From Lachnospiraceae bacterium (GTDB lineage: Bacteria > Bacillota > Clostridia > Lachnospirales > Lachnospiraceae): DNA of 64,000 nucleotides. Both the position numbers and the translations under genes were made by a program. Where the stretch lies: positions 8,089-72,088 of the forward strand of contig JAETON010000008.1 in the NCBI GenBank assembly GCA_021771695.1. The letters are read 5' to 3'. Shown here in pieces: positions 1 through 64,000 of this stretch. How positions within the stretch are numbered: position 1 is the first letter of the stretch; each line of letters begins with the position of its first letter. The notes beneath the pieces are model-generated. The model made no database searches. It was not told where the DNA came from and saw nothing but the letters and a program-made list of their open reading frames with translations.

Positions 1-990
1 ACATTTTAAAAAGGTTGTCTTTCCACTCCCATTTGCTCCGACAACTGCAAACATTTCCTGTTTCTTCAAACATAGCGATAAATTATCTAAAACCTTTTTC
101 TTTCCATAATCAGCATACAAATGTGATACTTTTAGCACTGTTTGGCCGCTGTCTCTCTTTTGGGAAACCAGTTCATACGAACAGTTTGATATTACATTTC
201 TGATTTCTCCCATAGAAAATATAGGTTTCATTCCAAAAGTTTCCGATAAACGAATAGCTTGTGGAAATGTTTCTTTTATCACGTCTTCCTGCTGATAAAA
301 ATAAGAAATTGTTTCCTTAACTGTTCCAACTGTTTGAATTTCTCCATGTTTCATAAACACACACTGATCTGCCATTTCCATAACATCTTCTAAATTATGT
401 GCAGCCATCACAACCGTGATTTGAAATTCCTTTTGCAGTTTTTCTATCATAGATAAAAAATTCTTTCTTCCAATGGGATCTAACTGTGCGGCCGGTTCAT
501 CTAAAATCAACACTTTCGGATGCATTGCCATAAGTGCTGCCAGATTTACCATCTGCTGCTGTCCGCCGGATAATTTCTGAATATCACAATCATAGATATC
601 CTGCAAATCAAAATAGTTCACAATTTCTGCTACATTTCGTTTCATCTGCTCATACGGCATCCCCATATTTTCTAATCCAAAAGCAATCTCGTGCCATACA
701 GTATCCATCACAATCTGATGTGCTGGATTTTGAAACAAATATGCAATTTCACTGACTGAATTTTCCGGTTTCAAGTCTTCTATAGAAGAACCTCTATAGA
801 AAATTTCTCCCTCTCTTTTTCCTTGTGGAAAAAGTTCTTTTTTTAAATGACGCAAAAGTGTCGTTTTCCCGCTGCCGCTTAACCCGGCAACTAATGTAAA
901 ACTCTCTTCTGGAATTTCTAATGTAACATTACGAAGTGCAGGAACTGTTGACAAAGCATATTGAAAGGACAATTTTTTAATCTGAAACAT
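1..990 (-). CDS. ECF transporter ATP-binding protein (partial, runs off the window start)
   Basis: Not in the ORF track; translated by hand from ATG at 990: MFQIKKLSFQYALST...GLSGSGKTT (Walker A), LSGGQQQMV (signature), VLILDEP (Walker B). The start overlaps the ecfT stop. Confidence 0.9.
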   Translation of the reverse strand, partial: MFQIKKLSFQYALSTVPALRNVTLEIPEESFTLVAGLSGSGKTTLLRHLKKELFPQGKREGEIFYRGSSIEDLKPENSVSEIAYLFQNPAHQIVMDTVWHEIAFGLENMGMPYEQMKRNVAEIVNYFDLQDIYDCDIQKLSGGQQQMVNLAALMAMHPKVLILDEPAAQLDPIGRKNFLSMIEKLQKEFQITVVMAAHNLEDVMEMADQCVFMKHGEIQTVGTVKETISYFYQQEDVIKETFPQAIRLSETFGMKPIFSMGEIRNVISNCSYELVSQKRDSGQTVLKVSHLYADYGKKKVLDNLSLCLKKQEMFAVVGANGSGKTTFLKC

Positions 991-1813
991 AAGAACCCTC
1001 CCTCCCAAAAAACGGCAGCAAAATCTGCATCGCCATGAAAATCATAAATACAACATCCCGTATTCCCATAGGATTCCACAAAATCATTGGATAAAAATAA
1101 AATTTAGAATACAGTTTTATATATCCATATCCATTGATCAGACATAATACAAGAACCTCTAAAATACAAAGTGCATCTTTCCTTTCAAACTGAAACAAAT
1201 GAAAATGCGTTCTTTTCTTTAATCCATATCCTCTGGCATTCATAGAATCCAACTGGTCCATGGAGGTTTCAAATGCCCATGTCGTCTCCATTGAAAATAT
1301 TTTCATTGCACGACGAATCGGAGATTCTTTTCCAAACTGCTTCTGCGTATCTATCATCAATTTTGCCTGTTTTTTATATTTGGGAAGTAATCCGACTGCC
1401 ATCGAAAACATAACTCCAAGTTTTGGAAAAGTACTTCCAAACAAATATATCCAGTGTTCACAGCGGAAATATCTTTGAAAAACAGAAAACAACAGCAATA
1501 CATTCATCAAAAGGCATCCATAATGCAGACCATAAAGCAATGCCTCCAGTGTCACTGGGAGACTTCCTATATAAAATAATATCGTTATTCCCCGCTGTAC
1601 AAATAGTGGATTGGTGATTGCTGCTATAAATACCACTCCCAAAAATGGAAATATCCTGCGCAGACTATTTTCATGATAAAAATACAAAATACACAAGCAT
1701 ATCGACTGTACTCCCGTCATCCAAGGATGCCGGCTCCACATAGAAAATAGAAATATCCCTGCAAAATATAGCAGCAGTCCCAGCGGATGCATCCTTTTCA
1801 ATGCTTTTTTCAT
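977..1813 (-). CDS. ecfT: ECF transporter transmembrane (T) component
   Basis: Hydrophobic, CbiQ/EcfT-like with 'DSMNARGYG' motif; lies between the lipoprotein and the ATPase. Start placed at MKKALK (1813), next to the upstream stop, rather than at 1867. Confidence 0.85.
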   Translation of the reverse strand: MKKALKRMHPLGLLLYFAGIFLFSMWSRHPWMTGVQSICLCILYFYHENSLRRIFPFLGVVFIAAITNPLFVQRGITILFYIGSLPVTLEALLYGLHYGCLLMNVLLLFSVFQRYFRCEHWIYLFGSTFPKLGVMFSMAVGLLPKYKKQAKLMIDTQKQFGKESPIRRAMKIFSMETTWAFETSMDQLDSMNARGYGLKKRTHFHLFQFERKDALCILEVLVLCLINGYGYIKLYSKFYFYPMILWNPMGIRDVVFMIFMAMQILLPFFGREGSYVSD

Positions 1814-1814
1814 G

Positions 1815-2495
1815 TTAGATGTCTCCTCTTTCACAAGTATACAGCCATTGAATTTGATCTCCTTCATGCACTGTATACTTTCCTGCTCCTACATTTGGAA
1901 ATTTGCCATTTACTTTATACATCCATCCGCTGTAACGTCCACAGTCAAACTCATACAATCCATCAATTCCTTGTACATATCCTTTGCTGGTATCAATACT
2001 TACTCCGGTTCTTTTCAATACTGTCATTACCGTATCCCCATCTTCTATTTTCAACTGTCCGCTGTAAATTTTACCGCCAGACGGAATTTGATAATTGGAT
2101 TTTAATTTATCTTTATTCTTTAAAACGGTATGACAGTTAATCGCAATTCGACAGAATTTTTCCTGCCTTTCTTGACTTGTTTCTGTTGTTGTCGTTTTTT
2201 TACGTTCTGTTGTTGATGCTTTCTTTTGTTTTGAATTTTTAGAAGATTTCTTTGAACTCTTTTTTGCAGCCTTTTTCTTTTCTTCCGTTGTTTTCTTATT
2301 TGTTTTTTCTTGTTTTTTCTTTTTCTCTGTTTTTTCTTTTTTGGTTTCCTTTTCTTGGCTGCTGTCTGTTTTCTTCACAGAACTTTCTGTGACCGTATCA
2401 TTCTTTCCTGTTTCTTTTTTATTTTGATTCTTTGAGCAGGCTGTCATAGATACAGACAGCATAAAAATTAACAGCCACGTTATAAATTTTTTCAT
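1815..2495 (-). CDS. Lipoprotein with C-terminal DUF4430 / transcobalamin-like domain, probable cobalamin-binding component
   Basis: Lipobox 'SMTAC'; K/T/S/E-rich linker; C-terminal 'GYVQGIDGLYEFDCGRYSGWMYKVNG...GD.IQWLYT'; first gene after the B12 riboswitch. Confidence 0.8.
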   Translation of the reverse strand: MKKFITWLLIFMLSVSMTACSKNQNKKETGKNDTVTESSVKKTDSSQEKETKKEKTEKKKKQEKTNKKTTEEKKKAAKKSSKKSSKNSKQKKASTTERKKTTTTETSQERQEKFCRIAINCHTVLKNKDKLKSNYQIPSGGKIYSGQLKIEDGDTVMTVLKRTGVSIDTSKGYVQGIDGLYEFDCGRYSGWMYKVNGKFPNVGAGKYTVHEGDQIQWLYTCERGDI

Positions 2496-2651
2496 AAAAA
2501 TAGATCCTCCCGTAAAAACGCACCAAAGGATCTACTATTATCTCTTTTTAATTTTTGTCTTTCTTGTACCACGAATAAACCAAGGCTTTCATTCCTTAGT
2601 TTCTTTGCATGATCAGAACGACTCTATACATCGTAAAGTATATCCTTAGAT

Positions 2652-2806
2652 AATGGCAAGTATTCCGGCTCTGATTCAACGTCTTGGCACCTTCCCAGTT
2701 TCCCAGTGGCATATCGCCTCAACTCCTCATCACGGCGGCGGGACCGCTCAGGATTTCCACCTGATTCCAGTTTCATGTCTCTTTACGAGGCAACCATTAA
2801 ATATGC
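2652..2806 (-). ncRNA. Cobalamin (B12) riboswitch
   Basis: The minus strand carries the conserved elements AAACTGGAATCAGGTGGAAATCCTGAGCGGTCCCGCCGCCGTGA, GCCACTGGGAAACTGGGAAGG and AGCCGGAATACTTGCC, upstream of a B12-type ECF operon. Confidence 0.92.
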
Positions 2807-2853
2807 ATTTGTATTTATTTTTTATTTTATTATCGCTTTCTGTTTTCAATTTG

Positions 2854-3630
2854 TCAATATTTTATCTGTTTTCCTGCCGGATCAATTCGATAATCTTTCC
2901 GATAAATCAATTGGGACACTGGTACAAATTGATAGCCCTTTTTCTTTAAATCCCGGATCATTGGCTGTAATGCCTTTTTCGTACATTTCGTTCCCGTATG
3001 CAGTAAAATAATTCCTCCATTATCCAAATTTTTATGATCGCAGACTTTATTTATGACTCCATCAACTCCCGGTTCCATCCAATCTAAACTGTCAATACTC
3101 CATTGTATACTATAATATCCCATATCCTCTGCATTTCGTATTACCTCTGAATCATAATCTCCATATGGCGGACGAAATAGTTCCATAGAAGTTCCCAATA
3201 ATGCTTTTATTTTATCATCCGCACCTCGTATTTCTTTTTGCTGTTCTTCCTTAGATAATTTCGTCATATACTTATGGTTATCCCCGTGATTTCCTATATC
3301 ATGCCCTGCTTCATACACCTTTTTTACATCTTCTGAATAGCGGCTAATCCAGTCCCCCGAAAAGAAAAATGTTGCCTTTACATTTTCCTTTTTTAAAATA
3401 TCTAGAATCTCCTTCATATCTTCATTTCCCCATGCCACATCAAACGTCAGGCTTAATACCTTCTTTTTTGTATCGACGCAATATATCGGAATTTTCTTTT
3501 CTTCGCTTTCTTTCCACACATAAATATTTTCCCGAAACGCTTCCTGCACATTCTTATAAAATCCAAAAATGCACAATGAAAGAATCAGCATCGCTAAAAT
3601 CCCGGAAACCCACTTTTTCCCTGCCCTCAA
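2854..3630 (-). CDS. Polysaccharide deacetylase (CE4, PdaB-like sporulation family)
   Basis: Motifs TFDVAWG, H-x-x-x-H (HGDNH), FRPPYG, DSLDW, LLH; N-terminal membrane anchor. Confidence 0.88.
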   Translation of the reverse strand: MRAGKKWVSGILAMLILSLCIFGFYKNVQEAFRENIYVWKESEEKKIPIYCVDTKKKVLSLTFDVAWGNEDMKEILDILKKENVKATFFFSGDWISRYSEDVKKVYEAGHDIGNHGDNHKYMTKLSKEEQQKEIRGADDKIKALLGTSMELFRPPYGDYDSEVIRNAEDMGYYSIQWSIDSLDWMEPGVDGVINKVCDHKNLDNGGIILLHTGTKCTKKALQPMIRDLKKKGYQFVPVSQLIYRKDYRIDPAGKQIKY

Positions 3631-3657
3631 AGTCTTATTTCCCTATCTGTTTTTTAC

Positions 3658-3686
3658 AGTCTATGACCGCTTAAATAAAAATATTC
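3658..3686 (-). promoter_or_regulatory. Putative sigma-E promoter of the deacetylase
   Basis: Minus strand GAATATT-N14-CATAGACT fits the sigma-E consensus and spacing; Bacillus pdaB is sigma-E dependent. Confidence 0.5.
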
Positions 3687-3724
3687 AAAAGGCCCAATAC
3701 CAGCCCAATCATTTTTCATTGAAC

Positions 3725-3765
3725 AGAGCCTTATTCTAATTTACAAACACTTAGAATAAGGCTCT
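3725..3765 (-). terminator. Intrinsic terminator after the amidase
   Basis: Perfect 15-bp stem AGAGCCTTATTCTAA / TTAGAATAAGGCTCT, 11-nt loop. Confidence 0.7.
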
Positions 3766-3786
3766 TATTTTTCCAAATATCGATTT

Positions 3787-4548
3787 TTACTTTTTTACAA
3801 CCAGCGTATCATACCCTTTCTGTTTCAATTGATTTTCCAAATTTACTGCTTCATCCAAAGTATTAAATTCTCCCAGCTGCACGGCATAAAAAGGTGCTTC
3901 ATAAATAATATCCCCATCAAAACCTTGAGCTAAAGCTTCATTTAACGCATACTGTGCATTGGAAAAATTTCGATACAAACCAACCTGCACCCGGTAAATG
4001 CCGCTCAATGCCTGCTGCCCGCTTCCAATAGTTTCCATAATTCCATCTGCAATTGCCTGTGCAATATCATCAAATCGTTCATCGAACATCTGATTATCTT
4101 GATTGGAATTTAAAAAACCTGCTTCAATCAAAATAGCTGGAATATTTGTTCTTTTCAATACAGTCAAATTTGTACGTTCTTTGACTCCCAAATCCTGAAA
4201 CCCAACATCTGCAAGCTGAGCATTTACATTTCTTGCCATTTCTGCTTTGACTCCATTGTTATCAAATACCAATGTTTCTACTCCGCTGTATTGATTGACA
4301 TTGGGACTGGAATTGCGGTGAAAGGATATAAAATAATCTGCTCCGCTGGCATTTCCAATTCTAGCCTTTTCGGAAGGTGACTGATAAATGTCGCTCTGTC
4401 TGGTATAAGAAACAGGAATTCCGTTTCTAGATAAAATTTCCCCAACTGCAAGGGTCAAGCGAAGATTATCATCCTTTTCCCTTCTTCCATTAAACTGTGC
4501 TCCATTATCATAACCGCCGTGTCCGGCGTCCAAAATTACTCCCGGCAT
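3787..4548 (-). CDS. N-acetylmuramoyl-L-alanine amidase (Amidase_3) with C-terminal SPOR domain
   Basis: LDAGHGG, EKDDNL, SFHRN and ILIEAGF zinc-amidase motifs; C-terminal 'YRVQVG.Y...NA' SPOR repeat. Confidence 0.9.
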   Translation of the reverse strand: MPGVILDAGHGGYDNGAQFNGRREKDDNLRLTLAVGEILSRNGIPVSYTRQSDIYQSPSEKARIGNASGADYFISFHRNSSPNVNQYSGVETLVFDNNGVKAEMARNVNAQLADVGFQDLGVKERTNLTVLKRTNIPAILIEAGFLNSNQDNQMFDERFDDIAQAIADGIMETIGSGQQALSGIYRVQVGLYRNFSNAQYALNEALAQGFDGDIIYEAPFYAVQLGEFNTLDEAVNLENQLKQKGYDTLVVKK

Positions 4549-4575
4549 AACAACCTCACATACATTCCTTGTGAT

Positions 4576-4602
4576 AGTTTATGCCTATCCAGTAAAAATG
4601 TG
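4576..4602 (-). promoter_or_regulatory. Putative sigma-K-type promoter of the amidase
   Basis: Minus strand CACA-N15-CATAAACT; same architecture as the motif upstream of cotJA. Confidence 0.45.
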
Positions 4603-4616
4603 ATAATCTAAATTCA

Positions 4617-4730
4617 CTAATTCAAAGAAAAATAATTTCCTTTCCGTACAAATGTATATCCCATGGCACTTGCAATCTTTTCAATTGGAACCTCTTTTGC
4701 CATGGCAATCTGTTCAGATGTCAAATGCAT
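4617..4730 (-). pseudogene. 37-aa stub resembling the N-terminus of an ICE-type primase / DUF3991-toprim protein
   Basis: Strong RBS (AAAGGAGG) then MHLTSEQIAMAKEVPIEKIASAMGYTFVRKGNYFSLN*; resemblance judged by eye only. Confidence 0.4.
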
Positions 4731-4861
4731 TTCTTCCTCCTTTCATCTTGGGCATAAGAAAACCACGCATCACTGCGCGGCTCCTTTTCTCAATATTCTG
4801 TTTTTTTACTATAAAACAATTTTATACTTGCTCATTTTTCTACTGAAAATATCTGGTATTG

Positions 4862-6055
4862 CTACCTTTCATATTTTTTACTTTTTCTTTTAATCTGTAT
4901 CTTTTTCAGATTATCTCTACAAAAATTCTGGCTTATAATATAATCTGTCCTGTTACTTAACCAGACAGATAATTTATCTCTTCTGTTTTCATCAATGGCT
5001 GGCGATTTCTTCAATAATTCAGAAAATTCTTCTCCAATTCCTTTTAACCTCTTAAAATCATATCTTTCAATGTCTGTTACATACTGTATCTGATTTTCAT
5101 GATATTTTTTAAATGGTTTGGATGGATTCGCTGTCTGATTTTTAATATATATTGTTGGAATTCCATTAAAAGCTGAAGTCCCGCTGTCAAAAATGGGAGC
5201 TGCCTTTTCAATCTGCAATGTATTTACATTTCGTATGATTCCAAAATTATTGTAATGCCTGTCCTGATTGCATATGACAAAATCCAAAACCAGCATATCA
5301 TCAATATCCCTTATTACATCTAACCCATACTCTTTACAGGTTTCAATAAAATGTTGATATTCTGAAGCATTTCCTTTTTTCTTTTTTGACCGCATAACAG
5401 AACTTGCAGAAATCAATTCCGTATCTTCTGTAATAAAATTTTCACATAAAGAAAAAATATTTCTTGAAGAATTATATAAAGAATATTTTGTATAATTAGA
5501 AATTCCAAGTCGTTCACATACCATATTCGCAAGAATCTCATTTAATGGTTCCTGTTGGGCAATTCCGCTGCCGGATTTTAATAAAAATCTTTTTCCATCT
5601 ATAATTGTCCATTTTTTCTTTAACCATCCATCCGATGTATTATTGGGTGACATAAAATCTCCATTGAATTCACCCCCAAATAATGCAGATCCAACATCAT
5701 CTGTAAATGGATTCTGGAAAAAGTTAATATTTTTCCATTTTACTGATGAATTCTTAGGACATATCCAATATTGATCACTTAATGATAATCCATAATTTTT
5801 TTCCAGTAACTCTTTTGGAGTATCAATATTCATATGTTCCAGTGCATCTCTAATTCCTGATCTGCTGGCTGGAATTGCTCTTCCAGACCACCAATGATTG
5901 AGAAATTTTCTGTCGGGACCAAACTTTGCATTCATTCCAAGAGGCATCCATTCCGGATTCCATACATCCAAAATTTTTAAAATAATTCCATCCTCTATTT
6001 CCAAATCTAATACCGCTTTTTCTTTATTCATTAACGTATAAATCAACAGATCCAC
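4862..6055 (-). CDS. HipA-like Ser/Thr kinase (HipA C-terminal domain family)
   Basis: 'SPNNTSDGWLKKKW' ATP loop, 'LLKSGS', 'EPLNE', catalytic 'NQDRHYNNFG' and 'APIFDSGTS'. Frame intact; true start may be a few codons downstream. Confidence 0.85.
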   Translation of the reverse strand: MDLLIYTLMNKEKAVLDLEIEDGIILKILDVWNPEWMPLGMNAKFGPDRKFLNHWWSGRAIPASRSGIRDALEHMNIDTPKELLEKNYGLSLSDQYWICPKNSSVKWKNINFFQNPFTDDVGSALFGGEFNGDFMSPNNTSDGWLKKKWTIIDGKRFLLKSGSGIAQQEPLNEILANMVCERLGISNYTKYSLYNSSRNIFSLCENFITEDTELISASSVMRSKKKKGNASEYQHFIETCKEYGLDVIRDIDDMLVLDFVICNQDRHYNNFGIIRNVNTLQIEKAAPIFDSGTSAFNGIPTIYIKNQTANPSKPFKKYHENQIQYVTDIERYDFKRLKGIGEEFSELLKKSPAIDENRRDKLSVWLSNRTDYIISQNFCRDNLKKIQIKRKSKKYER

Positions 6056-6109
6056 CTCCTTCTTTTATATCTTTCTCTGTCATTTTCCAAGATGAATTTA
6101 TCAAATTAT

Positions 6110-6290
6110 ATAACTTTTTCATCTTCTATAATTTTCAAAACTTTTCCCTTTTTCATTTGGACTAATCCCAATATAATTAGGATTTTGAATAATTTCAGAC
6201 AGTTTATTTATATACTGAGTACATTCTGGATGTTTTTTTTAATATGCTTAATTCATCCATCAGATTGATATATATAATCATAGTTATTAA
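6110..6290 (-). pseudogene. Remnant resembling a PBECR-family (barnase/EndoU/RelE-fold) nuclease
   Basis: Manual translation: YIYQSDG*IKHIKK-(frameshift in an 8-A run)-HPECTQYINKLSEIIQNPNYIGISPNEKGKSFE; one nonsense codon, one frameshift, truncated. Confidence 0.5.
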
Positions 6291-6295
6291 TAAAC

Positions 6296-6825
6296 TCATA
6301 ATAATGGCCAAATTTTTAATTGTTCTTTAATTTCTTTTTCGAGTACTGCAATTTCAGCATTATCCTTTTCTATTAATTTTTGACGAATTTTTTTCTCAGC
6401 TGCCCTGCGGAACAAAACTCCATGGGGCAGCACAATAGCCATCGTTCCATCATTATTTAAATTAGAATCTTTCAATTTACTTGCCCTGTTGTCCCATTTT
6501 GCAGAATATGGAGAATTTGCTACAACTGCATCAAAACTTCTTGGCTGGTCAATCCCCCATTTCATCCGGTCCATCCGGTCAGTCAATCTCTAGTTATCCG
6601 CATTATTTAATGTCATATTATTAAATGAAACACCATGCATCATCAAATTCATCTGGGTTAAATTATAAGTTGTGCATTCAATTCCTGCCCATAAAATTTT
6701 ATTGCTCCGTCTTTTTCACCTTTGGGCAATTCTTCTTTTACCGTAAGTAATAAGGAACCAGAACCCATTGTTGGATCATATACGGTAAATGCCTCATCCG
6801 ATTCCTCCCTGTTACTTGTTACTAT
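6296..6825 (-). pseudogene. hsdM: Type I restriction-modification methyltransferase (HsdM) remnant
   Basis: VYDPTMGSGSLL (motif I), KFYGQELN, MNLMMHGV, FDAVVANSPYS (motif IV, NPPY to NSPY), MAIVLPHGVLFR and a C-terminal 'EIAVLEKEIKEQLK' survive; broken by frameshifts, a stop and internal deletions. Confidence 0.88.
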
Positions 6826-6841
6826 TTAAAATTAACATACT

Positions 6842-7171
6842 TTAATGCAAAATTACTGTTGCCATTTTTCTCTCTTTGACATCACAAAGCACGGCACGGC
6901 AGCTGAAAAATCCCAGTACCGCATATTCCATAAAGTGTGCCATCTTCCTCACCAATGTATGCACTCGTTCTGCATATATCAATAATTCTGAAGCAGATGA
7001 AATATGAAAGGCTCCAATCCATCCTAAAATTCTAGCCAATATTTTCGCATATCCAATACTCATTTTTGAAGAGGAATTCCCCGTTTTGGCAGAAAACAGA
7101 AAGATCAATATCATAAGAACGACCGTTATAATCCAATATAACAGCTGTTCCTTTCTTTTTTGTATATTCAT
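6842..7171 (-). pseudogene. VanZ-family membrane protein, apparently 3'-truncated
   Basis: 'ILIFLFSA' and 'VRKMAHFMEYAVLGF' present; the C-terminal 'DE.HQ.FVPGR...D' part is missing and hsdM sequence begins ~17 bp after the stop. Confidence 0.7.
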
Positions 7172-7173
7172 AC

Positions 7174-8196
7174 TTATAAACGATTTCCATACATTTTATC
7201 AAAATAATTTGCGTATTCTCCAGATAAAATATTCTGCCACCATTCTTTGTTATCCAGATACCACGCAATAGTCTGTGCAATTCCTGTATCGAAATTGTAC
7301 TGTGGTTTCCATCCAAGTTCTGTCTCTAACTTTGTAGGATCAATGGCATAGCGCATGTCATGTCCCGGACGGTCTGTCACAAACTTAATTAAGCTTTCCG
7401 GCTTATCCAGTGCCTTTAAGATTGTTTTTACCACTTCTAAATTGGTACGTTCATTATGTCCGCCTACATTATACACTTCCCCAACTTTTCCATTGTGAAT
7501 AATCAAATCAATGGCCTGACAATGGTCAGATACATGGAGCCAGTCACGGACATTTTCACCTTTTCCATAAACCGGAAGTTCTTCGTCTGCTAACGCACGG
7601 CTGATCATCAGAGGAATTAATTTCTCTGGGAAATGATATGGGCCATAGTTATTAGAACATCTGGAAATCGTTACCGGAAGGCCAAAAGTTCTGTGATATG
7701 CCAAAACAAATAAATCTGCACTTGCTTTAGAACTGCTGTATGGGCTGGATGTATGAAGCGGTGTTTCTTCCGTAAAGAACAAGTCTGGACGGTCCAATGG
7801 CAAATCCCCATAAACTTCATCCGTAGATACCTGATGATAACGTTTTACACCATATGCCTTTGCCGCATCTAAAAGCACTACCGTTCCCTCTACATTTGTT
7901 TTTACAAAAATCGAAGGATCTTCAATGGAACGGTCTACGTGGCTTTCTGCAGCAAAGTTTACTACAATATCAAACTTTTCTTTTTCAAACAAGTCCATAA
8001 TAAATGGACGGTCTGCAATATCACCTTTCACAAACTTATAATTCGGCTTCTTTTCCACTGGTTTCAGTGTTTCTAAATTTCCTGCATAAGTCAACAAATC
8101 CAAGTTCACAATCTCGTAATCCGGATATTTATTTACCATATGATGTACAAAGTTACCGCCGATAAATCCTGCTCCGCCTGTTACTAATATTTTCAT
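7174..8196 (-). CDS. rmlB: dTDP-glucose 4,6-dehydratase
   Basis: VTGGAGFIG, FAAESHVDRSI, STDEVYG, YSSSKAS. Confidence 0.97.
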   Translation of the reverse strand: MKILVTGGAGFIGGNFVHHMVNKYPDYEIVNLDLLTYAGNLETLKPVEKKPNYKFVKGDIADRPFIMDLFEKEKFDIVVNFAAESHVDRSIEDPSIFVKTNVEGTVVLLDAAKAYGVKRYHQVSTDEVYGDLPLDRPDLFFTEETPLHTSSPYSSSKASADLFVLAYHRTFGLPVTISRCSNNYGPYHFPEKLIPLMISRALADEELPVYGKGENVRDWLHVSDHCQAIDLIIHNGKVGEVYNVGGHNERTNLEVVKTILKALDKPESLIKFVTDRPGHDMRYAIDPTKLETELGWKPQYNFDTGIAQTIAWYLDNKEWWQNILSGEYANYFDKMYGNRL

Positions 8197-8209
8197 CTTT
8201 CTTTACTCC

Positions 8210-9091
8210 TTATTTATCCAAAAATTTTCCTGCCATAACATCTAAAAGGTACTGTCCATATTGATTTTTCCGTAACGGTTCAATATCCGTTAACAGCTGG
8301 TCTTTTGTAATCCAATGATTTAAATATGCAATTTCTTCCAGACATGCAATTTTTCTATGCTGATGGGTTTCCACTGTTTTTACGAAGTTGGTTGCCTCTA
8401 CTAAAGATTCATGCGTTCCTGTATCCAGCCAAGTAAATCCCTGTCCCAAAAGCTCTACTTCCAGTTCCTCATGTTCCAAATAGATTTTATTCAAATCTGT
8501 GATTTCCAACTCCCCTCTGGCAGATGGTTTCAACTGCTTTGCGTACTCAACCACTCGATGATCATAAAAATATAATCCTGTGACACAATAATTGGATTTT
8601 GGATGTTTTGGTTTTTCCTCAATAGAAACCGCTTTTCCATCGCTGTCAAATTCTACAATGCCGAAACGTTCCGGATCATCTACATAATACCCGAATACAG
8701 TCGCACCCTGCTTTTTATTCGCTGCACGAAGCAGACGTTTTTTCAAACCGTGTCCATGGAAAATATTATCTCCCAACACCATAGCTACACTGTCATCTTC
8801 AATAAATTCTTCTCCGATGATAAATGCCTGTGCCAATCCATCCGGTGAAGCCTGCACTGCATATTCAAGATGAATTCCAAACTGATGTCCATCCCCTAAC
8901 AGTGATTCAAATCTCGGTGTATCTTCCGGTGTGGAAATAATCAAAATATCCCGGATTCCTGCATTCATTAAAACAGAAAGCGGATAATAAATCATTGGTT
9001 TATCATAAATTGGCAGCAGCTGTTTGGATGTTACCATAGTTAACGGATACAATCTGGTGCCGGAGCCTCCGGCAAGTATAATTCCCTTCAT
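8210..9091 (-). CDS. rmlA: Glucose-1-phosphate thymidylyltransferase
   Basis: [44 protein letters not shown]. Confidence 0.97.
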
Positions 9092-9115
9092 TCGCTCTTC
9101 CTTTCTTTTTATCTT

Positions 9116-9670
9116 CTAGAACTTAAATGTTTCACTTAACCCTTTCCATTTACGGTCTTTTTCTGAAATAATCAAATCCACACCTTCTTCCAGCGGCCAT
9201 TCTACACCGATTTCTTCATCACTCCAAAGCAGTCCGCCTTCATCTCCCGGATGATAGAAATCCGTACATTTGTAACAAAATTCTGCTTCATCAGACAATA
9301 CTAAGAATCCATGTGCAAATCCTTCCGAAATATAAAATTGTTTCATATTCTCCGCAGATAATTCCACACCAAACCATTTTCCATAAGTTTTGGAATTTGA
9401 ACGTAAATCTACTGCTACATCAAATACTTTTCCACGAGCCACACGAACCAATTTACCCTGTGGATATTGTTTCTGAAAATGAAGTCCACGTAGAACACCT
9501 CTCGTAGACATAGACTGGTTATCCTGTACAAATACCATATCAAGTCCAGCTTCTTTCATATCATTTTGATTGTACGTTTCTACAAAATATCCTCGTTCGT
9601 CCTTAAAAACTGTTGGCTCAATAACATAAAGTCCTTCAATATCACAAGGTGTCACTGTGATTTTTCCCAT
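9116..9670 (-). CDS. rmlC: dTDP-4-dehydrorhamnose 3,5-epimerase
   Basis: DERGYF, VQDNQS, RGLHFQ, QGKLVR, GFAHGF; start placed at MGKITV. Confidence 0.95.
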   Translation of the reverse strand: MGKITVTPCDIEGLYVIEPTVFKDERGYFVETYNQNDMKEAGLDMVFVQDNQSMSTRGVLRGLHFQKQYPQGKLVRVARGKVFDVAVDLRSNSKTYGKWFGVELSAENMKQFYISEGFAHGFLVLSDEAEFCYKCTDFYHPGDEGGLLWSDEEIGVEWPLEEGVDLIISEKDRKWKGLSETFKF

Positions 9671-9683
9671 GATTCTTTTCCTC

Positions 9684-10529
9684 CTAATTCTCAATTTCTT
9701 TTAAATATCTATTTAACGCATCCTGCCATGACGGCAATGGTTCAAATCCATTTTCCTTTAATTTTTCTTTATTCATACGGCTGTTTTCGGGGCGTTTTGC
9801 TTTCGCCGGATATTCATCACTGGTTACCGGAGTAACCTTCACATCCAGACCTGCCTGCTTGAAAATCTCACATGCAAACTCATACCATGTACATAAACCT
9901 TCATTGGTTGCATGGTATCTTCCATACTTCTCTGTCTGAATCATATCAACTAAAAGTCTTGCCAAATCATAAGTATATGTTGGAGAACCTGTCTGATTGT
10001 TGACAACCGTCAGTTGATCATGAGTTTTCCCAAGATTCAGCATTGTTTTAATAAAGTTCTTCCCATTCACACCAAATACCCATGCAATTCTCACGGTAAA
10101 AAATTTCTTCACATGCTGTTCTACTGCCAGTTCTCCCTCATATTTTGTCTGTCCGTAAACATTTAACGGTTCTCTTTCATCATCTGGCTCCCAAGCTCTG
10201 GTTCCCTGTCCATTAAACACATAATCCGTACTAATGTACATCATTTTAATATCCAGTTTTCCACAAACCTCTGCTACATTTTTTGTACCTTCCGCATTGA
10301 CTTTCCGGCAGATTTCTACATTGTCCTCTGCCGCATCGACTGCTGTGTATGCGGCACAATGAATGACTGCATCTGGTACTACTTTTGTAATCACTTCTTC
10401 TACTTGAGCTGCATTGGTAATATCCATTTCGTCAATATCAACGCCGACCGCCTCTATATTACGTTTCCCTAATTCGTTTATTACGTCAAATCCAAGCTGT
10501 CCTTTCACTCCTGTTACTAAAACTTTCAT
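9684..10529 (-). CDS. rmlD: dTDP-4-dehydrorhamnose reductase
   Basis: VTGVKGQLG, HCAAYTAVDAAE, STDYVF, YGQTK, GSPT. Confidence 0.96.
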   Translation of the reverse strand: MKVLVTGVKGQLGFDVINELGKRNIEAVGVDIDEMDITNAAQVEEVITKVVPDAVIHCAAYTAVDAAEDNVEICRKVNAEGTKNVAEVCGKLDIKMMYISTDYVFNGQGTRAWEPDDEREPLNVYGQTKYEGELAVEQHVKKFFTVRIAWVFGVNGKNFIKTMLNLGKTHDQLTVVNNQTGSPTYTYDLARLLVDMIQTEKYGRYHATNEGLCTWYEFACEIFKQAGLDVKVTPVTSDEYPAKAKRPENSRMNKEKLKENGFEPLPSWQDALNRYLKEIEN

Positions 10530-10542
10530 AGTTCCTCGCTTT

Positions 10543-11733
10543 CTATCTGCACAGGAAAATTCCTGCGGATTTTGTGATTTTCATCGTTCCTTGAGCTGCT
10601 ATTTTCTTTCGGACAAATTCTTTAAACTCCAAATAACGATGATTTAAATATTCATGCTGATTTCCATGACAAGATAAAATATAAGATATGAGAGGTTCCG
10701 GCTGATCTACCAGAAGTTCATCTTCATAATCAATTTCCTGTACTTCTTCAAACACCCGTTTTAACTGTTCTTCCCCATTTTCCAAACCAAACACATCATA
10801 CAATGTATTTGCAGACAAAGTAATTCTTTCGTCAAATTCTTTTACCAGCTGCGTGATTTCCTGCATATGTTGTTTCCCGTAGGTACTGCACAAAAACATA
10901 CCTCCCCGCTTCAACACCCGTTTCACTTCTTGTAGAACCTTCTGCCTGTCTGGAAGATAAAACAAGAGATGATTTGCAATCACTTTGTCATATATATGAG
11001 GTTCTTTTGGAATCTTTTGGCAGTCAAATGTTTCATATGAAAATATTTTCGGATATTTGCCAATACTCTTTTTTGCATCCTGCACCATTCCTTCCGACTG
11101 GTCAGATAATGTAATGTTCACTCCTTTGGGAATTTTCTGAACATGCTTTCTCCACAATTCTCCTGTTCCACAACCAATTTCTAGTATTTGTTCATTTTCC
11201 TGTAAATCGATTTGTGAATAAATCCAATCAAACCATGAAATCCGATTTTGAGAATATTTTTGATGAAGTCCAATTCGAATATTCAAATTGGAAGCATTTT
11301 TATACTGTTGCACTAAACCTTTTTCCATATTCGTTACATGCAAAAGTTCCATGACTTCGCTCCAATCGATTTCTTTCGCCTCTTCCATCTTTTTGGCTGT
11401 ATCAATCAACGATTGTTCTACCATTTTTAAGTGTTCCATTTTTTTCTGAACTAAATTCAACTGTAACCCTATGGATTCTTTCATATAATCCTGGTTATCG
11501 TCATTAATTGTCATCGTCATAATCTCTTCCAAAGAAAATCCAAGGTACTTTAAGGATAGTATTTTCTGCAATTTTGCAAAATCTGCATCTGTATACAAAC
11601 GATATCCATTCTTTGCTTTTTTACTAGGCTTTAAAATTCCCTGACGGTCATAATAACGAATGGTCCGCAAGGTAACATTCGCTTTTTTGGCAAATTCACC
11701 AGATGTATAATATCCATCTTTTGTCATCGTCAT
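10543..11733 (-). CDS. MerR-family regulator fused to a class I SAM-dependent methyltransferase
   Basis: N-terminal 'YTSGEFAKKANVTLRTIRYYD..GILKP' MerR HTH; C-terminal 'ILEIGCGTG' SAM motif. Confidence 0.9.
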   Translation of the reverse strand: MTMTKDGYYTSGEFAKKANVTLRTIRYYDRQGILKPSKKAKNGYRLYTDADFAKLQKILSLKYLGFSLEEIMTMTINDDNQDYMKESIGLQLNLVQKKMEHLKMVEQSLIDTAKKMEEAKEIDWSEVMELLHVTNMEKGLVQQYKNASNLNIRIGLHQKYSQNRISWFDWIYSQIDLQENEQILEIGCGTGELWRKHVQKIPKGVNITLSDQSEGMVQDAKKSIGKYPKIFSYETFDCQKIPKEPHIYDKVIANHLLFYLPDRQKVLQEVKRVLKRGGMFLCSTYGKQHMQEITQLVKEFDERITLSANTLYDVFGLENGEEQLKRVFEEVQEIDYEDELLVDQPEPLISYILSCHGNQHEYLNHRYLEFKEFVRKKIAAQGTMKITKSAGIFLCR

Positions 11734-11757
11734 ACCTCCTGACTTTCTCTATAGTTT

Positions 11758-11788
11758 ATCATAAAGGGTGACGTAAGGGAACTGTCAA
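11758..11788 (-). promoter_or_regulatory. MerR-type promoter with 19-bp spacer
   Basis: TTGACA-gttcccttacgtcaccctt(19)-TATGAT on the minus strand; the over-long spacer is the hallmark of MerR-activated promoters. Confidence 0.7.
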
Positions 11789-11871
11789 GAAAAATATGAA
11801 ACAAAAAAATGAAAGGATTGGATGCCGTATCCATGGAAGATTTCGAGTCAAAAATTTTCTCATAATAAACT

Positions 11872-11911
11872 AAGAAGCCGCACGATGAAAATATCCATCG
11901 AACGGCTTCTT
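11872..11911 (-). terminator. Intrinsic terminator downstream of the two-gene cassette
   Basis: Stem AAGAAGCCG..CGATG / CATCG..CGGCTTCTT. Confidence 0.7.
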
Positions 11912-11920
11912 TTAAAAATC

Positions 11921-11933
11921 ATTATTAAACAGG
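11921..11933. repeat. Left copy of a 13-bp inverted repeat (ATTATTAAACAGG)
   Basis: Exact reverse complement at 12691-12703. Confidence 0.75.
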
Positions 11934-11962
11934 ACTTTCTATGAATCCTATTTTATATGGTA

Positions 11963-12115
11963 TTAGTTCATAAAAATATAATATAGAACAGATACTATAA
12001 AAATAAATAACACAACTAATCCAAAATACGCAGTTGATTTGCCATAACCTTGCCAATCTTTTTGAAGTTCCTTTGTTTTATCAGGATCAATGATTTTATT
12101 TTTTTTATTACTCAT
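11963..12115 (-). CDS. 50-aa single-pass membrane protein (absent from the ORF track)
   Basis: RBS AAGGAG directly after the upstream stop; MSNKKNKIIDPDKTKELQKDWQGYGKSTAYFGLVVLFIFIVSVLYYIFMN*; charged N-half, ~20-aa hydrophobic C-half. Confidence 0.75.
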   Translation of the reverse strand: MSNKKNKIIDPDKTKELQKDWQGYGKSTAYFGLVVLFIFIVSVLYYIFMN

Positions 12116-12126
12116 TATACACTCCT

Positions 12127-12675
12127 TTATGGTAAAGAAATAGACTTGGTTCCTGTCATAGTATAAGTACCTCCCGCTGTAAGTTTACAAGTTCCTTTAA
12201 AGGTCATTTTTTTAGCTGACCAAGATGATACCTTTACAGATGGATTTGAATAACCTGTAGCCCCATAAACACCAGAGACGCCTGTTACAACTGGAGATTC
12301 ATATCCTACTGCATTTGTTGACTTAAAAAATACATTAACATAAAAAGTAATATTTGCATTTAATAAGTATGAACTAGCTTGTCCAGATCCTTTACAAGTT
12401 ACACCTGTTCTATAGGTTTTATAATAGTCATATGAAGAAGGAACTGCCCTAGTAGTAATTATCGGCTTATCATCGTACCTTGAGTCATATACAACTTCAA
12501 CTTTTTGTTCATCTACAATTTTATGTGTTACAGGAATACTATTTTGAAAAGCAATTCGAAGTATATCCTCACTATTTAACTCCTTTTCAGATGCAAATAC
12601 CGAGGTTGTTAAATTAAAGCTAATACTACACAACAAAACTAAAGCTAATACAATTTTTTTCCTCATTGATTTCAT
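12127..12675 (-). CDS. Secreted protein of unknown function
   Basis: RBS AGGAGG; Sec signal (MKSMRKK + hydrophobic + VFA|S); G/S/T/Y/K-rich C-terminal half; visibly AT-rich DNA. Confidence 0.75.
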   Translation of the reverse strand: MKSMRKKIVLALVLLCSISFNLTTSVFASEKELNSEDILRIAFQNSIPVTHKIVDEQKVEVVYDSRYDDKPIITTRAVPSSYDYYKTYRTGVTCKGSGQASSYLLNANITFYVNVFFKSTNAVGYESPVVTGVSGVYGATGYSNPSVKVSSWSAKKMTFKGTCKLTAGGTYTMTGTKSISLP

Positions 12676-12690
12676 ATTCTCCTCCTTCTG

Positions 12691-12703
12691 CCTGTTTAAT
12701 AAT
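12691..12703. repeat. Right copy of the 13-bp inverted repeat (CCTGTTTAATAAT)
   Basis: Exact reverse complement of 11921-11933; overlaps the last 2 nt of a TATAAT box (12702-12707, minus strand). Confidence 0.75.
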
Positions 12704-12753
12704 TATATTAACAATATCATATTCTTATTAAATAAACAATAAACTTTAAGAAA

Positions 12754-13278
12754 TCAATTACATACGTCAACATACCTTTTGACATTTGTCACAAATAAAC
12801 ATTTTGTAATTATGACAAACATCAAAAAATATAATTTCATTTCCACATTTTCTTTTTTATTCTTTGAATCAACGTCTTTTTCCCCTTTTTTAGGTACTGG
12901 CTCTTCTAATACCCACGGAATCTCTATATGAAATATCTCAAAACAAAATCCAGAAGGCTTCATTGCAAAATTAGGTCTTTCCTCTAGATACTGTACAACT
13001 ACACTTACAAAACTGTTTTCTCCCTGAAAATCAAGTTCATATCCTTCTTCTGAAAATGCATCTCCTTTAACAGAATAGTATAAAATATAATGTATTTTTT
13101 CGTTATCCTCTGAATCAAACCAGATTATCTCTTCCGGATTTGAAACATCAATTGCAAATTGTTCAAAAAAACTTTTCACACCATCCGGTGCCCTCGAAAA
13201 TGCCTTCCAAAAATTTCTACAATAGGCACATTGACAAGTTGAAATCAAATTTTCATATTTTTTTTGTTTCTTTTTCAT
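12754..13278 (-). CDS. Hypothetical protein with CxCxxC motif
   Basis: 'CQCAYCRNF'; GTG start coupled to the end of the CDF gene. Confidence 0.6.
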   Translation of the reverse strand: MKKKQKKYENLISTCQCAYCRNFWKAFSRAPDGVKSFFEQFAIDVSNPEEIIWFDSEDNEKIHYILYYSVKGDAFSEEGYELDFQGENSFVSVVVQYLEERPNFAMKPSGFCFEIFHIEIPWVLEEPVPKKGEKDVDSKNKKENVEMKLYFLMFVIITKCLFVTNVKRYVDVCN

Positions 13279-13314
13279 CCACCAAGAACGTCCAATCCTG
13301 CTCTTTTATTTCAA

Positions 13315-14493
13315 TTACACCACCATACTCCGATCCACTTTGATGACTGCAAAATGTTGATTCGGCATCTCTCGATGAATCATTTCCCGAATATCTTTTA
13401 CAATCTGTTTTACATGATATTCTTTCCCATATGGAATTACCATATCAAAAATCACATTGGTATGTGTTTTTCCGGTTACCATGCGGAAATCATGGATAGA
13501 TAAAGTCTCGTCATATGTATGAATCAATTCCTCTACCCTTTGTTTTGTTTTCAATGTTTCTTCATCATCCGTCACAACCGGATCCATATGAATGGTTGCT
13601 TCACAATGATATTCCTGCATCAAACGCATTTCAATATGGTCAATCATATCGTGTGCTTCCAAAATATCAATATTCGCCGGAACCTCAGCATGAAGTGACA
13701 CAATTCTCCGTCCCGGTCCATAATCATGGACAATCATATCATGAACACCCATCACCATTTTATGCCGCAGCACCATTTCTTCAATATTCTTTACCAGCTC
13801 CGGATCCGGAGTCTCTCCAAGTAAGGGATTCATCGTGTCTTTTACTGCCTCAAATCCTCCCCATAAAACAAAACAAGCTACAAAAATACCAATAAATCCA
13901 TCCAAATTATATCCGAAAAAGCGGAAAATCAACATTCCACCTAAAACTGCTGTCGTAGAAATGCAATCATTTAAACTATCTGTTGCAGTGGCTTTCATAG
14001 TCTCTGATTGTATCTTTTCTCCGATTTTGCGATTAAATAATGCCATCCAAAACTTAACAAGTATTGACACAACTAAAATCACAATAGAAATCATTTGAAA
14101 TGTAATTGGTTCCGGATGCAGAATTTTAGAAGCAGAAGATTTCAAAAGTTCTACTCCCATCAACAAAATTGCTAGTGCCACAATCAATCCGGAAACATAT
14201 TCCATTCTTCCATGTCCAAAAGGATGATCCTCATCCGCAGGTTTCCCTGCCATATAAAAACCTGCCAGCGTAATAATAGAAGATGCCGCATCAGACAGGT
14301 TATTAAAGGCATCTGCCGTAATAGAAATTGCCCCGGTTATGATTCCCGCAAAAAATTTTCCGGCAAATAAAAATACATTACATAAAATACCTATGATTCC
14401 CCCAAGGATTCCATATGCATTTCTTACTTTTGCATGTTTTATATTATCTTTATCTTTAATAAACAATGAAATTAATATATTAGTCATAACCAT
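13315..14493 (-). CDS. Cation diffusion facilitator (CDF) transporter
   Basis: 'ADAFNNLSD', 'KPADEDHPFGHGRMEY', 'DSLND', C-terminal 'HDMIVHDYGPG...SLHAEV', 'IHMDP'; start moved to the RBS-linked ATG. Confidence 0.9.
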   Translation of the reverse strand: MVMTNILISLFIKDKDNIKHAKVRNAYGILGGIIGILCNVFLFAGKFFAGIITGAISITADAFNNLSDAASSIITLAGFYMAGKPADEDHPFGHGRMEYVSGLIVALAILLMGVELLKSSASKILHPEPITFQMISIVILVVSILVKFWMALFNRKIGEKIQSETMKATATDSLNDCISTTAVLGGMLIFRFFGYNLDGFIGIFVACFVLWGGFEAVKDTMNPLLGETPDPELVKNIEEMVLRHKMVMGVHDMIVHDYGPGRRIVSLHAEVPANIDILEAHDMIDHIEMRLMQEYHCEATIHMDPVVTDDEETLKTKQRVEELIHTYDETLSIHDFRMVTGKTHTNVIFDMVIPYGKEYHVKQIVKDIREMIHREMPNQHFAVIKVDRSMVV

Positions 14494-14574
14494 TCCGCCC
14501 CTTTCATTCATAAAATACTCATATGATAACAAAGAATCCCGCTGCAGCGAGATTCTTCTGTCCTTTATCATTAT

Positions 14575-15816
14575 TTATGCTTCTACAATCTTTCCAGCAA
14601 TTGCTGAAGCTGCTGCCGTTTTGGGAGATCCAAGATAAATTTCCACTTTGGAAGTTCCCATTCTTCCAAGGAAATTTCGATTGTTAGTTGCCAGAATTCT
14701 TTCTCCATCTGTCAAAATTCCTCCCGCACGTCCACAACAAAGTCCACAGCCAGGCTGCGTGATAATCGCTCCTGCTTTTGCAAGAATTGTCAAATATCCT
14801 GCTTTTGCAGCTTCTTGATAAATCTTTCGGCTGGCTGGTGTTACGATTAGTTTTACATAATCTGCAACTTTTTTTCCATCCAAAATTTCTGCTGCAGCCT
14901 TTAAATCTTCCAAACGGCCGTTAGTACAAGAACCAATAAATACTTGATCTAACTTCGTTCCTTCGACTTCTTTTACATCACGGATTTTATCTACCTGAGA
15001 AGGACATGCCACCACTGGCACCAAGTCTTCTGCATTATATGTAATTGTCTGACAATACTTAGCATCCTTATCACCATAAATCCAGTCCACATCAGATAAT
15101 TCAACATTTGAATACTCTGCTGTTTTTTCATCTGGTGCAAACAATGCACATTTGGCTCCTGCTTCAATTGCCATATTGGACATACTCATTCTGGAAGCTA
15201 CTGTCATTTCATCAATGGTACTTCCGGAAAATTCCAAGGCTTTATAGGTTGCTCCATCGGCCCTTAAATCACCAATCAGTTTCAAAATAATATCTTTGGC
15301 ACTGACATTGTCCGGCAGTTTTCCATTCACAACAACTTTAATCGTCTCTGGAACTTTTACCCACATTTCTCCGGTACCAAGAATTGATGCCATTTCTGTA
15401 TATCCGATTCCAGAGGAAAAACAACCGACACATCCATAAGTTGTTGTATGAGAATCTGTTCCAAATACAACATTTCCGGGTTTTGCATATCCACATTCTG
15501 TCATTAACTGATGGCAGATTCCATCACTGCGATGGACATGTTTCATACCATATTTTTCTGCAAATACATCTCCTATTTTAAAATGGCGGATATCATCGAC
15601 TGTACTTGCAGGCACCATATGGTCATAAATTAATACAATTTTGTCCGGATCCCACAATTTTGTAAATCCCATTTCTTCAAATTTTTCTGCAACAAATGGA
15701 ATGAAAATATCATGAATCATAACACGATCTACATTCACTGTTACAATCTGTCCCGGTGTTACTGATTCAGCTCCAATATTACGGCTGATAATTTTTTCAA
15801 TCATCGTATTTCCCAT
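14575..15816 (-). CDS. LeuC/HacA-family hydro-lyase large subunit (copy 1)
   Basis: 'DSHTTTYG', 'GSCTNGR', 'PGCGLCCG', 'TNNRNFLGRMG'; three 4Fe-4S Cys present; short 413-aa archaeal-type length. Confidence 0.9.
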   Translation of the reverse strand: MGNTMIEKIISRNIGAESVTPGQIVTVNVDRVMIHDIFIPFVAEKFEEMGFTKLWDPDKIVLIYDHMVPASTVDDIRHFKIGDVFAEKYGMKHVHRSDGICHQLMTECGYAKPGNVVFGTDSHTTTYGCVGCFSSGIGYTEMASILGTGEMWVKVPETIKVVVNGKLPDNVSAKDIILKLIGDLRADGATYKALEFSGSTIDEMTVASRMSMSNMAIEAGAKCALFAPDEKTAEYSNVELSDVDWIYGDKDAKYCQTITYNAEDLVPVVACPSQVDKIRDVKEVEGTKLDQVFIGSCTNGRLEDLKAAAEILDGKKVADYVKLIVTPASRKIYQEAAKAGYLTILAKAGAIITQPGCGLCCGRAGGILTDGERILATNNRNFLGRMGTSKVEIYLGSPKTAAASAIAGKIVEA

Positions 15817-15820
15817 GATA

Positions 15821-16318
15821 TTATTTCACCCCGTTTCTTTTCTTCATTGCTTCGACCAGTCCTCCGGCATTGATAATTTCCATCAAATTATCCGGCAAAG
15901 ACTGAATCTCATAAGATGCTCCATGATGTACAATCTTCTCACCCAAAGTTACATCCAGAACATCTCCTTCTTTCACATGCTCTTGAATCTGATCATTTTC
16001 AATTAAAAGCAGTCCATTATTAATCGAATTGCGGAAAAAGATTCTTGCAAATGATTTTGCAATCACACATTTGATCTTTAATGCCTTAATAATCTCTGGT
16101 GCTTGTTCTCTGGAAGATCCGCAGCCAAAGTTTTTTCCTGCAACGATAATATCTCCTTCCCCAATCTGTCCTGCTAATTCCGGACGAAGTGGAGAAAATC
16201 CATACTGTTTCATATCTTCAACGGTTGGAAGTGCCAAATATTCTGTAGGAATGATAATATCTGTATCAATATCATCCCCTAACACCCAGACCTTACCTGT
16301 AAATTGTTCCATATTCAT
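15821..16318 (-). CDS. LeuD/HacB-family small subunit (copy 1)
   Basis: 'DIDTDIIIP', '[12 protein letters not shown]', 'SFARIFFRNSINNGL'. Confidence 0.9.
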   Translation of the reverse strand: MNMEQFTGKVWVLGDDIDTDIIIPTEYLALPTVEDMKQYGFSPLRPELAGQIGEGDIIVAGKNFGCGSSREQAPEIIKALKIKCVIAKSFARIFFRNSINNGLLLIENDQIQEHVKEGDVLDVTLGEKIVHHGASYEIQSLPDNLMEIINAGGLVEAMKKRNGVK

Positions 16319-16343
16319 TATCCTTTACTATATTCAAAAATTC

Positions 16344-17585
16344 TTATGCGTTTACAATCTTTCCTGCAATTGCTGATGCAGTTACAGTTGCGGCAGAACC
16401 AAGATATACAAAAGAATCCGGATGTCCTGCACGTCCTTTAAAGTTTCTGGTTCCAGTAGAAATTAAAACTTCACCTTCTCCAATGACACCCTGACAGCTT
16501 CCCCAGCAGACACTGCAGTTACAGTTCATAACCATAGCTCCTGATTCCATGAAAATATCAATCAGTCCTTCTTCCAATGCCTGTAGATACACTTCATTGG
16601 ATGCCGGTGCAATGATAAACCTTACATGATCATTGACTTTCTTTCCTTTTAAAATTTGAGCAGCTACCCGAAGTTCTTCAATTCTTCCGTTATTGCAGGA
16701 ACCTAAAAATGCTTCATCAATTTTTACATCTTTGGCTTCTCCAACCGGAACTACATCATCAATCTGATGTGGTCTTGCAACAACCGGTTCAATTTCATCA
16801 AGCTGAATATGATACACTTTTTCAAATTCTGCATCTTCATCACTGACAAAAAGATTTTCTGCTTTCCTGCCGCGGCTTTCCACATATTCTATTACCTTTT
16901 CATCCGGTTCCACAATTCCTGTCTTTGCGCCTGCTTCCACTGCCAGATTACATAGAACCAAACGTTCATCAATATCTAAATTATGCGCCCCTTCTCCTGC
17001 AAATTCCATGACTTTGTAGTTGCACCCATTAGCTCCAACCATTCCAATAATAGAAAGCATTAAATCACGGGCGTAAACACCTTCTCTTAACTTACCAGTC
17101 AACTCAAAACGAATGGTTTCCGGCACCAGTACCCATGACTGCCCGGTTACCATGGCATATAAGAAATCCGTACATCCAATTCCTGTTCCAAAAGCCCCCA
17201 GCGCACCATATGTACAAGTATGAGAATCTGCCCCCATAATAAATTCACCTGGGCATACATGGTTTTCTACCATAAGCTGATGACAGACACCTTTCCCTTC
17301 ATACAGTGTAATGTTATGTTCTTTTGCAAAATTACGCATTTTACGGTGCGCTGCTGCTGTCTTTGGATTTTCTGCCGGAACATTATGATCCATAATAAAT
17401 ACTAACTTATCTTTATCTGCAATTTTGGGATGTTTCAAATCATTATGGAACATATCAATGGTAAGATGGGTTGTTCCATCATTACTCATTAAACGGTCCA
17501 CTTCAATTGTGTGGATTTCTCCAGCCTTTACCTGATCCACTTTTGCCGCTCTGGCAATAATCTTTTCTCCAATGGTCATTCCCAT
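16344..17585 (-). CDS. LeuC/HacA-family hydro-lyase large subunit (copy 2)
   Basis: 'DSHTCTYGA', 'GSCNNGR', 'CNCSVCWG', 'TGTRNFKGRAG'. Confidence 0.9.
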   Translation of the reverse strand: MGMTIGEKIIARAAKVDQVKAGEIHTIEVDRLMSNDGTTHLTIDMFHNDLKHPKIADKDKLVFIMDHNVPAENPKTAAAHRKMRNFAKEHNITLYEGKGVCHQLMVENHVCPGEFIMGADSHTCTYGALGAFGTGIGCTDFLYAMVTGQSWVLVPETIRFELTGKLREGVYARDLMLSIIGMVGANGCNYKVMEFAGEGAHNLDIDERLVLCNLAVEAGAKTGIVEPDEKVIEYVESRGRKAENLFVSDEDAEFEKVYHIQLDEIEPVVARPHQIDDVVPVGEAKDVKIDEAFLGSCNNGRIEELRVAAQILKGKKVNDHVRFIIAPASNEVYLQALEEGLIDIFMESGAMVMNCNCSVCWGSCQGVIGEGEVLISTGTRNFKGRAGHPDSFVYLGSAATVTASAIAGKIVNA

Positions 17586-17589
17586 AATC

Positions 17590-18066
17590 TTATGCCTCCT
17601 CCTGATTCAAGAAACTGATTAATCCGCCGTTATCTAAAATATTCTGCATATATGGCGGCAATTTTGTACAAGGAAGTGTTTCTTCTGAAAGTTTAATCAA
17701 TCCTTCCGTCAAATCAATATCTATTTGATCCATGTCCTCGACTTTATCATATAAGTCTTTACTAATAATTACCGGAAGCCCGATATTAATCGAATTTCGA
17801 TAAAAAATTCTTGCAAATGATTTGGCAACTACCGCTTTCACACCCAATGCTTTCAATACACTTGGTGCCTGCTCTCTGGAAGATCCGCAGCCAAAATTCT
17901 CACCGGCAACAACAATATCTCCTTTTTCCACTTTTTTTGCAAAATCTCTGTCGATTGACTCAAAGGTATATACTTTCATTTCTTCAATATTCGGCAAAAG
18001 CAAATACTGTGACGCTATAATCTGGTCCGTATCCACGTCATTGTGAAACTTAAATACTCGTCCCAT
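17590..18066 (-). CDS. LeuD/HacB-family small subunit (copy 2)
   Basis: 'DVDTDQII', '[12 protein letters not shown]'; start placed at MGRVFK after RBS AAGGAGG. Confidence 0.9.
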
Positions 18067-18118
18067 AAATTCTTCCTCCTTTTTAAATCCATTATCTTTA
18101 AGGATACTATAAAATCGC

Positions 18119-18150
18119 AAAAAAAGGAAGAAGTATTTCACTCCTTCCTT
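18119..18150 (-). terminator. Intrinsic terminator after trkH
   Basis: Minus strand AAGGAAGGAGT-gaaa-TACTTCTTCCTT followed by a T-run. Confidence 0.6.
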
Positions 18151-18161
18151 CCATATTCAGC

Positions 18162-19613
18162 CTATCTTCTGAACTTTAAACCTTTCCAAGTATACGGACT
18201 CAACAATACCAGCATAGGAAACAGTTCCAATCTTCCTGCCAGCATATCAAATATCAGCACAAATTTCGAGAACACAGAAAACATTCCAAAGTTTCCTGTC
18301 GGTCCTACTAATTCCAAACCAGGTCCGATATTGTTCAACGTTGCTACCACCGCAGTAAAATTCGTAATAAAGTCATAATTATCCAGCGCAATCAACGCTG
18401 TCGATGTTATCAAAATCACACAATATGTAATAAAGAAAATGTTTACAGAACGCTGTACTTCATGCTCCACCACTCTGCCGTTCAGCTTAATCTTACGGAC
18501 ATTTCTTGGATGGACATAAAAAAGCAATTCTTTTTTCACTGTCTTTAACATCAAAATAATACGAGAGATTTTAATTCCTCCTCCGGTACTCCCTGCACAG
18601 GCTCCAATAAACATTAAAAGCACCAGTACGGTTTTGGAAAACTCCGGCCAGTCATTGAAATTATTAGAAGCAAAGCCAGTCGTCGTAATGATAGAACCCA
18701 CTTGAAAAAATGCATGGCGGAATGCTGCTTCAATGGTTGGAAATAATCCTCGGATATTATAAGTAATCATAGCAACTGCTGCTGCAATAACAAATAAGTA
18801 ATATCTTAATTCCTCATAACAAAATGCATCTTTAAATTTTTTAATTAACATGAAATAATACACATTAAAATTCACACCAAACATAATCATAAATATCGTG
18901 ACTACATACTGAATATATGGTGTATATTCCGCAAATCCGGAATTCAAAAAAGAAAAGCCGCCGGTTCCTGCTGTTCCAAAAGAAATCAACAATGCTTCAA
19001 ATAAAGACTGTCCTCCAAGCAATAGTAAAACAACTTCTACCAGTGTCATGAAACAATAAATTCCATATAAAATCATAGATGTCTTTTTCAATTTCGGTAC
19101 TAGTTTCCCGACAGAAGGTCCTGGACTTTCTGCACGCATCAAATGAAGGTTCTGCCCTCCTGTTAACGGAAGAATTGCCAAAATAAATACGATAACACCC
19201 ATTCCCCCAATCCAATGGGTAAAACTTCTCCAAAACAAACTGCATTTTGCTAAAACCTCTACATCAGACAAAATGCTTGCCCCTGTTGTAGTAAAACCGG
19301 AAACCGTCTCAAATAATGCATCCGGCATAAATGGAATATCTCCATTTAATACAAAAGGAAGTGCCCCAAAAAAACTCAAAACAATCCAGCTGGCTGCTAC
19401 TGTTATGAATCCTTCTTTTGCATAAAAAAATGTTTTTTCCGGTTTCCGTCGAGTAGATAAAATGCCAAGCAAAAAGCATATCAGCATTATAACAGCAAAA
19501 GAAAGGCACTGTTCTTCTTGATAAATCACTCCAACAAGACTTGGCAGTGATAAAAAGATTCCTTCAAATAAAACTACCAATCCTACAATATATCGAATCA
19601 TCGAAAAATTCAT
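18162..19613 (-). CDS. trkH: Trk K+ uptake membrane subunit
   Basis: 'FETVSGFTTTG', 'GTAGTGGF', 'TTTGF', 'GACAGSTGGGIK', 'NNIGPG', 'GRLELFP'. Confidence 0.95.
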   Translation of the reverse strand: MNFSMIRYIVGLVVLFEGIFLSLPSLVGVIYQEEQCLSFAVIMLICFLLGILSTRRKPEKTFFYAKEGFITVAASWIVLSFFGALPFVLNGDIPFMPDALFETVSGFTTTGASILSDVEVLAKCSLFWRSFTHWIGGMGVIVFILAILPLTGGQNLHLMRAESPGPSVGKLVPKLKKTSMILYGIYCFMTLVEVVLLLLGGQSLFEALLISFGTAGTGGFSFLNSGFAEYTPYIQYVVTIFMIMFGVNFNVYYFMLIKKFKDAFCYEELRYYLFVIAAAVAMITYNIRGLFPTIEAAFRHAFFQVGSIITTTGFASNNFNDWPEFSKTVLVLLMFIGACAGSTGGGIKISRIILMLKTVKKELLFYVHPRNVRKIKLNGRVVEHEVQRSVNIFFITYCVILITSTALIALDNYDFITNFTAVVATLNNIGPGLELVGPTGNFGMFSVFSKFVLIFDMLAGRLELFPMLVLLSPYTWKGLKFRR

Positions 19614-19625
19614 ATTTCTGCCTTA

Positions 19626-20987
19626 TTATCCTTTCTTCAAAATGTCTTTTATATCATGCAGTCCTTTTTTCGTTGTAACTACAACAACCATATCATCTTC
19701 CTGAATATAATCTTGTCCATTCGGTATCATGCCTTTTCCATTGCGGTAAATACTGCAGATTAACAGATTTTTTATAATCGGCAGATCTTGAATTGGTTTT
19801 CCAGCCACCGGACAGCCTTTTTGGATATGAAATTCTAAGGCTTCTGCTCTTCCATCCATCAGCTTGTATAAATTTTCAATATTACTTCCAATGGAATTTT
19901 GTTTCGCACGAACATGCTGCACCAAATATTGTGCTGTTAAAAATTCCGGATAAATCATACTTCCAAGTTCTAAACGTTCAATCATAGAATCGTAGTTCAT
20001 TTTCTGTACTTTTGTAATCAATTTTGCATCGGTCTGGCTCTGTGCATATAGAGACAGGAATATATTTTCTTCATCATGGTTCGTTAATGCGATAAATGCA
20101 TCACTTTCCATCAGCCCTTCTTCTAAAAGTACATTTTGCTCCATTCCATTTCCATTAATCACCATTGCTTTTGGAAGCAGAGAACTAAGTTCTTCACATC
20201 GTTTTAAATCTTTATCCAGTACTTTTACACGAATACCGCTGCTGATTAGCAGCTGTGTCAAATAGAAGGCAATCTTACTTCCTCCAACAATCATCGCATC
20301 ATGAATTTGGCTGTCTTTCTCCCCGATTTTTCGGAAGAAGTCCATGGCAGATGCCGGCGAAGCAACCAATGAAATCACATCTTTTTCCTTCAAGGCAAAC
20401 ATACCATTCGGAATGACTAATTCTCTCTTCCGCTCAACTGCACATATCAAAACTTCACATTTTAACTGCTCTGAAATGTCCATCAAAGTCATGCCGTCCA
20501 ATTTTGATCCAACCGGAACCCGATATTTCAACATTTCAATCCGTCCCTTGGAAAAAGCATTCACTTCCATGGCAGAAGGGAATCTTAAGAGTCTTGCAAT
20601 TTCATATGCTGCTCCAAGTTCCGGATTCAACACCATAGAAATCCCAAGTTCTTCCCGGATAAATCCAATTTCCTCGTAATAGATCGGATTCCTTACTCTG
20701 GCTACTGTCTCACATTTTCCTGTTTTCTTTGCAATCAAACAGCAAAGAAGATTCAACTCATCGGAATTCGTTACAGCAATAACAATATCCGCCTTCTCAA
20801 TGCCGGCTTCCTGCAAAATAACATTGCTGGCTCCATTTCCGATCACTCCCAGTACATCATATGTATTGGCAAGATTTTGTACCACCTCTGGTTTTTCATC
20901 AATAATGGAAATGTCATGGTTTTCTCCACTTAATTCTTCTACCAAAGTGGAGCCAATCCTTCCACACCCTACAATGATAATGTTCAT
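19626..20987 (-). CDS. trkA: Trk K+ uptake NAD-binding subunit
   Basis: Two RCK units; 'IIVGCGRIG', 'AVTNSDELN', 'IVGGSKIA'. Confidence 0.95.
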   Translation of the reverse strand: MNIIIVGCGRIGSTLVEELSGENHDISIIDEKPEVVQNLANTYDVLGVIGNGASNVILQEAGIEKADIVIAVTNSDELNLLCCLIAKKTGKCETVARVRNPIYYEEIGFIREELGISMVLNPELGAAYEIARLLRFPSAMEVNAFSKGRIEMLKYRVPVGSKLDGMTLMDISEQLKCEVLICAVERKRELVIPNGMFALKEKDVISLVASPASAMDFFRKIGEKDSQIHDAMIVGGSKIAFYLTQLLISSGIRVKVLDKDLKRCEELSSLLPKAMVINGNGMEQNVLLEEGLMESDAFIALTNHDEENIFLSLYAQSQTDAKLITKVQKMNYDSMIERLELGSMIYPEFLTAQYLVQHVRAKQNSIGSNIENLYKLMDGRAEALEFHIQKGCPVAGKPIQDLPIIKNLLICSIYRNGKGMIPNGQDYIQEDDMVVVVTTKKGLHDIKDILKKG

Positions 20988-21120
20988 TTTTTCAACCTCT
21001 TCATATAAGCTTCATGAATTTTTCATCTTTTTTATTTTATCATAGGATATGACAAATTACAAAAAGAGCCATCAAAAAAATGGCTCTTTTCACAAATTTT
21101 TTCAAATTTCCTGCACAATT

Positions 21121-21723
21121 TTAGTTTTTACAATCAAATGCAGGGTTGAATGCGTAAAAGTTTTTAGAATCTAAATGTTCCTGCACAAGCCTTAATGCTT
21201 CTCCAAATCTTTGGAAATGCACAATTTCACGTTCCCTTAAAAAGGCAATAGGATCTCTGACATCCGGATCTTTTATCAAACGCAGTAAATTGTCATAAGT
21301 GGTTCTTGCTTTTTGTTCTGCAGCAAGGTTTTCGCTTAAATCTGTAATTGGATCTCCTGTAGATTGGAACATGGATGCACTAAATGGTTCCCCGCTGGCA
21401 GCCTGCGGCCATACACCTGTAGTATGATCAACATAATACTGGTCAAAACCGCCTGCAACAATCTGTTCCGGCGTCAAATGATTGGTTAGCTGATGCACAA
21501 TTGCTGATACAATTTCTAAATGAGCCAGTTCTTCCGTTCCGATGTCTGTTAATACCCCGCAGACTTCTTTATACGGCATTGCAAAACGCTGTGACAAATA
21601 CCGCATAGACGCTCCAAGCTCACCATTTGGCCCGCCATACTGAGTAATAATGACCTTTGCCAATTCAGGATTATTTTCTTTGATATTTATTGGATATTCC
21701 AGCCGCTTTTCATAATTCCACAT
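21121..21723 (-). CDS. cotJC: Spore coat manganese-catalase-family protein
   Basis: 'MWNYEKRLEYP', 'QYGGPNGEL', 'DIGTEELAHLE', 'REREIVHFQRFGE'. Confidence 0.93.
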   Translation of the reverse strand: MWNYEKRLEYPINIKENNPELAKVIITQYGGPNGELGASMRYLSQRFAMPYKEVCGVLTDIGTEELAHLEIVSAIVHQLTNHLTPEQIVAGGFDQYYVDHTTGVWPQAASGEPFSASMFQSTGDPITDLSENLAAEQKARTTYDNLLRLIKDPDVRDPIAFLREREIVHFQRFGEALRLVQEHLDSKNFYAFNPAFDCKN

Positions 21724-21724
21724 C

Positions 21725-21994
21725 TTAACATCCCTCCTTCATCCAAGGCCATTTTGCGGTAGACCACGTAAATGTGTCCGTAATTTCTGCAGAATCTATG
21801 GTTAAAGGTTCAAAGTATTGGGAATACTCTTTTACAGCTCGATTCCTTGCCTCTTGATACTGCTGAAAATGATTGATTGCTTCCTGATCGTCCGGATGTG
21901 TATCCAAATATAATGTTGTATCAATCAGAGCGAAGCTGACAGCATTAATATAATCCAATAATTTTTTTTGATCGTATTTATTCATCGCCGGCAC
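21725..21994 (-). CDS. cotJB: Spore coat protein CotJB
   Basis: 'SFAL.DT.LYLDTHPDD.EA', 'PLT', 'W...WPW'. Confidence 0.9.
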   Translation of the reverse strand: MPAMNKYDQKKLLDYINAVSFALIDTTLYLDTHPDDQEAINHFQQYQEARNRAVKEYSQYFEPLTIDSAEITDTFTWSTAKWPWMKEGC

Positions 21995-22254
21995 GCTCCC
22001 TTCCCATAAAACGGCTTATTTAATTCTGGGAAAATTGTTCCATACTGCAATCCTTCTTCTGGACAGTAAATCTGATCCCAATGCTGCCATGGAACATACT
22101 GCATTGCAATTGTCATGGAGTCTACACCTGCATGTTGATGTCCATGCGCACGATGTTTTTTCATCATAGAATCATATTCACACCGTGGTTCCATGGATCG
22201 ATTCATCGGACGGTTTCTTTGACAGGAACAATCCTGTCCGCTATATCTTTCCAC
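21982..22254 (-). CDS. cotJA: Spore coat-associated protein CotJA
   Basis: 'AMQYVPWQHW...Y.PEEGL.YGTIFPEL.KPF'; synteny with cotJB and cotJC. Confidence 0.88.
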   Translation of the reverse strand: MERYSGQDCSCQRNRPMNRSMEPRCEYDSMMKKHRAHGHQHAGVDSMTIAMQYVPWQHWDQIYCPEEGLQYGTIFPELNKPFYGKGACRR

Positions 22255-22283
22255 AAATATTCTCCTTTCTTATCTGTACTGTT

Positions 22284-22310
22284 ATTTTATGTGAACAATA
22301 TCAGAATGTG
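22284..22310 (-). promoter_or_regulatory. Putative mother-cell (sigma-K/E-type) promoter of cotJABC
   Basis: Minus strand CACA-N15-CATAAAAT. Confidence 0.45.
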
Positions 22311-22404
22311 CAGATACCAGAAAGAAGATACTATGGAAAAACAGACAAGTTTTTCAAAAAAAGAAAGACCTCTATGAAGAGATCTTTCTAAATAAATGAT
22401 TATA

Positions 22405-23931
22405 TTATTCCGCTTTACTTAACCTTGCTGCTTCATCAAATTCTTTTTTCATAATATCACTTGGTTCTTCTGTACACAGACTAACGACTACAATTAGAAT
22501 GGAAGATACAATAAATGCTGGAAGCAGACAGTAAATTTCAAAAATACCACCTAATTTTGCAAGTGTCATCGGCCAGATAAATGCTAAAATACCGCCGCTT
22601 AACATTCCTGCAACAGCACCTTTTAAATTCGTACGTTTCCAGAATAAGGAAAACAATACCAATGGTCCAAAAGCTCCTCCAAAGCCTGCCCATGCATTCT
22701 CTACCAATCCGAATACAGAACTATTTTCATCCATCGCAATAATCACTCCAACAACTGCAATTACAATGGTTGTAATTCTTGAAATCATCAATACATGCTT
22801 CTCCGTTGCATCCTTTTTCAAAATTCCTTGGAATAAGTCTTTAGATACACAGGAAGATGCAATTAAAAGCTGCGAATCTGATGTACTCATCGTCGCTGCA
22901 AGAATTCCAGATAAAATAATACCAGCCAAAAACAACGGAAGCAGCCCTTTAAACAAATGTGTTGTCATATAAATAAAAATTCTCTGATTTCCAGACCCCT
23001 GCAATTCTGCCACATTTGGATACAATGCTGCACCGGTAAACCCAATCAATACTGCAACTGTCAAAGAAATAACCACCCATATCATTGCAATATTTTTAGA
23101 TTTTCTCATCTCCTGTGGATTACGGATTGCCATAAATCTTACAAGAATATGTGGAACTCCAAAATAACCAAGTCCCCATGCAAGTCCGGAAAGAATCGGA
23201 ATGATTCCTTGTGATACTGCACCTCCGGTTGCCGGATCGTGATATTTCATCACGTCAAAAAAACCTTCCATTCCTTTTCCGTGTTCAATCACATTTCCAG
23301 CTCCTCCAACTGCAGAAATTCCAACAATTAATACAATCACAATTGCAAAAGACATTAAAAGCCCCTGTATCAAGTCTGTGGTACTGGCTGCTAAGAACCC
23401 TCCCAAAGAAGTATACAGTACAATAACGATTGCACATACGATCATACTCATCTGGTAATTCAATCCGAATACAGAATTAAATAAAGTTCCACAAGCAGCA
23501 AATCCAGATGCTGTATAAACTGTAAAAAACACTAAAATCATAATTGCCGCAATACTGCTCAAAATTTTCTTATCATCTTTATAACGATTGCTGAAGAAAT
23601 CCGGCAATGTAATAGAGTTTTCTGATACTTCTGTATAATGGCGCAGACGTTTTGCTACAATCTTCCAATTTAAATATGTACCAAGAATCAATCCAATAGC
23701 TGTCCATCCTGCCTGACTGAATCCTGTTGCATATGCAAGTCCCGGAAGTCCCATTAAAAGCCAGCTGCTCATATCGGATGCTTCTGCACTCATGGCAGTC
23801 ACCCATGGCCCCAGTCCTCGTCCTCCTAAAAAGTAATCTTCTGACGTCTGATTCTTCTTGCTGTATGCAATTCCAATCCAGACAACCAATGCCATATATC
23901 CCATCATGGCAATCAATATCGGTGCTTTCAT
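22405..23931 (-). CDS. putP: Sodium/proline symporter
   Basis: 'DYFLGGRGLGPWVTAMSAEASDMS.WLLMGLPG', 'WGLGYFG.PHIL.RFMA', 'AWAGFG..FGP'. Confidence 0.9.
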   Translation of the reverse strand: MKAPILIAMMGYMALVVWIGIAYSKKNQTSEDYFLGGRGLGPWVTAMSAEASDMSSWLLMGLPGLAYATGFSQAGWTAIGLILGTYLNWKIVAKRLRHYTEVSENSITLPDFFSNRYKDDKKILSSIAAIMILVFFTVYTASGFAACGTLFNSVFGLNYQMSMIVCAIVIVLYTSLGGFLAASTTDLIQGLLMSFAIVIVLIVGISAVGGAGNVIEHGKGMEGFFDVMKYHDPATGGAVSQGIIPILSGLAWGLGYFGVPHILVRFMAIRNPQEMRKSKNIAMIWVVISLTVAVLIGFTGAALYPNVAELQGSGNQRIFIYMTTHLFKGLLPLFLAGIILSGILAATMSTSDSQLLIASSCVSKDLFQGILKKDATEKHVLMISRITTIVIAVVGVIIAMDENSSVFGLVENAWAGFGGAFGPLVLFSLFWKRTNLKGAVAGMLSGGILAFIWPMTLAKLGGIFEIYCLLPAFIVSSILIVVVSLCTEEPSDIMKKEFDEAARLSKAE

Positions 23932-24075
23932 ATAAACTTCTCCTCTTCTATCTTAGTATATTTTAAGAATTTCTTCTCATGACTTTAAAATATGTCTGCC
24001 ATTATATCACAAAACACCATATAAAATCAAGAAAACCCCCTATGTTTCCTGCATAGAGGACATTTTCTTATATTT

Positions 24076-24261
24076 TTAGTCTCTTTCCGGCATAACAATG
24101 GCTGCCACAATATATACCAAAAACCCCGAACCAGTCGTACAAAGCAGTGCTGCTGCAATTCTTACTAATGTGGGATCTACATCAAAATATTCTGCCACAC
24201 CACCACATACTCCGCAAATAATCTGGTCATTTTTTGATTTATACAATCTTTTCTTACTCAT
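24076..24261 (-). CDS. PspC-domain protein
   Basis: 'KRLYKS..D..I.GVCGGVAEYFDVDPTLVR...Y.VAAIVMP'. Confidence 0.9.
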   Translation of the reverse strand: MSKKRLYKSKNDQIICGVCGGVAEYFDVDPTLVRIAAALLCTTGSGFLVYIVAAIVMPERD

Positions 24262-25024
24262 GCTGTCCCTCCTGTATATTTTCTTGATTTAAAAAATCTA
24301 TGGTTACGTCACCACTTCCGCAGTCTATTTCAATCATTCCATTTCCATGATGATTTTCATTTTCATATTCGCTTCCTGAGAAACGTTCCGTACCAATCAA
24401 AACGTCTCCGCTTCCGCAGTCTATTTCATAATTATAATCTTGTTTTGATCCGGTAAATGTCATATTTACATCTCCAGAACCGCAGTCTATTTCTGTTTTC
24501 TGTGTACTTAATTGATGAATCTCTACCATTCCGCTTCCACAATCAACAACTGTTTCATGGGCTTTCCCATGTTCCATTTTTACATCTCCACTTCCCACAT
24601 CAATGTCTAATTCATCAAAATTAACATCTTGTGGCAGCATTAAAACAGCATCTGCTCCGGAATCTGCACTGAAAAACCAAACATGTTTGGAACTCTGCTT
24701 GATAGACAATGTCCCATCATTTTTTATTTCTGCATACATTCCGGCATCGGTATCTGAATTCTTCAAAACAATCTCATTCCCGGTTCCTTTCACCACTTGA
24801 AGGGTTCCGCTTCCAATATCAATCTCCATAGAACGAATCTGTTGTTTATCAAAACGATATTCCTGCTTTACTTCTTTTCCAAACCGAAACCCATGAAACC
24901 TTGTAAATCGTGTAAATCTCTTTGGTATAGATACCCCCATGCCAAATGCAGCAGCCATACATCCAATTCCTATCACGCTAAATAAAATGACCAATATAAT
25001 ACATATTTTTTGAAACTTTTTCAT
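24254..25024 (-). CDS. DUF4097-type (LiaG-like) beta-repeat protein
   Basis: N-terminal TM segment; repeated 'IDxGSG.V' units. Confidence 0.8.
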   Translation of the reverse strand: MKKFQKICIILVILFSVIGIGCMAAAFGMGVSIPKRFTRFTRFHGFRFGKEVKQEYRFDKQQIRSMEIDIGSGTLQVVKGTGNEIVLKNSDTDAGMYAEIKNDGTLSIKQSSKHVWFFSADSGADAVLMLPQDVNFDELDIDVGSGDVKMEHGKAHETVVDCGSGMVEIHQLSTQKTEIDCGSGDVNMTFTGSKQDYNYEIDCGSGDVLIGTERFSGSEYENENHHGNGMIEIDCGSGDVTIDFLNQENIQEGQHE

Positions 25025-25710
25025 AATGTTTCCCCTTCCTTATGAAACAACTTCCGAAACACTCCAACCACTGCTCTTACCAATGCCGGAAGTATTTTGG
25101 CAAGAATCCATACCCAAAACAGCATCAGCAAAATTCCAACAGCAATCATCACCAAACCACCGCCAAACATCATAAGACCGGTTGGCAGAACTGTAAACAT
25201 TTTTACAACTCCTGCAATTGTTAATCCAATTCCACCGCCGATTAACCCAATACATCCGCCTCCAAGTCCCACAAATATACCAAGAAAACCGCCTGCAAGA
25301 CCTAAAAGTCCACCTCCAACTCCAAAAACAGCTCCTGCAATTGCGGGAATTGCAGAGCCAAATGCCAGAACCACAATCAAGATTAATACGGCAATGTTTC
25401 GGTTTCGATCTCCTTTAAAATGCCATGATTCTTTCTTTCTCTTTCCCGGCATTTTATTTTTATCATCATACCGTTTATTATAATATCCATTCTCTGTATA
25501 TTCGCCTTCTCCACTATTCCCTCTGACAGAATCGCGAATCATCGCTGCAATCTTTTCAGGACTTCCCAGTTCTTCAATAACTCTCTGTTCATTTTCCGGT
25601 CCTGCTTCTTCAAAATAATCCTCATAGTATTCCAATGCTTCTTCTCTTTCTTCTGTTGGAATATCCTGCAGAAGAAATGCAAGTCTCTCCAAATATTCTG
25701 TTCGGTTCAT
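25021..25710 (-). CDS. DUF1700-type membrane protein
   Basis: 'MNR.EYLE.L..LL..IP.EER.EALEYY.DYFEE.G..E...ELGSPE.IA' followed by TM segments. Confidence 0.85.
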   Translation of the reverse strand: MNRTEYLERLAFLLQDIPTEEREEALEYYEDYFEEAGPENEQRVIEELGSPEKIAAMIRDSVRGNSGEGEYTENGYYNKRYDDKNKMPGKRKKESWHFKGDRNRNIAVLILIVVLAFGSAIPAIAGAVFGVGGGLLGLAGGFLGIFVGLGGGCIGLIGGGIGLTIAGVVKMFTVLPTGLMMFGGGLVMIAVGILLMLFWVWILAKILPALVRAVVGVFRKLFHKEGETL

Positions 25711-26036
25711 ACGTTTTCTCCTCCTTCAAAAATCTCCGAAATTCTCATAGAATAACGTTTCCATTCACTGCGGTACAGATTCAGCTGCACTCTGCCTTCC
25801 GGTGTTATCTTATAATATCTTCGATTTCTTCCTCCAAATTCCTTATCATACACTTCCAGACAACCATCTTTCTTCAGCCGCCGTAAAACAGGATATAAAG
25901 TTGATTCAGAAACTTCCAGTACCTGCCGGACATCTTGTGTAATTTTATATCCATAAGTGCCTTCCTCTTCTCTTGAAACAACTGCCAGAACAACGGCGTC
26001 CAAAAGAGCTGCACCCGTGTTAAAAACCATTGGCAT
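25707..26036 (-). CDS. PadR-family transcriptional regulator
   Basis: 'YGY.I...SESTLYPVLRRL', 'RRYYKIT..G'. Confidence 0.92.
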   Translation of the reverse strand: MPMVFNTGAALLDAVVLAVVSREEEGTYGYKITQDVRQVLEVSESTLYPVLRRLKKDGCLEVYDKEFGGRNRRYYKITPEGRVQLNLYRSEWKRYSMRISEIFEGGENV

Positions 26037-26058
26037 TCTCCTTCTATCTTTTTTATAA

Positions 26059-26117
26059 TATTATTCATTGTTTAATACTATATGACATATAATATCGTGT
26101 TTTGCACAGTATGTCAA
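26059..26117 (-). promoter_or_regulatory. sigma-A promoter of the padR operon overlapped by three tandem palindromes
   Basis: TTGACA (26112-17)-N17-TATTAT (26089-94); 19-bp palindromes at 26093-111, 26076-094 and 26059-077. Confidence 0.6.
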
Positions 26118-26190
26118 TATAAAAAAAGCACCATAGCTCCAAACACCCCTTTTCAAACCAAATGTTTGTCGTCATGGTACTTTTTTCTTT

Positions 26191-27498
26191 TTACTTTAAT
26201 ACAGTTTTTAATTTTTTTACAGCTTTTTTCCCAGCCTTGCTATGCAAATCCTGGTAATCAAAAAATGCAAATCCATCCACACCTTTTTTTCTTCCATACT
26301 GCACTTGCTTTTTCAATACATTGGTATCTTTTTTCCATTCTTTCCGTTCTGCACGATTCTGTCCTGTGTTATGTCCTGCACGATATACAGCAATACCTAT
26401 ATAAAGTTTTACTTTTTTCTTTTTTGCAGCTTTTACCCAGCGGTTGGTAACCTTGTCAAACTTAGCTGTCGGATGTTTAAATCCCCAGTAAATCTGCGGA
26501 CAGATATAATCTACATATTTCGTAGAATTCAGCCACTTGTAAATATCTACATAATATGAATATTTACTTGTCAGATTGTCAATATTTCCAGCCGGACTGA
26601 TTCCATAAGTTACATTCGGATCAATCTTTTTAATTTCTGCTTTCATCTGGCTTACCAAAGAATTCACCTGTGCACGGCGGTATGTATAAATACTTTTTTT
26701 CTTCTTTTTATAGGAAGATTTTTTATATTCCTTTGCATCGAATGCCTTTTTTACATTTTTTTTCGTAAATGACGGGTAGAAATAATCATCCATATGAATT
26801 CCATCCACATCATAATTGCGTACAATCTCTTTGGCACCATTGATAATCAGCTTTTTCACAGCCTTTTTGGAAGGATTATAATAAAGACTTCCACCGTAAG
26901 ACAATACATTTCTCCTCGTCGACTTTTTCGCATGCCACTTCCTTGCAGGATTCTTCTTGGAAAGTTTTTTATAATTTGTGGAACCTTTCGTTACACGATA
27001 TGGATTTACCCATGCTTCAATTTTCATTCCATTTTGATGTGCCACAGAAACCATGATTTTCAATGGATCAAACCCCGGATTCCGCCCCTGCTTCCCGGAA
27101 ATATATTTGGACCATGGAAAATATTTTGATTTATATATTGCATCGCCAAACGGACGGACATGCACAATAATCCGATTCATTCCAAGGCTTTTTCCTTTTT
27201 TTACAACACCTGTAAAATAAGATTTAAAATTTGCGGCTGTTCTTTTTTTATATTTTGCACGGTATGCATCATAATCATAAAAAGAAAACCAATATGCTCT
27301 GTATTCTTTCCGGGCAGCTTGATTCGGTGCTTCTGTTCCAGAAATTGCTGAGGCTGTCGTTGACACTTTTGCTGCCCGTGTCTGCTCCCTGCCTGTACCT
27401 GCTGCCTCAATTACCGTCTGACTGCACAAATTTACAAACACTGCACTTGCCAAAAGCAATGCCAGCCAACGCAGTTTCCCCATTTTTGACTCCTTCAT
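26191..27498 (-). CDS. Secreted GHL10/YngK-like (DUF187) glycoside hydrolase
   Basis: Signal peptide; 'HVRP.GDA.Y.S.YFPWS', 'FDPL', 'EAWVNPYR', 'YDVDGIHMDDYFYP', 'DYICPQIYW'. Confidence 0.85.
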   Translation of the reverse strand: MKESKMGKLRWLALLLASAVFVNLCSQTVIEAAGTGREQTRAAKVSTTASAISGTEAPNQAARKEYRAYWFSFYDYDAYRAKYKKRTAANFKSYFTGVVKKGKSLGMNRIIVHVRPFGDAIYKSKYFPWSKYISGKQGRNPGFDPLKIMVSVAHQNGMKIEAWVNPYRVTKGSTNYKKLSKKNPARKWHAKKSTRRNVLSYGGSLYYNPSKKAVKKLIINGAKEIVRNYDVDGIHMDDYFYPSFTKKNVKKAFDAKEYKKSSYKKKKKSIYTYRRAQVNSLVSQMKAEIKKIDPNVTYGISPAGNIDNLTSKYSYYVDIYKWLNSTKYVDYICPQIYWGFKHPTAKFDKVTNRWVKAAKKKKVKLYIGIAVYRAGHNTGQNRAERKEWKKDTNVLKKQVQYGRKKGVDGFAFFDYQDLHSKAGKKAVKKLKTVLK

Positions 27499-27534
27499 TT
27501 ATACTTTTCCTCCTCTTTTCGCAAATATGGTACC

Positions 27535-28308
27535 TCACACCCATCCAAAATGCTCGCAGGCTTTCTTAATTCCATCATTTACATTGGTGTCTGTCACATA
27601 ATTTGCCACATCTTTTAAATCCTGGCATCCATTTCCCATGGCAATTGAAAACCATTCCGGACAAAACATATCCATGTCGTTATAATCATCTCCAAATACA
27701 ACCACATCTTTAATATCCGCATTTAAATGCTTCATCATATTGATGATACCGCCGCGTTTATTGTCCGGCTGAAACATTAAATATTCCGGTTCAAATCGCA
27801 AATGTCCAACCAAATCTTTTGTTGTCAGTTTCCCTTCTTCCTCTTTCGGAATTGCGACATAAACCTTAAAATATTTTTCTACTGCTTCTAAATCCAATTC
27901 GTCATCAATAATATAACGAGTCGGCTCTTTTCTCTTACCAACCTGACGCAGGAATAAATCATTGGTCATATATACATCTCTAGTATCGTCCATAACGATG
28001 CACCATCCATAACCCAATTCCTCTGCCTGACGTGCAATTTTAATACACCCTTCTTTATCCAATGGAATATTTTCTACAAATTCGTCATTAATTACATATC
28101 CATTTCCACCATTGCAGACCATATTCTTGAACCCATTGGCCTTTGTAAATTTTTCTGCCTTGTAATGAGCACGTCCTGTTGCAATGGCAACAAAATGTCC
28201 GTTTTCCTCCAATTTCCTCAAGGTTTCCAATGCGCTTGGTACAACCTGATTTGTTTTTCTGTCTGTCAAAGTACCATCGATGTCAAAAAAGAAATATTTC
28301 TTATCCAT
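27535..28308 (-). CDS. HAD-superfamily (Cof-type) phosphatase
   Basis: 'FFDIDGTL', 'ATGR', 'K..G', 'FGDDYND', 'AMGNG'. Confidence 0.92.
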   Translation of the reverse strand: MDKKYFFFDIDGTLTDRKTNQVVPSALETLRKLEENGHFVAIATGRAHYKAEKFTKANGFKNMVCNGGNGYVINDEFVENIPLDKEGCIKIARQAEELGYGWCIVMDDTRDVYMTNDLFLRQVGKRKEPTRYIIDDELDLEAVEKYFKVYVAIPKEEEGKLTTKDLVGHLRFEPEYLMFQPDNKRGGIINMMKHLNADIKDVVVFGDDYNDMDMFCPEWFSIAMGNGCQDLKDVANYVTDTNVNDGIKKACEHFGWV

Positions 28309-28339
28309 AGCTTTGTCCCTTTCTTGATAGTAATTTATT

Positions 28340-29620
28340 TTATGATAGTTGTAAACTATTTAACTGCTCATAAAATGCAGGATATGATACATCTACACAC
28401 TCTGCATCTTCAATAATCGTTTCACCTTGGGCATTGATACCAGCAATAGAAAATGTCATTGCAATCCGATGATCGTATTTACAGTGAATCCTTGCTCCGT
28501 GCAATGGATTCCCGCCGCGAATCTTCATACCATCTTCTGTGGCTTCTGCGTCCACTCCCATTTTTACAAGATTATCTACCGTCAACGCAATGCGGTCTGA
28601 TTCTTTTACTTTTAATTCTTCCGCATCTTTGATAACTGTCTCTCCTTCTGCAAAAGCAGCCAGCAGTGCAATTACAGGAATCTCGTCAATCAATGTCGGT
28701 ATTACTTCTCCTTCAATCACAGTTCCTTTCAATTCACTTGTTTTTACAACAATATCTGCTGTTGGTTCTCCCCCGCTATCCACTACATTTTCTAACGTTA
28801 CATCTGCTCCCATATCTTTACATACCCGCAGAATTCCGTCACGGGTTGGATTAATTCCTACATTCTTTAATCGAATACATGAATTTGGCGTAATTAATCC
28901 TGCAGCAATAAAAAAGGTAGCAGAAGAAATATCTCCCGGTACTACAATATCTGAAGCATACATTTCTTTTGGAGGCGTCACCACTGCAGTTGTCCCTTGG
29001 GATTCTACCGTTACACCAAAAGAACGCAGCATAAGTTCTGTATGATTTCTGGAAAGTACCGGTTCTGTAACACTGGTTTTCCCATCTGCATATAACCCTG
29101 CCAGCAAAGCACAGGATTTTACCTGCGCGGAAGCTACCGGAGAATCATAATGAATTCCTTTTAACTTCGTTCCCCGGATGACGAGTGGTGCACAATCATT
29201 TCCATGTACACTCTCAATATCTGCCCCCATCATTTTTAATGGTATCATAATCCGCTTCATTGGACGTTTATTCAGCGATGCATCCCCGGATAATGTAACT
29301 TCAAAATCCTGTCCTGCAAGAATTCCGGAAATTAAACGGGTTGTTGTTCCGCTGTTCCCCACATCCAGCATATCTTTCGGCTGTTTCAATCCATGAAGTC
29401 CATTTCCATGAACCTTAACATCAGTTCCATCCTGCTCAATTTCTACACCCATTTTACGAAAACAGTCGATGGTCGCCAAACAATCGGCACCGGATAAAAA
29501 ATTACTGATATGTGTTGTTCCTTTTGCCAAAGCACCAAACATCACCGCCCTATGACTGATGGATTTATCTCCCGGAATTGACAGTTTCCCTTGAAGTCCC
29601 TTTACTTTTGTAAGTTTCAT
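28340..29620 (-). CDS. aroA: EPSP synthase
   Basis: 'PGDKSISHRA', 'GNSGTT', 'SAQVKS', 'SRNHTE', 'KESDRI', 'DHRIAM'. Confidence 0.97.
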   Translation of the reverse strand: MKLTKVKGLQGKLSIPGDKSISHRAVMFGALAKGTTHISNFLSGADCLATIDCFRKMGVEIEQDGTDVKVHGNGLHGLKQPKDMLDVGNSGTTTRLISGILAGQDFEVTLSGDASLNKRPMKRIMIPLKMMGADIESVHGNDCAPLVIRGTKLKGIHYDSPVASAQVKSCALLAGLYADGKTSVTEPVLSRNHTELMLRSFGVTVESQGTTAVVTPPKEMYASDIVVPGDISSATFFIAAGLITPNSCIRLKNVGINPTRDGILRVCKDMGADVTLENVVDSGGEPTADIVVKTSELKGTVIEGEVIPTLIDEIPVIALLAAFAEGETVIKDAEELKVKESDRIALTVDNLVKMGVDAEATEDGMKIRGGNPLHGARIHCKYDHRIAMTFSIAGINAQGETIIEDAECVDVSYPAFYEQLNSLQLS

Positions 29621-29622
29621 CG

Positions 29623-30732
29623 TTATTTCCTCTCGTATACCATGTAGTTTTTATTTCGTAAAATTTCTTTTGCCCGTCTGGCTGAATCATCATCATACAG
29701 CATAATCTTAAATACACCTTCTTCAAATTCGCGGTTATGAATAATTCCAATATTCTTGATACTAATATGATTCAATGCCAGCAGCGTCGTTGTCGTAGCA
29801 ATCGTTCCCGGTTCATCCGGAATATCAATAAAAATCTCATAGGATTTTTCCATTAAGCCTACCGCACTGTCTGGTACGGAGCTTCGATATTCGCCTGCTT
29901 CTTTAAAATATGTATTTAAATACTCCCGGTTCTCTTCATCTAATGCCTGAATTACCGTCTCTAAATGCTCTTTTGCCTGTGTCAGCAGGTTCTTGATATT
30001 TTCTTTATTTGATAATGAAATCTGCTCCCATACAACCGGAGAAGAAGATGCAATTCGGGTAATATCTTTAAATCCTCCCGCAGCCAATTGTTTCAAAATC
30101 CCATTATCTGTATCCATATCTTTTACCAAATGCACCAGCTCTGACGCAATAATGTGCGGCACATGACTGATGGCAGCTGTAAAAGCATCGTGCTGATCAT
30201 ATTCCAAAAGAATCGTCAAAGCTCCCAGTTCTTCAATAAAACTGGTAAACTCTTTTACCTTTTCTTCACTGACTTTCTTTGTCGGAGTAATAAAATAATA
30301 AGCATTTTCTACCAGCCGGTCAGAACTAAAAGAAAATCCTGCTTTCTCGGAACCCACCATAGGATGTCCGCCGATAAAACATTCCTCCATCTGAAGTTCT
30401 TCTACCTTCTTATGGATTTCTCCTTTTACACTGCCTACATCTGTGACAATGCAGTCTTTCCCAATTGATTCTTTTAATCTTTGAAGATACATTATATTAT
30501 ATTGTACCGGAGCACATAAAAAGACATAATTACATTCTTTAAAATCTTCTCCGCATCCATCAGACGCTGCATCGATAATTCTCTCTTGTAATGCTGTCTT
30601 TAATGTCTCACGGTCCTCATCAAAACCAATGATTTTATAATTTGGAAAGACTCTTTTGATTCCCTTTGCGATGGAACCCCCAATCAGTCCAAGGCCAATA
30701 AAACCAATGGTAAAATTGCTGTCCGTAACCAT
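29623..30732 (-). CDS. tyrA: Prephenate dehydrogenase with C-terminal ACT domain
   Basis: 'GLGLIGGS', 'DVGSVK', 'GGHPMVGSE', 'SHVPH', 'GGFKDITRIA'; C-terminal ACT 'DIPDEPG'; start placed at MVTDS. Confidence 0.93.
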   Translation of the reverse strand: MVTDSNFTIGFIGLGLIGGSIAKGIKRVFPNYKIIGFDEDRETLKTALQERIIDAASDGCGEDFKECNYVFLCAPVQYNIMYLQRLKESIGKDCIVTDVGSVKGEIHKKVEELQMEECFIGGHPMVGSEKAGFSFSSDRLVENAYYFITPTKKVSEEKVKEFTSFIEELGALTILLEYDQHDAFTAAISHVPHIIASELVHLVKDMDTDNGILKQLAAGGFKDITRIASSSPVVWEQISLSNKENIKNLLTQAKEHLETVIQALDEENREYLNTYFKEAGEYRSSVPDSAVGLMEKSYEIFIDIPDEPGTIATTTTLLALNHISIKNIGIIHNREFEEGVFKIMLYDDDSARRAKEILRNKNYMVYERK

Positions 30733-30921
30733 ATTTTTTCTCCTTAAATTCTTCTTTTCATTGTACCGTCTGATCTTCAAAAAGTCAATACTTCCTCACT
30801 TTAAAGCAAAAAAGTGAAAAAGTTTCTAAATAAATAATGAAAAAACCTATTGAATGGCTGAAAAAAATGCTTTATGATTAATTTAACATACATTTTACAT
30901 TCACCACAAAAGGAGCATTTC

Positions 30922-31473
30922 ATGTTTGAGAAAGCCGTTATTTTTGCAACAACCGCCCATGCCGGGCAAAAACGAAAAGGCACCTGTCTCCCTTTTATTA
31001 TCCACCCGATGGAAGTTGCTTCGATCGTAGCTGCTATGACTCATGACGAAGACATGATGTGTGCTGCTGTTCTTCATGATGTTGTTGAAGACTGTAAAGC
31101 CGTTTCTCTTGACGATATACGGCAGGAATTCGGAGATAAAATCGCCTCCTATGTAGAACAGGAAAGCGAAGATAAAAGCAAAACATGGATAGAGCGAAAA
31201 GGACGGACCATTGAGTTTTTAAAACACGAAGCATCTCTAAATGCAAAGATTCTTGCCATGGGAGACAAACTTGCCAATATCCGTTCTATTTCCCGTGATT
31301 ACAAAGTTTTAGGTGAAGGACTTTGGCAAAGATTCAATATGAAGGACAAAGATATGCAGGGCTGGTATTATCAAGGTTTGATTGAAGGATTTGAAGCTTT
31401 AAAAGAGTACCATCAATATACGGAGTACTGTTATCTTGTAGAGCAGGTGTTCGGAACAAAAACCTCTACATAA
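30922..31473 (+). CDS. Stand-alone RelA/SpoT-type HD hydrolase (small alarmone hydrolase / Mesh1-like)
   Basis: 'AH.GQKRKG..PFIIHP', 'LHDVVED', 'SED', 'DKLAN'; RBS AAGGAG before ATG at 30922. Confidence 0.8.
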   Translation: MFEKAVIFATTAHAGQKRKGTCLPFIIHPMEVASIVAAMTHDEDMMCAAVLHDVVEDCKAVSLDDIRQEFGDKIASYVEQESEDKSKTWIERKGRTIEFLKHEASLNAKILAMGDKLANIRSISRDYKVLGEGLWQRFNMKDKDMQGWYYQGLIEGFEALKEYHQYTEYCYLVEQVFGTKTST

Positions 31474-31476
31474 CCT

Positions 31477-31513
31477 AAAAATCCCGCACAAATCATCTCT
31501 GTGCGGGATTTTT
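31477..31513. terminator. Bidirectional terminator
   Basis: AAAAATCCCGCACA / TGTGCGGGATTTTT between convergent genes. Confidence 0.8.
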
Positions 31514-31520
31514 GCATGTT

Positions 31521-31883
31521 TTATTCTGCTTTTTCAAAGACCAGCTTTACGCCGCTTGTTTCCACAGCTAAATTTCCATCTTCCTCTTTGAATTCTAAGT
31601 TTGTTTCATCTTTTAACTTGATGCCATCATCAATTTCTTCCCATTCACCGGAATATTTCTTACTTCCATATGAGAAACTTGCTTTTCCATCAGATTTTAG
31701 TTCCAGAGTAATCTCTGTGTCTGAATTCATTGCCTGCTTCATCTGCTCTTTAGAAAGAGTTACTCCGCTTGCCTGTGCTTCCTTCAAATTCCACTTTCCA
31801 ACATATTTGCTGTCTTTACTGCATGCAAACACTGCAAATGCCATACAGCAGATCAAAAGCAAACTCATCAATCTTTTTTTCAT
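31521..31883 (-). CDS. Small lipoprotein (lipocalin-like beta protein)
   Basis: Lipobox 'VFAC'; 'YVGKW', 'LELKSDG', 'G.W'. Confidence 0.75.
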   Translation of the reverse strand: MKKRLMSLLLICCMAFAVFACSKDSKYVGKWNLKEAQASGVTLSKEQMKQAMNSDTEITLELKSDGKASFSYGSKKYSGEWEEIDDGIKLKDETNLEFKEEDGNLAVETSGVKLVFEKAE

Positions 31884-32018
31884 ACTTTTCCTCCTTCGTA
31901 TATCAACAGTTATCTTTTCTATAAATATAACAGATTTGGGGAAAAGTTACAATACTTTATATGAAGTTTCCGTGAATTTTGTTACATTTTTATTACATTT
32001 TTAAAAATATGGATATAT

Positions 32019-32798
32019 TTACTTATCCAAAATCAATTCCGGCAGTTCAGACATATCTCGAATCACATAATCTGCTCCTGCTTCTAAAAAAGAATCTTTC
32101 ACTTGTTGATACAGTGATTCTTTCTGTGCGTCCTCTAATAAGAGATATTCTTTTTCTGATAATCCCATTTCAGAACTTCCTTCCACAACTCCAATAGACA
32201 CAATTCCTGCATTTTTTCCTTCCAGAATATCTGAGACAGTGTCTCCAACTTTTACAACATCTTTCACAGACAAAATCCCCAATGCCTCCATATTTTTAAA
32301 AATCATGTATGGATATGGACGTCCTTTGGAGTTTACGGAATCCGGACTGAACCATTCATCTGGTGCATAACCATTTTCTTTGGCACCTTTTGTGACAACC
32401 TCCATCATCTCATCCGTATATCCGGTTGTTGAACCAACCTTAATTCCATGCTGTCTAAGTATCTTTACGGTCTCCAATACATGAGGTTTTACATCCGTAA
32501 ACTGATCCAGAATCCCCATAAGCTTACGTTCAAACATATGATACATTTCCAAGACATCTTCTTCTGTAGATTCTCTTTGATACTTTTCTTTCCAAAGATT
32601 CTGAATCCGCTCCATTGCAAGCATTGTGCGAATATGGTCAATTTTCAACATTCCCATTGGTTTACGAACCTCTTCTATCGCCGGTTTGATTCCAAATTCT
32701 TTAAATACTTCCACAAATGCCTGAACCGGTGCAAAACATCCATAATCAACCGTTGTCCCTGCCCAGTCAAAAATAACTGCTTTTACTTTAGTTTTCAT
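32019..32798 (-). CDS. phnX: Phosphonoacetaldehyde hydrolase
   Basis: 'IFDWAGTTVDYGCFAP', 'PMGMLK.DHI', 'GRP.PYM', 'KVGDT'. Confidence 0.95.
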   Translation of the reverse strand: MKTKVKAVIFDWAGTTVDYGCFAPVQAFVEVFKEFGIKPAIEEVRKPMGMLKIDHIRTMLAMERIQNLWKEKYQRESTEEDVLEMYHMFERKLMGILDQFTDVKPHVLETVKILRQHGIKVGSTTGYTDEMMEVVTKGAKENGYAPDEWFSPDSVNSKGRPYPYMIFKNMEALGILSVKDVVKVGDTVSDILEGKNAGIVSIGVVEGSSEMGLSEKEYLLLEDAQKESLYQQVKDSFLEAGADYVIRDMSELPELILDK

Positions 32799-33888
32799 GC
32801 TTTTTTACCTCCAGAAATTCTTTCATGATACTGCAAAGTGCCTCAACATCTTCCCGATAAATTTCTCCAATGTTTCCAATACGAAATGTCTCAGCTTCCA
32901 TTACCTTTCCAGGATATATTGCATAGCCCCGCTCTTTAATATATTGATACATTTCTTCAAACGTAAAATTGGCATCTTTAGGGAATATAAATGTAGTAAT
33001 AATCGGGCCCTGATACTTTTCCTCAATATATGGTTCAAGTCCCATTTCCTGAAATCTTTTTCGGATTTCCCGATTATTTTCATAGTAGCGATTGGCACGT
33101 GCCAAAATTCCGCCTTCTTTTTTCAATTCTTCTATTGCCTGCGCAAAAGCCAATACTGTATGCGTTGGAGAAGTAAAACGCCATTTCCCATCTTTATTCA
33201 TAGTTTCCCATTGATCATATAAATCCAGTGAAAGACTTCTTGCCTGTTCTTTCGTTTTCATTAATGCTTCCTTTTTCGCAAAAATAAATGAAAATCCGGG
33301 TACTCCCTGAATACACTTATTGGCACTGCTGATCAAAAAATCAATTTCTAACTGCTGCACTGGAATGTCCATGCCTCCAAAACTGCTCATTGCATCTACA
33401 ATCATCGTACAATTTTTATTTTTTACAACTCTTGTAACTTCTTCTATATTATTTAAAATTCCAGAAGTTGTTTCACTATGTACCATGGATACATGCGTAA
33501 TAGAATCATCACCTTCTAAAATTTCTGCAATTTTTTCTACATCCGGCTGTTTATCATAATCCTGATGATAAATTGCATAGGAAAGTCCTGCATGTTTTGC
33601 AATATCTTCCATGCGTTCTCCATATGCTCCATTGGAAACAATCAACAATTTATCCTTTTTTCCAACAGAACTGGTTAACACAGATTCTACCCCGAATGTT
33701 CCGCTTCCCTGCATCAGTATCACTGTATATTCTTCACCATCTGCATGTGCAAGCTGTAATAAATCATTTCTAATCTTTAAAGTAATTTTTTTATAATCAT
33801 CATCCCATGTACAGTGATCAAACATCATTTCTTTTTTTACCGTGTCTGTTGTGGTTAACGGACCTGGTGTCAGTAATTTATATTTCAT
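32788..33888 (-). CDS. phnW: 2-aminoethylphosphonate:pyruvate transaminase
   Basis: 'LLTPGPLTT', 'GSGT', 'NGAYG', 'HSETTSG', 'DAMSSFGG', 'SANKCIQG.PG', 'RFTSPTH'. Confidence 0.95.
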   Translation of the reverse strand: MKYKLLTPGPLTTTDTVKKEMMFDHCTWDDDYKKITLKIRNDLLQLAHADGEEYTVILMQGSGTFGVESVLTSSVGKKDKLLIVSNGAYGERMEDIAKHAGLSYAIYHQDYDKQPDVEKIAEILEGDDSITHVSMVHSETTSGILNNIEEVTRVVKNKNCTMIVDAMSSFGGMDIPVQQLEIDFLISSANKCIQGVPGFSFIFAKKEALMKTKEQARSLSLDLYDQWETMNKDGKWRFTSPTHTVLAFAQAIEELKKEGGILARANRYYENNREIRKRFQEMGLEPYIEEKYQGPIITTFIFPKDANFTFEEMYQYIKERGYAIYPGKVMEAETFRIGNIGEIYREDVEALCSIMKEFLEVKKHEN

Positions 33889-33891
33889 TGC

Positions 33892-34905
33892 TTATTCCCC
33901 CATTGCTCTTTCAGATAAATCTTGATGTGCTTTTAACAAATCCAATGTCAGTTTCTCTTTAAAGACTTTTGGATTTCCAGATTTCTGTTCTTTATCCTCT
34001 TTTTCTCCGTTATAAAGCGGTACAGGATAATTTTTCATCAATTCACTTCTGCCTTCTTTGATGATACATTCTGCCATTTTCATTGCAAGTTTACTCTTTT
34101 CATCATTATTATCTTTGTTCAATACCGCCACAGATTCTGTCAATGTAAAGTTACCTTCTGTTGGATCAACATAATCAATTGGAAGTCCATCTTTTTTATC
34201 TGCTACTGCCTGCTGTCTTAATCCAAATCCAATGGCAGCTTCTCCAGCTCTTACTTTTTTTATCGGTCCGGAACCGGAATCTTCAATATGATCTCCCGCA
34301 TTTTTATAAATATCCCTTAAAATACTTTGTGCCTCCGTTTCTCCATATTCAGATACCAATCCCTGAATTAACAGCCATGCTGTAGAAGACGCTTTTACAT
34401 CTGTGACAGAAATATATCCTTTGTACACCGGTTTTGCCAAATCCTTGATAGATTTTGGCTGTGGAAGTTTATTTTCCTTCATCATTTTTGTATTTAAGAT
34501 TAAAGTCCCTTCCTGTGCTGTAATTGGTGATTCATATTTTTCAAAATCTTCTTCCTTCTGAAGATTTCTGTCAAATGTCAGTTCCTTAAACATTTTATTT
34601 TTCTCCTGCGCACTTTCCACATAAAAGGTACTCATTGTAATCATATCTGCTTCTAGTTTCTTTCCTTCTGCAATCAGTTTTCCTCCCAGTTCTGATGTAC
34701 CAAACGTCTGGAACACATATTTCCCTTCATAACCGTTTCCATCCAAAGTTTTTTTCATTGCTTCTACAGCTTCATCATCTGCATTAGAATAAATAATTAC
34801 TTTGTTGTCTGCTGTTTTACTGCTGCATCCTGCAGCTGCTGCTCCGGCTAAGACCATCATTCCTGCCAAAAGTCCTACGGACACCTTCTTCATTAACTTT
34901 CTCAT
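33892..34905 (-). CDS. ABC transporter substrate-binding lipoprotein, probably for 2-AEP
   Basis: Lipoprotein signal ('AAGC'); Fe3+/phosphonate-type SBP pattern; in the phnWX operon. Confidence 0.8.
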   Translation of the reverse strand: MRKLMKKVSVGLLAGMMVLAGAAAAGCSSKTADNKVIIYSNADDEAVEAMKKTLDGNGYEGKYVFQTFGTSELGGKLIAEGKKLEADMITMSTFYVESAQEKNKMFKELTFDRNLQKEEDFEKYESPITAQEGTLILNTKMMKENKLPQPKSIKDLAKPVYKGYISVTDVKASSTAWLLIQGLVSEYGETEAQSILRDIYKNAGDHIEDSGSGPIKKVRAGEAAIGFGLRQQAVADKKDGLPIDYVDPTEGNFTLTESVAVLNKDNNDEKSKLAMKMAECIIKEGRSELMKNYPVPLYNGEKEDKEQKSGNPKVFKEKLTLDLLKAHQDLSERAMGE

Positions 34906-34919
34906 ATTTTCTCTCCTTT

Positions 34920-36545
34920 TTACTTCATTTTCTCTTTATATGCCAACCATTGAAATAAATATTTCGCAATGATGTTGGCTGCTAAAATTAATAGTGACAA
35001 AACAAAAACTTCATTGAATTTGTTGTAATACTGCAATTCTTTGATTTTTGTCGTAATAACCATCGTATGGGCACCTGCAAGGAAAATAACAGCACTGATC
35101 GTTACCATTGCATTTACAAAATAATAACTAAATACTTCCAGAATTGTTCCCAGAGCATTAGGTGTCACAACACGAACAATGGTTTTCATCCATGTATCAC
35201 CCATCAGTATTGCTGTTGTTTCCCATGATGCATTCATCTTCAACAATGAATTCTTCATCATCAGATACGGTGTTGAAAAATAATGGACAATATCGCAAAT
35301 AATCAGAATAAAAAACGTTCCTTGGAAATTTGTTCCGGTAAAAGTCAGCAAAAACGCAATACCTAATACCATACCCGGAATCGTATTGATTACAAGAGCA
35401 ATTCCTTCAATCACACTTTTTAATTTTTCATTCAATGTACTCCTTGCTGTCACCAATGCTGCTCCATAACTGATCAAAACGCCAAAGACTGCCGCTAATA
35501 CTGCAACGAACAAAGAATTTGTATAAACACCAAGCAGATTTGGATCCTGAAAAACAGCGGTAAAGTGTTCCACCGTAAAGTTCAACCGATATGGCCATTC
35601 TTCTACAAATGGAACCACAAAGATTACTGCAAAAATAGATAACATTGCAGCCATGATTCCTGCACTAATTCCCATGAACACACCATCTCTAACTCGGTTT
35701 TTTTCTAATTCTATATTAGAAATTTTGTTGTAACGAATGTTATATCTTTCCAGCCATTTCAAAATTACAATGCTGATAATAGAAGGCATCAGCATTACCA
35801 TTGCTACTACGGCACCCCTGTTAAAATCAGGAATACTTCCAAGCATTTCCTGATAAAGAACTCCCGCAATAGTATTTACTTTTCCTCCTACAGAAGCTGG
35901 AATTCCAAAATCCGTAAAACTTAGGAAAAAGGACTGAATCATGGAAGCCGCCAGCGTTCCCCACAAAGGACGCAGCACCGAAATCTGGAAGTTTGCCAAA
36001 GGATGATCCCTCATCAATTTGGAAACCACTCCAAATTTTTTATCAATATACCCCATCGTGTTGTGAATCAACATAAATGCCGTTGGTATCGTATAAATCA
36101 CATATCCAAGTGTCAATCCCGGAAATCCATACATATAGACTTCATGACCGAAAATCCGTGTCAAAAGCCCCTGCTTCCCAAAAGAATAAATGATTGCAAA
36201 ACCATATGTAATCGTCGGAAGCAGCATGGGAAGCAGCGCTATAATGTTTACTAGCTTTTTCCATATTTTAGGTACATTGGTATAATAAATGGTATATGCC
36301 AGCAAAAATGCCAAAACAGTAGTAATAAATGCACAGGTAAAGGAAATCAAAAGGCTGTTTTTCAGTGCTTTTAAAAAACTGCTTTCCCTTAAAATTTCTC
36401 TAAAATAACTCCATGTAAAACTTCCATTTTCCACAAATGCCTGCTGCATCAATTTTAACAATGGAACAAAAAGAAATATAAGGAATACCAGCATCACGCA
36501 GGCATATATCATTTTAATTTCAATATTTTTTCTTCCCTTTTTCAC
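34920..36545 (-). CDS. ABC transporter permease (two fused TM domains)
   Basis: Two EAA-like loops; 'FTDFG.PA.VGG'. Confidence 0.88.
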   Translation of the reverse strand: MKKGRKNIEIKMIYACVMLVFLIFLFVPLLKLMQQAFVENGSFTWSYFREILRESSFLKALKNSLLISFTCAFITTVLAFLLAYTIYYTNVPKIWKKLVNIIALLPMLLPTITYGFAIIYSFGKQGLLTRIFGHEVYMYGFPGLTLGYVIYTIPTAFMLIHNTMGYIDKKFGVVSKLMRDHPLANFQISVLRPLWGTLAASMIQSFFLSFTDFGIPASVGGKVNTIAGVLYQEMLGSIPDFNRGAVVAMVMLMPSIISIVILKWLERYNIRYNKISNIELEKNRVRDGVFMGISAGIMAAMLSIFAVIFVVPFVEEWPYRLNFTVEHFTAVFQDPNLLGVYTNSLFVAVLAAVFGVLISYGAALVTARSTLNEKLKSVIEGIALVINTIPGMVLGIAFLLTFTGTNFQGTFFILIICDIVHYFSTPYLMMKNSLLKMNASWETTAILMGDTWMKTIVRVVTPNALGTILEVFSYYFVNAMVTISAVIFLAGAHTMVITTKIKELQYYNKFNEVFVLSLLILAANIIAKYLFQWLAYKEKMK

Positions 36546-37327
36546 GAAACAAGAACCGCCTTTCTGTTTTTCTCCACAGCTGTCGTTTCTCCAAATAATG
36601 TAAATATATTATTTCTTTTAATCCTCAATTGATTTAAAATAAATTTTTCAACAAAAGCATTTTTCGGTTGGTGAATAATTTCTTCCGGCCGTCCAAACTG
36701 GGCAATTCCTCCATCATTTAAAATCATAACCCGGTCAGATAAAGTCAAAGCTTCCTCTGGATCATGAGTTACAATAATCGTTGTTAAATGATATTCCTTG
36801 GCAATTGTTTTAATCCGGTCCTTAATTGATTCTTTGATAACTCCGTCCAATGCACTTAATGGTTCATCCAAAAGCAGAATTTTCGGCTTCATAACCATCG
36901 TTCTTGCCAATGCAGCTCTTTGCTTCTGTCCTCCTGATAACTGCTCGATTCTTTTCGTTAAATGTTCTCGAAGTCCTAATAAATCAATCAATTCTTCTAC
37001 TTCTTCTTTGGTAGAAATACCCGGTTTATTTTTTAAACCATATGTAATATTCCTATAAACATTTAAATTTGGGAACAATGCGTAGTCTTGAAATACGATG
37101 TTAAATCCTCGTTTTTCCATTGGAAGATGTGTCATATCTTCTCCGTTATAAATGATTTTTCCACTGTCCGCTTCTGTAATTCCAAGAATCAAATTCAACA
37201 GCGTCGTCTTTCCACATCCTGACGGTCCTAAAATAGAAACAATTTCTCCATCCTGAATATCCAGATTCATGTTTTCCAAAATTGGGACTCCATCATAAGA
37301 TTTTGTTATATTCTCCAGTTTTAACAT
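36542..37327 (-). CDS. ABC transporter ATP-binding protein
   Basis: GPSGCGKTT, LSGGQKQR, LLLDEP; start placed at MLKLEN, not 37519. Confidence 0.92.
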   Translation of the reverse strand: MLKLENITKSYDGVPILENMNLDIQDGEIVSILGPSGCGKTTLLNLILGITEADSGKIIYNGEDMTHLPMEKRGFNIVFQDYALFPNLNVYRNITYGLKNKPGISTKEEVEELIDLLGLREHLTKRIEQLSGGQKQRAALARTMVMKPKILLLDEPLSALDGVIKESIKDRIKTIAKEYHLTTIIVTHDPEEALTLSDRVMILNDGGIAQFGRPEEIIHQPKNAFVEKFILNQLRIKRNNIFTLFGETTAVEKNRKAVLVS

Positions 37328-37435
37328 AAAATGAAACTCCTTTTTTTCATTGTGCAGCAGCAATGACTGCCTATTTCCCTTGAAACATCTGCTATTATAG
37401 CAACCGCATTTTAAGCGGACTATCACAAAAAAATA

Positions 37436-37473
37436 AAAACTATGTAAAGTCCAAGTAAACTTTACATAGTTTT
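37436..37473 (-). terminator. 15-bp inverted repeat, probable terminator of the RpiR gene
   Basis: AAAACTATGTAAAGT / ACTTTACATAGTTTT with a T-run on the minus strand. Confidence 0.55.
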
Positions 37474-37511
37474 TACTAAGAAAAAATGTTGTAAAATTAC
37501 AAAAAGCATTT

Positions 37512-38390
37512 CTACTCATTTGGGAGGTATGCCTTATTCTGAATCACACGGCTGCTTTGATCCAGCTTTTTGGAATATACCCCATAATTTGAAATCAACA
37601 GCCCCATATAAATCATATCTACAAGGAGAATCTGGCTGGTTCTTGAAAAAACCGCATCTCCATAAAACAACTGATTTTGACTGGTACAAAGTAAGTAGTC
37701 TGCATACCGGGTAATGACCGAATTTTTAAAATTCGTAATTACGATGGTAGAAGCTCCGCTTTTTTTTGCAGCTTTCATTACTTCTACTGTATCTTCGGAA
37801 CAGCCGGAATAGGAAATCCCAATGGCCGCATCATTCTCCGTCAGATTACTGGCACAAATTCTCTGATGATAGTAATCATCCAAATGCCTGCAATTTAACC
37901 CTAGATACAACAGCTTCGTCAACAAATCGTTTGCCGCAACATTAGAATTTTCTACACTATAAATATCAATCACTTTTGCATGATTCAAAACATCGATTAC
38001 TTTCTTATAAGTTTTCATGGAAATGCTCTTTAGATTCTCTTCCATGATTTTTGCCGTTGTCATCACAATCTTTCCCGGTATATCCTCCAGCTTATCTTCC
38101 TTACTCAAAGAATATCCATACATCGGCTGTGCCCCGGCTTCTCTCATATTTTTCTTCTTTGCTATATCTAAAATTAAAGCATGCCGGAATTCTTTCAATC
38201 CCTGAAACCCAACTGCTTTCAACATTCTTAAAATCGTAGGCTGGCTGACATTACAGGTTTTAGCTAAATGACTCAATGGCATACTCTGTATTTCTTCCAA
38301 ATGTGCGAGAATATAATCTGCTGCTTTCTGCTCCGATGCACGTAAATCCCCATATTTTGTTTCAATCAAAAATTTTATATTATCTTCCAT
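37512..38390 (-). CDS. RpiR/MurR-family regulator (HTH + SIS)
   Basis: 'L..SEQKAADYIL', 'VSQPTILR..K.VGF.G.KEF', 'ISYSG', SIS domain. Confidence 0.92.
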   Translation of the reverse strand: MEDNIKFLIETKYGDLRASEQKAADYILAHLEEIQSMPLSHLAKTCNVSQPTILRMLKAVGFQGLKEFRHALILDIAKKKNMREAGAQPMYGYSLSKEDKLEDIPGKIVMTTAKIMEENLKSISMKTYKKVIDVLNHAKVIDIYSVENSNVAANDLLTKLLYLGLNCRHLDDYYHQRICASNLTENDAAIGISYSGCSEDTVEVMKAAKKSGASTIVITNFKNSVITRYADYLLCTSQNQLFYGDAVFSRTSQILLVDMIYMGLLISNYGVYSKKLDQSSRVIQNKAYLPNE

Positions 38391-38507
38391 AATATTCCCC
38401 TGTAATTTTTCTACAAAAATTCCTTTCGCATATCCTTGTTTTATTTAATTTTATTGTATCAAAAAAAGATACCAGCAAAACCAGTATCTTTGTTAAATGT
38501 ATGTAAA

Positions 38508-39176
38508 CTACCTTCTATATTCCTTTATCATCATAAAAAATGCTATCAAAAGCAATCCGCTGCACAGCCATATAGATTCTTGATGAAAGCTTTTTGTTAA
38601 AAAGCCTCCAATAACAGCACCAAAAATAAAAAATGTAATGACTCCATAATAATGAAATCCTTTGTTCCATAATGTCTTATCTCCCGTCTGCCAATACTGA
38701 ACAAAAGATTCTGTCCCACTTCTTAAATTTCCAGTACACATGGTGCTGGCAAAAGGATGTCCATGAACCCGCCGAAATGTTTCTACCTGCATGGCACATA
38801 CAAAAGAAATCAACACGTTGGCTATAACATCCATCCTTCCCAATGGGATGAATCCTACCACTGCTATGAAAACAAATTCTAAAAAAACAATTCTTTGTCT
38901 CCAATGAAGCTTCTGTTCTTCCTTAAACATCCTTTTTATAATCTCCACTAAAATCACTCCAAAAGCAAACGCCAGGATCGGAATAAAATAATATACAGCT
39001 TTCTGCATATTTCCTTTTTGAAGATAAACTCCAAGTAATACAATATTTCCTGTCTGTGCATTGGCAAATACATGCCCTCGAAGCAAATAGCTGTATGCAT
39101 CCAAAAAGCCGCCAACAATTGCTAAAAGTGCCGCCAGCAGAAAACTCTCTGACATTTGAAGACGTTCTTCTTCCAT
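38508..39176 (-). CDS. YoaK/DUF1275 membrane protein
   Basis: 'GGFLDAYSY', 'FANAQTGN', 'STMCTGN'. Confidence 0.88.
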   Translation of the reverse strand: MEEERLQMSESFLLAALLAIVGGFLDAYSYLLRGHVFANAQTGNIVLLGVYLQKGNMQKAVYYFIPILAFAFGVILVEIIKRMFKEEQKLHWRQRIVFLEFVFIAVVGFIPLGRMDVIANVLISFVCAMQVETFRRVHGHPFASTMCTGNLRSGTESFVQYWQTGDKTLWNKGFHYYGVITFFIFGAVIGGFLTKSFHQESIWLCSGLLLIAFFMMIKEYRR

Positions 39177-40459
39177 CAGAAATCCACTTCCTTTCCTGCA
39201 GAATAAAACGCTGTCATTAATTTTATCATCTCTTTTAAATCTTTGGTCCCAGCCATCTCATAGGCAGAATGCATCGCCAATTGCGGCAATCCAATATCTG
39301 CAGACCGCATTGATACCTGCCCAGTTGAAATATTTCCAAGAGTAGAACCTCCCGGCATATCAGAACGGTTAAAAAATGTCTGATACGCAATATTTTCTTT
39401 CCGGCAAAGATATTTTACCACAGAAGCTGACTGTGCATCCGTTGTATACTTCTGTGCAGCATTGTATTTCAACACAATTCCTTCATTTAAATATGGACGG
39501 TTGGATGGATCTGTTTTATCTGTATAATTTGGATGCACTGCATGTCCATTGTCGGCAGACAACATAAAACTATCTGCAACTGCCATTAGATATTCTTCTT
39601 TTGTTTTCCCCATAACATGACATATCCGCTGCAAAACTTCTGGTAAAAAAGTAGAACCTGCACCCTGCTTAGTACCGCTTCCTACTTCCTCATTATCAAA
39701 AACGCAGCACATCGTTACATAATCTTCTGATTTTGCCTGCAGTAATGCACAAAGAGATGCAAATACACATTCCAAATCATCTAGTTTCGGAGAAGCGATA
39801 TATTCTCTTTCAGTTCCCAGCACTGTTCCTGACATACGATTATACAAAAATAAATCATAAGATAAAATATTCTCTTTTGGAACATCCGCCTCCCTGGCAA
39901 TTAATTTCAACAACGTTCCTTCTTCTAAATTTCCTCCAAACAGCGGGAGTAAATCAATCTGAGGATTTAATTCCTTTTTATTGGATCCTCTAGTCATATG
40001 AATTGCCAAATTCGGAATCATCAAAAGATCTTGGTCGATATTCACCAATTTAGTTTTTAATTTCCCATTTTCTTCTATTATAATACGTCCTGCCACAGAT
40101 AACGGACGGTCAAACCATGTTTCCAAAATCATTCCGCCGTACTTCTCTATATTAAGTTTCGTATAATGTTTCTCTATTTTTATTTCCGGACATTCTTTGA
40201 TACGGAAAGTTGGTGCATCACTGTGGCTGGCAATCAAATGAAATCCAGAAAAATCTTTCTTCGGAAGATGAAAAGCTAACATCGAACTATCATTTCTCGT
40301 AACAAAATAGCTTTTTCCTTCCTCAAGATTCCAATACTCTTTTTCTGATAATTCTTCAAAACCGGCTGTACATAACTGTTTTTTCATATTTTCAATCACA
40401 TGGAAACAACTTGGACTTTTTTGAATAAATTCCAATAGATGCTTTACATTCTGATTCAT
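39176..40459 (-). CDS. M18-family (aspartyl) aminopeptidase
   Basis: 'SPSCFH', 'SHSDAP', 'WFDRPLS', 'LDDL', 'DNEEVGS', 'SAD.GHA.HPNY', 'GGSTLG', 'MHSA.E'. Confidence 0.93.
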   Translation of the reverse strand: MNQNVKHLLEFIQKSPSCFHVIENMKKQLCTAGFEELSEKEYWNLEEGKSYFVTRNDSSMLAFHLPKKDFSGFHLIASHSDAPTFRIKECPEIKIEKHYTKLNIEKYGGMILETWFDRPLSVAGRIIIEENGKLKTKLVNIDQDLLMIPNLAIHMTRGSNKKELNPQIDLLPLFGGNLEEGTLLKLIAREADVPKENILSYDLFLYNRMSGTVLGTEREYIASPKLDDLECVFASLCALLQAKSEDYVTMCCVFDNEEVGSGTKQGAGSTFLPEVLQRICHVMGKTKEEYLMAVADSFMLSADNGHAVHPNYTDKTDPSNRPYLNEGIVLKYNAAQKYTTDAQSASVVKYLCRKENIAYQTFFNRSDMPGGSTLGNISTGQVSMRSADIGLPQLAMHSAYEMAGTKDLKEMIKLMTAFYSAGKEVDF

Positions 40460-40513
40460 AAATATGCCTCCAATGTTTTTTATTTTATACTTTCTTTATT
40501 TGTTTTTCATTCT

Positions 40514-41188
40514 CTACGCCTCCTGCTTTTTGAAATCTTCCATAATTGCAACACCAGCGCTGGTTCCAAGGCGTTCTGCCCCTGCATCCACCATTGCTAA
40601 TGCAGTTTTCAAATCACGAATTCCTCCAGCAGCTTTTACCTTTACTTCATCTCCAACCACAGATTTCATTAATGCAACATCTTCTACTGTTGCCCCTCCG
40701 GTTCCAAACCCAGTGGAAGTTTTGATAAAATCAGGTTTCACTTCTTTCGCAATTTCTGCAACTTTTCGTTTTTCATCATCGGTTAAATAGCAGTTTTCAA
40801 AAATAACTTTAATCAAAACTCCTGCTTCTCTGCACACAGCGACAATCTGTTCCATTTCTGTACGGATGTAATCATAATTTTTATTCTTTAATTCTGCTAC
40901 ATTGATGACGTAATCAATTTCATCGGCACCTTTCTCAATGGCATCCTTTGTTTCAAACACCTTGCACTCAATGGTCGTTTGTCCTAATGGAAATCCAATA
41001 GCCGCTCCCACATGTACCGGACACCCTGCAAGTTTTTCTTTACATCTTACCGTCTGTGCCGGATTAATTGCCACCATGGCAAATCCATATTTTCTCGCTT
41101 CATCACATAATTTCTGGAATGCCGCATCATCTGCAAATGCTTTTAAATTTGTATGATCAATCATTCCTGCTAACTGTTTCTCTGTCAT
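40514..41188 (-). CDS. deoC: Deoxyribose-phosphate aldolase family (intact copy)
   Basis: 'IDHTNLK', 'IGFPLG', 'GADEID.V', 'KVIFE', 'KTSTGF', 'KAAGGIR', 'RLGTS'. Confidence 0.93.
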
Positions 41189-41235
41189 AGAATTGCCTCC
41201 ATTTGCTTTTACTTTTCTTTGTTTTCTTTTATTTT

Positions 41236-41994
41236 CTATAAGACTTTTGCTCCTTGTTCTTCTATATCCTTTTTCATATCTAAAGAAACTTTATCGTCTG
41301 TAATGATTACATCAAACTCAGGAATCTTGGCAAAAGAACAAACTGTTCGGATTCCGATTTTACTGCTGTCACATAATAAATATCTTCTTCTGGCAATCTT
41401 CATCATCGCACGTTTCATTTCTGCATTATCCGTATTAGGGGTTGTTGCTCCTTTTACTATGGATAATGCATTTGCTCCCATGAAGGCTTTATCCACAGAT
41501 AATTCTTCCAATGCACGAATTCCCATTCCTCCAACTGTACATTCAAAAGATGTCCGCACTCTGCCGCCCAAAAGAATCAAATCAATTCCAGCATTTTTTT
41601 GAAGTTTTAATGCAACCTGCAGATCATTTGTAATAACTGTAAGATTCCTTGCATCCTTTAACGATCCTGCCAATTCCAGCATTGTTGTTCCACTGTCAAT
41701 TAATATTGTGTCTCCATCCTGAATTTCTTTTCGGGCTTTTTGGGCAAGCTGTTCCTTTTCTTCTTTATATTTTTCATGTCTGGATGAAATAGAATCTTCT
41801 CCAAAAACAGGATCATCTTTTAAGATTGCACCTCCATGAGTTCTAGAAAGCAAGCCTTTCTCTTCCAGTTCAGATAAATCAATTCGTATAGTTGTACCGC
41901 TGACTCCAAATTCTTTTACCAATTCTGTATTGCTGACTCTTCTATTTTTCTTCAGCAATTCTAAAATTTTTTCCTGTCTTTCTTCCGCAAACAT
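41236..41994 (-). CDS. DeoR/GlpR-family regulator
   Basis: 'EERQ.KI', 'VS..TIR.DL..LE', 'RTHGGA', 'DSGTT'. Confidence 0.93.
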
Positions 41995-42072
41995 CCCATT
42001 TCTCCTTTAAAAGATATCTTTAGAAAAATTATATCTCATTCCTGAATTTCTGTAAATAAATGCGATTGGATT

Positions 42073-43102
42073 TTATTTTCTGGCTTCCTTAATTTTTTCA
42101 ATAATCACATCATACTGCTCTCCTGCAAGAAAATTATCTACAGAAAAATGAACTGCATTTGGTCTAACATCTTTTGCTCTCTGAGTTAGTGATTCATGTG
42201 TTATTACAATATCTACATCTTCCGGTAAATCAGGAATTGATACATTTTTAACTTCAATATCTTCAAATCCTGCTTCTTTTACCTTGTTCTTTAAAATAGA
42301 TGCCCCCATAGCACTAGAACCCATTCCTGCATCGCATGCAACAAATGATACTGCCGTAGATAACAACATTCCTGCAATAATTGGAATATAATCAGATTTT
42401 GGAGCAACCGCTAATACTGAAAAATAACTTCCTGGTGATGCTGTTGCAACCAACCCACAGTTAAATGTCTGAAATACAAAGTTACCAGATACAGCACCAC
42501 AGATAGATGCCAAAATCATCTGAGGCTTCATTAAAATAAATGGAAAATATGGCTCATGAATTCCCCCAAATGCATGGATTATTGCAACACCTGGTGCGGT
42601 TCTCTTTGCTGTACCTGTTCCAAAGAAACTATATGCTAACAGTACACCAACACCTGGACCTGGATTCGGTTCCAGAATAAACAGAATTGATTTTCCGGCT
42701 TTTGCTGCTTGTGTAATACCAATCGGTGATAAAATGCCATGGTTAATTGCATTATTCAAAAACAGCATTTCGTGCTTGTACTAATGGTCCAATTCCAAAA
42801 TATGCTGCCAAAACAAGAAAGATACCAAGAATACCCATAGTTGCTGCTGCACCAATTACACCTCCACGGTCGCCGTAAAAGTTCTTTCCTCCTGTATAAC
42901 CAATCAAAACCGGCAGTAAATAAGTCAACATAGGAGAAATTAGTTTTGCTATCTTTGCATTTGGTGCCCATCCTGTCTCTAAGAAAATTGCAGTAATTAA
43001 TCCCCATGTGATAAATGCTCCAATGTTTGGCATAACCATGCCGCTTAGTACACCTCCGAATTTTTGGATTTTTGCACGAAATCCCGTATTACTGTTTCCC
43101 AT
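42073..43102 (-). pseudogene. Mannitol-family (MtlA-like) PTS EIICB with three internal deletions and a frameshift
   Basis: Track ORFs 42752-43102 and 42073-42768 are pieces of one gene: '[12 protein letters not shown]', '[10 protein letters not shown]', 'E.NPGPG.G', 'GGIHE.YFP', 'ACDAGMGSSAMGA'; expected intervening segments are missing. Confidence 0.88.
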
Positions 43103-43114
43103 AGTTCTCCTCCT

Positions 43115-44131
43115 TTATAAATTTTTAATTGATTTCTCTTTCAGTGATTCATTTCCAATTTTCACAATCCGAACTGCCATTTTCCCGTCATGCCCGGTTG
43201 CCAAAACCTCAGTATCATCAAGAATTGCATCTACAAAAGCTGTATCTTCTGCCACATAAGCATCCTTGAAAAGATAGGTCCAGCTATGCATGGTCGGACG
43301 TTTTACATCATGATTTTTTGTACAAGTCATAACTTTTTTCTCATGAATATCTCCTAAAGAAATCACACCTTCCGTTCCAAGGACCTCGACTCTCGCATCA
43401 TATCCATATTGAACATACTGAGCACCTTCCACAATTCCCTGCATCCCATTTTCAAATTCCACATTCATAATCACATTATCGTAAAAATCAGGATACTGCT
43501 CTGCAATTTCTTTATTACGGTAATTACCTCCAACAGCATATAAGCTGCTGATTTCACTTCCTGTAAACCAGCGGACAGTATCAATATCGTGACTGCACAC
43601 TTCTCCTAATGGTCCATTGCTGATGGAAATATCATACATCCATTCTTTCGGTTTGCTTGGTCCTCTCGTATGAGATTTTACAGAAACAACTTCCCCAATT
43701 TCTCCAGCTTCAATCAGTTTTTTTGCTTCCTGAAAACTTTCATCAAAGCGGCGCATAAATCCAATCTGAAGTTTTACTCCGTTTTTTTCAGCTGCTGCAA
43801 TCATTTCATCGCATTCATTTTCATCCATTGCCATTGGTTTTTCACAGAAAATGTGTTTTCCTGCTTTGGCTGCTGCAATGGTAATTTCTTTATGAAATTT
43901 TGTCGGGCAGGCAATCACAACCGCATCAATGTCTGGATTTTTCATTATATCATTGTAATCTTTATAAAATAATTCGATCCCTAACTCATTTGCTGCTTCC
44001 TCTGCTACATTTCCAACCGGATCGCAGACAGCGATGATTTTTCCTCTCGGAACTCGTCCAACAAAGTTATGTCCATGAATCATTCCGGCTCTTCCGGAAC
44101 CAATCAGACAAACCTTTACTTCCTGTTTCAT
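43115..44131 (-). CDS. Gfo/Idh/MocA (IolG-like) NAD-dependent dehydrogenase
   Basis: 'GSGRAG', 'CEKP', 'IGFMRRFD', 'HDID'. Confidence 0.9.
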   Translation of the reverse strand: MKQEVKVCLIGSGRAGMIHGHNFVGRVPRGKIIAVCDPVGNVAEEAANELGIELFYKDYNDIMKNPDIDAVVIACPTKFHKEITIAAAKAGKHIFCEKPMAMDENECDEMIAAAEKNGVKLQIGFMRRFDESFQEAKKLIEAGEIGEVVSVKSHTRGPSKPKEWMYDISISNGPLGEVCSHDIDTVRWFTGSEISSLYAVGGNYRNKEIAEQYPDFYDNVIMNVEFENGMQGIVEGAQYVQYGYDARVEVLGTEGVISLGDIHEKKVMTCTKNHDVKRPTMHSWTYLFKDAYVAEDTAFVDAILDDTEVLATGHDGKMAVRIVKIGNESLKEKSIKNL

Positions 44132-44152
44132 CTCTTTTTCATTCCTTTCTGA

Positions 44153-44495
44153 CTACTGCTGTTTCTTATATTCTTCTACAATTGTTATTTTTCAATTCTG
44201 CGATATTGATTACATAATCAATCTCGTCTGCACCTTTTTCAATGGCATCTTTTGTCTCAAATACTTTACATTCTAATGTTGTCTGTCCCAGAGGAAATCC
44301 AATGGCTGCTCCTACGTGTACCGGACATCCTGCTAATTTTTCTTTACATCTTTCTGTCTGTGCAGGATTAATCGCTACCATTTTAAAATTATATTTTCTT
44401 GCTTCATCACATAATTTCTGGAATGCTGCATCATCTGCGAATGCCTTTAAGTTTGTGTGATCTACCATGTTTGCTAATTGTTCTACTGAAACCAT
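44153..44495 (-). pseudogene. deoC: Second deoC paralog with a large internal deletion
   Basis: First ~105 codons closely match the intact deoC, then the sequence jumps out of frame to 'IVEEYKKQQ*', which parallels the intact end '[10 protein letters not shown]'. Confidence 0.85.
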
Positions 44496-44557
44496 TTTGT
44501 ACCTCAACTTTCTTTATTTTCTTTTGTTTTATTTTGTTTTTCTTTGTTTATATCTTT

Positions 44558-44586
44558 ATATTACATCGGTTTCTTTTATTTGTCAA
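44558..44586 (-). promoter_or_regulatory. sigma-A promoter of the deoC'/PTS operon
   Basis: TTGACA-N17-TAATAT. Confidence 0.65.
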
Positions 44587-44857
44587 CTATTATTTTTTAT
44601 TTTTGAAACTAAATGAAACTAAGTGAATATTTTCCACAAAAAGAAGACCCTTCATACTGTGTATGAAAGGTCCCCATTGAAATTATGAAAAGATTTCCCC
44701 AGCTTCTTTGCTGTTACTTATTTTGTTGCTTTCTATGCATGAAGAATATCACTGTTTCTGCAATAACGTCAACTATATTTTCCTAATTTCGTTTCGATTT
44801 AGCCACAACATCCAAAAATTACTCATGTGGTTTGTTCTCTCTGAACAATCCTTTATC

Positions 44858-45568
44858 CTATTTCACCAAATCCTTCACAACCTCACCTGCTGCAATCAAT
44901 CCTGCAACAGCCGGCACAAAAGCTGTACTTCCGGGAATCTGCCGCTTCCCTCCTTCCTCAGAAAGTTTTACCATCGGCTCCATGGCTTTTTCTTTGGAGT
45001 ATACAACTTTTAATTTCAAAACTCCTCGTTTTTTTAACTCTTTACGCATCACTCTCGCCAGCGGACAAATGCTTGTCTCATAAATATCTGCCACTTCAAA
45101 CTGTGTCGGATCCAGTTTATTTCCTGCACCCATACTGCTGATCATTGGCACTTTGGCTTTCTGAGCCTGCATCACAAGTTCAATTTTCCCTGTGACTGTA
45201 TCAATGGCATCCACAATATAATCATAAGAAGAAAATTCAAACTCTTCTGCATTTTCCGGCAGGAAAAACTTCTGATATATCATAACTTCTGCTTCTGGAT
45301 TAATTTCCAGAATCCGCTCTTTCATCACTTCTGTTTTGGCACGTCCGACGGTTTTATGAGTTGCAATAATCTGACGATTAATATTGGATTTGGAAACCAT
45401 ATCATTATCCACTAATACGAAATGTCCAACACCGCTTCTTGCCAAGGCTTCAACAGTAAATCCACCGACTCCGCCGATTCCAAAAACTGCCACTGTACTT
45501 TGATTCAAACGTTCAACCGCTTTCTCTCCAAGCAAAAGAGATGTTCTGATAAACTGTTCCTGCATCAC
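44858..45568 (-). CDS. tcdA: tRNA threonylcarbamoyladenosine dehydratase (ThiF/E1 family)
   Basis: 'GIGGVGG...EALARSG', 'SNINRQ', 'DAID', 'SSMGAGNKLDP', 'CPLAR', 'GS..FVP'. Confidence 0.88.
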   Translation of the reverse strand: MMQEQFIRTSLLLGEKAVERLNQSTVAVFGIGGVGGFTVEALARSGVGHFVLVDNDMVSKSNINRQIIATHKTVGRAKTEVMKERILEINPEAEVMIYQKFFLPENAEEFEFSSYDYIVDAIDTVTGKIELVMQAQKAKVPMISSMGAGNKLDPTQFEVADIYETSICPLARVMRKELKKRGVLKLKVVYSKEKAMEPMVKLSEEGGKRQIPGSTAFVPAVAGLIAAGEVVKDLVK

Positions 45569-46542
45569 TTTTTCAGCTCTTTCATCCAGTTGTTCATTTC
45601 TTCGCTTGTTGCCATGGCTGCAAGAGCCCCCTCTTTGGTTGTTGTATATGCTGCATAGGCATTGGCAAAATCAAGATATTCGTGTAATCTTTCTTTACTC
45701 ACCGCATTTAAATCTTCGATTCCATCTCTTAAAATACAATAAATAAATGCACCAATGAAAGAATCTCCTGCTCCTGTAGTATCACGAACTTCCACACTGT
45801 ATCCGGACGCTTCTACCACACCATCTTTTGTATGAATTTCTGCACCATCTTTCCCTTTTGTATAAATGACATATTTTGCACGTCCCTCCAGCAATTCAGG
45901 AACTGCTTCTTCGATATTAGTATGACCGGTGATAAATTCCAGCTCTTCGTCGGAAATCTTGATTATATCTGCATATGGAAGAAAATCATTCACAGTTTTC
46001 TTTAACTGGTTCAAATCATCCCATAAAGAAAAACGAAGATTCGGATCAAAAGATACCATAACATTCTGCTCAATTGCCATATCAATCAATTTTTTATGTG
46101 CTTCCTTCATCGGAGACTCTACCAAGTCCACGCTGCAAAAATGAATCATTCCGCAATCATTTAAAATATTTTCCGGGATATCATCGACACTATAACGAAG
46201 GTCTGCACTGTTCTTTCGATAAAATTTAAAATCACGGTTTCCATCTGCAGCCAAAGAAACAAATGCAAGAGCTGTTTCTCCCTCTTGATCTCTAGCAATA
46301 TTGGATGTATCAATTCCTGCTTCATCCAGCACATCTACAATATAATCTCCAAATGGATCATCCCCCAGTTTTGTTAAAAATTTTGATGGAATTCCAAGTT
46401 TCGTCACTGCTCCCGCTACATTTGCCGGTGCACCTCCTGCAACTCTGGTAAAGGATGGAACATCTTTTAAACGCTGTCCTTTTAACTCTGGTATAAAATC
46501 GATTAATGCCTCGCCAATTCCGCATAATTTTTTATTCATCAT
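45565..46542 (-). CDS. scrK: Fructokinase (PfkB family)
   Basis: 'GEALIDF', 'GGAPANVA', 'FDPNLR', 'DTTGAGDSF'. Confidence 0.9.
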   Translation of the reverse strand: MMNKKLCGIGEALIDFIPELKGQRLKDVPSFTRVAGGAPANVAGAVTKLGIPSKFLTKLGDDPFGDYIVDVLDEAGIDTSNIARDQEGETALAFVSLAADGNRDFKFYRKNSADLRYSVDDIPENILNDCGMIHFCSVDLVESPMKEAHKKLIDMAIEQNVMVSFDPNLRFSLWDDLNQLKKTVNDFLPYADIIKISDEELEFITGHTNIEEAVPELLEGRAKYVIYTKGKDGAEIHTKDGVVEASGYSVEVRDTTGAGDSFIGAFIYCILRDGIEDLNAVSKERLHEYLDFANAYAAYTTTKEGALAAMATSEEMNNWMKELKK

Positions 46543-47995
46543 ATCCTCCCTTCATCTCAAAAGACTTCAATGGATAAACTGTTATTGTTCCTTCGCATTG
46601 TCCCTCCACGGAAAGTTTCCCCTCCAAGTTATAAATCCTTGATGTAAATGTTTCTTCCCCATGATTTACAAAAATCTCTACAGAAGATGTATCTGCAAAA
46701 ATTTGAAGGTGGTTTAAAGATTCTACGCGAACTTTTCTTGTAGTTCTCCCTGCTCCGTATTTCCCTAAATCCAATGTCAAAATTTTTCCTTCATAGGTCA
46801 ATGTAATTCCTTCTCTCAAAGTCATATTCATGCTGCTACACTTATTATACTCGACATTTGCTTCATAAACAACATCCCCAAATACAATTTTTTGTTCTGA
46901 ATCGAAAGTATTTACGGTAGGATTTCCTTCACGTAAATGTTGTAATTCATCCAATGGTTTCTGAATTAACCTTCCGTTTTTTACAGAAAGCTGTCTTGGA
47001 AGTGTCAAAGCGTGCTGCCACCCATTTTCTATCGTTGGATTGGTATAATCGGCATCAGGAATTCCCATCCATCCAATTAAAATTCTTCTTCCTTTTTCAT
47101 CTTCAAAGGTCTGAGGTGCATAGAAATCAAATCCACGGTCCAGAAGTTTTATATCTTCAATTTCATATTCATTTGTATCAAAATCGTAAGAGAGTTTCAT
47201 CACTGCATTTTGGTGAACATTTTCAAAATCAATTCCCTGTTTTTCTACCCCCTGAGGGCAAAAAATTAAAAACATTTGATTCTCAATTTCAAACAGATCC
47301 GGACATTCCCACATATACCCAAACTTTTCTTTGGTTGTGATACGGTTTACATAATCCCAGACTTTTAAGTTTTCTGACTGATACAGTAATGCCATTCCTT
47401 GATCGTTTTGATCCCTCGCTCCCAATATCATATAATATTTACTGCCATGCTTAAAAACTTTTGGATCTCTTACATGCTGCGTCATATCCTTCGGATAATC
47501 TTTCGTTGTCATCAATAATTCTTTTGTTGTAAAATCATGTCCATTTTTACTTGTAAAAGAAATTGTGTTGCTGCCTCTTCCTTCATGAATATAATCATAA
47601 TCATCCCGGTCAAAATATTTGAGATTCCCTGTATAAAAGAAATGTATCCTGCCGTCTTCTACAAACGCAGATCCTGAATAGGCTCCATGTGCATCCATAT
47701 CTGTATCTGGAAATAGCACAGGCCCATCATTTTCGTAGTGAATAAAATCTTTGGTCATATAATGCCCCCACAATTTTAATTCTCCAGTCGGTTCAAACGG
47801 CGTATACTGATAATAAATATGATACACACCCTCAAACTGACATAAACCATTTGGGTCATTCAACCAGCCGGTTTCCGGCATCAAATGAAACCTTAATCTC
47901 CTTGGATCAGCCGCTGCTTGTTTCCTATAATCTTTATTTTCCCTATACCATTTTTCATAATCTTCTTTCAGGACTTTCTCATATTTTTTGAACAT
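46532..47995 (-). CDS. scrB: Sucrose-6-phosphate hydrolase (GH32)
   Basis: 'WLNDPNG', 'YSGSA', 'RDP', 'WECPD', 'FYAPQT'. Confidence 0.93.
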   Translation of the reverse strand: MFKKYEKVLKEDYEKWYRENKDYRKQAAADPRRLRFHLMPETGWLNDPNGLCQFEGVYHIYYQYTPFEPTGELKLWGHYMTKDFIHYENDGPVLFPDTDMDAHGAYSGSAFVEDGRIHFFYTGNLKYFDRDDYDYIHEGRGSNTISFTSKNGHDFTTKELLMTTKDYPKDMTQHVRDPKVFKHGSKYYMILGARDQNDQGMALLYQSENLKVWDYVNRITTKEKFGYMWECPDLFEIENQMFLIFCPQGVEKQGIDFENVHQNAVMKLSYDFDTNEYEIEDIKLLDRGFDFYAPQTFEDEKGRRILIGWMGIPDADYTNPTIENGWQHALTLPRQLSVKNGRLIQKPLDELQHLREGNPTVNTFDSEQKIVFGDVVYEANVEYNKCSSMNMTLREGITLTYEGKILTLDLGKYGAGRTTRKVRVESLNHLQIFADTSSVEIFVNHGEETFTSRIYNLEGKLSVEGQCEGTITVYPLKSFEMKGGYDE

Positions 47996-48013
47996 TTCGT
48001 TTCCTTCCCAAAA

Positions 48014-49879
48014 TTATTTTAAAATCATGATTTTTGTATCATTATCTGCTTTCTCAGACGGCATAACCGTCAGTTCTTTCCCCTGAGCGTCTGCTGCTAA
48101 AAACATCGTCTGTGTCTGATATCCTTTTTCAACGACCAAATCCATATCGAAAGATAATAATTTATCTCCTTTTTTCACTCTGTCGCCCGCTTCTTTGAAA
48201 ATTTCAAATCCTTCGCCTTCCATTTTTACTGTATCAATACCCGCATGGATTAAAAATTCACCGCCATTATTTAATGCAATCCCAATGGCATGTTTTGTCG
48301 GGAATACTAAACTAACGACTCCATCTGCCGGTGCATAAATTGTACCTTCTGTCGGATTGATGCAGACACCATCTCCCATTGCACCAGATGCAAATGCAGG
48401 ATCATTGGCATTTTTAATTGGTAATACTTCACCTTTCATTGGAGAATATAAAATAGATTCTTTTCCTTTTGTTCCCTGTTCTTCTTCTCCCATGTTAAAT
48501 TTCTTCCAAAATATCATTGTCAAAACGGCCGATACAGCCATAGATAAAATCAGTCCAATAAAGAAATTCAAATAGGATGAAGGTTTCATGGAAATAAATC
48601 CAGGAATTCCTGCCGCTCCTAATGCTTGAGCCAAAGTCTTTGTTGCTGCACAATACGCACTTCCTACACCAGATCCAATAATTGCAGCATAAAACGGATA
48701 TTTTAATTTCAATGTTACACCAAACATTGCAGGTTCTGTAATTCCGAGTAATGCAGAAACACCGGATGCAGAACAAATTGATTTCATTTTTTCGTTCTTA
48801 GTTAAGAATAACACCATTAATACTGCTGCACCCTGTGCTACGTTGTTCATGCTGGCTGTCGTGAAGATAAAGCTTCCTCCAGTATGTGCTGCATCAGCAA
48901 TCAATTGAGTCTCAATGGCAATGAAACTATGATGCATACCTGTCAAACAAATCGGTGCATATGCAAGTCCAAATAATCCACCGCCTAAAAATCCTAACGT
49001 ATTATAAACCCATGTAATTCCTGCTGCAAGAAGATTTCCTGCTTCTCTCAAAATTGGTCCTACACAAATAAATGTAAGGAAAGATGTAATCATAATTGAA
49101 AGCAGCGGTGTCGTTAAATTATCCAGCCAAGTTGGTGTAATCTTATGTAATTTCTTTTCAATCGCCGCTAAAATGAATGCTACTGCAAGTACCGGGAGTA
49201 CAGTTCCCTGATAACCAATGGCTTCAATATGGAATCCAAAAATATTCCATATTGGCGGTTCGGCAACCCCAATGCTGTATGCACTTAACAAATCCGGATG
49301 TACCATAATCATTCCCATGGCCGCTCCAAGGAATGGATTGCCTCCAAATTTCTTCGTTGCACTAAATCCAATTAATACCGGCAAAAACGTAAATGGCGCA
49401 CTGGCAAACATATTAATTGCTGCAGCAAGACCTTTCCACTGCGGATACAAGTCAATAATCGATTTCCCGTCAATCAATCCAGAAGTTAAGATATTATTGA
49501 TTCCCATTAAAAGACCGCCTGCAACAATGGCCGGAATAATCGGTACAAAAATATCACTTAACATTTTTACCAGACGCTGTAAAGGATTCCCCTTCTTTTC
49601 CTCTGGTTCATCATCTGCCGTATCAACAACATTTCCCAGCTGTTTTTGTACTTCATCACATACCAAATTCACAAGTCCTGACCCAAAAATAATCTGAAAT
49701 TGTGACTGTGTAAGAAATACCCCTTTCACTCCTTCAATATCACTGATTACATCTTCATTTCTCAGATCATTATCTTTCAGCTGCAAACGTAATCTTGTGG
49801 CACAGTGCTGAACGGATTTGATATTTTCTTTTCCCCCAACGTTTTCAATTACCTCTCTGGCAATTCTTGCATAATCCAT
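48014..49879 (-). CDS. scrA: PTS sucrose-specific EIIBCA
   Basis: EIIB 'HCATRLR', EIIC 'TGMHHSF', 'GITEPAMFG', EIIA 'PTKHAIG', 'HAGIDTV'. Confidence 0.92.
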   Translation of the reverse strand: MDYARIAREVIENVGGKENIKSVQHCATRLRLQLKDNDLRNEDVISDIEGVKGVFLTQSQFQIIFGSGLVNLVCDEVQKQLGNVVDTADDEPEEKKGNPLQRLVKMLSDIFVPIIPAIVAGGLLMGINNILTSGLIDGKSIIDLYPQWKGLAAAINMFASAPFTFLPVLIGFSATKKFGGNPFLGAAMGMIMVHPDLLSAYSIGVAEPPIWNIFGFHIEAIGYQGTVLPVLAVAFILAAIEKKLHKITPTWLDNLTTPLLSIMITSFLTFICVGPILREAGNLLAAGITWVYNTLGFLGGGLFGLAYAPICLTGMHHSFIAIETQLIADAAHTGGSFIFTTASMNNVAQGAAVLMVLFLTKNEKMKSICSASGVSALLGITEPAMFGVTLKLKYPFYAAIIGSGVGSAYCAATKTLAQALGAAGIPGFISMKPSSYLNFFIGLILSMAVSAVLTMIFWKKFNMGEEEQGTKGKESILYSPMKGEVLPIKNANDPAFASGAMGDGVCINPTEGTIYAPADGVVSLVFPTKHAIGIALNNGGEFLIHAGIDTVKMEGEGFEIFKEAGDRVKKGDKLLSFDMDLVVEKGYQTQTMFLAADAQGKELTVMPSEKADNDTKIMILK

Positions 49880-49911
49880 AATTTTTCTCCTTCATTTTGG
49901 TTAAGCGCGCT

Positions 49912-49988
49912 TATGGTATCGGTTCCATACTTGTATTATATTTACTCCCATCCAGTTTGTCAATAGTTTTTATGGCATCGGTTCCATA
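49912..49988 (-). promoter_or_regulatory. scrA promoter (TTGACA-17-TATAAT) bracketed by two LacI-type operators
   Basis: -35 at 49958-63, -10 at 49935-40; operators TATGGTATCGGTTCCATA (49912-29) and TATGGCATCGGTTCCATA (49971-88). Confidence 0.85.
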
Positions 49989-49994
49989 CTTTTC

Positions 49995-50042
49995 AAAAAA
50001 GGATACTCTCAGCGAAAACACTTCTGCTAAGAATATCCTTTT
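49995..50042 (-). terminator. Terminator after the MFS gene
   Basis: AAAAGGATA..CAGC / GCT..TATCCTTTT stem. Confidence 0.55.
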
Positions 50043-50055
50043 CTATTTTAATTTT

Positions 50056-51348
50056 CTAAACTTCTTTATGCTGTTTTTGCTTTTTTACATATGCTGTATA
50101 CAGGTAAGCACTAATTACTACAATCACTACACAAAATCCTGCTAAAATTCCAAAAATTTGAAAATATCCTCCAGCGCCGCTGCTCTTGTCCAAAATATTT
50201 CCAAAAAATGTACTTAAAAACATATCTGGGAGATATCCTACAATGGAAGCCACCCCAATTGCTGTTCCTGCTACTTTAATCGGAATATTTATTTCATGCA
50301 TGGTAGAAAACATAACTCCATATAAACACATACTGAATAAACCTGGAATCAAAGTCAGTACAGCTACTAATAAAGAAGGAGCCCCAGTTCCAATAACAAT
50401 TACCAATACAATGGAAATTGCCAGAATAATCCCTCCAAAGCGAAACCAATTCAATGTAGATTTAAATACTTTATCTGCAAGAAAACCCCCAAATGGTGCA
50501 GCTACCAGCATTACAATATATGTACGAAGAATTGAGCAGACACCAGCAGTCGTCGTAGATAATCCTACGATATCTGTTAAATATGGAGTAAAATAAGATG
50601 CACAGCTATATACACCATATATACAGAAAAACATCACAGAAACCATCCAAACTGCCGGATTCTTCAAAACAGTTCCTACATCACTAAAGTGAAATTTATC
50701 TTCCTCTGCAGTGGAGATATCTTTATTGCTATCTCCATCCATTAAAATACCGAGCAATATTGCTGCCAAGAGTGTAAAAACTGCCATAGAAATGACTGCA
50801 AAGAAAAATGCCATTTTTTCATTTTTATCTCCACCGCCAAGATTATATGCCCAAAGATTTACTGCTGCTACAATTGCTGCCGTTGTACCATTTGCTGCAT
50901 AATAAACACCATACATACTTCCCTGTTCTTCTTCTGTTCCCAAAAGACGAATTGCTTTTAAAATTGCTGTCCAGAACACAAATCCAGAAGCAAATGCCAT
51001 GAGCAGCCATACAATCAATGAAATCACAAATGATGTAGACTGTGGTAATTCAAAATAAATTGCTCCAGCAAAAACCAAAGTTAATACAGTAGCTGCCAGC
51101 AGTGACAACATCAATGCTTTTTTAGGATTCATCCTATCTGCTAAAATCCCTCCCGGAATATACAAAATAACACATCCTATCGCATACATAGTTAATAATA
51201 ATCCAGATTGTGCATTGCTTATATGCAGCACATGAATAATTGGATCATAAAATACATATTTTAAATAAGGAAAAATATAAATGGATCCGCCTGCAAGTCC
51301 CAAAACAATGAGTGTTAAATATTTTTTTAACACATTATTACGATTCAT
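50056..51348 (-). CDS. MFS transporter (YihN/YqcE-like)
   Basis: ~12 TM segments; 'GGSIY.FPYL...FY', 'PGG.LADR', 'FW.A..KAIR.LG...EQG'. Confidence 0.85.
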   Translation of the reverse strand: MNRNNVLKKYLTLIVLGLAGGSIYIFPYLKYVFYDPIIHVLHISNAQSGLLLTMYAIGCVILYIPGGILADRMNPKKALMLSLLAATVLTLVFAGAIYFELPQSTSFVISLIVWLLMAFASGFVFWTAILKAIRLLGTEEEQGSMYGVYYAANGTTAAIVAAVNLWAYNLGGGDKNEKMAFFFAVISMAVFTLLAAILLGILMDGDSNKDISTAEEDKFHFSDVGTVLKNPAVWMVSVMFFCIYGVYSCASYFTPYLTDIVGLSTTTAGVCSILRTYIVMLVAAPFGGFLADKVFKSTLNWFRFGGIILAISIVLVIVIGTGAPSLLVAVLTLIPGLFSMCLYGVMFSTMHEINIPIKVAGTAIGVASIVGYLPDMFLSTFFGNILDKSSGAGGYFQIFGILAGFCVVIVVISAYLYTAYVKKQKQHKEV

Positions 51349-51381
51349 AACCTTAAACCTCTCTTTCTTTTTTCATGCCGT

Positions 51382-52947
51382 TTATAGTTTTTTATTTGAA
51401 CTCTGACAATAAGATATGATTTCTTCTTTTGACATATTTCCAAAATCTTGTTTCATTGCCTTTATTACAGATACTGCAATAATCACTGCAATAAATATCA
51501 ATGGAAAACCAAGTACAATTGCAAACTTCTGTACAAGTTTCAACCCACCTGTAAAGGATAAAGCAATCGACAAAGCAAAAATAGCAATCGCCCAGCTAAA
51601 TCTGTTATACAAATGCGGATCCTGATCAGGATCCAAATTCTTTGAAGTAGCTGATCCGAGAACTAATGCCGTAGAATCTATAGTTGTTGCCAGAAATACA
51701 AAGCATAAAATAATTAATATCACGATATATATTTTGCTAAATGGCAATGTATGCATGATCGCAAGCACTGCTCCTTCATTACCTTCTTTTTTCAAAATAG
51801 ATACTAAATCTACAATTCCCTTTTTCTGTAGAAATAAAGAATATCCCCCTAAAATTCCTAGAAATGTACAACATCCAAGACTTCCATAAACCATTTGACC
51901 AAGAAGTACCTGTTTTAATGTTCTTCCTCTGGAAACTTTTGCAATAAAGATTCCCATAATCGGAATAAAAATCAGCCACCATCCCCAATAAAACATCGTC
52001 CACTCATTCACAAATTTCTTATTTCCAAAGGGATCCGTATAGAAAATCATTCTTGGCAGATTATTTATGTACAAACCAATGCTGTTTAACTCCATACTAA
52101 ACAAATCCTCTAATGGAGAAACCAGTAGAAATGCCGATAAAAATCCAAAAATAATCACCACATTTACATTTGTCAATTTTCGGATTCCACTATCCAGTCC
52201 TCTGAATACACTCCACCCAAAAATCAAAAACCATACTGCAAATACCATAAGCTGCAAATTCAAACTTTCCGGTATTCCCATTACATTTGAAATTAACTTT
52301 GCCATTACTGGAACTCCAAGTCCCAAAGATGTTGTGATTGAAGCAACAATTCCAAGGGCAACAATGGAATCAACAATTTTTCCAAGCCATGATTCTCCAA
52401 ATCTTTTTCCAAACAACGGGGTCATAGCATTTGAAATCTTTACATTTTTACTTTTTCTTACATAAAGCATATAAGAAATTCCTGCAACTGCAGGTACATA
52501 AAATGCCCATGCACTTAATCCCCAATGAAACTGTCCATACATATGTGCATATTCATAAGCTTTTATGGACATTGCTTTCACATGAAACGGTGTATTTGTT
52601 AGATAATATAACGGTTCCGAAAAACCAAGAATCACTGTGCTGGATCCAGCCCCAGAGGTGAATATCATAGCAGCCCAGCTAAATGTTGAAAATCGAGGTT
52701 TGTCCTCTGAACTGCCTAGTTTTACATTCCCATACTTGCTGAAATAAAGAAAAAAGAATAGTCCAAAACATCCAATACTTGTTAATATATATAACCAGCC
52801 AAATTTACCTACTACAACGGAAAACAATTTTTCAATAATGCTTGTAACTATTTGAGGTTCACTCATCAGAAGAAACAGTAATATTATAATCAGTGCAATT
52901 GTCATGAAATATATTCGTTTATCCAGTTCTTTTAATGCTTCTTTCAT
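51382..52947 (-). CDS. BCCT-family transporter
   Basis: 'KYGNVKLG...KP.FST.SW.AM.F', 'FHWG..AW..Y', 'WTMFYWGWW', 'IA.VSRGRT', 'TT.DS'; start moved to the RBS-linked ATG. Confidence 0.9.
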   Translation of the reverse strand: MKEALKELDKRIYFMTIALIIILLFLLMSEPQIVTSIIEKLFSVVVGKFGWLYILTSIGCFGLFFFLYFSKYGNVKLGSSEDKPRFSTFSWAAMIFTSGAGSSTVILGFSEPLYYLTNTPFHVKAMSIKAYEYAHMYGQFHWGLSAWAFYVPAVAGISYMLYVRKSKNVKISNAMTPLFGKRFGESWLGKIVDSIVALGIVASITTSLGLGVPVMAKLISNVMGIPESLNLQLMVFAVWFLIFGWSVFRGLDSGIRKLTNVNVVIIFGFLSAFLLVSPLEDLFSMELNSIGLYINNLPRMIFYTDPFGNKKFVNEWTMFYWGWWLIFIPIMGIFIAKVSRGRTLKQVLLGQMVYGSLGCCTFLGILGGYSLFLQKKGIVDLVSILKKEGNEGAVLAIMHTLPFSKIYIVILIILCFVFLATTIDSTALVLGSATSKNLDPDQDPHLYNRFSWAIAIFALSIALSFTGGLKLVQKFAIVLGFPLIFIAVIIAVSVIKAMKQDFGNMSKEEIISYCQSSNKKL

Positions 52948-52983
52948 AGATTCCTCACATTTCAACACTAAATTTTTCCGTTA

Positions 52984-53988
52984 TTAAAAATTCGTTATAT
53001 CTACATCGTTTACCATTCGAAAAACTTTATCTGATTCCCCACGTAAAACATAGCACAGATTTTCTGCTGCAATTCTCTGACATTCATATAAGGCAAAGTC
53101 AGAATAAAATGCCATATGTGGTGTTAAAACCACATCTTCTCTTCCCACAAATGGACTTTTCAAAGTATTTTCATTAGTTTCCTCAACCAATACGTCCAAT
53201 CCCGCTCCAAATATCTTTCCAGTATCCAGTGCTTCCAATAAAGCATTTTCATCAATCATTGCCCCTCTGGAAACATTCACTATAATTGGCTTTTTTTTCA
53301 TCATATTGAATGCCTCTTTATTCAGCATATTAATATTCTGGTCTGTGAGTCTCATATGAACACTAATGACATCTGAAGTCTCAAATAATTCTTCTTTACT
53401 TACTAATTTCACATTCAATGCTTCCGCAGTTTTCTCTGGACAAGTAGGACTATATGCAATTACATTCATTCCAAATCCCTGAGCTCGTCTGGCAACGGCC
53501 TTTCCAATCTTCCCCAATCCCAAAATACCAAATGTAGACCCTTCTAAACGAATCATTCCAGAAGTAGAATTGTAATCATAAATATGTTTTTTCTCGATTT
53601 CCTGATCATAATGTTTTAATTTTCTTGCAACCGCCAGCATCAAAGCAATCGAATGGTCTGCAACTTCTTGTGTACAATATTCTCCAATTACAGTAACTGC
53701 TGTATTTTGTTTTTGTGCCGCATCTGCATCCACAAAATTATATCCTGTAGCTTCAATGGAAATCCCCTTTAAATTCGGATTACTCTCTATAATCTCTTTT
53801 GGAAATTCTAAGTAAGATGTTAAAATTCCATCCACATCTTGGATTGCCCTTTTAAATGCCTCATCATCACCCTCATGAACATATAGTGAAATTTCTGTAT
53901 CTTCCCCCAGAAATTTTTTAAAAATATTTTTTTCAATTTCCAGATCTCTGTTTAGAGGTTCTTTATAATCACAAATTGCTACTTTCAT
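52984..53988 (-). CDS. D-2-hydroxyacid dehydrogenase (CtBP-like subgroup)
   Basis: 'YCTQEVADH', 'GLGKIG', 'NVSRG', 'LDV..EE', 'TPHMAFYS'. Confidence 0.9.
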   Translation of the reverse strand: MKVAICDYKEPLNRDLEIEKNIFKKFLGEDTEISLYVHEGDDEAFKRAIQDVDGILTSYLEFPKEIIESNPNLKGISIEATGYNFVDADAAQKQNTAVTVIGEYCTQEVADHSIALMLAVARKLKHYDQEIEKKHIYDYNSTSGMIRLEGSTFGILGLGKIGKAVARRAQGFGMNVIAYSPTCPEKTAEALNVKLVSKEELFETSDVISVHMRLTDQNINMLNKEAFNMMKKKPIIVNVSRGAMIDENALLEALDTGKIFGAGLDVLVEETNENTLKSPFVGREDVVLTPHMAFYSDFALYECQRIAAENLCYVLRGESDKVFRMVNDVDITNF

Positions 53989-54002
53989 TTCCCCATCCTC
54001 CC

Positions 54003-55103
54003 CTATTTCATAGAGTCCATTATATTTTTTAATTCTTTCAGAAACTCCTTATTTTGTTCTGTTGTTCCGATACTGACACGAAGATGTTTATCATATCCCC
54101 ATCCACCGCAAGGTCTAACAATGATTCCTTTCTTCAAAAGTTTTTCTCCGATCTCTCCTGCATCATATGGAGTACTAAAAAATACGAAATTTGCATAAGA
54201 TGGATAACTCGTACATCCCATTTTATCCAATTCGTCATTCATCCATTCTCTGTCTTTCATCATCAATTCACCATATTTTTTACATTCTTCTGGATTTTCC
54301 ATCAATGCAACGGCTCCTGCCAGTCCAATACGATTTGCATTAAACGGTTCACTAACCGTATCATACCAGTTTACAAACTCTGGATTAGCAACTAGATACC
54401 CAATTCGTCCTCCTGCAATTCCATAATATTTAGAGAAAGTGTGAATATCTATAACGTTTTTTCCTGCTCTAATATATCTCATTGCATCTGGCAGTAAATC
54501 CTTATCACAAAATTCTGCATAAGCTTCATCAATTACCAGCCAGCAATTTTCTGGCATCGCATCTACAAAATCATCAAAAGTATTTTTGTCAATCACAGAT
54601 CCCGTCGGATTATTTGGATTACAAATCCATACAATTTTTGTTTTATCTGTGAAAGCTGCTTTATAATCAGCAAGGTCAATCGTATAATTTTCTTTTAGCG
54701 GGACTTCTACAACTTTGGCTCCCATAATTTTAGAAATTTCACGATATAAACGATAAGATTCTTTTGGCACAAGCACTTCATCTCCATCTTCCAATAAAGT
54801 TTTTGCAACGGAATCCAATACATTTCCTGCTCCATGTCCAAGACTGACCCAATTTCCATCAACACCCATTTTTTCGCCAACTAATTCTTTTAAACGAATA
54901 TAATTTTTTTCCGGATAGATATTTAGTCTTTCAACTTCAGACCGCATTGCCTCCAAAGCACATTGATACGGACCATATTGATTCTCATTGGACCCTAATT
55001 TGATCACACTGCTAAGTCCATACTCAGACATAACTTCATCCATACTCTTTCCAGACACATACTTTTCGCAATCAAATGCTTCTTTACGAATACCTTTTAC
55101 CAT
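54003..55103 (-). CDS. HisC-like PLP aminotransferase (class I/II)
   Basis: 'KL.SNEN.YGP', 'CNPNNPTG', 'DEAY', 'TFSKYYG.AG.RIGY', 'LRVSIG'; not in a his operon. Confidence 0.88.
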   Translation of the reverse strand: MVKGIRKEAFDCEKYVSGKSMDEVMSEYGLSSVIKLGSNENQYGPYQCALEAMRSEVERLNIYPEKNYIRLKELVGEKMGVDGNWVSLGHGAGNVLDSVAKTLLEDGDEVLVPKESYRLYREISKIMGAKVVEVPLKENYTIDLADYKAAFTDKTKIVWICNPNNPTGSVIDKNTFDDFVDAMPENCWLVIDEAYAEFCDKDLLPDAMRYIRAGKNVIDIHTFSKYYGIAGGRIGYLVANPEFVNWYDTVSEPFNANRIGLAGAVALMENPEECKKYGELMMKDREWMNDELDKMGCTSYPSYANFVFFSTPYDAGEIGEKLLKKGIIVRPCGGWGYDKHLRVSIGTTEQNKEFLKELKNIMDSMK

Positions 55104-55132
55104 TCCTATAATCCTCCTGAAAATTTATTAAC

Positions 55133-55212
55133 AAAAAAAGGTGCCCTTCCCCTTTGAGAATGACACCTTTGTCGATATGGCGATTATAAGTCACCGCAAC
55201 AAATCCAGTCAA
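55133..55212 (-). promoter_or_regulatory. Promoter followed directly by a leader terminator (attenuator-like)
   Basis: TTGACT (55207-12)-N18-TATAAT (55183-88), then AAAGGTGTC...GGCACCTTTTTTT (55133-55173) before the RBS. Confidence 0.6.
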
Positions 55213-55289
55213 CTTTTTTGCTCATTTTTTTAATTATTTAAAAAAACACTTCAAAAATAGTTTATTTTATTTTGTTTTTCATTAATCAT

Positions 55290-55760
55290 TTAATCATCTA
55301 TATCATCTTCATCCACTGGTAAAATGATTCTGCGCTGCTCCGTAGAAGTCAAAAATACAATATCTGTATGAGTATTTCCATAATTTTGCAGTCCTTGAAG
55401 AAAGGAATCTAAATCTCTCGTTGATTCAAAGACAGTTTCTAACAAAATCGAATAATCCCCTGTAATCGTATAGCTTGCCATAACATTTGAGAAATTTTCC
55501 AAATACTGAAGGAATTCTGCTCGTTTACGGGTATTCAATGCTACTTTAATAAAAGCTTTTATTCCCATACCCACTCTCTCCAAATTCAATTTTGCATGAT
55601 AACCTTCAATATATCCATCCTCCTCCAAATGCTGTATTCGGACTGTAACTGCGGGAGAAGATAAAAAAACATGTTCTGCAATATCTTTTACCGGCATTCT
55701 CGCATTTTCCTGAAGGAGATTTAATATTTTCCGATCTATTTTATCCAAACCTTTTGCCAC
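55290..55760 (-). CDS. Lrp/AsnC-family regulator
   Basis: 'LDKIDRKIL.LLQENAR', 'LS.PAV..RI..LE..GYI.GY', 'ITGDYS'; likely GTG start at 55760 (track ORF extends to 55802). Confidence 0.92.
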   Translation of the reverse strand: MAKGLDKIDRKILNLLQENARMPVKDIAEHVFLSSPAVTVRIQHLEEDGYIEGYHAKLNLERVGMGIKAFIKVALNTRKRAEFLQYLENFSNVMASYTITGDYSILLETVFESTRDLDSFLQGLQNYGNTHTDIVFLTSTEQRRIILPVDEDDIDD

Positions 55761-55932
55761 GTCAACCTCAACTTTCCATCTACCATTTGTAATCTGTGTC
55801 ATTATATCATCTTTTTACTATTTCCTGCAATGAATCCACAATTGCCCCTCTACCAAATTCCCTCTATTTATGATATGATAACCTTAATTTATATTTTTCA
55901 TGAATATATCTTTTATCCAAGGAGTAACCGCA

Positions 55933-57126
55933 ATGAAAAAAATACAACCATTAAATCAAACCATAGAAAAATTTCTTCCTCTTGCCCAAAAAATTTTAGA
56001 TTGGATGAACCAAAATCCCGAAATTTCCGGTCAAGAGAAGAAAACTTCCGCCTTCTTAGTAAAATTACTTAGAGAACAAGGTTATAAAGTAACATCTCCC
56101 ATCAAAAGAGTCAAATACTCTTTCCTTGCAAAACGCCCGGAAGATCTCAATAGCAAAAAACCTAAAGTTGCCATTCTGTGCGAATATGATGCTGTTGAAC
56201 ATCTGGGCCAGAGCTGTGGCCATTCAGCCAGTTGTGCTGCGAGTATCTTATGTGCTCTAGCACTGGAAAATTCTTATGAAGATTTTCCATTTCAATTAGA
56301 ATTGATTGGTACTCCAAACGAAGAAGTTGCCGGAGGTAAAATTGCTCTTCTTGCCAAAGGAGTTTTTGATTCCTATGATTTTGCGATTCTTACACAGATG
56401 AGTCCCACAAACAAACCTTGTTTTCAAACGGTTGCTTCCAGCGACTTAATTTTACATTTTTATGGAAAAACTGCTCATGCTTCTGTAAATCCTTGGGAGG
56501 GTGTCAATGCTCTCAATGGTGTTCAATTGTTTTTCCATGCCATTGATATGCTTCGTCCTCATTTAGAACCAGGCAATCAAGTAAACGGGATTATACAAGA
56601 TGGCGGACTGATTCCAAATGTTATCCCACAACAATCCAGTGCCTATGTTTATCTTCGTGCAAATCGCTATGAACAAATCCTACAATTAAAAAAACGGATT
56701 GAAACCTGTGCCAAAGGTGCCGCCATTGCAACAGAAAACAAATATGACACTGCACAATTAAATCCAACCTATGCTGAAGTTTTCAATGGAAGAACCAGCA
56801 GCCACTTAGTTTGTCAAGTCATGGAAGAACTCCATATGGAATGTGATACTTTGGAACCAATCATTGGTTCCAGTGATGTAGGAAATGTCAATCTGACTAT
56901 TCCAGTATTTTATCCCATGATTTCCATTGGTGAAAATGTACCTTTGTATTCCAAAGAATTTTCCGAATGTTTGAAAGGAATTCCTGGACAAACCGGAATG
57001 AAAAATGGTGCTATGGTCATGAGTAAAATCATCGAACATCTTGCTTTTCATCCGGAAAAACTCGAACAAATAAAAAAAGAACATACTGCATACCGAAACC
57101 AATCAGAATCTGTAGAATACTTCTAA
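55933..57126 (+). CDS. M20D amidohydrolase homolog (AbgB/PM20D2/HmrA-like) with degenerate metal site
   Basis: 'PEISGQE', 'EYDA', 'CGH', 'GTPNEE..GGK', 'GK.AHA...PWEG.NAL', 'GSSDVGNV'; RBS AAGGAG before ATG at 55933. Confidence 0.85.
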   Translation: MKKIQPLNQTIEKFLPLAQKILDWMNQNPEISGQEKKTSAFLVKLLREQGYKVTSPIKRVKYSFLAKRPEDLNSKKPKVAILCEYDAVEHLGQSCGHSASCAASILCALALENSYEDFPFQLELIGTPNEEVAGGKIALLAKGVFDSYDFAILTQMSPTNKPCFQTVASSDLILHFYGKTAHASVNPWEGVNALNGVQLFFHAIDMLRPHLEPGNQVNGIIQDGGLIPNVIPQQSSAYVYLRANRYEQILQLKKRIETCAKGAAIATENKYDTAQLNPTYAEVFNGRTSSHLVCQVMEELHMECDTLEPIIGSSDVGNVNLTIPVFYPMISIGENVPLYSKEFSECLKGIPGQTGMKNGAMVMSKIIEHLAFHPEKLEQIKKEHTAYRNQSESVEYF

Positions 57127-57168
57127 AAACAGAGGACAAAGACCGGTTTGTCGTTTTGTTCTCTGTTT
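57127..57168. terminator. Bidirectional terminator between the M20 gene and the LacI gene
   Basis: AAACAGAGGACAAA / TTTGTTCTCTGTTT. Confidence 0.7.
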
Positions 57169-57174
57169 ATATTT

Positions 57175-58191
57175 TCATACTTTTTCAAGACAACCGTGTC
57201 CTCGGCAAAGTACACTTTTCCCCTCTATAAACTCATATTCTACAATCTGTTTTTTAGAAACCGGGTCGCCTTTTATCATTTTTAATATGGTTTCTGCCCC
57301 CAAATATCCCATGCCATAAGAATCAAATTTCAAAGTGGTTAATTCCGGCGTCAACAAACTGCTTTCATCATATCCCCCAAAACCAGCTACCGACACATCT
57401 TCTGGTATTTTATATCCTTTTTTCTGTAAAATTTTATAAGCCCCAAAAGCAAGACGGTCTGTTGCACAAATAATTGCATCTACATCTTCCGCCTTTTCCA
57501 AAATTTCTCTTGTGTTTTTTTGCCCTCCAATAAAACTATAGTCGCTTTTAGCAGTAATAATATCTGTAATCCCATATTCCGCTAACCCGTCAAATACTCC
57601 CTGTTTTCTGCGGATCCCAACTGCTTCATCCGTCTCATAAACTCCAATATATCCAACTTTTTTATGTCCCGTTTTTCCTATGTACCTTCCAATATACCTC
57701 CCTGCATGATAATCATCATCAATAATAGAGATTCCTTCTTCATAATCCTGTGCAAGAACAACAACCGGTATCTGTGCTTCTTCAAATATTTTTTTATGTT
57801 CTTTTGTTACTGTAATTGCACTAACCAAAATTCCATCTACATTCTGATTAATCAGCCATTGAATATTCTGAAGTTCCAGATCAATGTCATGATCAGAATT
57901 CTTAATCAGAGTTGTATAATCCCGGTCTCTTAAATATCGGTCAATACTGGTCATGACACGACTGGCAATCTTCGAATTCAAAGTCGGTACAACGACTCCG
58001 ATTACCTTGCTTTTTTTTGCTTTTAATCTCGCAAATGCATTTGGCTCATAGTTATATTCCTCAATCACTTTTTGTATTTTTTCTTTCGTTGTCTGTTTCA
58101 CATAACCACCGTTAAAATAACGGGAAACGGTACTTTTTCCAACTCCAGATAACTCTGCAATATCCGCCATTGTCATTTTCTGTTTTCCCAT
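57175..58191 (-). CDS. scrR: LacI-family repressor, ScrR-like
   Basis: 'TMADIA.LSGV.KSTVSRYFNGGYV', typical of Firmicute sucrose repressors; LacI-type operators sit at scrA. Confidence 0.75.
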   Translation of the reverse strand: MGKQKMTMADIAELSGVGKSTVSRYFNGGYVKQTTKEKIQKVIEEYNYEPNAFARLKAKKSKVIGVVVPTLNSKIASRVMTSIDRYLRDRDYTTLIKNSDHDIDLELQNIQWLINQNVDGILVSAITVTKEHKKIFEEAQIPVVVLAQDYEEGISIIDDDYHAGRYIGRYIGKTGHKKVGYIGVYETDEAVGIRRKQGVFDGLAEYGITDIITAKSDYSFIGGQKNTREILEKAEDVDAIICATDRLAFGAYKILQKKGYKIPEDVSVAGFGGYDESSLLTPELTTLKFDSYGMGYLGAETILKMIKGDPVSKKQIVEYEFIEGKSVLCRGHGCLEKV

Positions 58192-58207
58192 AAGTTCTCC
58201 TTTTCCA

Positions 58208-59542
58208 TTATAAAGAAATCAAATGATAATCAATGTCTGCTTTCTCTAAAATTTTCAGCATTTCCTGACGGCAGGTAAATAAAAATACCTGTCTTGTATT
58301 TTTTGTATCCAAATATAATAATGTTTTTTGAATTCTTTCCTCATCATAATTTCCAAAAACATCATCTAAAAACAACGGAAATCCATCTTCCGCATATAAA
58401 AGTTCTGCTGCTGAAAGACGCAATGCAAAATAAAGCTGTTCCATGGTTCCATTGCTTAAATATTTCATATCAATATAATCAAAGTCTTTTTTTACCATAA
58501 AATTCATCGAAGCATCCATAACTGCATTTTGATAACTGCCGCCAGTCATCGTCAAAAAAATTTCCGAGAGTTTTTCATTTAATTCTTCTCCAAAAGTTTT
58601 CTGAATATTTTCTGCGGCAGTTTCAATTGCTTTGACTGCCTGTTCCATAGCATAAATTTCCTGTTCTGCTTCTTTTCTCTGCTTAAGACTTTGCTGATAC
58701 TGCTGTTTTAGCTGATCTTGCTGATCTCTTTTCTCCAGTAAATGTTTTTTATTTAACTGTACAATTTCCAGTTGATGAAGAATTTCTCTCCTTTGCATAG
58801 ATTCTTCGTCCACCCCAAACATTTTTTTAATAAATAATAGAATTCTCTGGAATATGGAATAAGTTTTTTCTTCTGATAACTTTTTCTCTAATCTTTCTTC
58901 TTCTCTCTGATATTTCTCTAATTCTTCTGACGAAAATGAGAATTCCAGCAAACGCTGTCTCAGCTGAATAGTCTTTGTAAAAATTGGATCTTTTTTTCGC
59001 TGTCTCCGTTTGAGTTTCAAATATTCCACAGCCTTCCCAATATCCAGCTTCGCGTCTTGGCTTCGGCTTAAATTTGCCATAGAGTTCTTCAATATTTGCT
59101 GCATTTCCCTTCCTGTACGAATATCCATCTGCGTCATAGATACTGTATTTTCAAATGCATCTTTGGAGCTTTGAAACAACACATTCTCCAATGTTTGACT
59201 ATACAGAGGAATTTCTTCCATTGTTTTTTCCCGAAACAAACGCACTTCCTGCTGCCCTGCCAAAAAATCTCTTTGAATTCTCCATGTTTCTCCATCATGA
59301 CATAAAACCATCGTTCCACCGTATTTTCCACCGTGTATCGGAATATATCTGCTGTAAACATCATTTCTTGCTGCCAAACCACGCCCTTTTTCTAAGCCAA
59401 ACAGCATCGCAATCATAAACTGCCGAAGTGTTGTTTTTCCCGCTTCATTTTTTCCGTAAATCACCTGAATTCCATTTGACAAATATGTATGATAATTATG
59501 AAATTTTCCAAATCCATCGATCGATATTTCTTGAATCCTCAT
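58208..59542 (-). CDS. YhaN/SbcC-like coiled-coil ATPase
   Basis: 'GFGKF', 'YGKNEAGKTT', coiled coil, 'LSNGT.EQLYFALR', 'LFLDD.F.NYD'. Confidence 0.85.
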   Translation of the reverse strand: MRIQEISIDGFGKFHNYHTYLSNGIQVIYGKNEAGKTTLRQFMIAMLFGLEKGRGLAARNDVYSRYIPIHGGKYGGTMVLCHDGETWRIQRDFLAGQQEVRLFREKTMEEIPLYSQTLENVLFQSSKDAFENTVSMTQMDIRTGREMQQILKNSMANLSRSQDAKLDIGKAVEYLKLKRRQRKKDPIFTKTIQLRQRLLEFSFSSEELEKYQREEERLEKKLSEEKTYSIFQRILLFIKKMFGVDEESMQRREILHQLEIVQLNKKHLLEKRDQQDQLKQQYQQSLKQRKEAEQEIYAMEQAVKAIETAAENIQKTFGEELNEKLSEIFLTMTGGSYQNAVMDASMNFMVKKDFDYIDMKYLSNGTMEQLYFALRLSAAELLYAEDGFPLFLDDVFGNYDEERIQKTLLYLDTKNTRQVFLFTCRQEMLKILEKADIDYHLISL

Positions 59543-59543
59543 C

Positions 59544-60578
59544 TTAATTCTCCTTGGATGCAGATAAAGCCTCCATAGCATAGGAAAGTGCCTGCGGCTG
59601 GTCTTTCAAAATTTCTGCAACATTTTGCACCAATAAATCATCCTCTTTTGATAATCGTGCATAGTCCCACTGACTTTCTGTTTGATACTCAATTCCGGAA
59701 ATATAATACTTTTCCTCCAGTCTTTCAAAATCCGGAGAAATCATAGCATCTTTTGTTCCATACAAAATAATATGATGAATATTTTCTTCCCCGCAATACC
59801 TGATTTCATTCTCCATTCGATCCAGAATTTCTTCCCCGCTCATATCTTCCGTGATGCAAACTTCGGTTTCCATATATTTTCGTTTTGAAAACGGAAGAAA
59901 CGAAATCACTTGTTTTTCCTCTGTAATTTCTCCCTCGATGAAACCATGTGCTCCCGTTTCCGTTGAGTCGATTGGTTCCAAGGAACCCGCATACGCCATC
60001 AAATCTTCATATATAACCTCTGGCTTATGAATATGTCCCAAAGCAATATAATCAAATCCTGACCATTTCAACGCTTCTCTGTTCATCGGGATATGCATTT
60101 CATCTCCTCCATGAGCAAGCAATATCTGAATACCATCCTTTTCTGTTGGTTTTACATCATCATACAAAGATTCTTGAATCATATCATTCCAATAGCTAAA
60201 ACCATAGATCGTTGTATCCAAATCTTGAAAAAAGACTTTGTCCATGACAGAACTCTTTAAAAATATAGTATTTGATTGAAATTCATAATCTTCCAATGTG
60301 CAGCCTCTTTTTAAATAATCATGATTTCCAGCAATCCATACTACTCTGGCATTGGATAATTTGGATAAAATATAATCTACTTCTTTGATATCCTGATAAG
60401 AAGGCGGTTTATGAAAAAAGTCTCCAGAAATAAGCAGCAAATCTATCTGCCGTTCATTTACATAGGCAATTACTCTTTGAAACGTCTCCTTGATTTCCTT
60501 TTCCCGAAGAACTCCCCATGGCTTATCTCTATCTGGTCTTGCTCCCCAGTGAACATCTGCAATATGAACAAATTTCAA
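59544..60578 (-). CDS. YhaO/SbcD-like metallophosphoesterase (DNA repair nuclease)
   Basis: 'H.AD.H', 'SGDFF', 'GNHD', 'AHGGD', 'DYIALGHIH', 'YAGSLEP'. Confidence 0.9.
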   Translation of the reverse strand: MKFVHIADVHWGARPDRDKPWGVLREKEIKETFQRVIAYVNERQIDLLLISGDFFHKPPSYQDIKEVDYILSKLSNARVVWIAGNHDYLKRGCTLEDYEFQSNTIFLKSSVMDKVFFQDLDTTIYGFSYWNDMIQESLYDDVKPTEKDGIQILLAHGGDEMHIPMNREALKWSGFDYIALGHIHKPEVIYEDLMAYAGSLEPIDSTETGAHGFIEGEITEEKQVISFLPFSKRKYMETEVCITEDMSGEEILDRMENEIRYCGEENIHHIILYGTKDAMISPDFERLEEKYYISGIEYQTESQWDYARLSKEDDLLVQNVAEILKDQPQALSYAMEALSASKEN

Positions 60579-60692
60579 ATCATCACCTTCTTCTATTTCT
60601 TTTCTGTTTTTTATTTTAACATAGGCTTATTTAATATAAAAGAGGATACAGCCCAAACTGTATCCTCAAAATTCTTCTTTGTCAATTTTTTC

Positions 60693-61676
60693 TTATTGTG
60701 CAGCAACCGTTTTACTGCTTGTATTTTCTTCTTTTTTGTTATCTTTATGCAAAAAGAATCCTGCCAATAAAGTTCCTGAAATAGAATGCCATACACAAGA
60801 TACTGCACTAATCATTGCTGCCTGCGGTGCAGATGCAAAATGTGCCGTTGCAAGGTTTGTCGCAAGCCCTGCATTCTGCATTCCAACCTCGATGGAAATG
60901 GTACGTCTTTTGGCTGTGGACATTCCAGTCAAACGTCCTACAGTATATCCTAGCAAATATCCTAAGCCGTTATGTAATAATACTGCAGCAAAAATAACAA
61001 CCCCTGAAGTAAAGAAATGAGAACCTTGCAAAGCAATGACACCGCCCACAATTAATGCAAGCCCGATCACTGATACCCCCGGCATCACCTGCTGAACCTC
61101 TTTAAATGTTTTCTTTTCTCCTAAAAATTCATTTAATAAAAAACCAATTAGCACTGGTCCTAATACGGATTTCACGATGGACAAAAACATCGCTCCTGCC
61201 TGTACCTCAATTCTAGCTCCTGCTAAAAACAAAACCAGCATTGGTGTCATAATTGGTGACAATAATGTGGATGCTGTTGTCATTCCAACAGAAAATGGAA
61301 CATCCCCATGACATAAATAAGACATAATATTGGATGAAACCCCTCCCGGACAAGAACCAACCAAAATCAAACCAATGGCAATTTCGTTTGGCAGACGCAA
61401 CAGTATAGACAACCCATATGCCAAAAACGGCATAATCAAAAATTGTGCTGCAGCTCCAATAAAAATATCCAATGGACGCTGTGCAAGAATTTTAAAATCC
61501 TCTTTTGTTAATGTCAGCCCCATACTGAACATAATCACACCTAAAATCATGGACTGATTATTCCCTTGTACCCAAGAAAATGCTCCCGGAATAAAAAAAG
61601 CAATCACTGCAATTAAAATCACAAACACAGAAGTTCTTTTTGACAATAACTGACTTACTTTTTGTAATGTCTTCAC
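60693..61676 (-). CDS. Bile acid:sodium symporter (BASS) family transporter
   Basis: 'MFSMGLTL', 'QF.IMP', 'GSCPGG.SSN', 'EVGMQN.GLA'. Confidence 0.9.
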   Translation of the reverse strand: MKTLQKVSQLLSKRTSVFVILIAVIAFFIPGAFSWVQGNNQSMILGVIMFSMGLTLTKEDFKILAQRPLDIFIGAAAQFLIMPFLAYGLSILLRLPNEIAIGLILVGSCPGGVSSNIMSYLCHGDVPFSVGMTTASTLLSPIMTPMLVLFLAGARIEVQAGAMFLSIVKSVLGPVLIGFLLNEFLGEKKTFKEVQQVMPGVSVIGLALIVGGVIALQGSHFFTSGVVIFAAVLLHNGLGYLLGYTVGRLTGMSTAKRRTISIEVGMQNAGLATNLATAHFASAPQAAMISAVSCVWHSISGTLLAGFFLHKDNKKEENTSSKTVAAQ

Positions 61677-61801
61677 TACACTTCATCTCCTTTATATTGT
61701 ATTCAGTATTCTCAATTTTCTACTATACTACTTCTAAAAGGAAATTTCCAGTATAATATAAATTTTCAACTAACCATAAGATAATAAAATTTTTTTCATC
61801 T

Positions 61802-63202
61802 TTATACCAAATATCGAAATCCTTGTATCACATAAGATAAAATCCCAATGAACCGTCCTTTTTTGGAAACCAATCCCCTTTCCCTTACTTTTTGATTTTT
61901 CTGATATTCTCCTTTATCATCTACTGCCAATGATCCGTTTTTTAAATCATTTAACTTATCCTCCAATTGCTTGGTAATTTCTTTTCCATGGACAACCAAC
62001 ATTGTTTCTGTATCCACATAGGTACTGCGGCAGTCAAAATTATAAGAACCTACTACTGCAATATCATCATCAATCACTAAAGATTTCCCATGGGTTGAAT
62101 GTTTTCCCATATATTCATATATCTCAACTCCTGTATCCACAATCTTCTGCTTATTTTTTTTATAATCTGCTGACGCACAAATATTATCTCCAGATGCAAT
62201 CGAATTTAAAATCATTTTTGTATCCGGTACCTTTTTTTGAACTTCTTCCATCCCCTCATACATTTCATCTGAAAATACTGCATATGGTGTGTGAATCAAC
62301 ACCCGCTTATCGGCATTCAGCATCAATTGTTTCATCGTTTCCCACACATATGGTTCTTTTCCGTAAATATGCGTTGGATTTGTAACAAGTGTTGTTTTTT
62401 TTGTTGGAACTGTCTGCTTTTCATAATCAAATGCCGGAACATTCAACTGTCTTTCATGTTTTATAAGTTTTTCAATTTCTCCAGACCGCTTCTTTTTTGA
62501 CCATCTGTCAAACTTCGATTGGCAGACATCTAAATTCCAAACTTCTCGGAAATATGTTTTTACCTGCCCCACAGCACTCTCTGATTCTTTCCCGGTATTA
62601 TATATCAGTATTTCCCGATCCAGTCCCATACTGCTGTTTTCCCGATTTTTTAAAAAATAATCAAACGTATTTCTTCCGCCCATCAAAAGATACTTGCTGT
62701 CTGTAATCAAATATTTATCATGCAGACATCCATGAATCGTCCACGGCTTCAACAAATTCGGCGTGTTATAAAATCGTATTTCTACGTTTGGTTCACTTCC
62801 TGCTGCCTGAAATATAACTTTTCCATTCATATGCAAAGTTCCATAAAGTCCATCTACTAAAATCTTTACTTTCACCCCGCGTTTTGCAGCCACTGTCAAT
62901 GCAGAAAATATATCTGTGGTACTGCTGCCCTCCCGAATATCAAATGTTGATAAAATAATTTCTTTTTTGGCATTTCTTATCATCGAAAGCCGTAGATTCA
63001 GTGCTTCTTGATTATCTTCGATAATTTTTGCCCGGTCTGGTCCATTTCCCTCAGAATTATTATAAAAAGATTGAATGTCAATTTCTTTTTTATGCTCTGG
63101 ACTGACAGATTTCATATGTACAAAAGGTGCCAGCATTCCAACTACAAAATAAATCACATAGATCAAAAGTATCAAAACAACAATTTTTATTTTCTTTTTC
63201 AT
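61802..63202 (-). CDS. Phospholipase D family protein (cardiolipin synthase ClsC-like)
   Basis: Two HxKxxxxD motifs (HDKYLITD, HGKSLVID), 'GGRN', 'GSYNFD.RS...TE'; N-terminal TM segment. Confidence 0.88.
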   Translation of the reverse strand: MKKKIKIVVLILLIYVIYFVVGMLAPFVHMKSVSPEHKKEIDIQSFYNNSEGNGPDRAKIIEDNQEALNLRLSMIRNAKKEIILSTFDIREGSSTTDIFSALTVAAKRGVKVKILVDGLYGTLHMNGKVIFQAAGSEPNVEIRFYNTPNLLKPWTIHGCLHDKYLITDSKYLLMGGRNTFDYFLKNRENSSMGLDREILIYNTGKESESAVGQVKTYFREVWNLDVCQSKFDRWSKKKRSGEIEKLIKHERQLNVPAFDYEKQTVPTKKTTLVTNPTHIYGKEPYVWETMKQLMLNADKRVLIHTPYAVFSDEMYEGMEEVQKKVPDTKMILNSIASGDNICASADYKKNKQKIVDTGVEIYEYMGKHSTHGKSLVIDDDIAVVGSYNFDCRSTYVDTETMLVVHGKEITKQLEDKLNDLKNGSLAVDDKGEYQKNQKVRERGLVSKKGRFIGILSYVIQGFRYLV

Positions 63203-63247
63203 AATATGTCCTTGTCCTTACTCTATTGTATTTCAATATTATAGCAC

Positions 63248-63285
63248 AAAAAAAATCATTGCACGAATCTTACCTCGTGCAATGA
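63248..63285 (-). terminator. Terminator after the surface protein
   Basis: TCATTGCACGA / TCGTGCAATGA with a T-run on the minus strand. Confidence 0.7.
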
Positions 63286-63297
63286 CCTGCATAAATC

Positions 63298-63999
63298 TTA
63301 TTTTATTACTTTAATCGTTGTATACACTTTTTTGCCTTTGACTGTTTTATAACCCTGTAACTTGAACGTATAAGATTTTCCAACTTTAGCATTCTTATTT
63401 GTGTATGTAATGGTTCCGCCTTTCTTCGTTGTCTTTACTTTTTTATAAGAACCTTTTCCAACTTTTACATAAACTACATATCCTTCATAACCAGAAATGT
63501 TTTTGTAGGTAACTTTTACTGTCTTCTTTCCATTTTTTCCTTTTGCCTTATATGCCTTATAATATTTCTTAACTGTTTTTCCTTTTTTCTTTACATTCTT
63601 ATAAGGTTTTACTTTAAATTTATAAGAAGCTCCTGATGTTACTGTAACAGTCTTGGAAGTTACTTTGCCGACAGTCTTAATCTTTTTATATTTTCCATTT
63701 CCTGCTTTCGCATAGATAACATATCCTTTTGCTCCTGATTTCTTCTTCCATGACACTTTGATTTTTCTTGTAGAAGTTTTCTTGTAAGTCGGCTTTTTCT
63801 GGGTCGGTTTTGTTGTTCCTGTTGCTGCAATGACTGTATCTTCTTTTTTAATTTCTTTTGTTAATTCTGCATCTGCGAAATATTTTCCACAATCTGCACA
63901 ATACCAGTATTCAATGTTTCCGGCCTGAGCCGCTGTTGGAGCTTTTGCTTCCGTTTTGACTGCTTTATGCTGATGTTTTGTTGTTACTTCACCATTAGC
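63298..63999 (-). CDS. C-terminus of a large cell-surface protein (FN3-like Lys-rich domains); 5' end outside the window
   Basis: The frame stays open upstream of the track's start to the window edge: ...HQHKAVKTEAKAPTAAQAGNIEYWYCADCGKYFAD...IKVSWKKKSGAKGYVIY... Confidence 0.8.
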   Translation of the reverse strand, partial: ANGEVTTKHQHKAVKTEAKAPTAAQAGNIEYWYCADCGKYFADAELTKEIKKEDTVIAATGTTKPTQKKPTYKKTSTRKIKVSWKKKSGAKGYVIYAKAGNGKYKKIKTVGKVTSKTVTVTSGASYKFKVKPYKNVKKKGKTVKKYYKAYKAKGKNGKKTVKVTYKNISGYEGYVVYVKVGKGSYKKVKTTKKGGTITYTNKNAKVGKSYTFKLQGYKTVKGKKVYTTIKVIK

Positions 64000-64000
64000 A

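Follow-up and report, generated by a model that had tools for sequence, protein, structure and literature searches.

Covariation between the Two Ends of a Two-Gene Operon in Gut Clostridia Points to a Probable mRNA-Closing Helix

Results

A Two-Gene Operon Enclosed by an Inverted Repeat

The window (the whole 64,000-nucleotide stretch of DNA analyzed here) carries on its minus strand a gene for a secreted protein of 182 amino acids, followed by a gene for a membrane protein of 50 amino acids. The features of the locus, in window coordinates, are as follows.

About 11790–13314, minus strand: 1.5-kb lineage-specific insertion, whose site is empty in four congeners
11872–11911, minus strand: intrinsic terminator hairpin of the operon, an inverted repeat lying outside the 3′ arm
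11918–11933, minus strand: 3′ arm of the putative closing helix (core 11921–11933, mRNA-sense CCTGTTTAATAAT)
11963–12115, minus strand: gene for the 50-aa membrane protein, conserved in every lineage
12127–12675, minus strand: gene for the 182-aa secreted orphan protein
12681–12687, minus strand: Shine-Dalgarno sequence AAGGAGG of the 182-aa gene, read from the sequence, just outside the putative helix
12691–12706, minus strand: 5′ arm of the putative closing helix (core 12691–12703, mRNA-sense ATTATTAAACAGG)
12702–12707, minus strand: TATAAT proposed in an earlier note on this DNA (10/12 consensus match), overlapping the arm by 2 nt
12716–12721, minus strand: candidate −10 box TATGAT, read from the sequence, 12 nt upstream of the core arm
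12743–12770, minus strand: upstream candidate promoter TTGACG-16-TAAAGT
12780–12791, no strand assigned: palindrome TGACATTTGTCA, one copy of a TGACA-N3-TGTMA motif conserved upstream of the cassette

The earlier note had reported a perfect 13-base inverted repeat enclosing both genes and their ribosome-binding site and leaving the terminator outside, all in AT-rich DNA, and our analysis bears this description out. The sequence ATTATTAAACAGG at 11921–11933 recurs as its exact reverse complement at 12691–12703, the Shine-Dalgarno sequence and the two genes (12681–12687, 12127–12675, and 11963–12115) lie between the arms, the terminator at 11872–11911 lies beyond them, and the GC content of the locus is 30%, as against 36.5% window-wide. 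The repeat can be extended to 15 of 16 bases (11918–11933 and 12691–12706) at the cost of one A·G mismatch, incurred in lengthening the 5′ arm to 12706. Three nucleotides separate the 5′ arm from the Shine-Dalgarno sequence, an element with the same layout in other lineages. The 3′ arm begins 30 nt past the small gene's stop codon, and the terminator stem, which shows compensatory changes in one other lineage (L036), follows 6–9 nt further on.

In the larger protein a Sec signal peptide, ending ...VFA|SEKE, is accompanied by a single helix, a β domain of eight strands, and two conserved cysteines. It had no significant match in Pfam, NCBIfam, or PHROGs and none in plasmid or phage collections, and its AF2 model (pLDDT 82.5) had no structural neighbor in the PDB or BFVD; weak hits to DDE_Tnp_2 and LPXTG, below cut-offs and covering the signal peptide only, were discarded. 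The family is a small one, with approximately 31 cluster representatives among 1.8 billion proteins. The N-terminal half of the 50-aa protein is charged (motif KTKELQKDWQGYG), and its C-terminal part contains a transmembrane segment. The gene for it follows the 182-aa gene in all of the lineages, and in one variant (P0012) the two proteins are fused. We view the pair as an accessory module that moves horizontally and may consist of a secreted factor and its small membrane partner.

The two-gene cassette was found in at least nine diverged lineages at unrelated loci, the locus being different in every lineage and in some cases adjoining IS elements or a conjugation gene. It is carried by Clostridia, Anaerostipes and its relatives, that are abundant in human and animal guts. 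In the genome under study the cassette is single-copy and lies within the 1.5-kb insertion, between a cation-efflux gene and a MerR-methyltransferase gene. The insertion contains a 174-aa gene, the 182-aa and 50-aa genes, and the terminator, with both arms inside.

The position of the promoter bears on how much of the 5′ arm would be transcribed. The earlier note had placed a TATAAT box at or outside the repeat; that hexamer is present at 12702–12707 and is the best consensus −10 sequence in the window, stronger than TATGAT, but it partly coincides with the arm, and lineages L002, L039, L096, and L097 do not conserve it at this position. The start predicted from it would leave only approximately 7 nt of the 5′ arm in the RNA. 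From the candidate TATGAT, transcription would start at approximately 12708–12709, so that the extended helix would lie 2–3 nt from the 5′ end of the mRNA. In all of the other lineages a −10-like hexamer (TATACT, TATAAT, TATAAT, TATATT, TAAAAT, or TAATAT) precedes the arm, at a distance of 8–13 nt except in L042, where it is 5 or 15 nt. Farther upstream, a TTGAC/TGACA motif is kept in all helix-bearing cassettes, and the palindrome TGACATTTGTCA might serve as an operator or as a −35 element.

The Repeat in the Window Alone Is Indistinguishable from Chance

How often would such a repeat arise by accident? Counting perfect inverted-repeat pairs of at least 13 nt at a spacing of 100–3000 nt, we found nine in the window and 6.1 ± 2.3 in dinucleotide shuffles of it. 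The caution in the earlier note that a 13-mer could be fortuitous in AT-rich DNA was fair for the window on its own. Genome-wide there were 348 such pairs, of which 23 had both arms in non-coding DNA (4.4 expected). The chance of a shared 13-mer in the two short flanks of this operon is 4 × 10^−4 and rises to 0.0055 with 200-nt flanks, which still amounts to about one case per genome. Nor does the 13-mer, for whose further copies the earlier note had suggested a search, found a repeat family: it occurs three times in the genome (both arms and once inside a coding gene) and brackets nothing else there. The same 13-mer is also absent from the closest orthologue. Taken alone, therefore, the repeat in the window is indistinguishable from chance.

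Chance was in fact the explanation that we favored initially, given the shuffles and the orthologue without the 13-mer, and we dropped it when arms specific to each lineage were found at the same relative place. It is because of the comparative evidence, and that evidence only, that we consider the complementarity to be under selection.

Complementarity Is Kept While Sequence Changes

Comparison with relatives reverses the verdict drawn from the window. Seven lineages (eight sequences) have a 5′/3′ complement of their own, each different in sequence. The perfect match is 13 nt long in the window (15/16 when extended), and helices of 13–17 bp are found in the six other lineages: the arms are 14 nt long in L036 and 15 nt in L044 (TTACAAAATAGATTA), pair over 15 bp with one U·G in L039 and over 17 bp with one G·U in L042, and form 13 Watson-Crick pairs, one U·G, and one A·C in L002. 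The arms of three lineages are imperfect, being bulged, broken by an internal loop, or mismatched at a central pair. The position of the arms is fixed. Between the inner end of the 5′ arm and the Shine-Dalgarno sequence there are 0–5 nt across lineages, and the 3′ arm follows the stop codon by 9–30 nt and precedes the terminator stem by 4–12 nt in each of the seven lineages with available sequence. Two of the lineages, L096 and L097, were retrieved only after the prediction had been made, and complements were present in them at −29/+20 and −31/+16.

Flanks pair much more strongly with their own partners than with those of other lineages. Duplex energies calculated with RNAduplex ranged from −15.7 to −30.0 for cognate flanks, compared with a mean of −10.6 (SD 3.3) for non-cognate combinations (Mann-Whitney p = 3.6 × 10^−6); the AU-rich helix of the window, at −15.7 kcal/mol, is by itself no outlier against the non-cognate pairs. 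In an alignment anchored on the helix, and hence fitted to it so that the counts lean in its favor, 81.6% of cells were paired, as against 51% in shuffles (none of 500 shuffles being as high) and 32%–44% in slid registers, and changes on both sides were seen at 17 of 17 helix pairs, with three G·U wobbles. MAFFT alone brought the arms of the window, L036, and L002 into register, with three double changes between the window and L002; for L039 it left the 3′ side off by a 3-column gap, and there the helix-anchored alignment was used instead.

Folding gave a concordant result. When whole transcripts of 823–848 nt were folded, the helix appeared in the minimum-energy structure in seven of the seven lineages tested, with a mean pair probability of 0.91–0.98 in six of them. 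Both arms are also intact in a sister lineage within the species at 87% nucleotide identity, in which the 3′ arm lies inside a 24-nt conserved block and the nearby terminator has compensatory changes. The helix is absent in two lineages, the A. hadrus type (in whose cassette no helix was found up to 4 kb downstream) and Catenibacterium, and we conclude that it is dispensable.

Covariation of this kind does not of itself distinguish RNA from DNA, since selection for an inverted repeat in DNA would predict the identical pattern, and the ratio of G·U to A·C mismatches, three to one, comprises too few cases to tell RNA-sense from DNA selection.

Weighing Inversion, Mobility, Looping, and Coincidence

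The earlier note had offered three readings of the repeat: an invertible segment, a mobilized gene cassette, and pairing between the ends of the mRNA. Because relatives keep the complementarity while changing the sequence, pairing of the mRNA ends is the most likely of these, rather than flipping or mobilization of the DNA. We nevertheless took seriously the idea of phase variation, in which the two genes would be switched ON or OFF by a trans-acting recombinase that inverts them with respect to a promoter fixed outside the repeats, and the arms would co-evolve as matching sites. Inverted repeats of 13–17 bp do bracket the genes exactly with the promoter outside, a secreted or surface-associated accessory product is a typical target of phase variation, and the genome has eight serine and eight tyrosine recombinase matches, two of them invertase-sized, that might act in trans. 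Known invertons, such as fimS, the cwpV and flgB switches of C. difficile, and the invertible promoters of Bacteroides, likewise have short inverted repeats around a segment near the promoter of a gene for a surface or secreted protein. Invertons, however, usually flip a promoter or leader of 100–500 bp, whereas whole genes are enclosed here, and they are served by a dedicated or master recombinase with recognizable arms. The earlier note saw no recombinase in the window, and indeed there is no PF00239 or PF00589 match on the whole 103-kb contig, nor was a recombinase found on the contig or beside the cassette in eight different contexts. The arms, moreover, are almost wholly different between lineages, although a recombinase would need a recognizable site, and in three lineages the arms are mismatched, bulged, or looped. 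Twelve contigs (five from this species, five of the P0011 type, and two of the P0005 type) show a single, co-linear orientation, as far as assemblies, which represent majority forms only, reveal it, and the inverted junction (left flank AAAAATC followed by ATTATTAAACAGG and CAGAAGGAGG) had no exact match in JGI metagenome contigs, a weak negative. Finally, inversion gives no reason for the arms to sit tight against the Shine-Dalgarno sequence and the terminator. We judge inversion to be unlikely.

Somewhat less likely still is that the arms are functionless, the match in the window being an accident of AT-rich spacers and those of the other lineages coincidental or a neutral by-product. The near-chance counts of 13-nt inverted repeats in window and genome and the two lineages without a helix are in keeping with this, but it does not account for complements at the same relative position in seven lineages, two of them predicted in advance, or for the distinction between cognate and non-cognate flanks and the pairing that no shuffle matched. 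It is very unlikely that the arms are terminal inverted repeats and the cassette a small non-autonomous mobile element, MITE-like or a relic. The cassette does occupy a different locus in each lineage, sometimes by IS elements or a conjugation gene, and on the 3′ side homology between lineages stops close to the outer end of the 3′ arm. On the other side, homology to the cassette of Ca. A. avistercoris (11961–12796 in the window) runs at least 93 nt past the 5′ arm, and the TGACA motif kept in helix-bearing lineages lies beyond that arm. The empty site in relatives, for which the earlier note had suggested looking, was found in four congeners, and its edges (approximately 11790 and 13314) do not fall at the arms. 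Together the homology limits and the empty site put both arms inside the mobile unit, and we reject the terminal-repeat model on these grounds. No direct repeat flanks the arms (...AAAAATC versus TATATTA...), and there is no target-site duplication; neither the 13-mer, with its three occurrences, nor the cassette is multi-copy; and relic repeats in decay would drift out of complementarity, not retain it through double changes. A mobilized cassette bounded by the repeats is thus contradicted. Least credible, in our estimation, and very improbable indeed, is that the arms are paired DNA-binding sites for a regulator that loops the operon, an idea suggested by their symmetry and by the operator-like TGACA palindrome nearby. 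A protein would keep its site in sequence, but no arm sequence is conserved among lineages; the arms change freely, G·U-type changes included, and what is kept is their complementarity.

Discussion

We propose that the arms probably constitute a 5′/3′-UTR closing helix of the operon mRNA, of the type described for B. subtilis hbs. Of the three readings in the earlier note it is this one that the covariation in seven lineages and the fixed position of the arms relative to RNA landmarks favor. The 5′ UTR of the bicistronic mRNA of approximately 0.83 kb would pair with its 3′ UTR in a long-range helix. The 5′ arm would start within a few nucleotides of the predicted 5′ end and stop just before the Shine-Dalgarno sequence, and the 3′ arm is placed downstream of the last stop codon and ahead of the intrinsic terminator. 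Such pairing would loop the whole message and bring its 5′ end beside the terminator hairpin. By analogy with hbs, the helix would most likely protect the UTRs against RNase Y and the 5′ end against RNase J, both of which the host encodes (739.7 and 635.7 bits, respectively), and this protection could set mRNA stability or expression while leaving the ribosome-binding site uncovered. Here we infer transcription of the entire 5′ arm, helix formation in vivo, and a stabilizing effect on the mRNA.

A more tentative suggestion, and one that we think possible rather than probable, is that the mobile two-gene cassette brings along its own complete expression unit, of which the closing helix is one element. 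This unit would run from the TGACA promoter/operator motif through the 5′ arm, Shine-Dalgarno sequence, genes, and 3′ arm to the terminator. At any site of insertion the mRNA would then fix its own two ends and guard them, and expression would be insulated from the surrounding context.

To our knowledge, only a handful of bacterial mRNAs with pairing between their own 5′ and 3′ UTRs are known (hbs and icaR), each from engineered mutants in one species. Here we have a natural compensatory experiment in which seven lineages (eight sequences) have kept a helix of 13–17 bp while changing almost all of its bases, and the operon is thus a clean, phylogenetically supported test case for UTR pairing. 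It also holds a warning for surveys of invertons and transposons, as perfect inverted repeats around whole genes can be RNA features. If the arrangement is general, end-to-end mRNA clamps would be recurrent in accessory operons of gut Firmicutes, beyond hbs and icaR; a lead in this direction is the genome-wide surplus of operon-bracketing inverted repeats noted above (23 versus 4.4 expected).

In the hbs mRNA of B. subtilis a 14-nt stretch of the 5′ UTR pairs just upstream of the terminator, as confirmed by compensatory mutations (Braun, Durand & Condon 2017, PMC5737220). The operon described here resembles hbs in that its host is a Firmicute encoding both RNase Y and RNase J, that the proposed helix adjoins the Shine-Dalgarno sequence without covering it, and that the 3′ arm is located just upstream of the terminator. 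It differs in that the mRNA is bicistronic and belongs to an accessory, horizontally moving operon, and in that the 5′ arm is apparently almost at the 5′ end, whereas that of hbs comes after two leader hairpins. The support also differs in kind, being natural covariation in seven lineages here and engineered mutants for hbs.

Meanwhile, in the icaR mRNA of S. aureus the sequence UCCCCUG in the 3′ UTR pairs with the Shine-Dalgarno sequence, which blocks initiation and creates a substrate for RNase III (Ruiz de los Mozos et al. 2013, PMC3868564). There, as proposed here, pairing joins the two UTRs of a single mRNA. Unlike in icaR, however, the Shine-Dalgarno sequence of the present operon lies outside the helix, by 0–5 nt, in every lineage, and repression by masking of the Shine-Dalgarno sequence is therefore not the mode of action to be expected.

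An Inverted Repeat around a Two-Gene Cassette

The sequence ATTATTAAACAGG at 11921-11933 is matched by its exact reverse complement at 12691-12703, and the repeat extends to 15 of 16 bases (11918-11933 / 12691-12706) if one mismatch is admitted. Its halves, which we name the 5' arm and the 3' arm by mRNA sense, enclose a cassette of two genes, both on the minus strand, in a segment with a GC content of 30% as against 36.5% for the window. The earlier note had described the repeat, the enclosed genes, the hairpin, the TATAAT box, and the AT-richness correctly, coordinates included.

12681-12687, minus strand: Shine-Dalgarno sequence AAGGAGG, between the arms
12127-12675, minus strand: 182-aa ORF with a Sec-type signal peptide, between the arms
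11963-12115, minus strand: 50-aa ORF with a C-terminal hydrophobic segment, between the arms
11872-11911, minus strand: terminator hairpin, downstream of the 3' arm
12702-12707, minus strand: TATAAT, overlapping the 5' arm by two bases
12716-12721, minus strand: -10-like hexamer TATGAT
12770-12743, minus strand: third candidate promoter, TTGACG-16-TAAAGT, further upstream
12780-12791 (copy TGACATTTGTCA) and 12765-12770: TGACA-N3-TGTMA/ATCA motif

The 182-aa protein belongs to a tiny orphan family, for which a word-based search returned 29 homologues, all hypothetical, and a profile search of 1.8 billion representatives returned 31. Searches of Pfam, NCBIfam, and PHROGs gave it no significant hit, and plasmid and phage records had no match. 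Its confident AF2 model (pLDDT 82.5) shows a signal peptide, a single helix, and eight beta strands, a structure for which neither PDB nor BFVD offered a neighbour. In all lineages the 50-aa partner, which bears the KTKELQKDWQGYG motif, is conserved. Homologues of the A. hadrus type (L071-L087 versus L048-L057) occur as two common alleles in human-gut metagenomes, one full-length and one lacking 41 aa, in frame, between the short repeats ...YR/TGVT... and ...VV/TGVS... (P0019, 471 member sequences). Loci L041-L043 have ATA where the ATG of the large gene is expected.

Taken alone, the repeat in the window is not more than chance, a caveat that the earlier note had raised and that a shuffle test bore out: perfect inverted-repeat pairs of at least 13 nt at 100-3000 nt spacing number 9 in the window and 6.1 +/- 2.3 in dinucleotide shuffles, and a second 13-nt pair lies within the same 2.7 kb as the cassette. 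The whole genome (2.85 Mb, 36.8% GC) has 348 such pairs, 23 of them with both arms outside long ORFs (4.4 expected when non-coding segments are shuffled). A search of the genome for further copies of the 13-mer yielded just one beyond the two arms, inside a lipoprotein gene. The probability that the cassette flanks share a 13-mer is 4e-4 for flanks of 99 nt and 78 nt and 0.0055 for 200-nt flanks, and hence roughly one case per genome is expected. On another contig of the genome, shortly after a 4027-aa ORF, a perfect 43-bp inverted repeat surrounds 100 nt (G000:C110:31994-32179), and a 24-bp one surrounds 127 nt between dnaB-like and tilS-like genes (C110:39468-39642); each may represent a genuine inverton or else a long hairpin in RNA.

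Different Arms at the Same Place in Other Lineages

In each homologous cassette we looked for complementarity of one flank to the other. The homologous cassettes have inverted repeats of their own at the same relative place, differing in sequence.

Arms and -10-like hexamers of helix-bearing cassettes, that is, those whose own 5' and 3' flanks pair (L numbers are loci in other lineages)
Lineage; arms; pairing; hexamer
Window; ATTATTAAACAGG; 13 nt paired; TATGAT
L036 (same species, 87% nucleotide identity); window arms plus one pair; 14 nt; TATACT
L044 (50% protein identity); TTACAAAATAGATTA; 15 nt; TAATAT
L039 (75% protein identity); GGCATTCAGATATAA / TTATGTCTGAATGCC; 15 bp, one U.G; TATAAT
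L042; TGTGTTGTATATTAATT / AATTAATATACAACATA; 17 bp, one G.U; candidates 5 or 15 nt upstream of the arm
L002 (Ca. A. avistercoris); GATCATTAAATGGGA / TCCCATTCGATGATC; 13 Watson-Crick pairs, one U.G, one A.C; TATAAT
L096; GTACCACATT(T)AGT; at -29/+20; TATATT
L097; ATACAAGAT..TTATAT; at -31/+16; TAAAAT

Before L096 and L097 were examined, we had predicted a 5' arm about 28-31 nt before the ATG and a 3' arm a short way past the small gene's stop codon, and both lineages fit. No helix was found in the A. hadrus-type cassette, which has further genes or a deletion downstream of it, or in the Catenibacterium copy, whose terminator directly follows the stop codon. In L036 both window arms are perfectly kept, each within the longest conserved stretch of its spacer (22 and 24 nt), and the terminator beside the 3' arm shows compensatory stem changes between that lineage and the window.

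When 60 nt upstream of the ATG were paired with 60 nt downstream of the stop codon in RNAduplex, cognate flanks of helix-bearing lineages gave -15.7 to -30.0 kcal/mol and non-cognate flanks a mean of -10.6 (sd 3.3; Mann-Whitney p=3.6e-6, the cognate set including both lineages that lack a helix); the AU-rich helix of the window is not exceptional in energy. MAFFT, run without structure guidance, aligned the window, L036, and L002 arms correctly with one another, with three two-sided changes between window and L002 (T-A to C-G, C-G to T-A, and A-T to G-C). In a helix-anchored alignment of eight sequences, standard pairs fill 81.6% of cells as against 51.0% in shuffles (0 of 500 as high), two-sided changes occur at 17 of 17 pairs, and the covariation score is 0.83 versus 0.24, whereas registers slid by 1-3 columns are 32-44% paired; being fitted to each sequence's own helix, this alignment yields figures that lean towards structure, a bias of which the cognate versus non-cognate test is free.

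RNA Helix or DNA Repeat

Covariation by itself is what selection on either an RNA helix or a DNA inverted repeat would produce, but arm position, -10 spacing, folds, imperfect helices, unrelated arms, the lack of a linked recombinase gene, and single orientation point to RNA. Between the inner end of the 5' arm and the Shine-Dalgarno sequence, which the arm never contains, are 0-5 nt; the 3' arm begins 9-30 nt past the stop codon, leaving 4-12 nt to the terminator stem. A -10-like hexamer stands 8-13 nt upstream of the 5' arm across lineages (in L042 the candidates are at 5 or 15 nt), which would place the start of the arm 2-7 nt from the 5' end of the mRNA. The best consensus -10 in the window is the TATAAT that overlaps the arm; as the only promoter it would leave just about 7 nt of arm in the RNA, and it is not conserved at that position in L002, L039, L096, or L097. 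In folds of whole transcripts (823-848 nt) the helix is part of the minimum-energy structure in all seven lineages, with a mean pair probability of 0.91-0.98 in six. Some helices are imperfect, with wobble pairs, a bulge, or an internal loop; internal G.U outnumbers A.C by 3 to 1, too few to decide between RNA and DNA.

A TGACA-containing motif is kept upstream of the 5' arm in all helix-bearing lineages and was located upstream of L002, L036, L039, L042, L044, and L096; it lies 45-110 nt from the arm in every such cassette. It could be the operator of some regulator or a conserved -35 element.

Of the readings offered by the earlier note, pairing of the mRNA ends is supported by covariation and fixed position, and the other two are not. 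Inversion of the DNA between the arms, by which the genes would flip, we judge unlikely: the genome has 8 serine and 8 tyrosine recombinase hits elsewhere, but none is linked to the cassette in any of eight contexts or lies on the 103-kb contig of the window (the note had reported none in the window), the arms of different lineages are unrelated in sequence, every contig inspected is co-linear, in one orientation, and no inverted junction was found in metagenome contigs. That the repeat has no function is very unlikely; chance was the reading first favoured on the shuffle counts and was overturned by lineage-specific arms at the same relative place.

A still less likely reading, that the arms are relic terminal repeats, and the note's suggestion of a mobilised cassette bounded by them both turn on the borders of the cassette. 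In four congeners (Anaerostipes species) a cation-efflux gene and a MerR-methyltransferase gene are adjacent, 110-150 nt apart; here the window has a 1.5-kb insertion, ~11790-13314, comprising a 174-aa gene, the two cassette genes, and the terminator. An empty site thus exists in relatives, but its edges lie outside the arms. The closest foreign copy, at 80% protein identity, shares DNA homology with the window over 11961-12796, reaching 93 nt past the 5' arm. These limits, together with the conserved upstream TGACA motif, indicate that the arms are not borders of a mobile or inserted unit, and no direct repeat flanking them was found in the window sequence. The pair itself occurs in only 3 of 19 congeners, at a different locus each time. 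Among more distant copies, one neighbour is an AraC regulator gene; others are IS elements or a gene for a T4SS coupling protein, and these latter neighbours fit horizontal movement of the cassette.

The spacer between the cation-efflux and MerR-methyltransferase genes is a variable site: two A. hadrus-type genomes have different cargo there (1.6-2.8 kb), one with a homologue of the 174-aa gene. For the 174-aa ORF of the window (12754-13278, minus strand, upstream of the cassette) no family was matched; the final ~30 codons of this ORF overlap the cassette promoter region, and it is 146 aa long in L036. At 11745-11785 a MerR-type promoter, CTTGACAGTTCCCTTACGTCACCCTTTATGAT, precedes the MerR-methyltransferase fusion gene and is almost invariant across five species, whereas the surrounding spacer is not. 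IS elements lie 30-500 nt upstream of the 5' arm in L041 and L042, and a T4SS coupling-protein gene is near L044.

Comparison with Known Systems

We consider it probable that the arms form an hbs-type closing helix on an accessory bicistronic mRNA, in which the 5' UTR and 3' UTR would pair and so close the message. The closest precedent is hbs of Bacillus subtilis, in which 14 nt of the 5' UTR pair with their full complement immediately before the terminator; compensatory mutations verified this pairing, which limits cleavage by RNase Y and has an effect on the 3' decay pathway (PMC5737220). The host genome encodes both RNase Y and RNase J. In icaR of Staphylococcus aureus the 3' UTR masks the Shine-Dalgarno sequence (PMC3868564), whereas the proposed cassette helix would leave it free. 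A 2025 preprint (PMC12697547) shows intramolecular pairing over long distances at work in vivo in mRNAs of B. subtilis. For pairing of the hbs type, the proposed cassette helix offers unusually good natural covariation.
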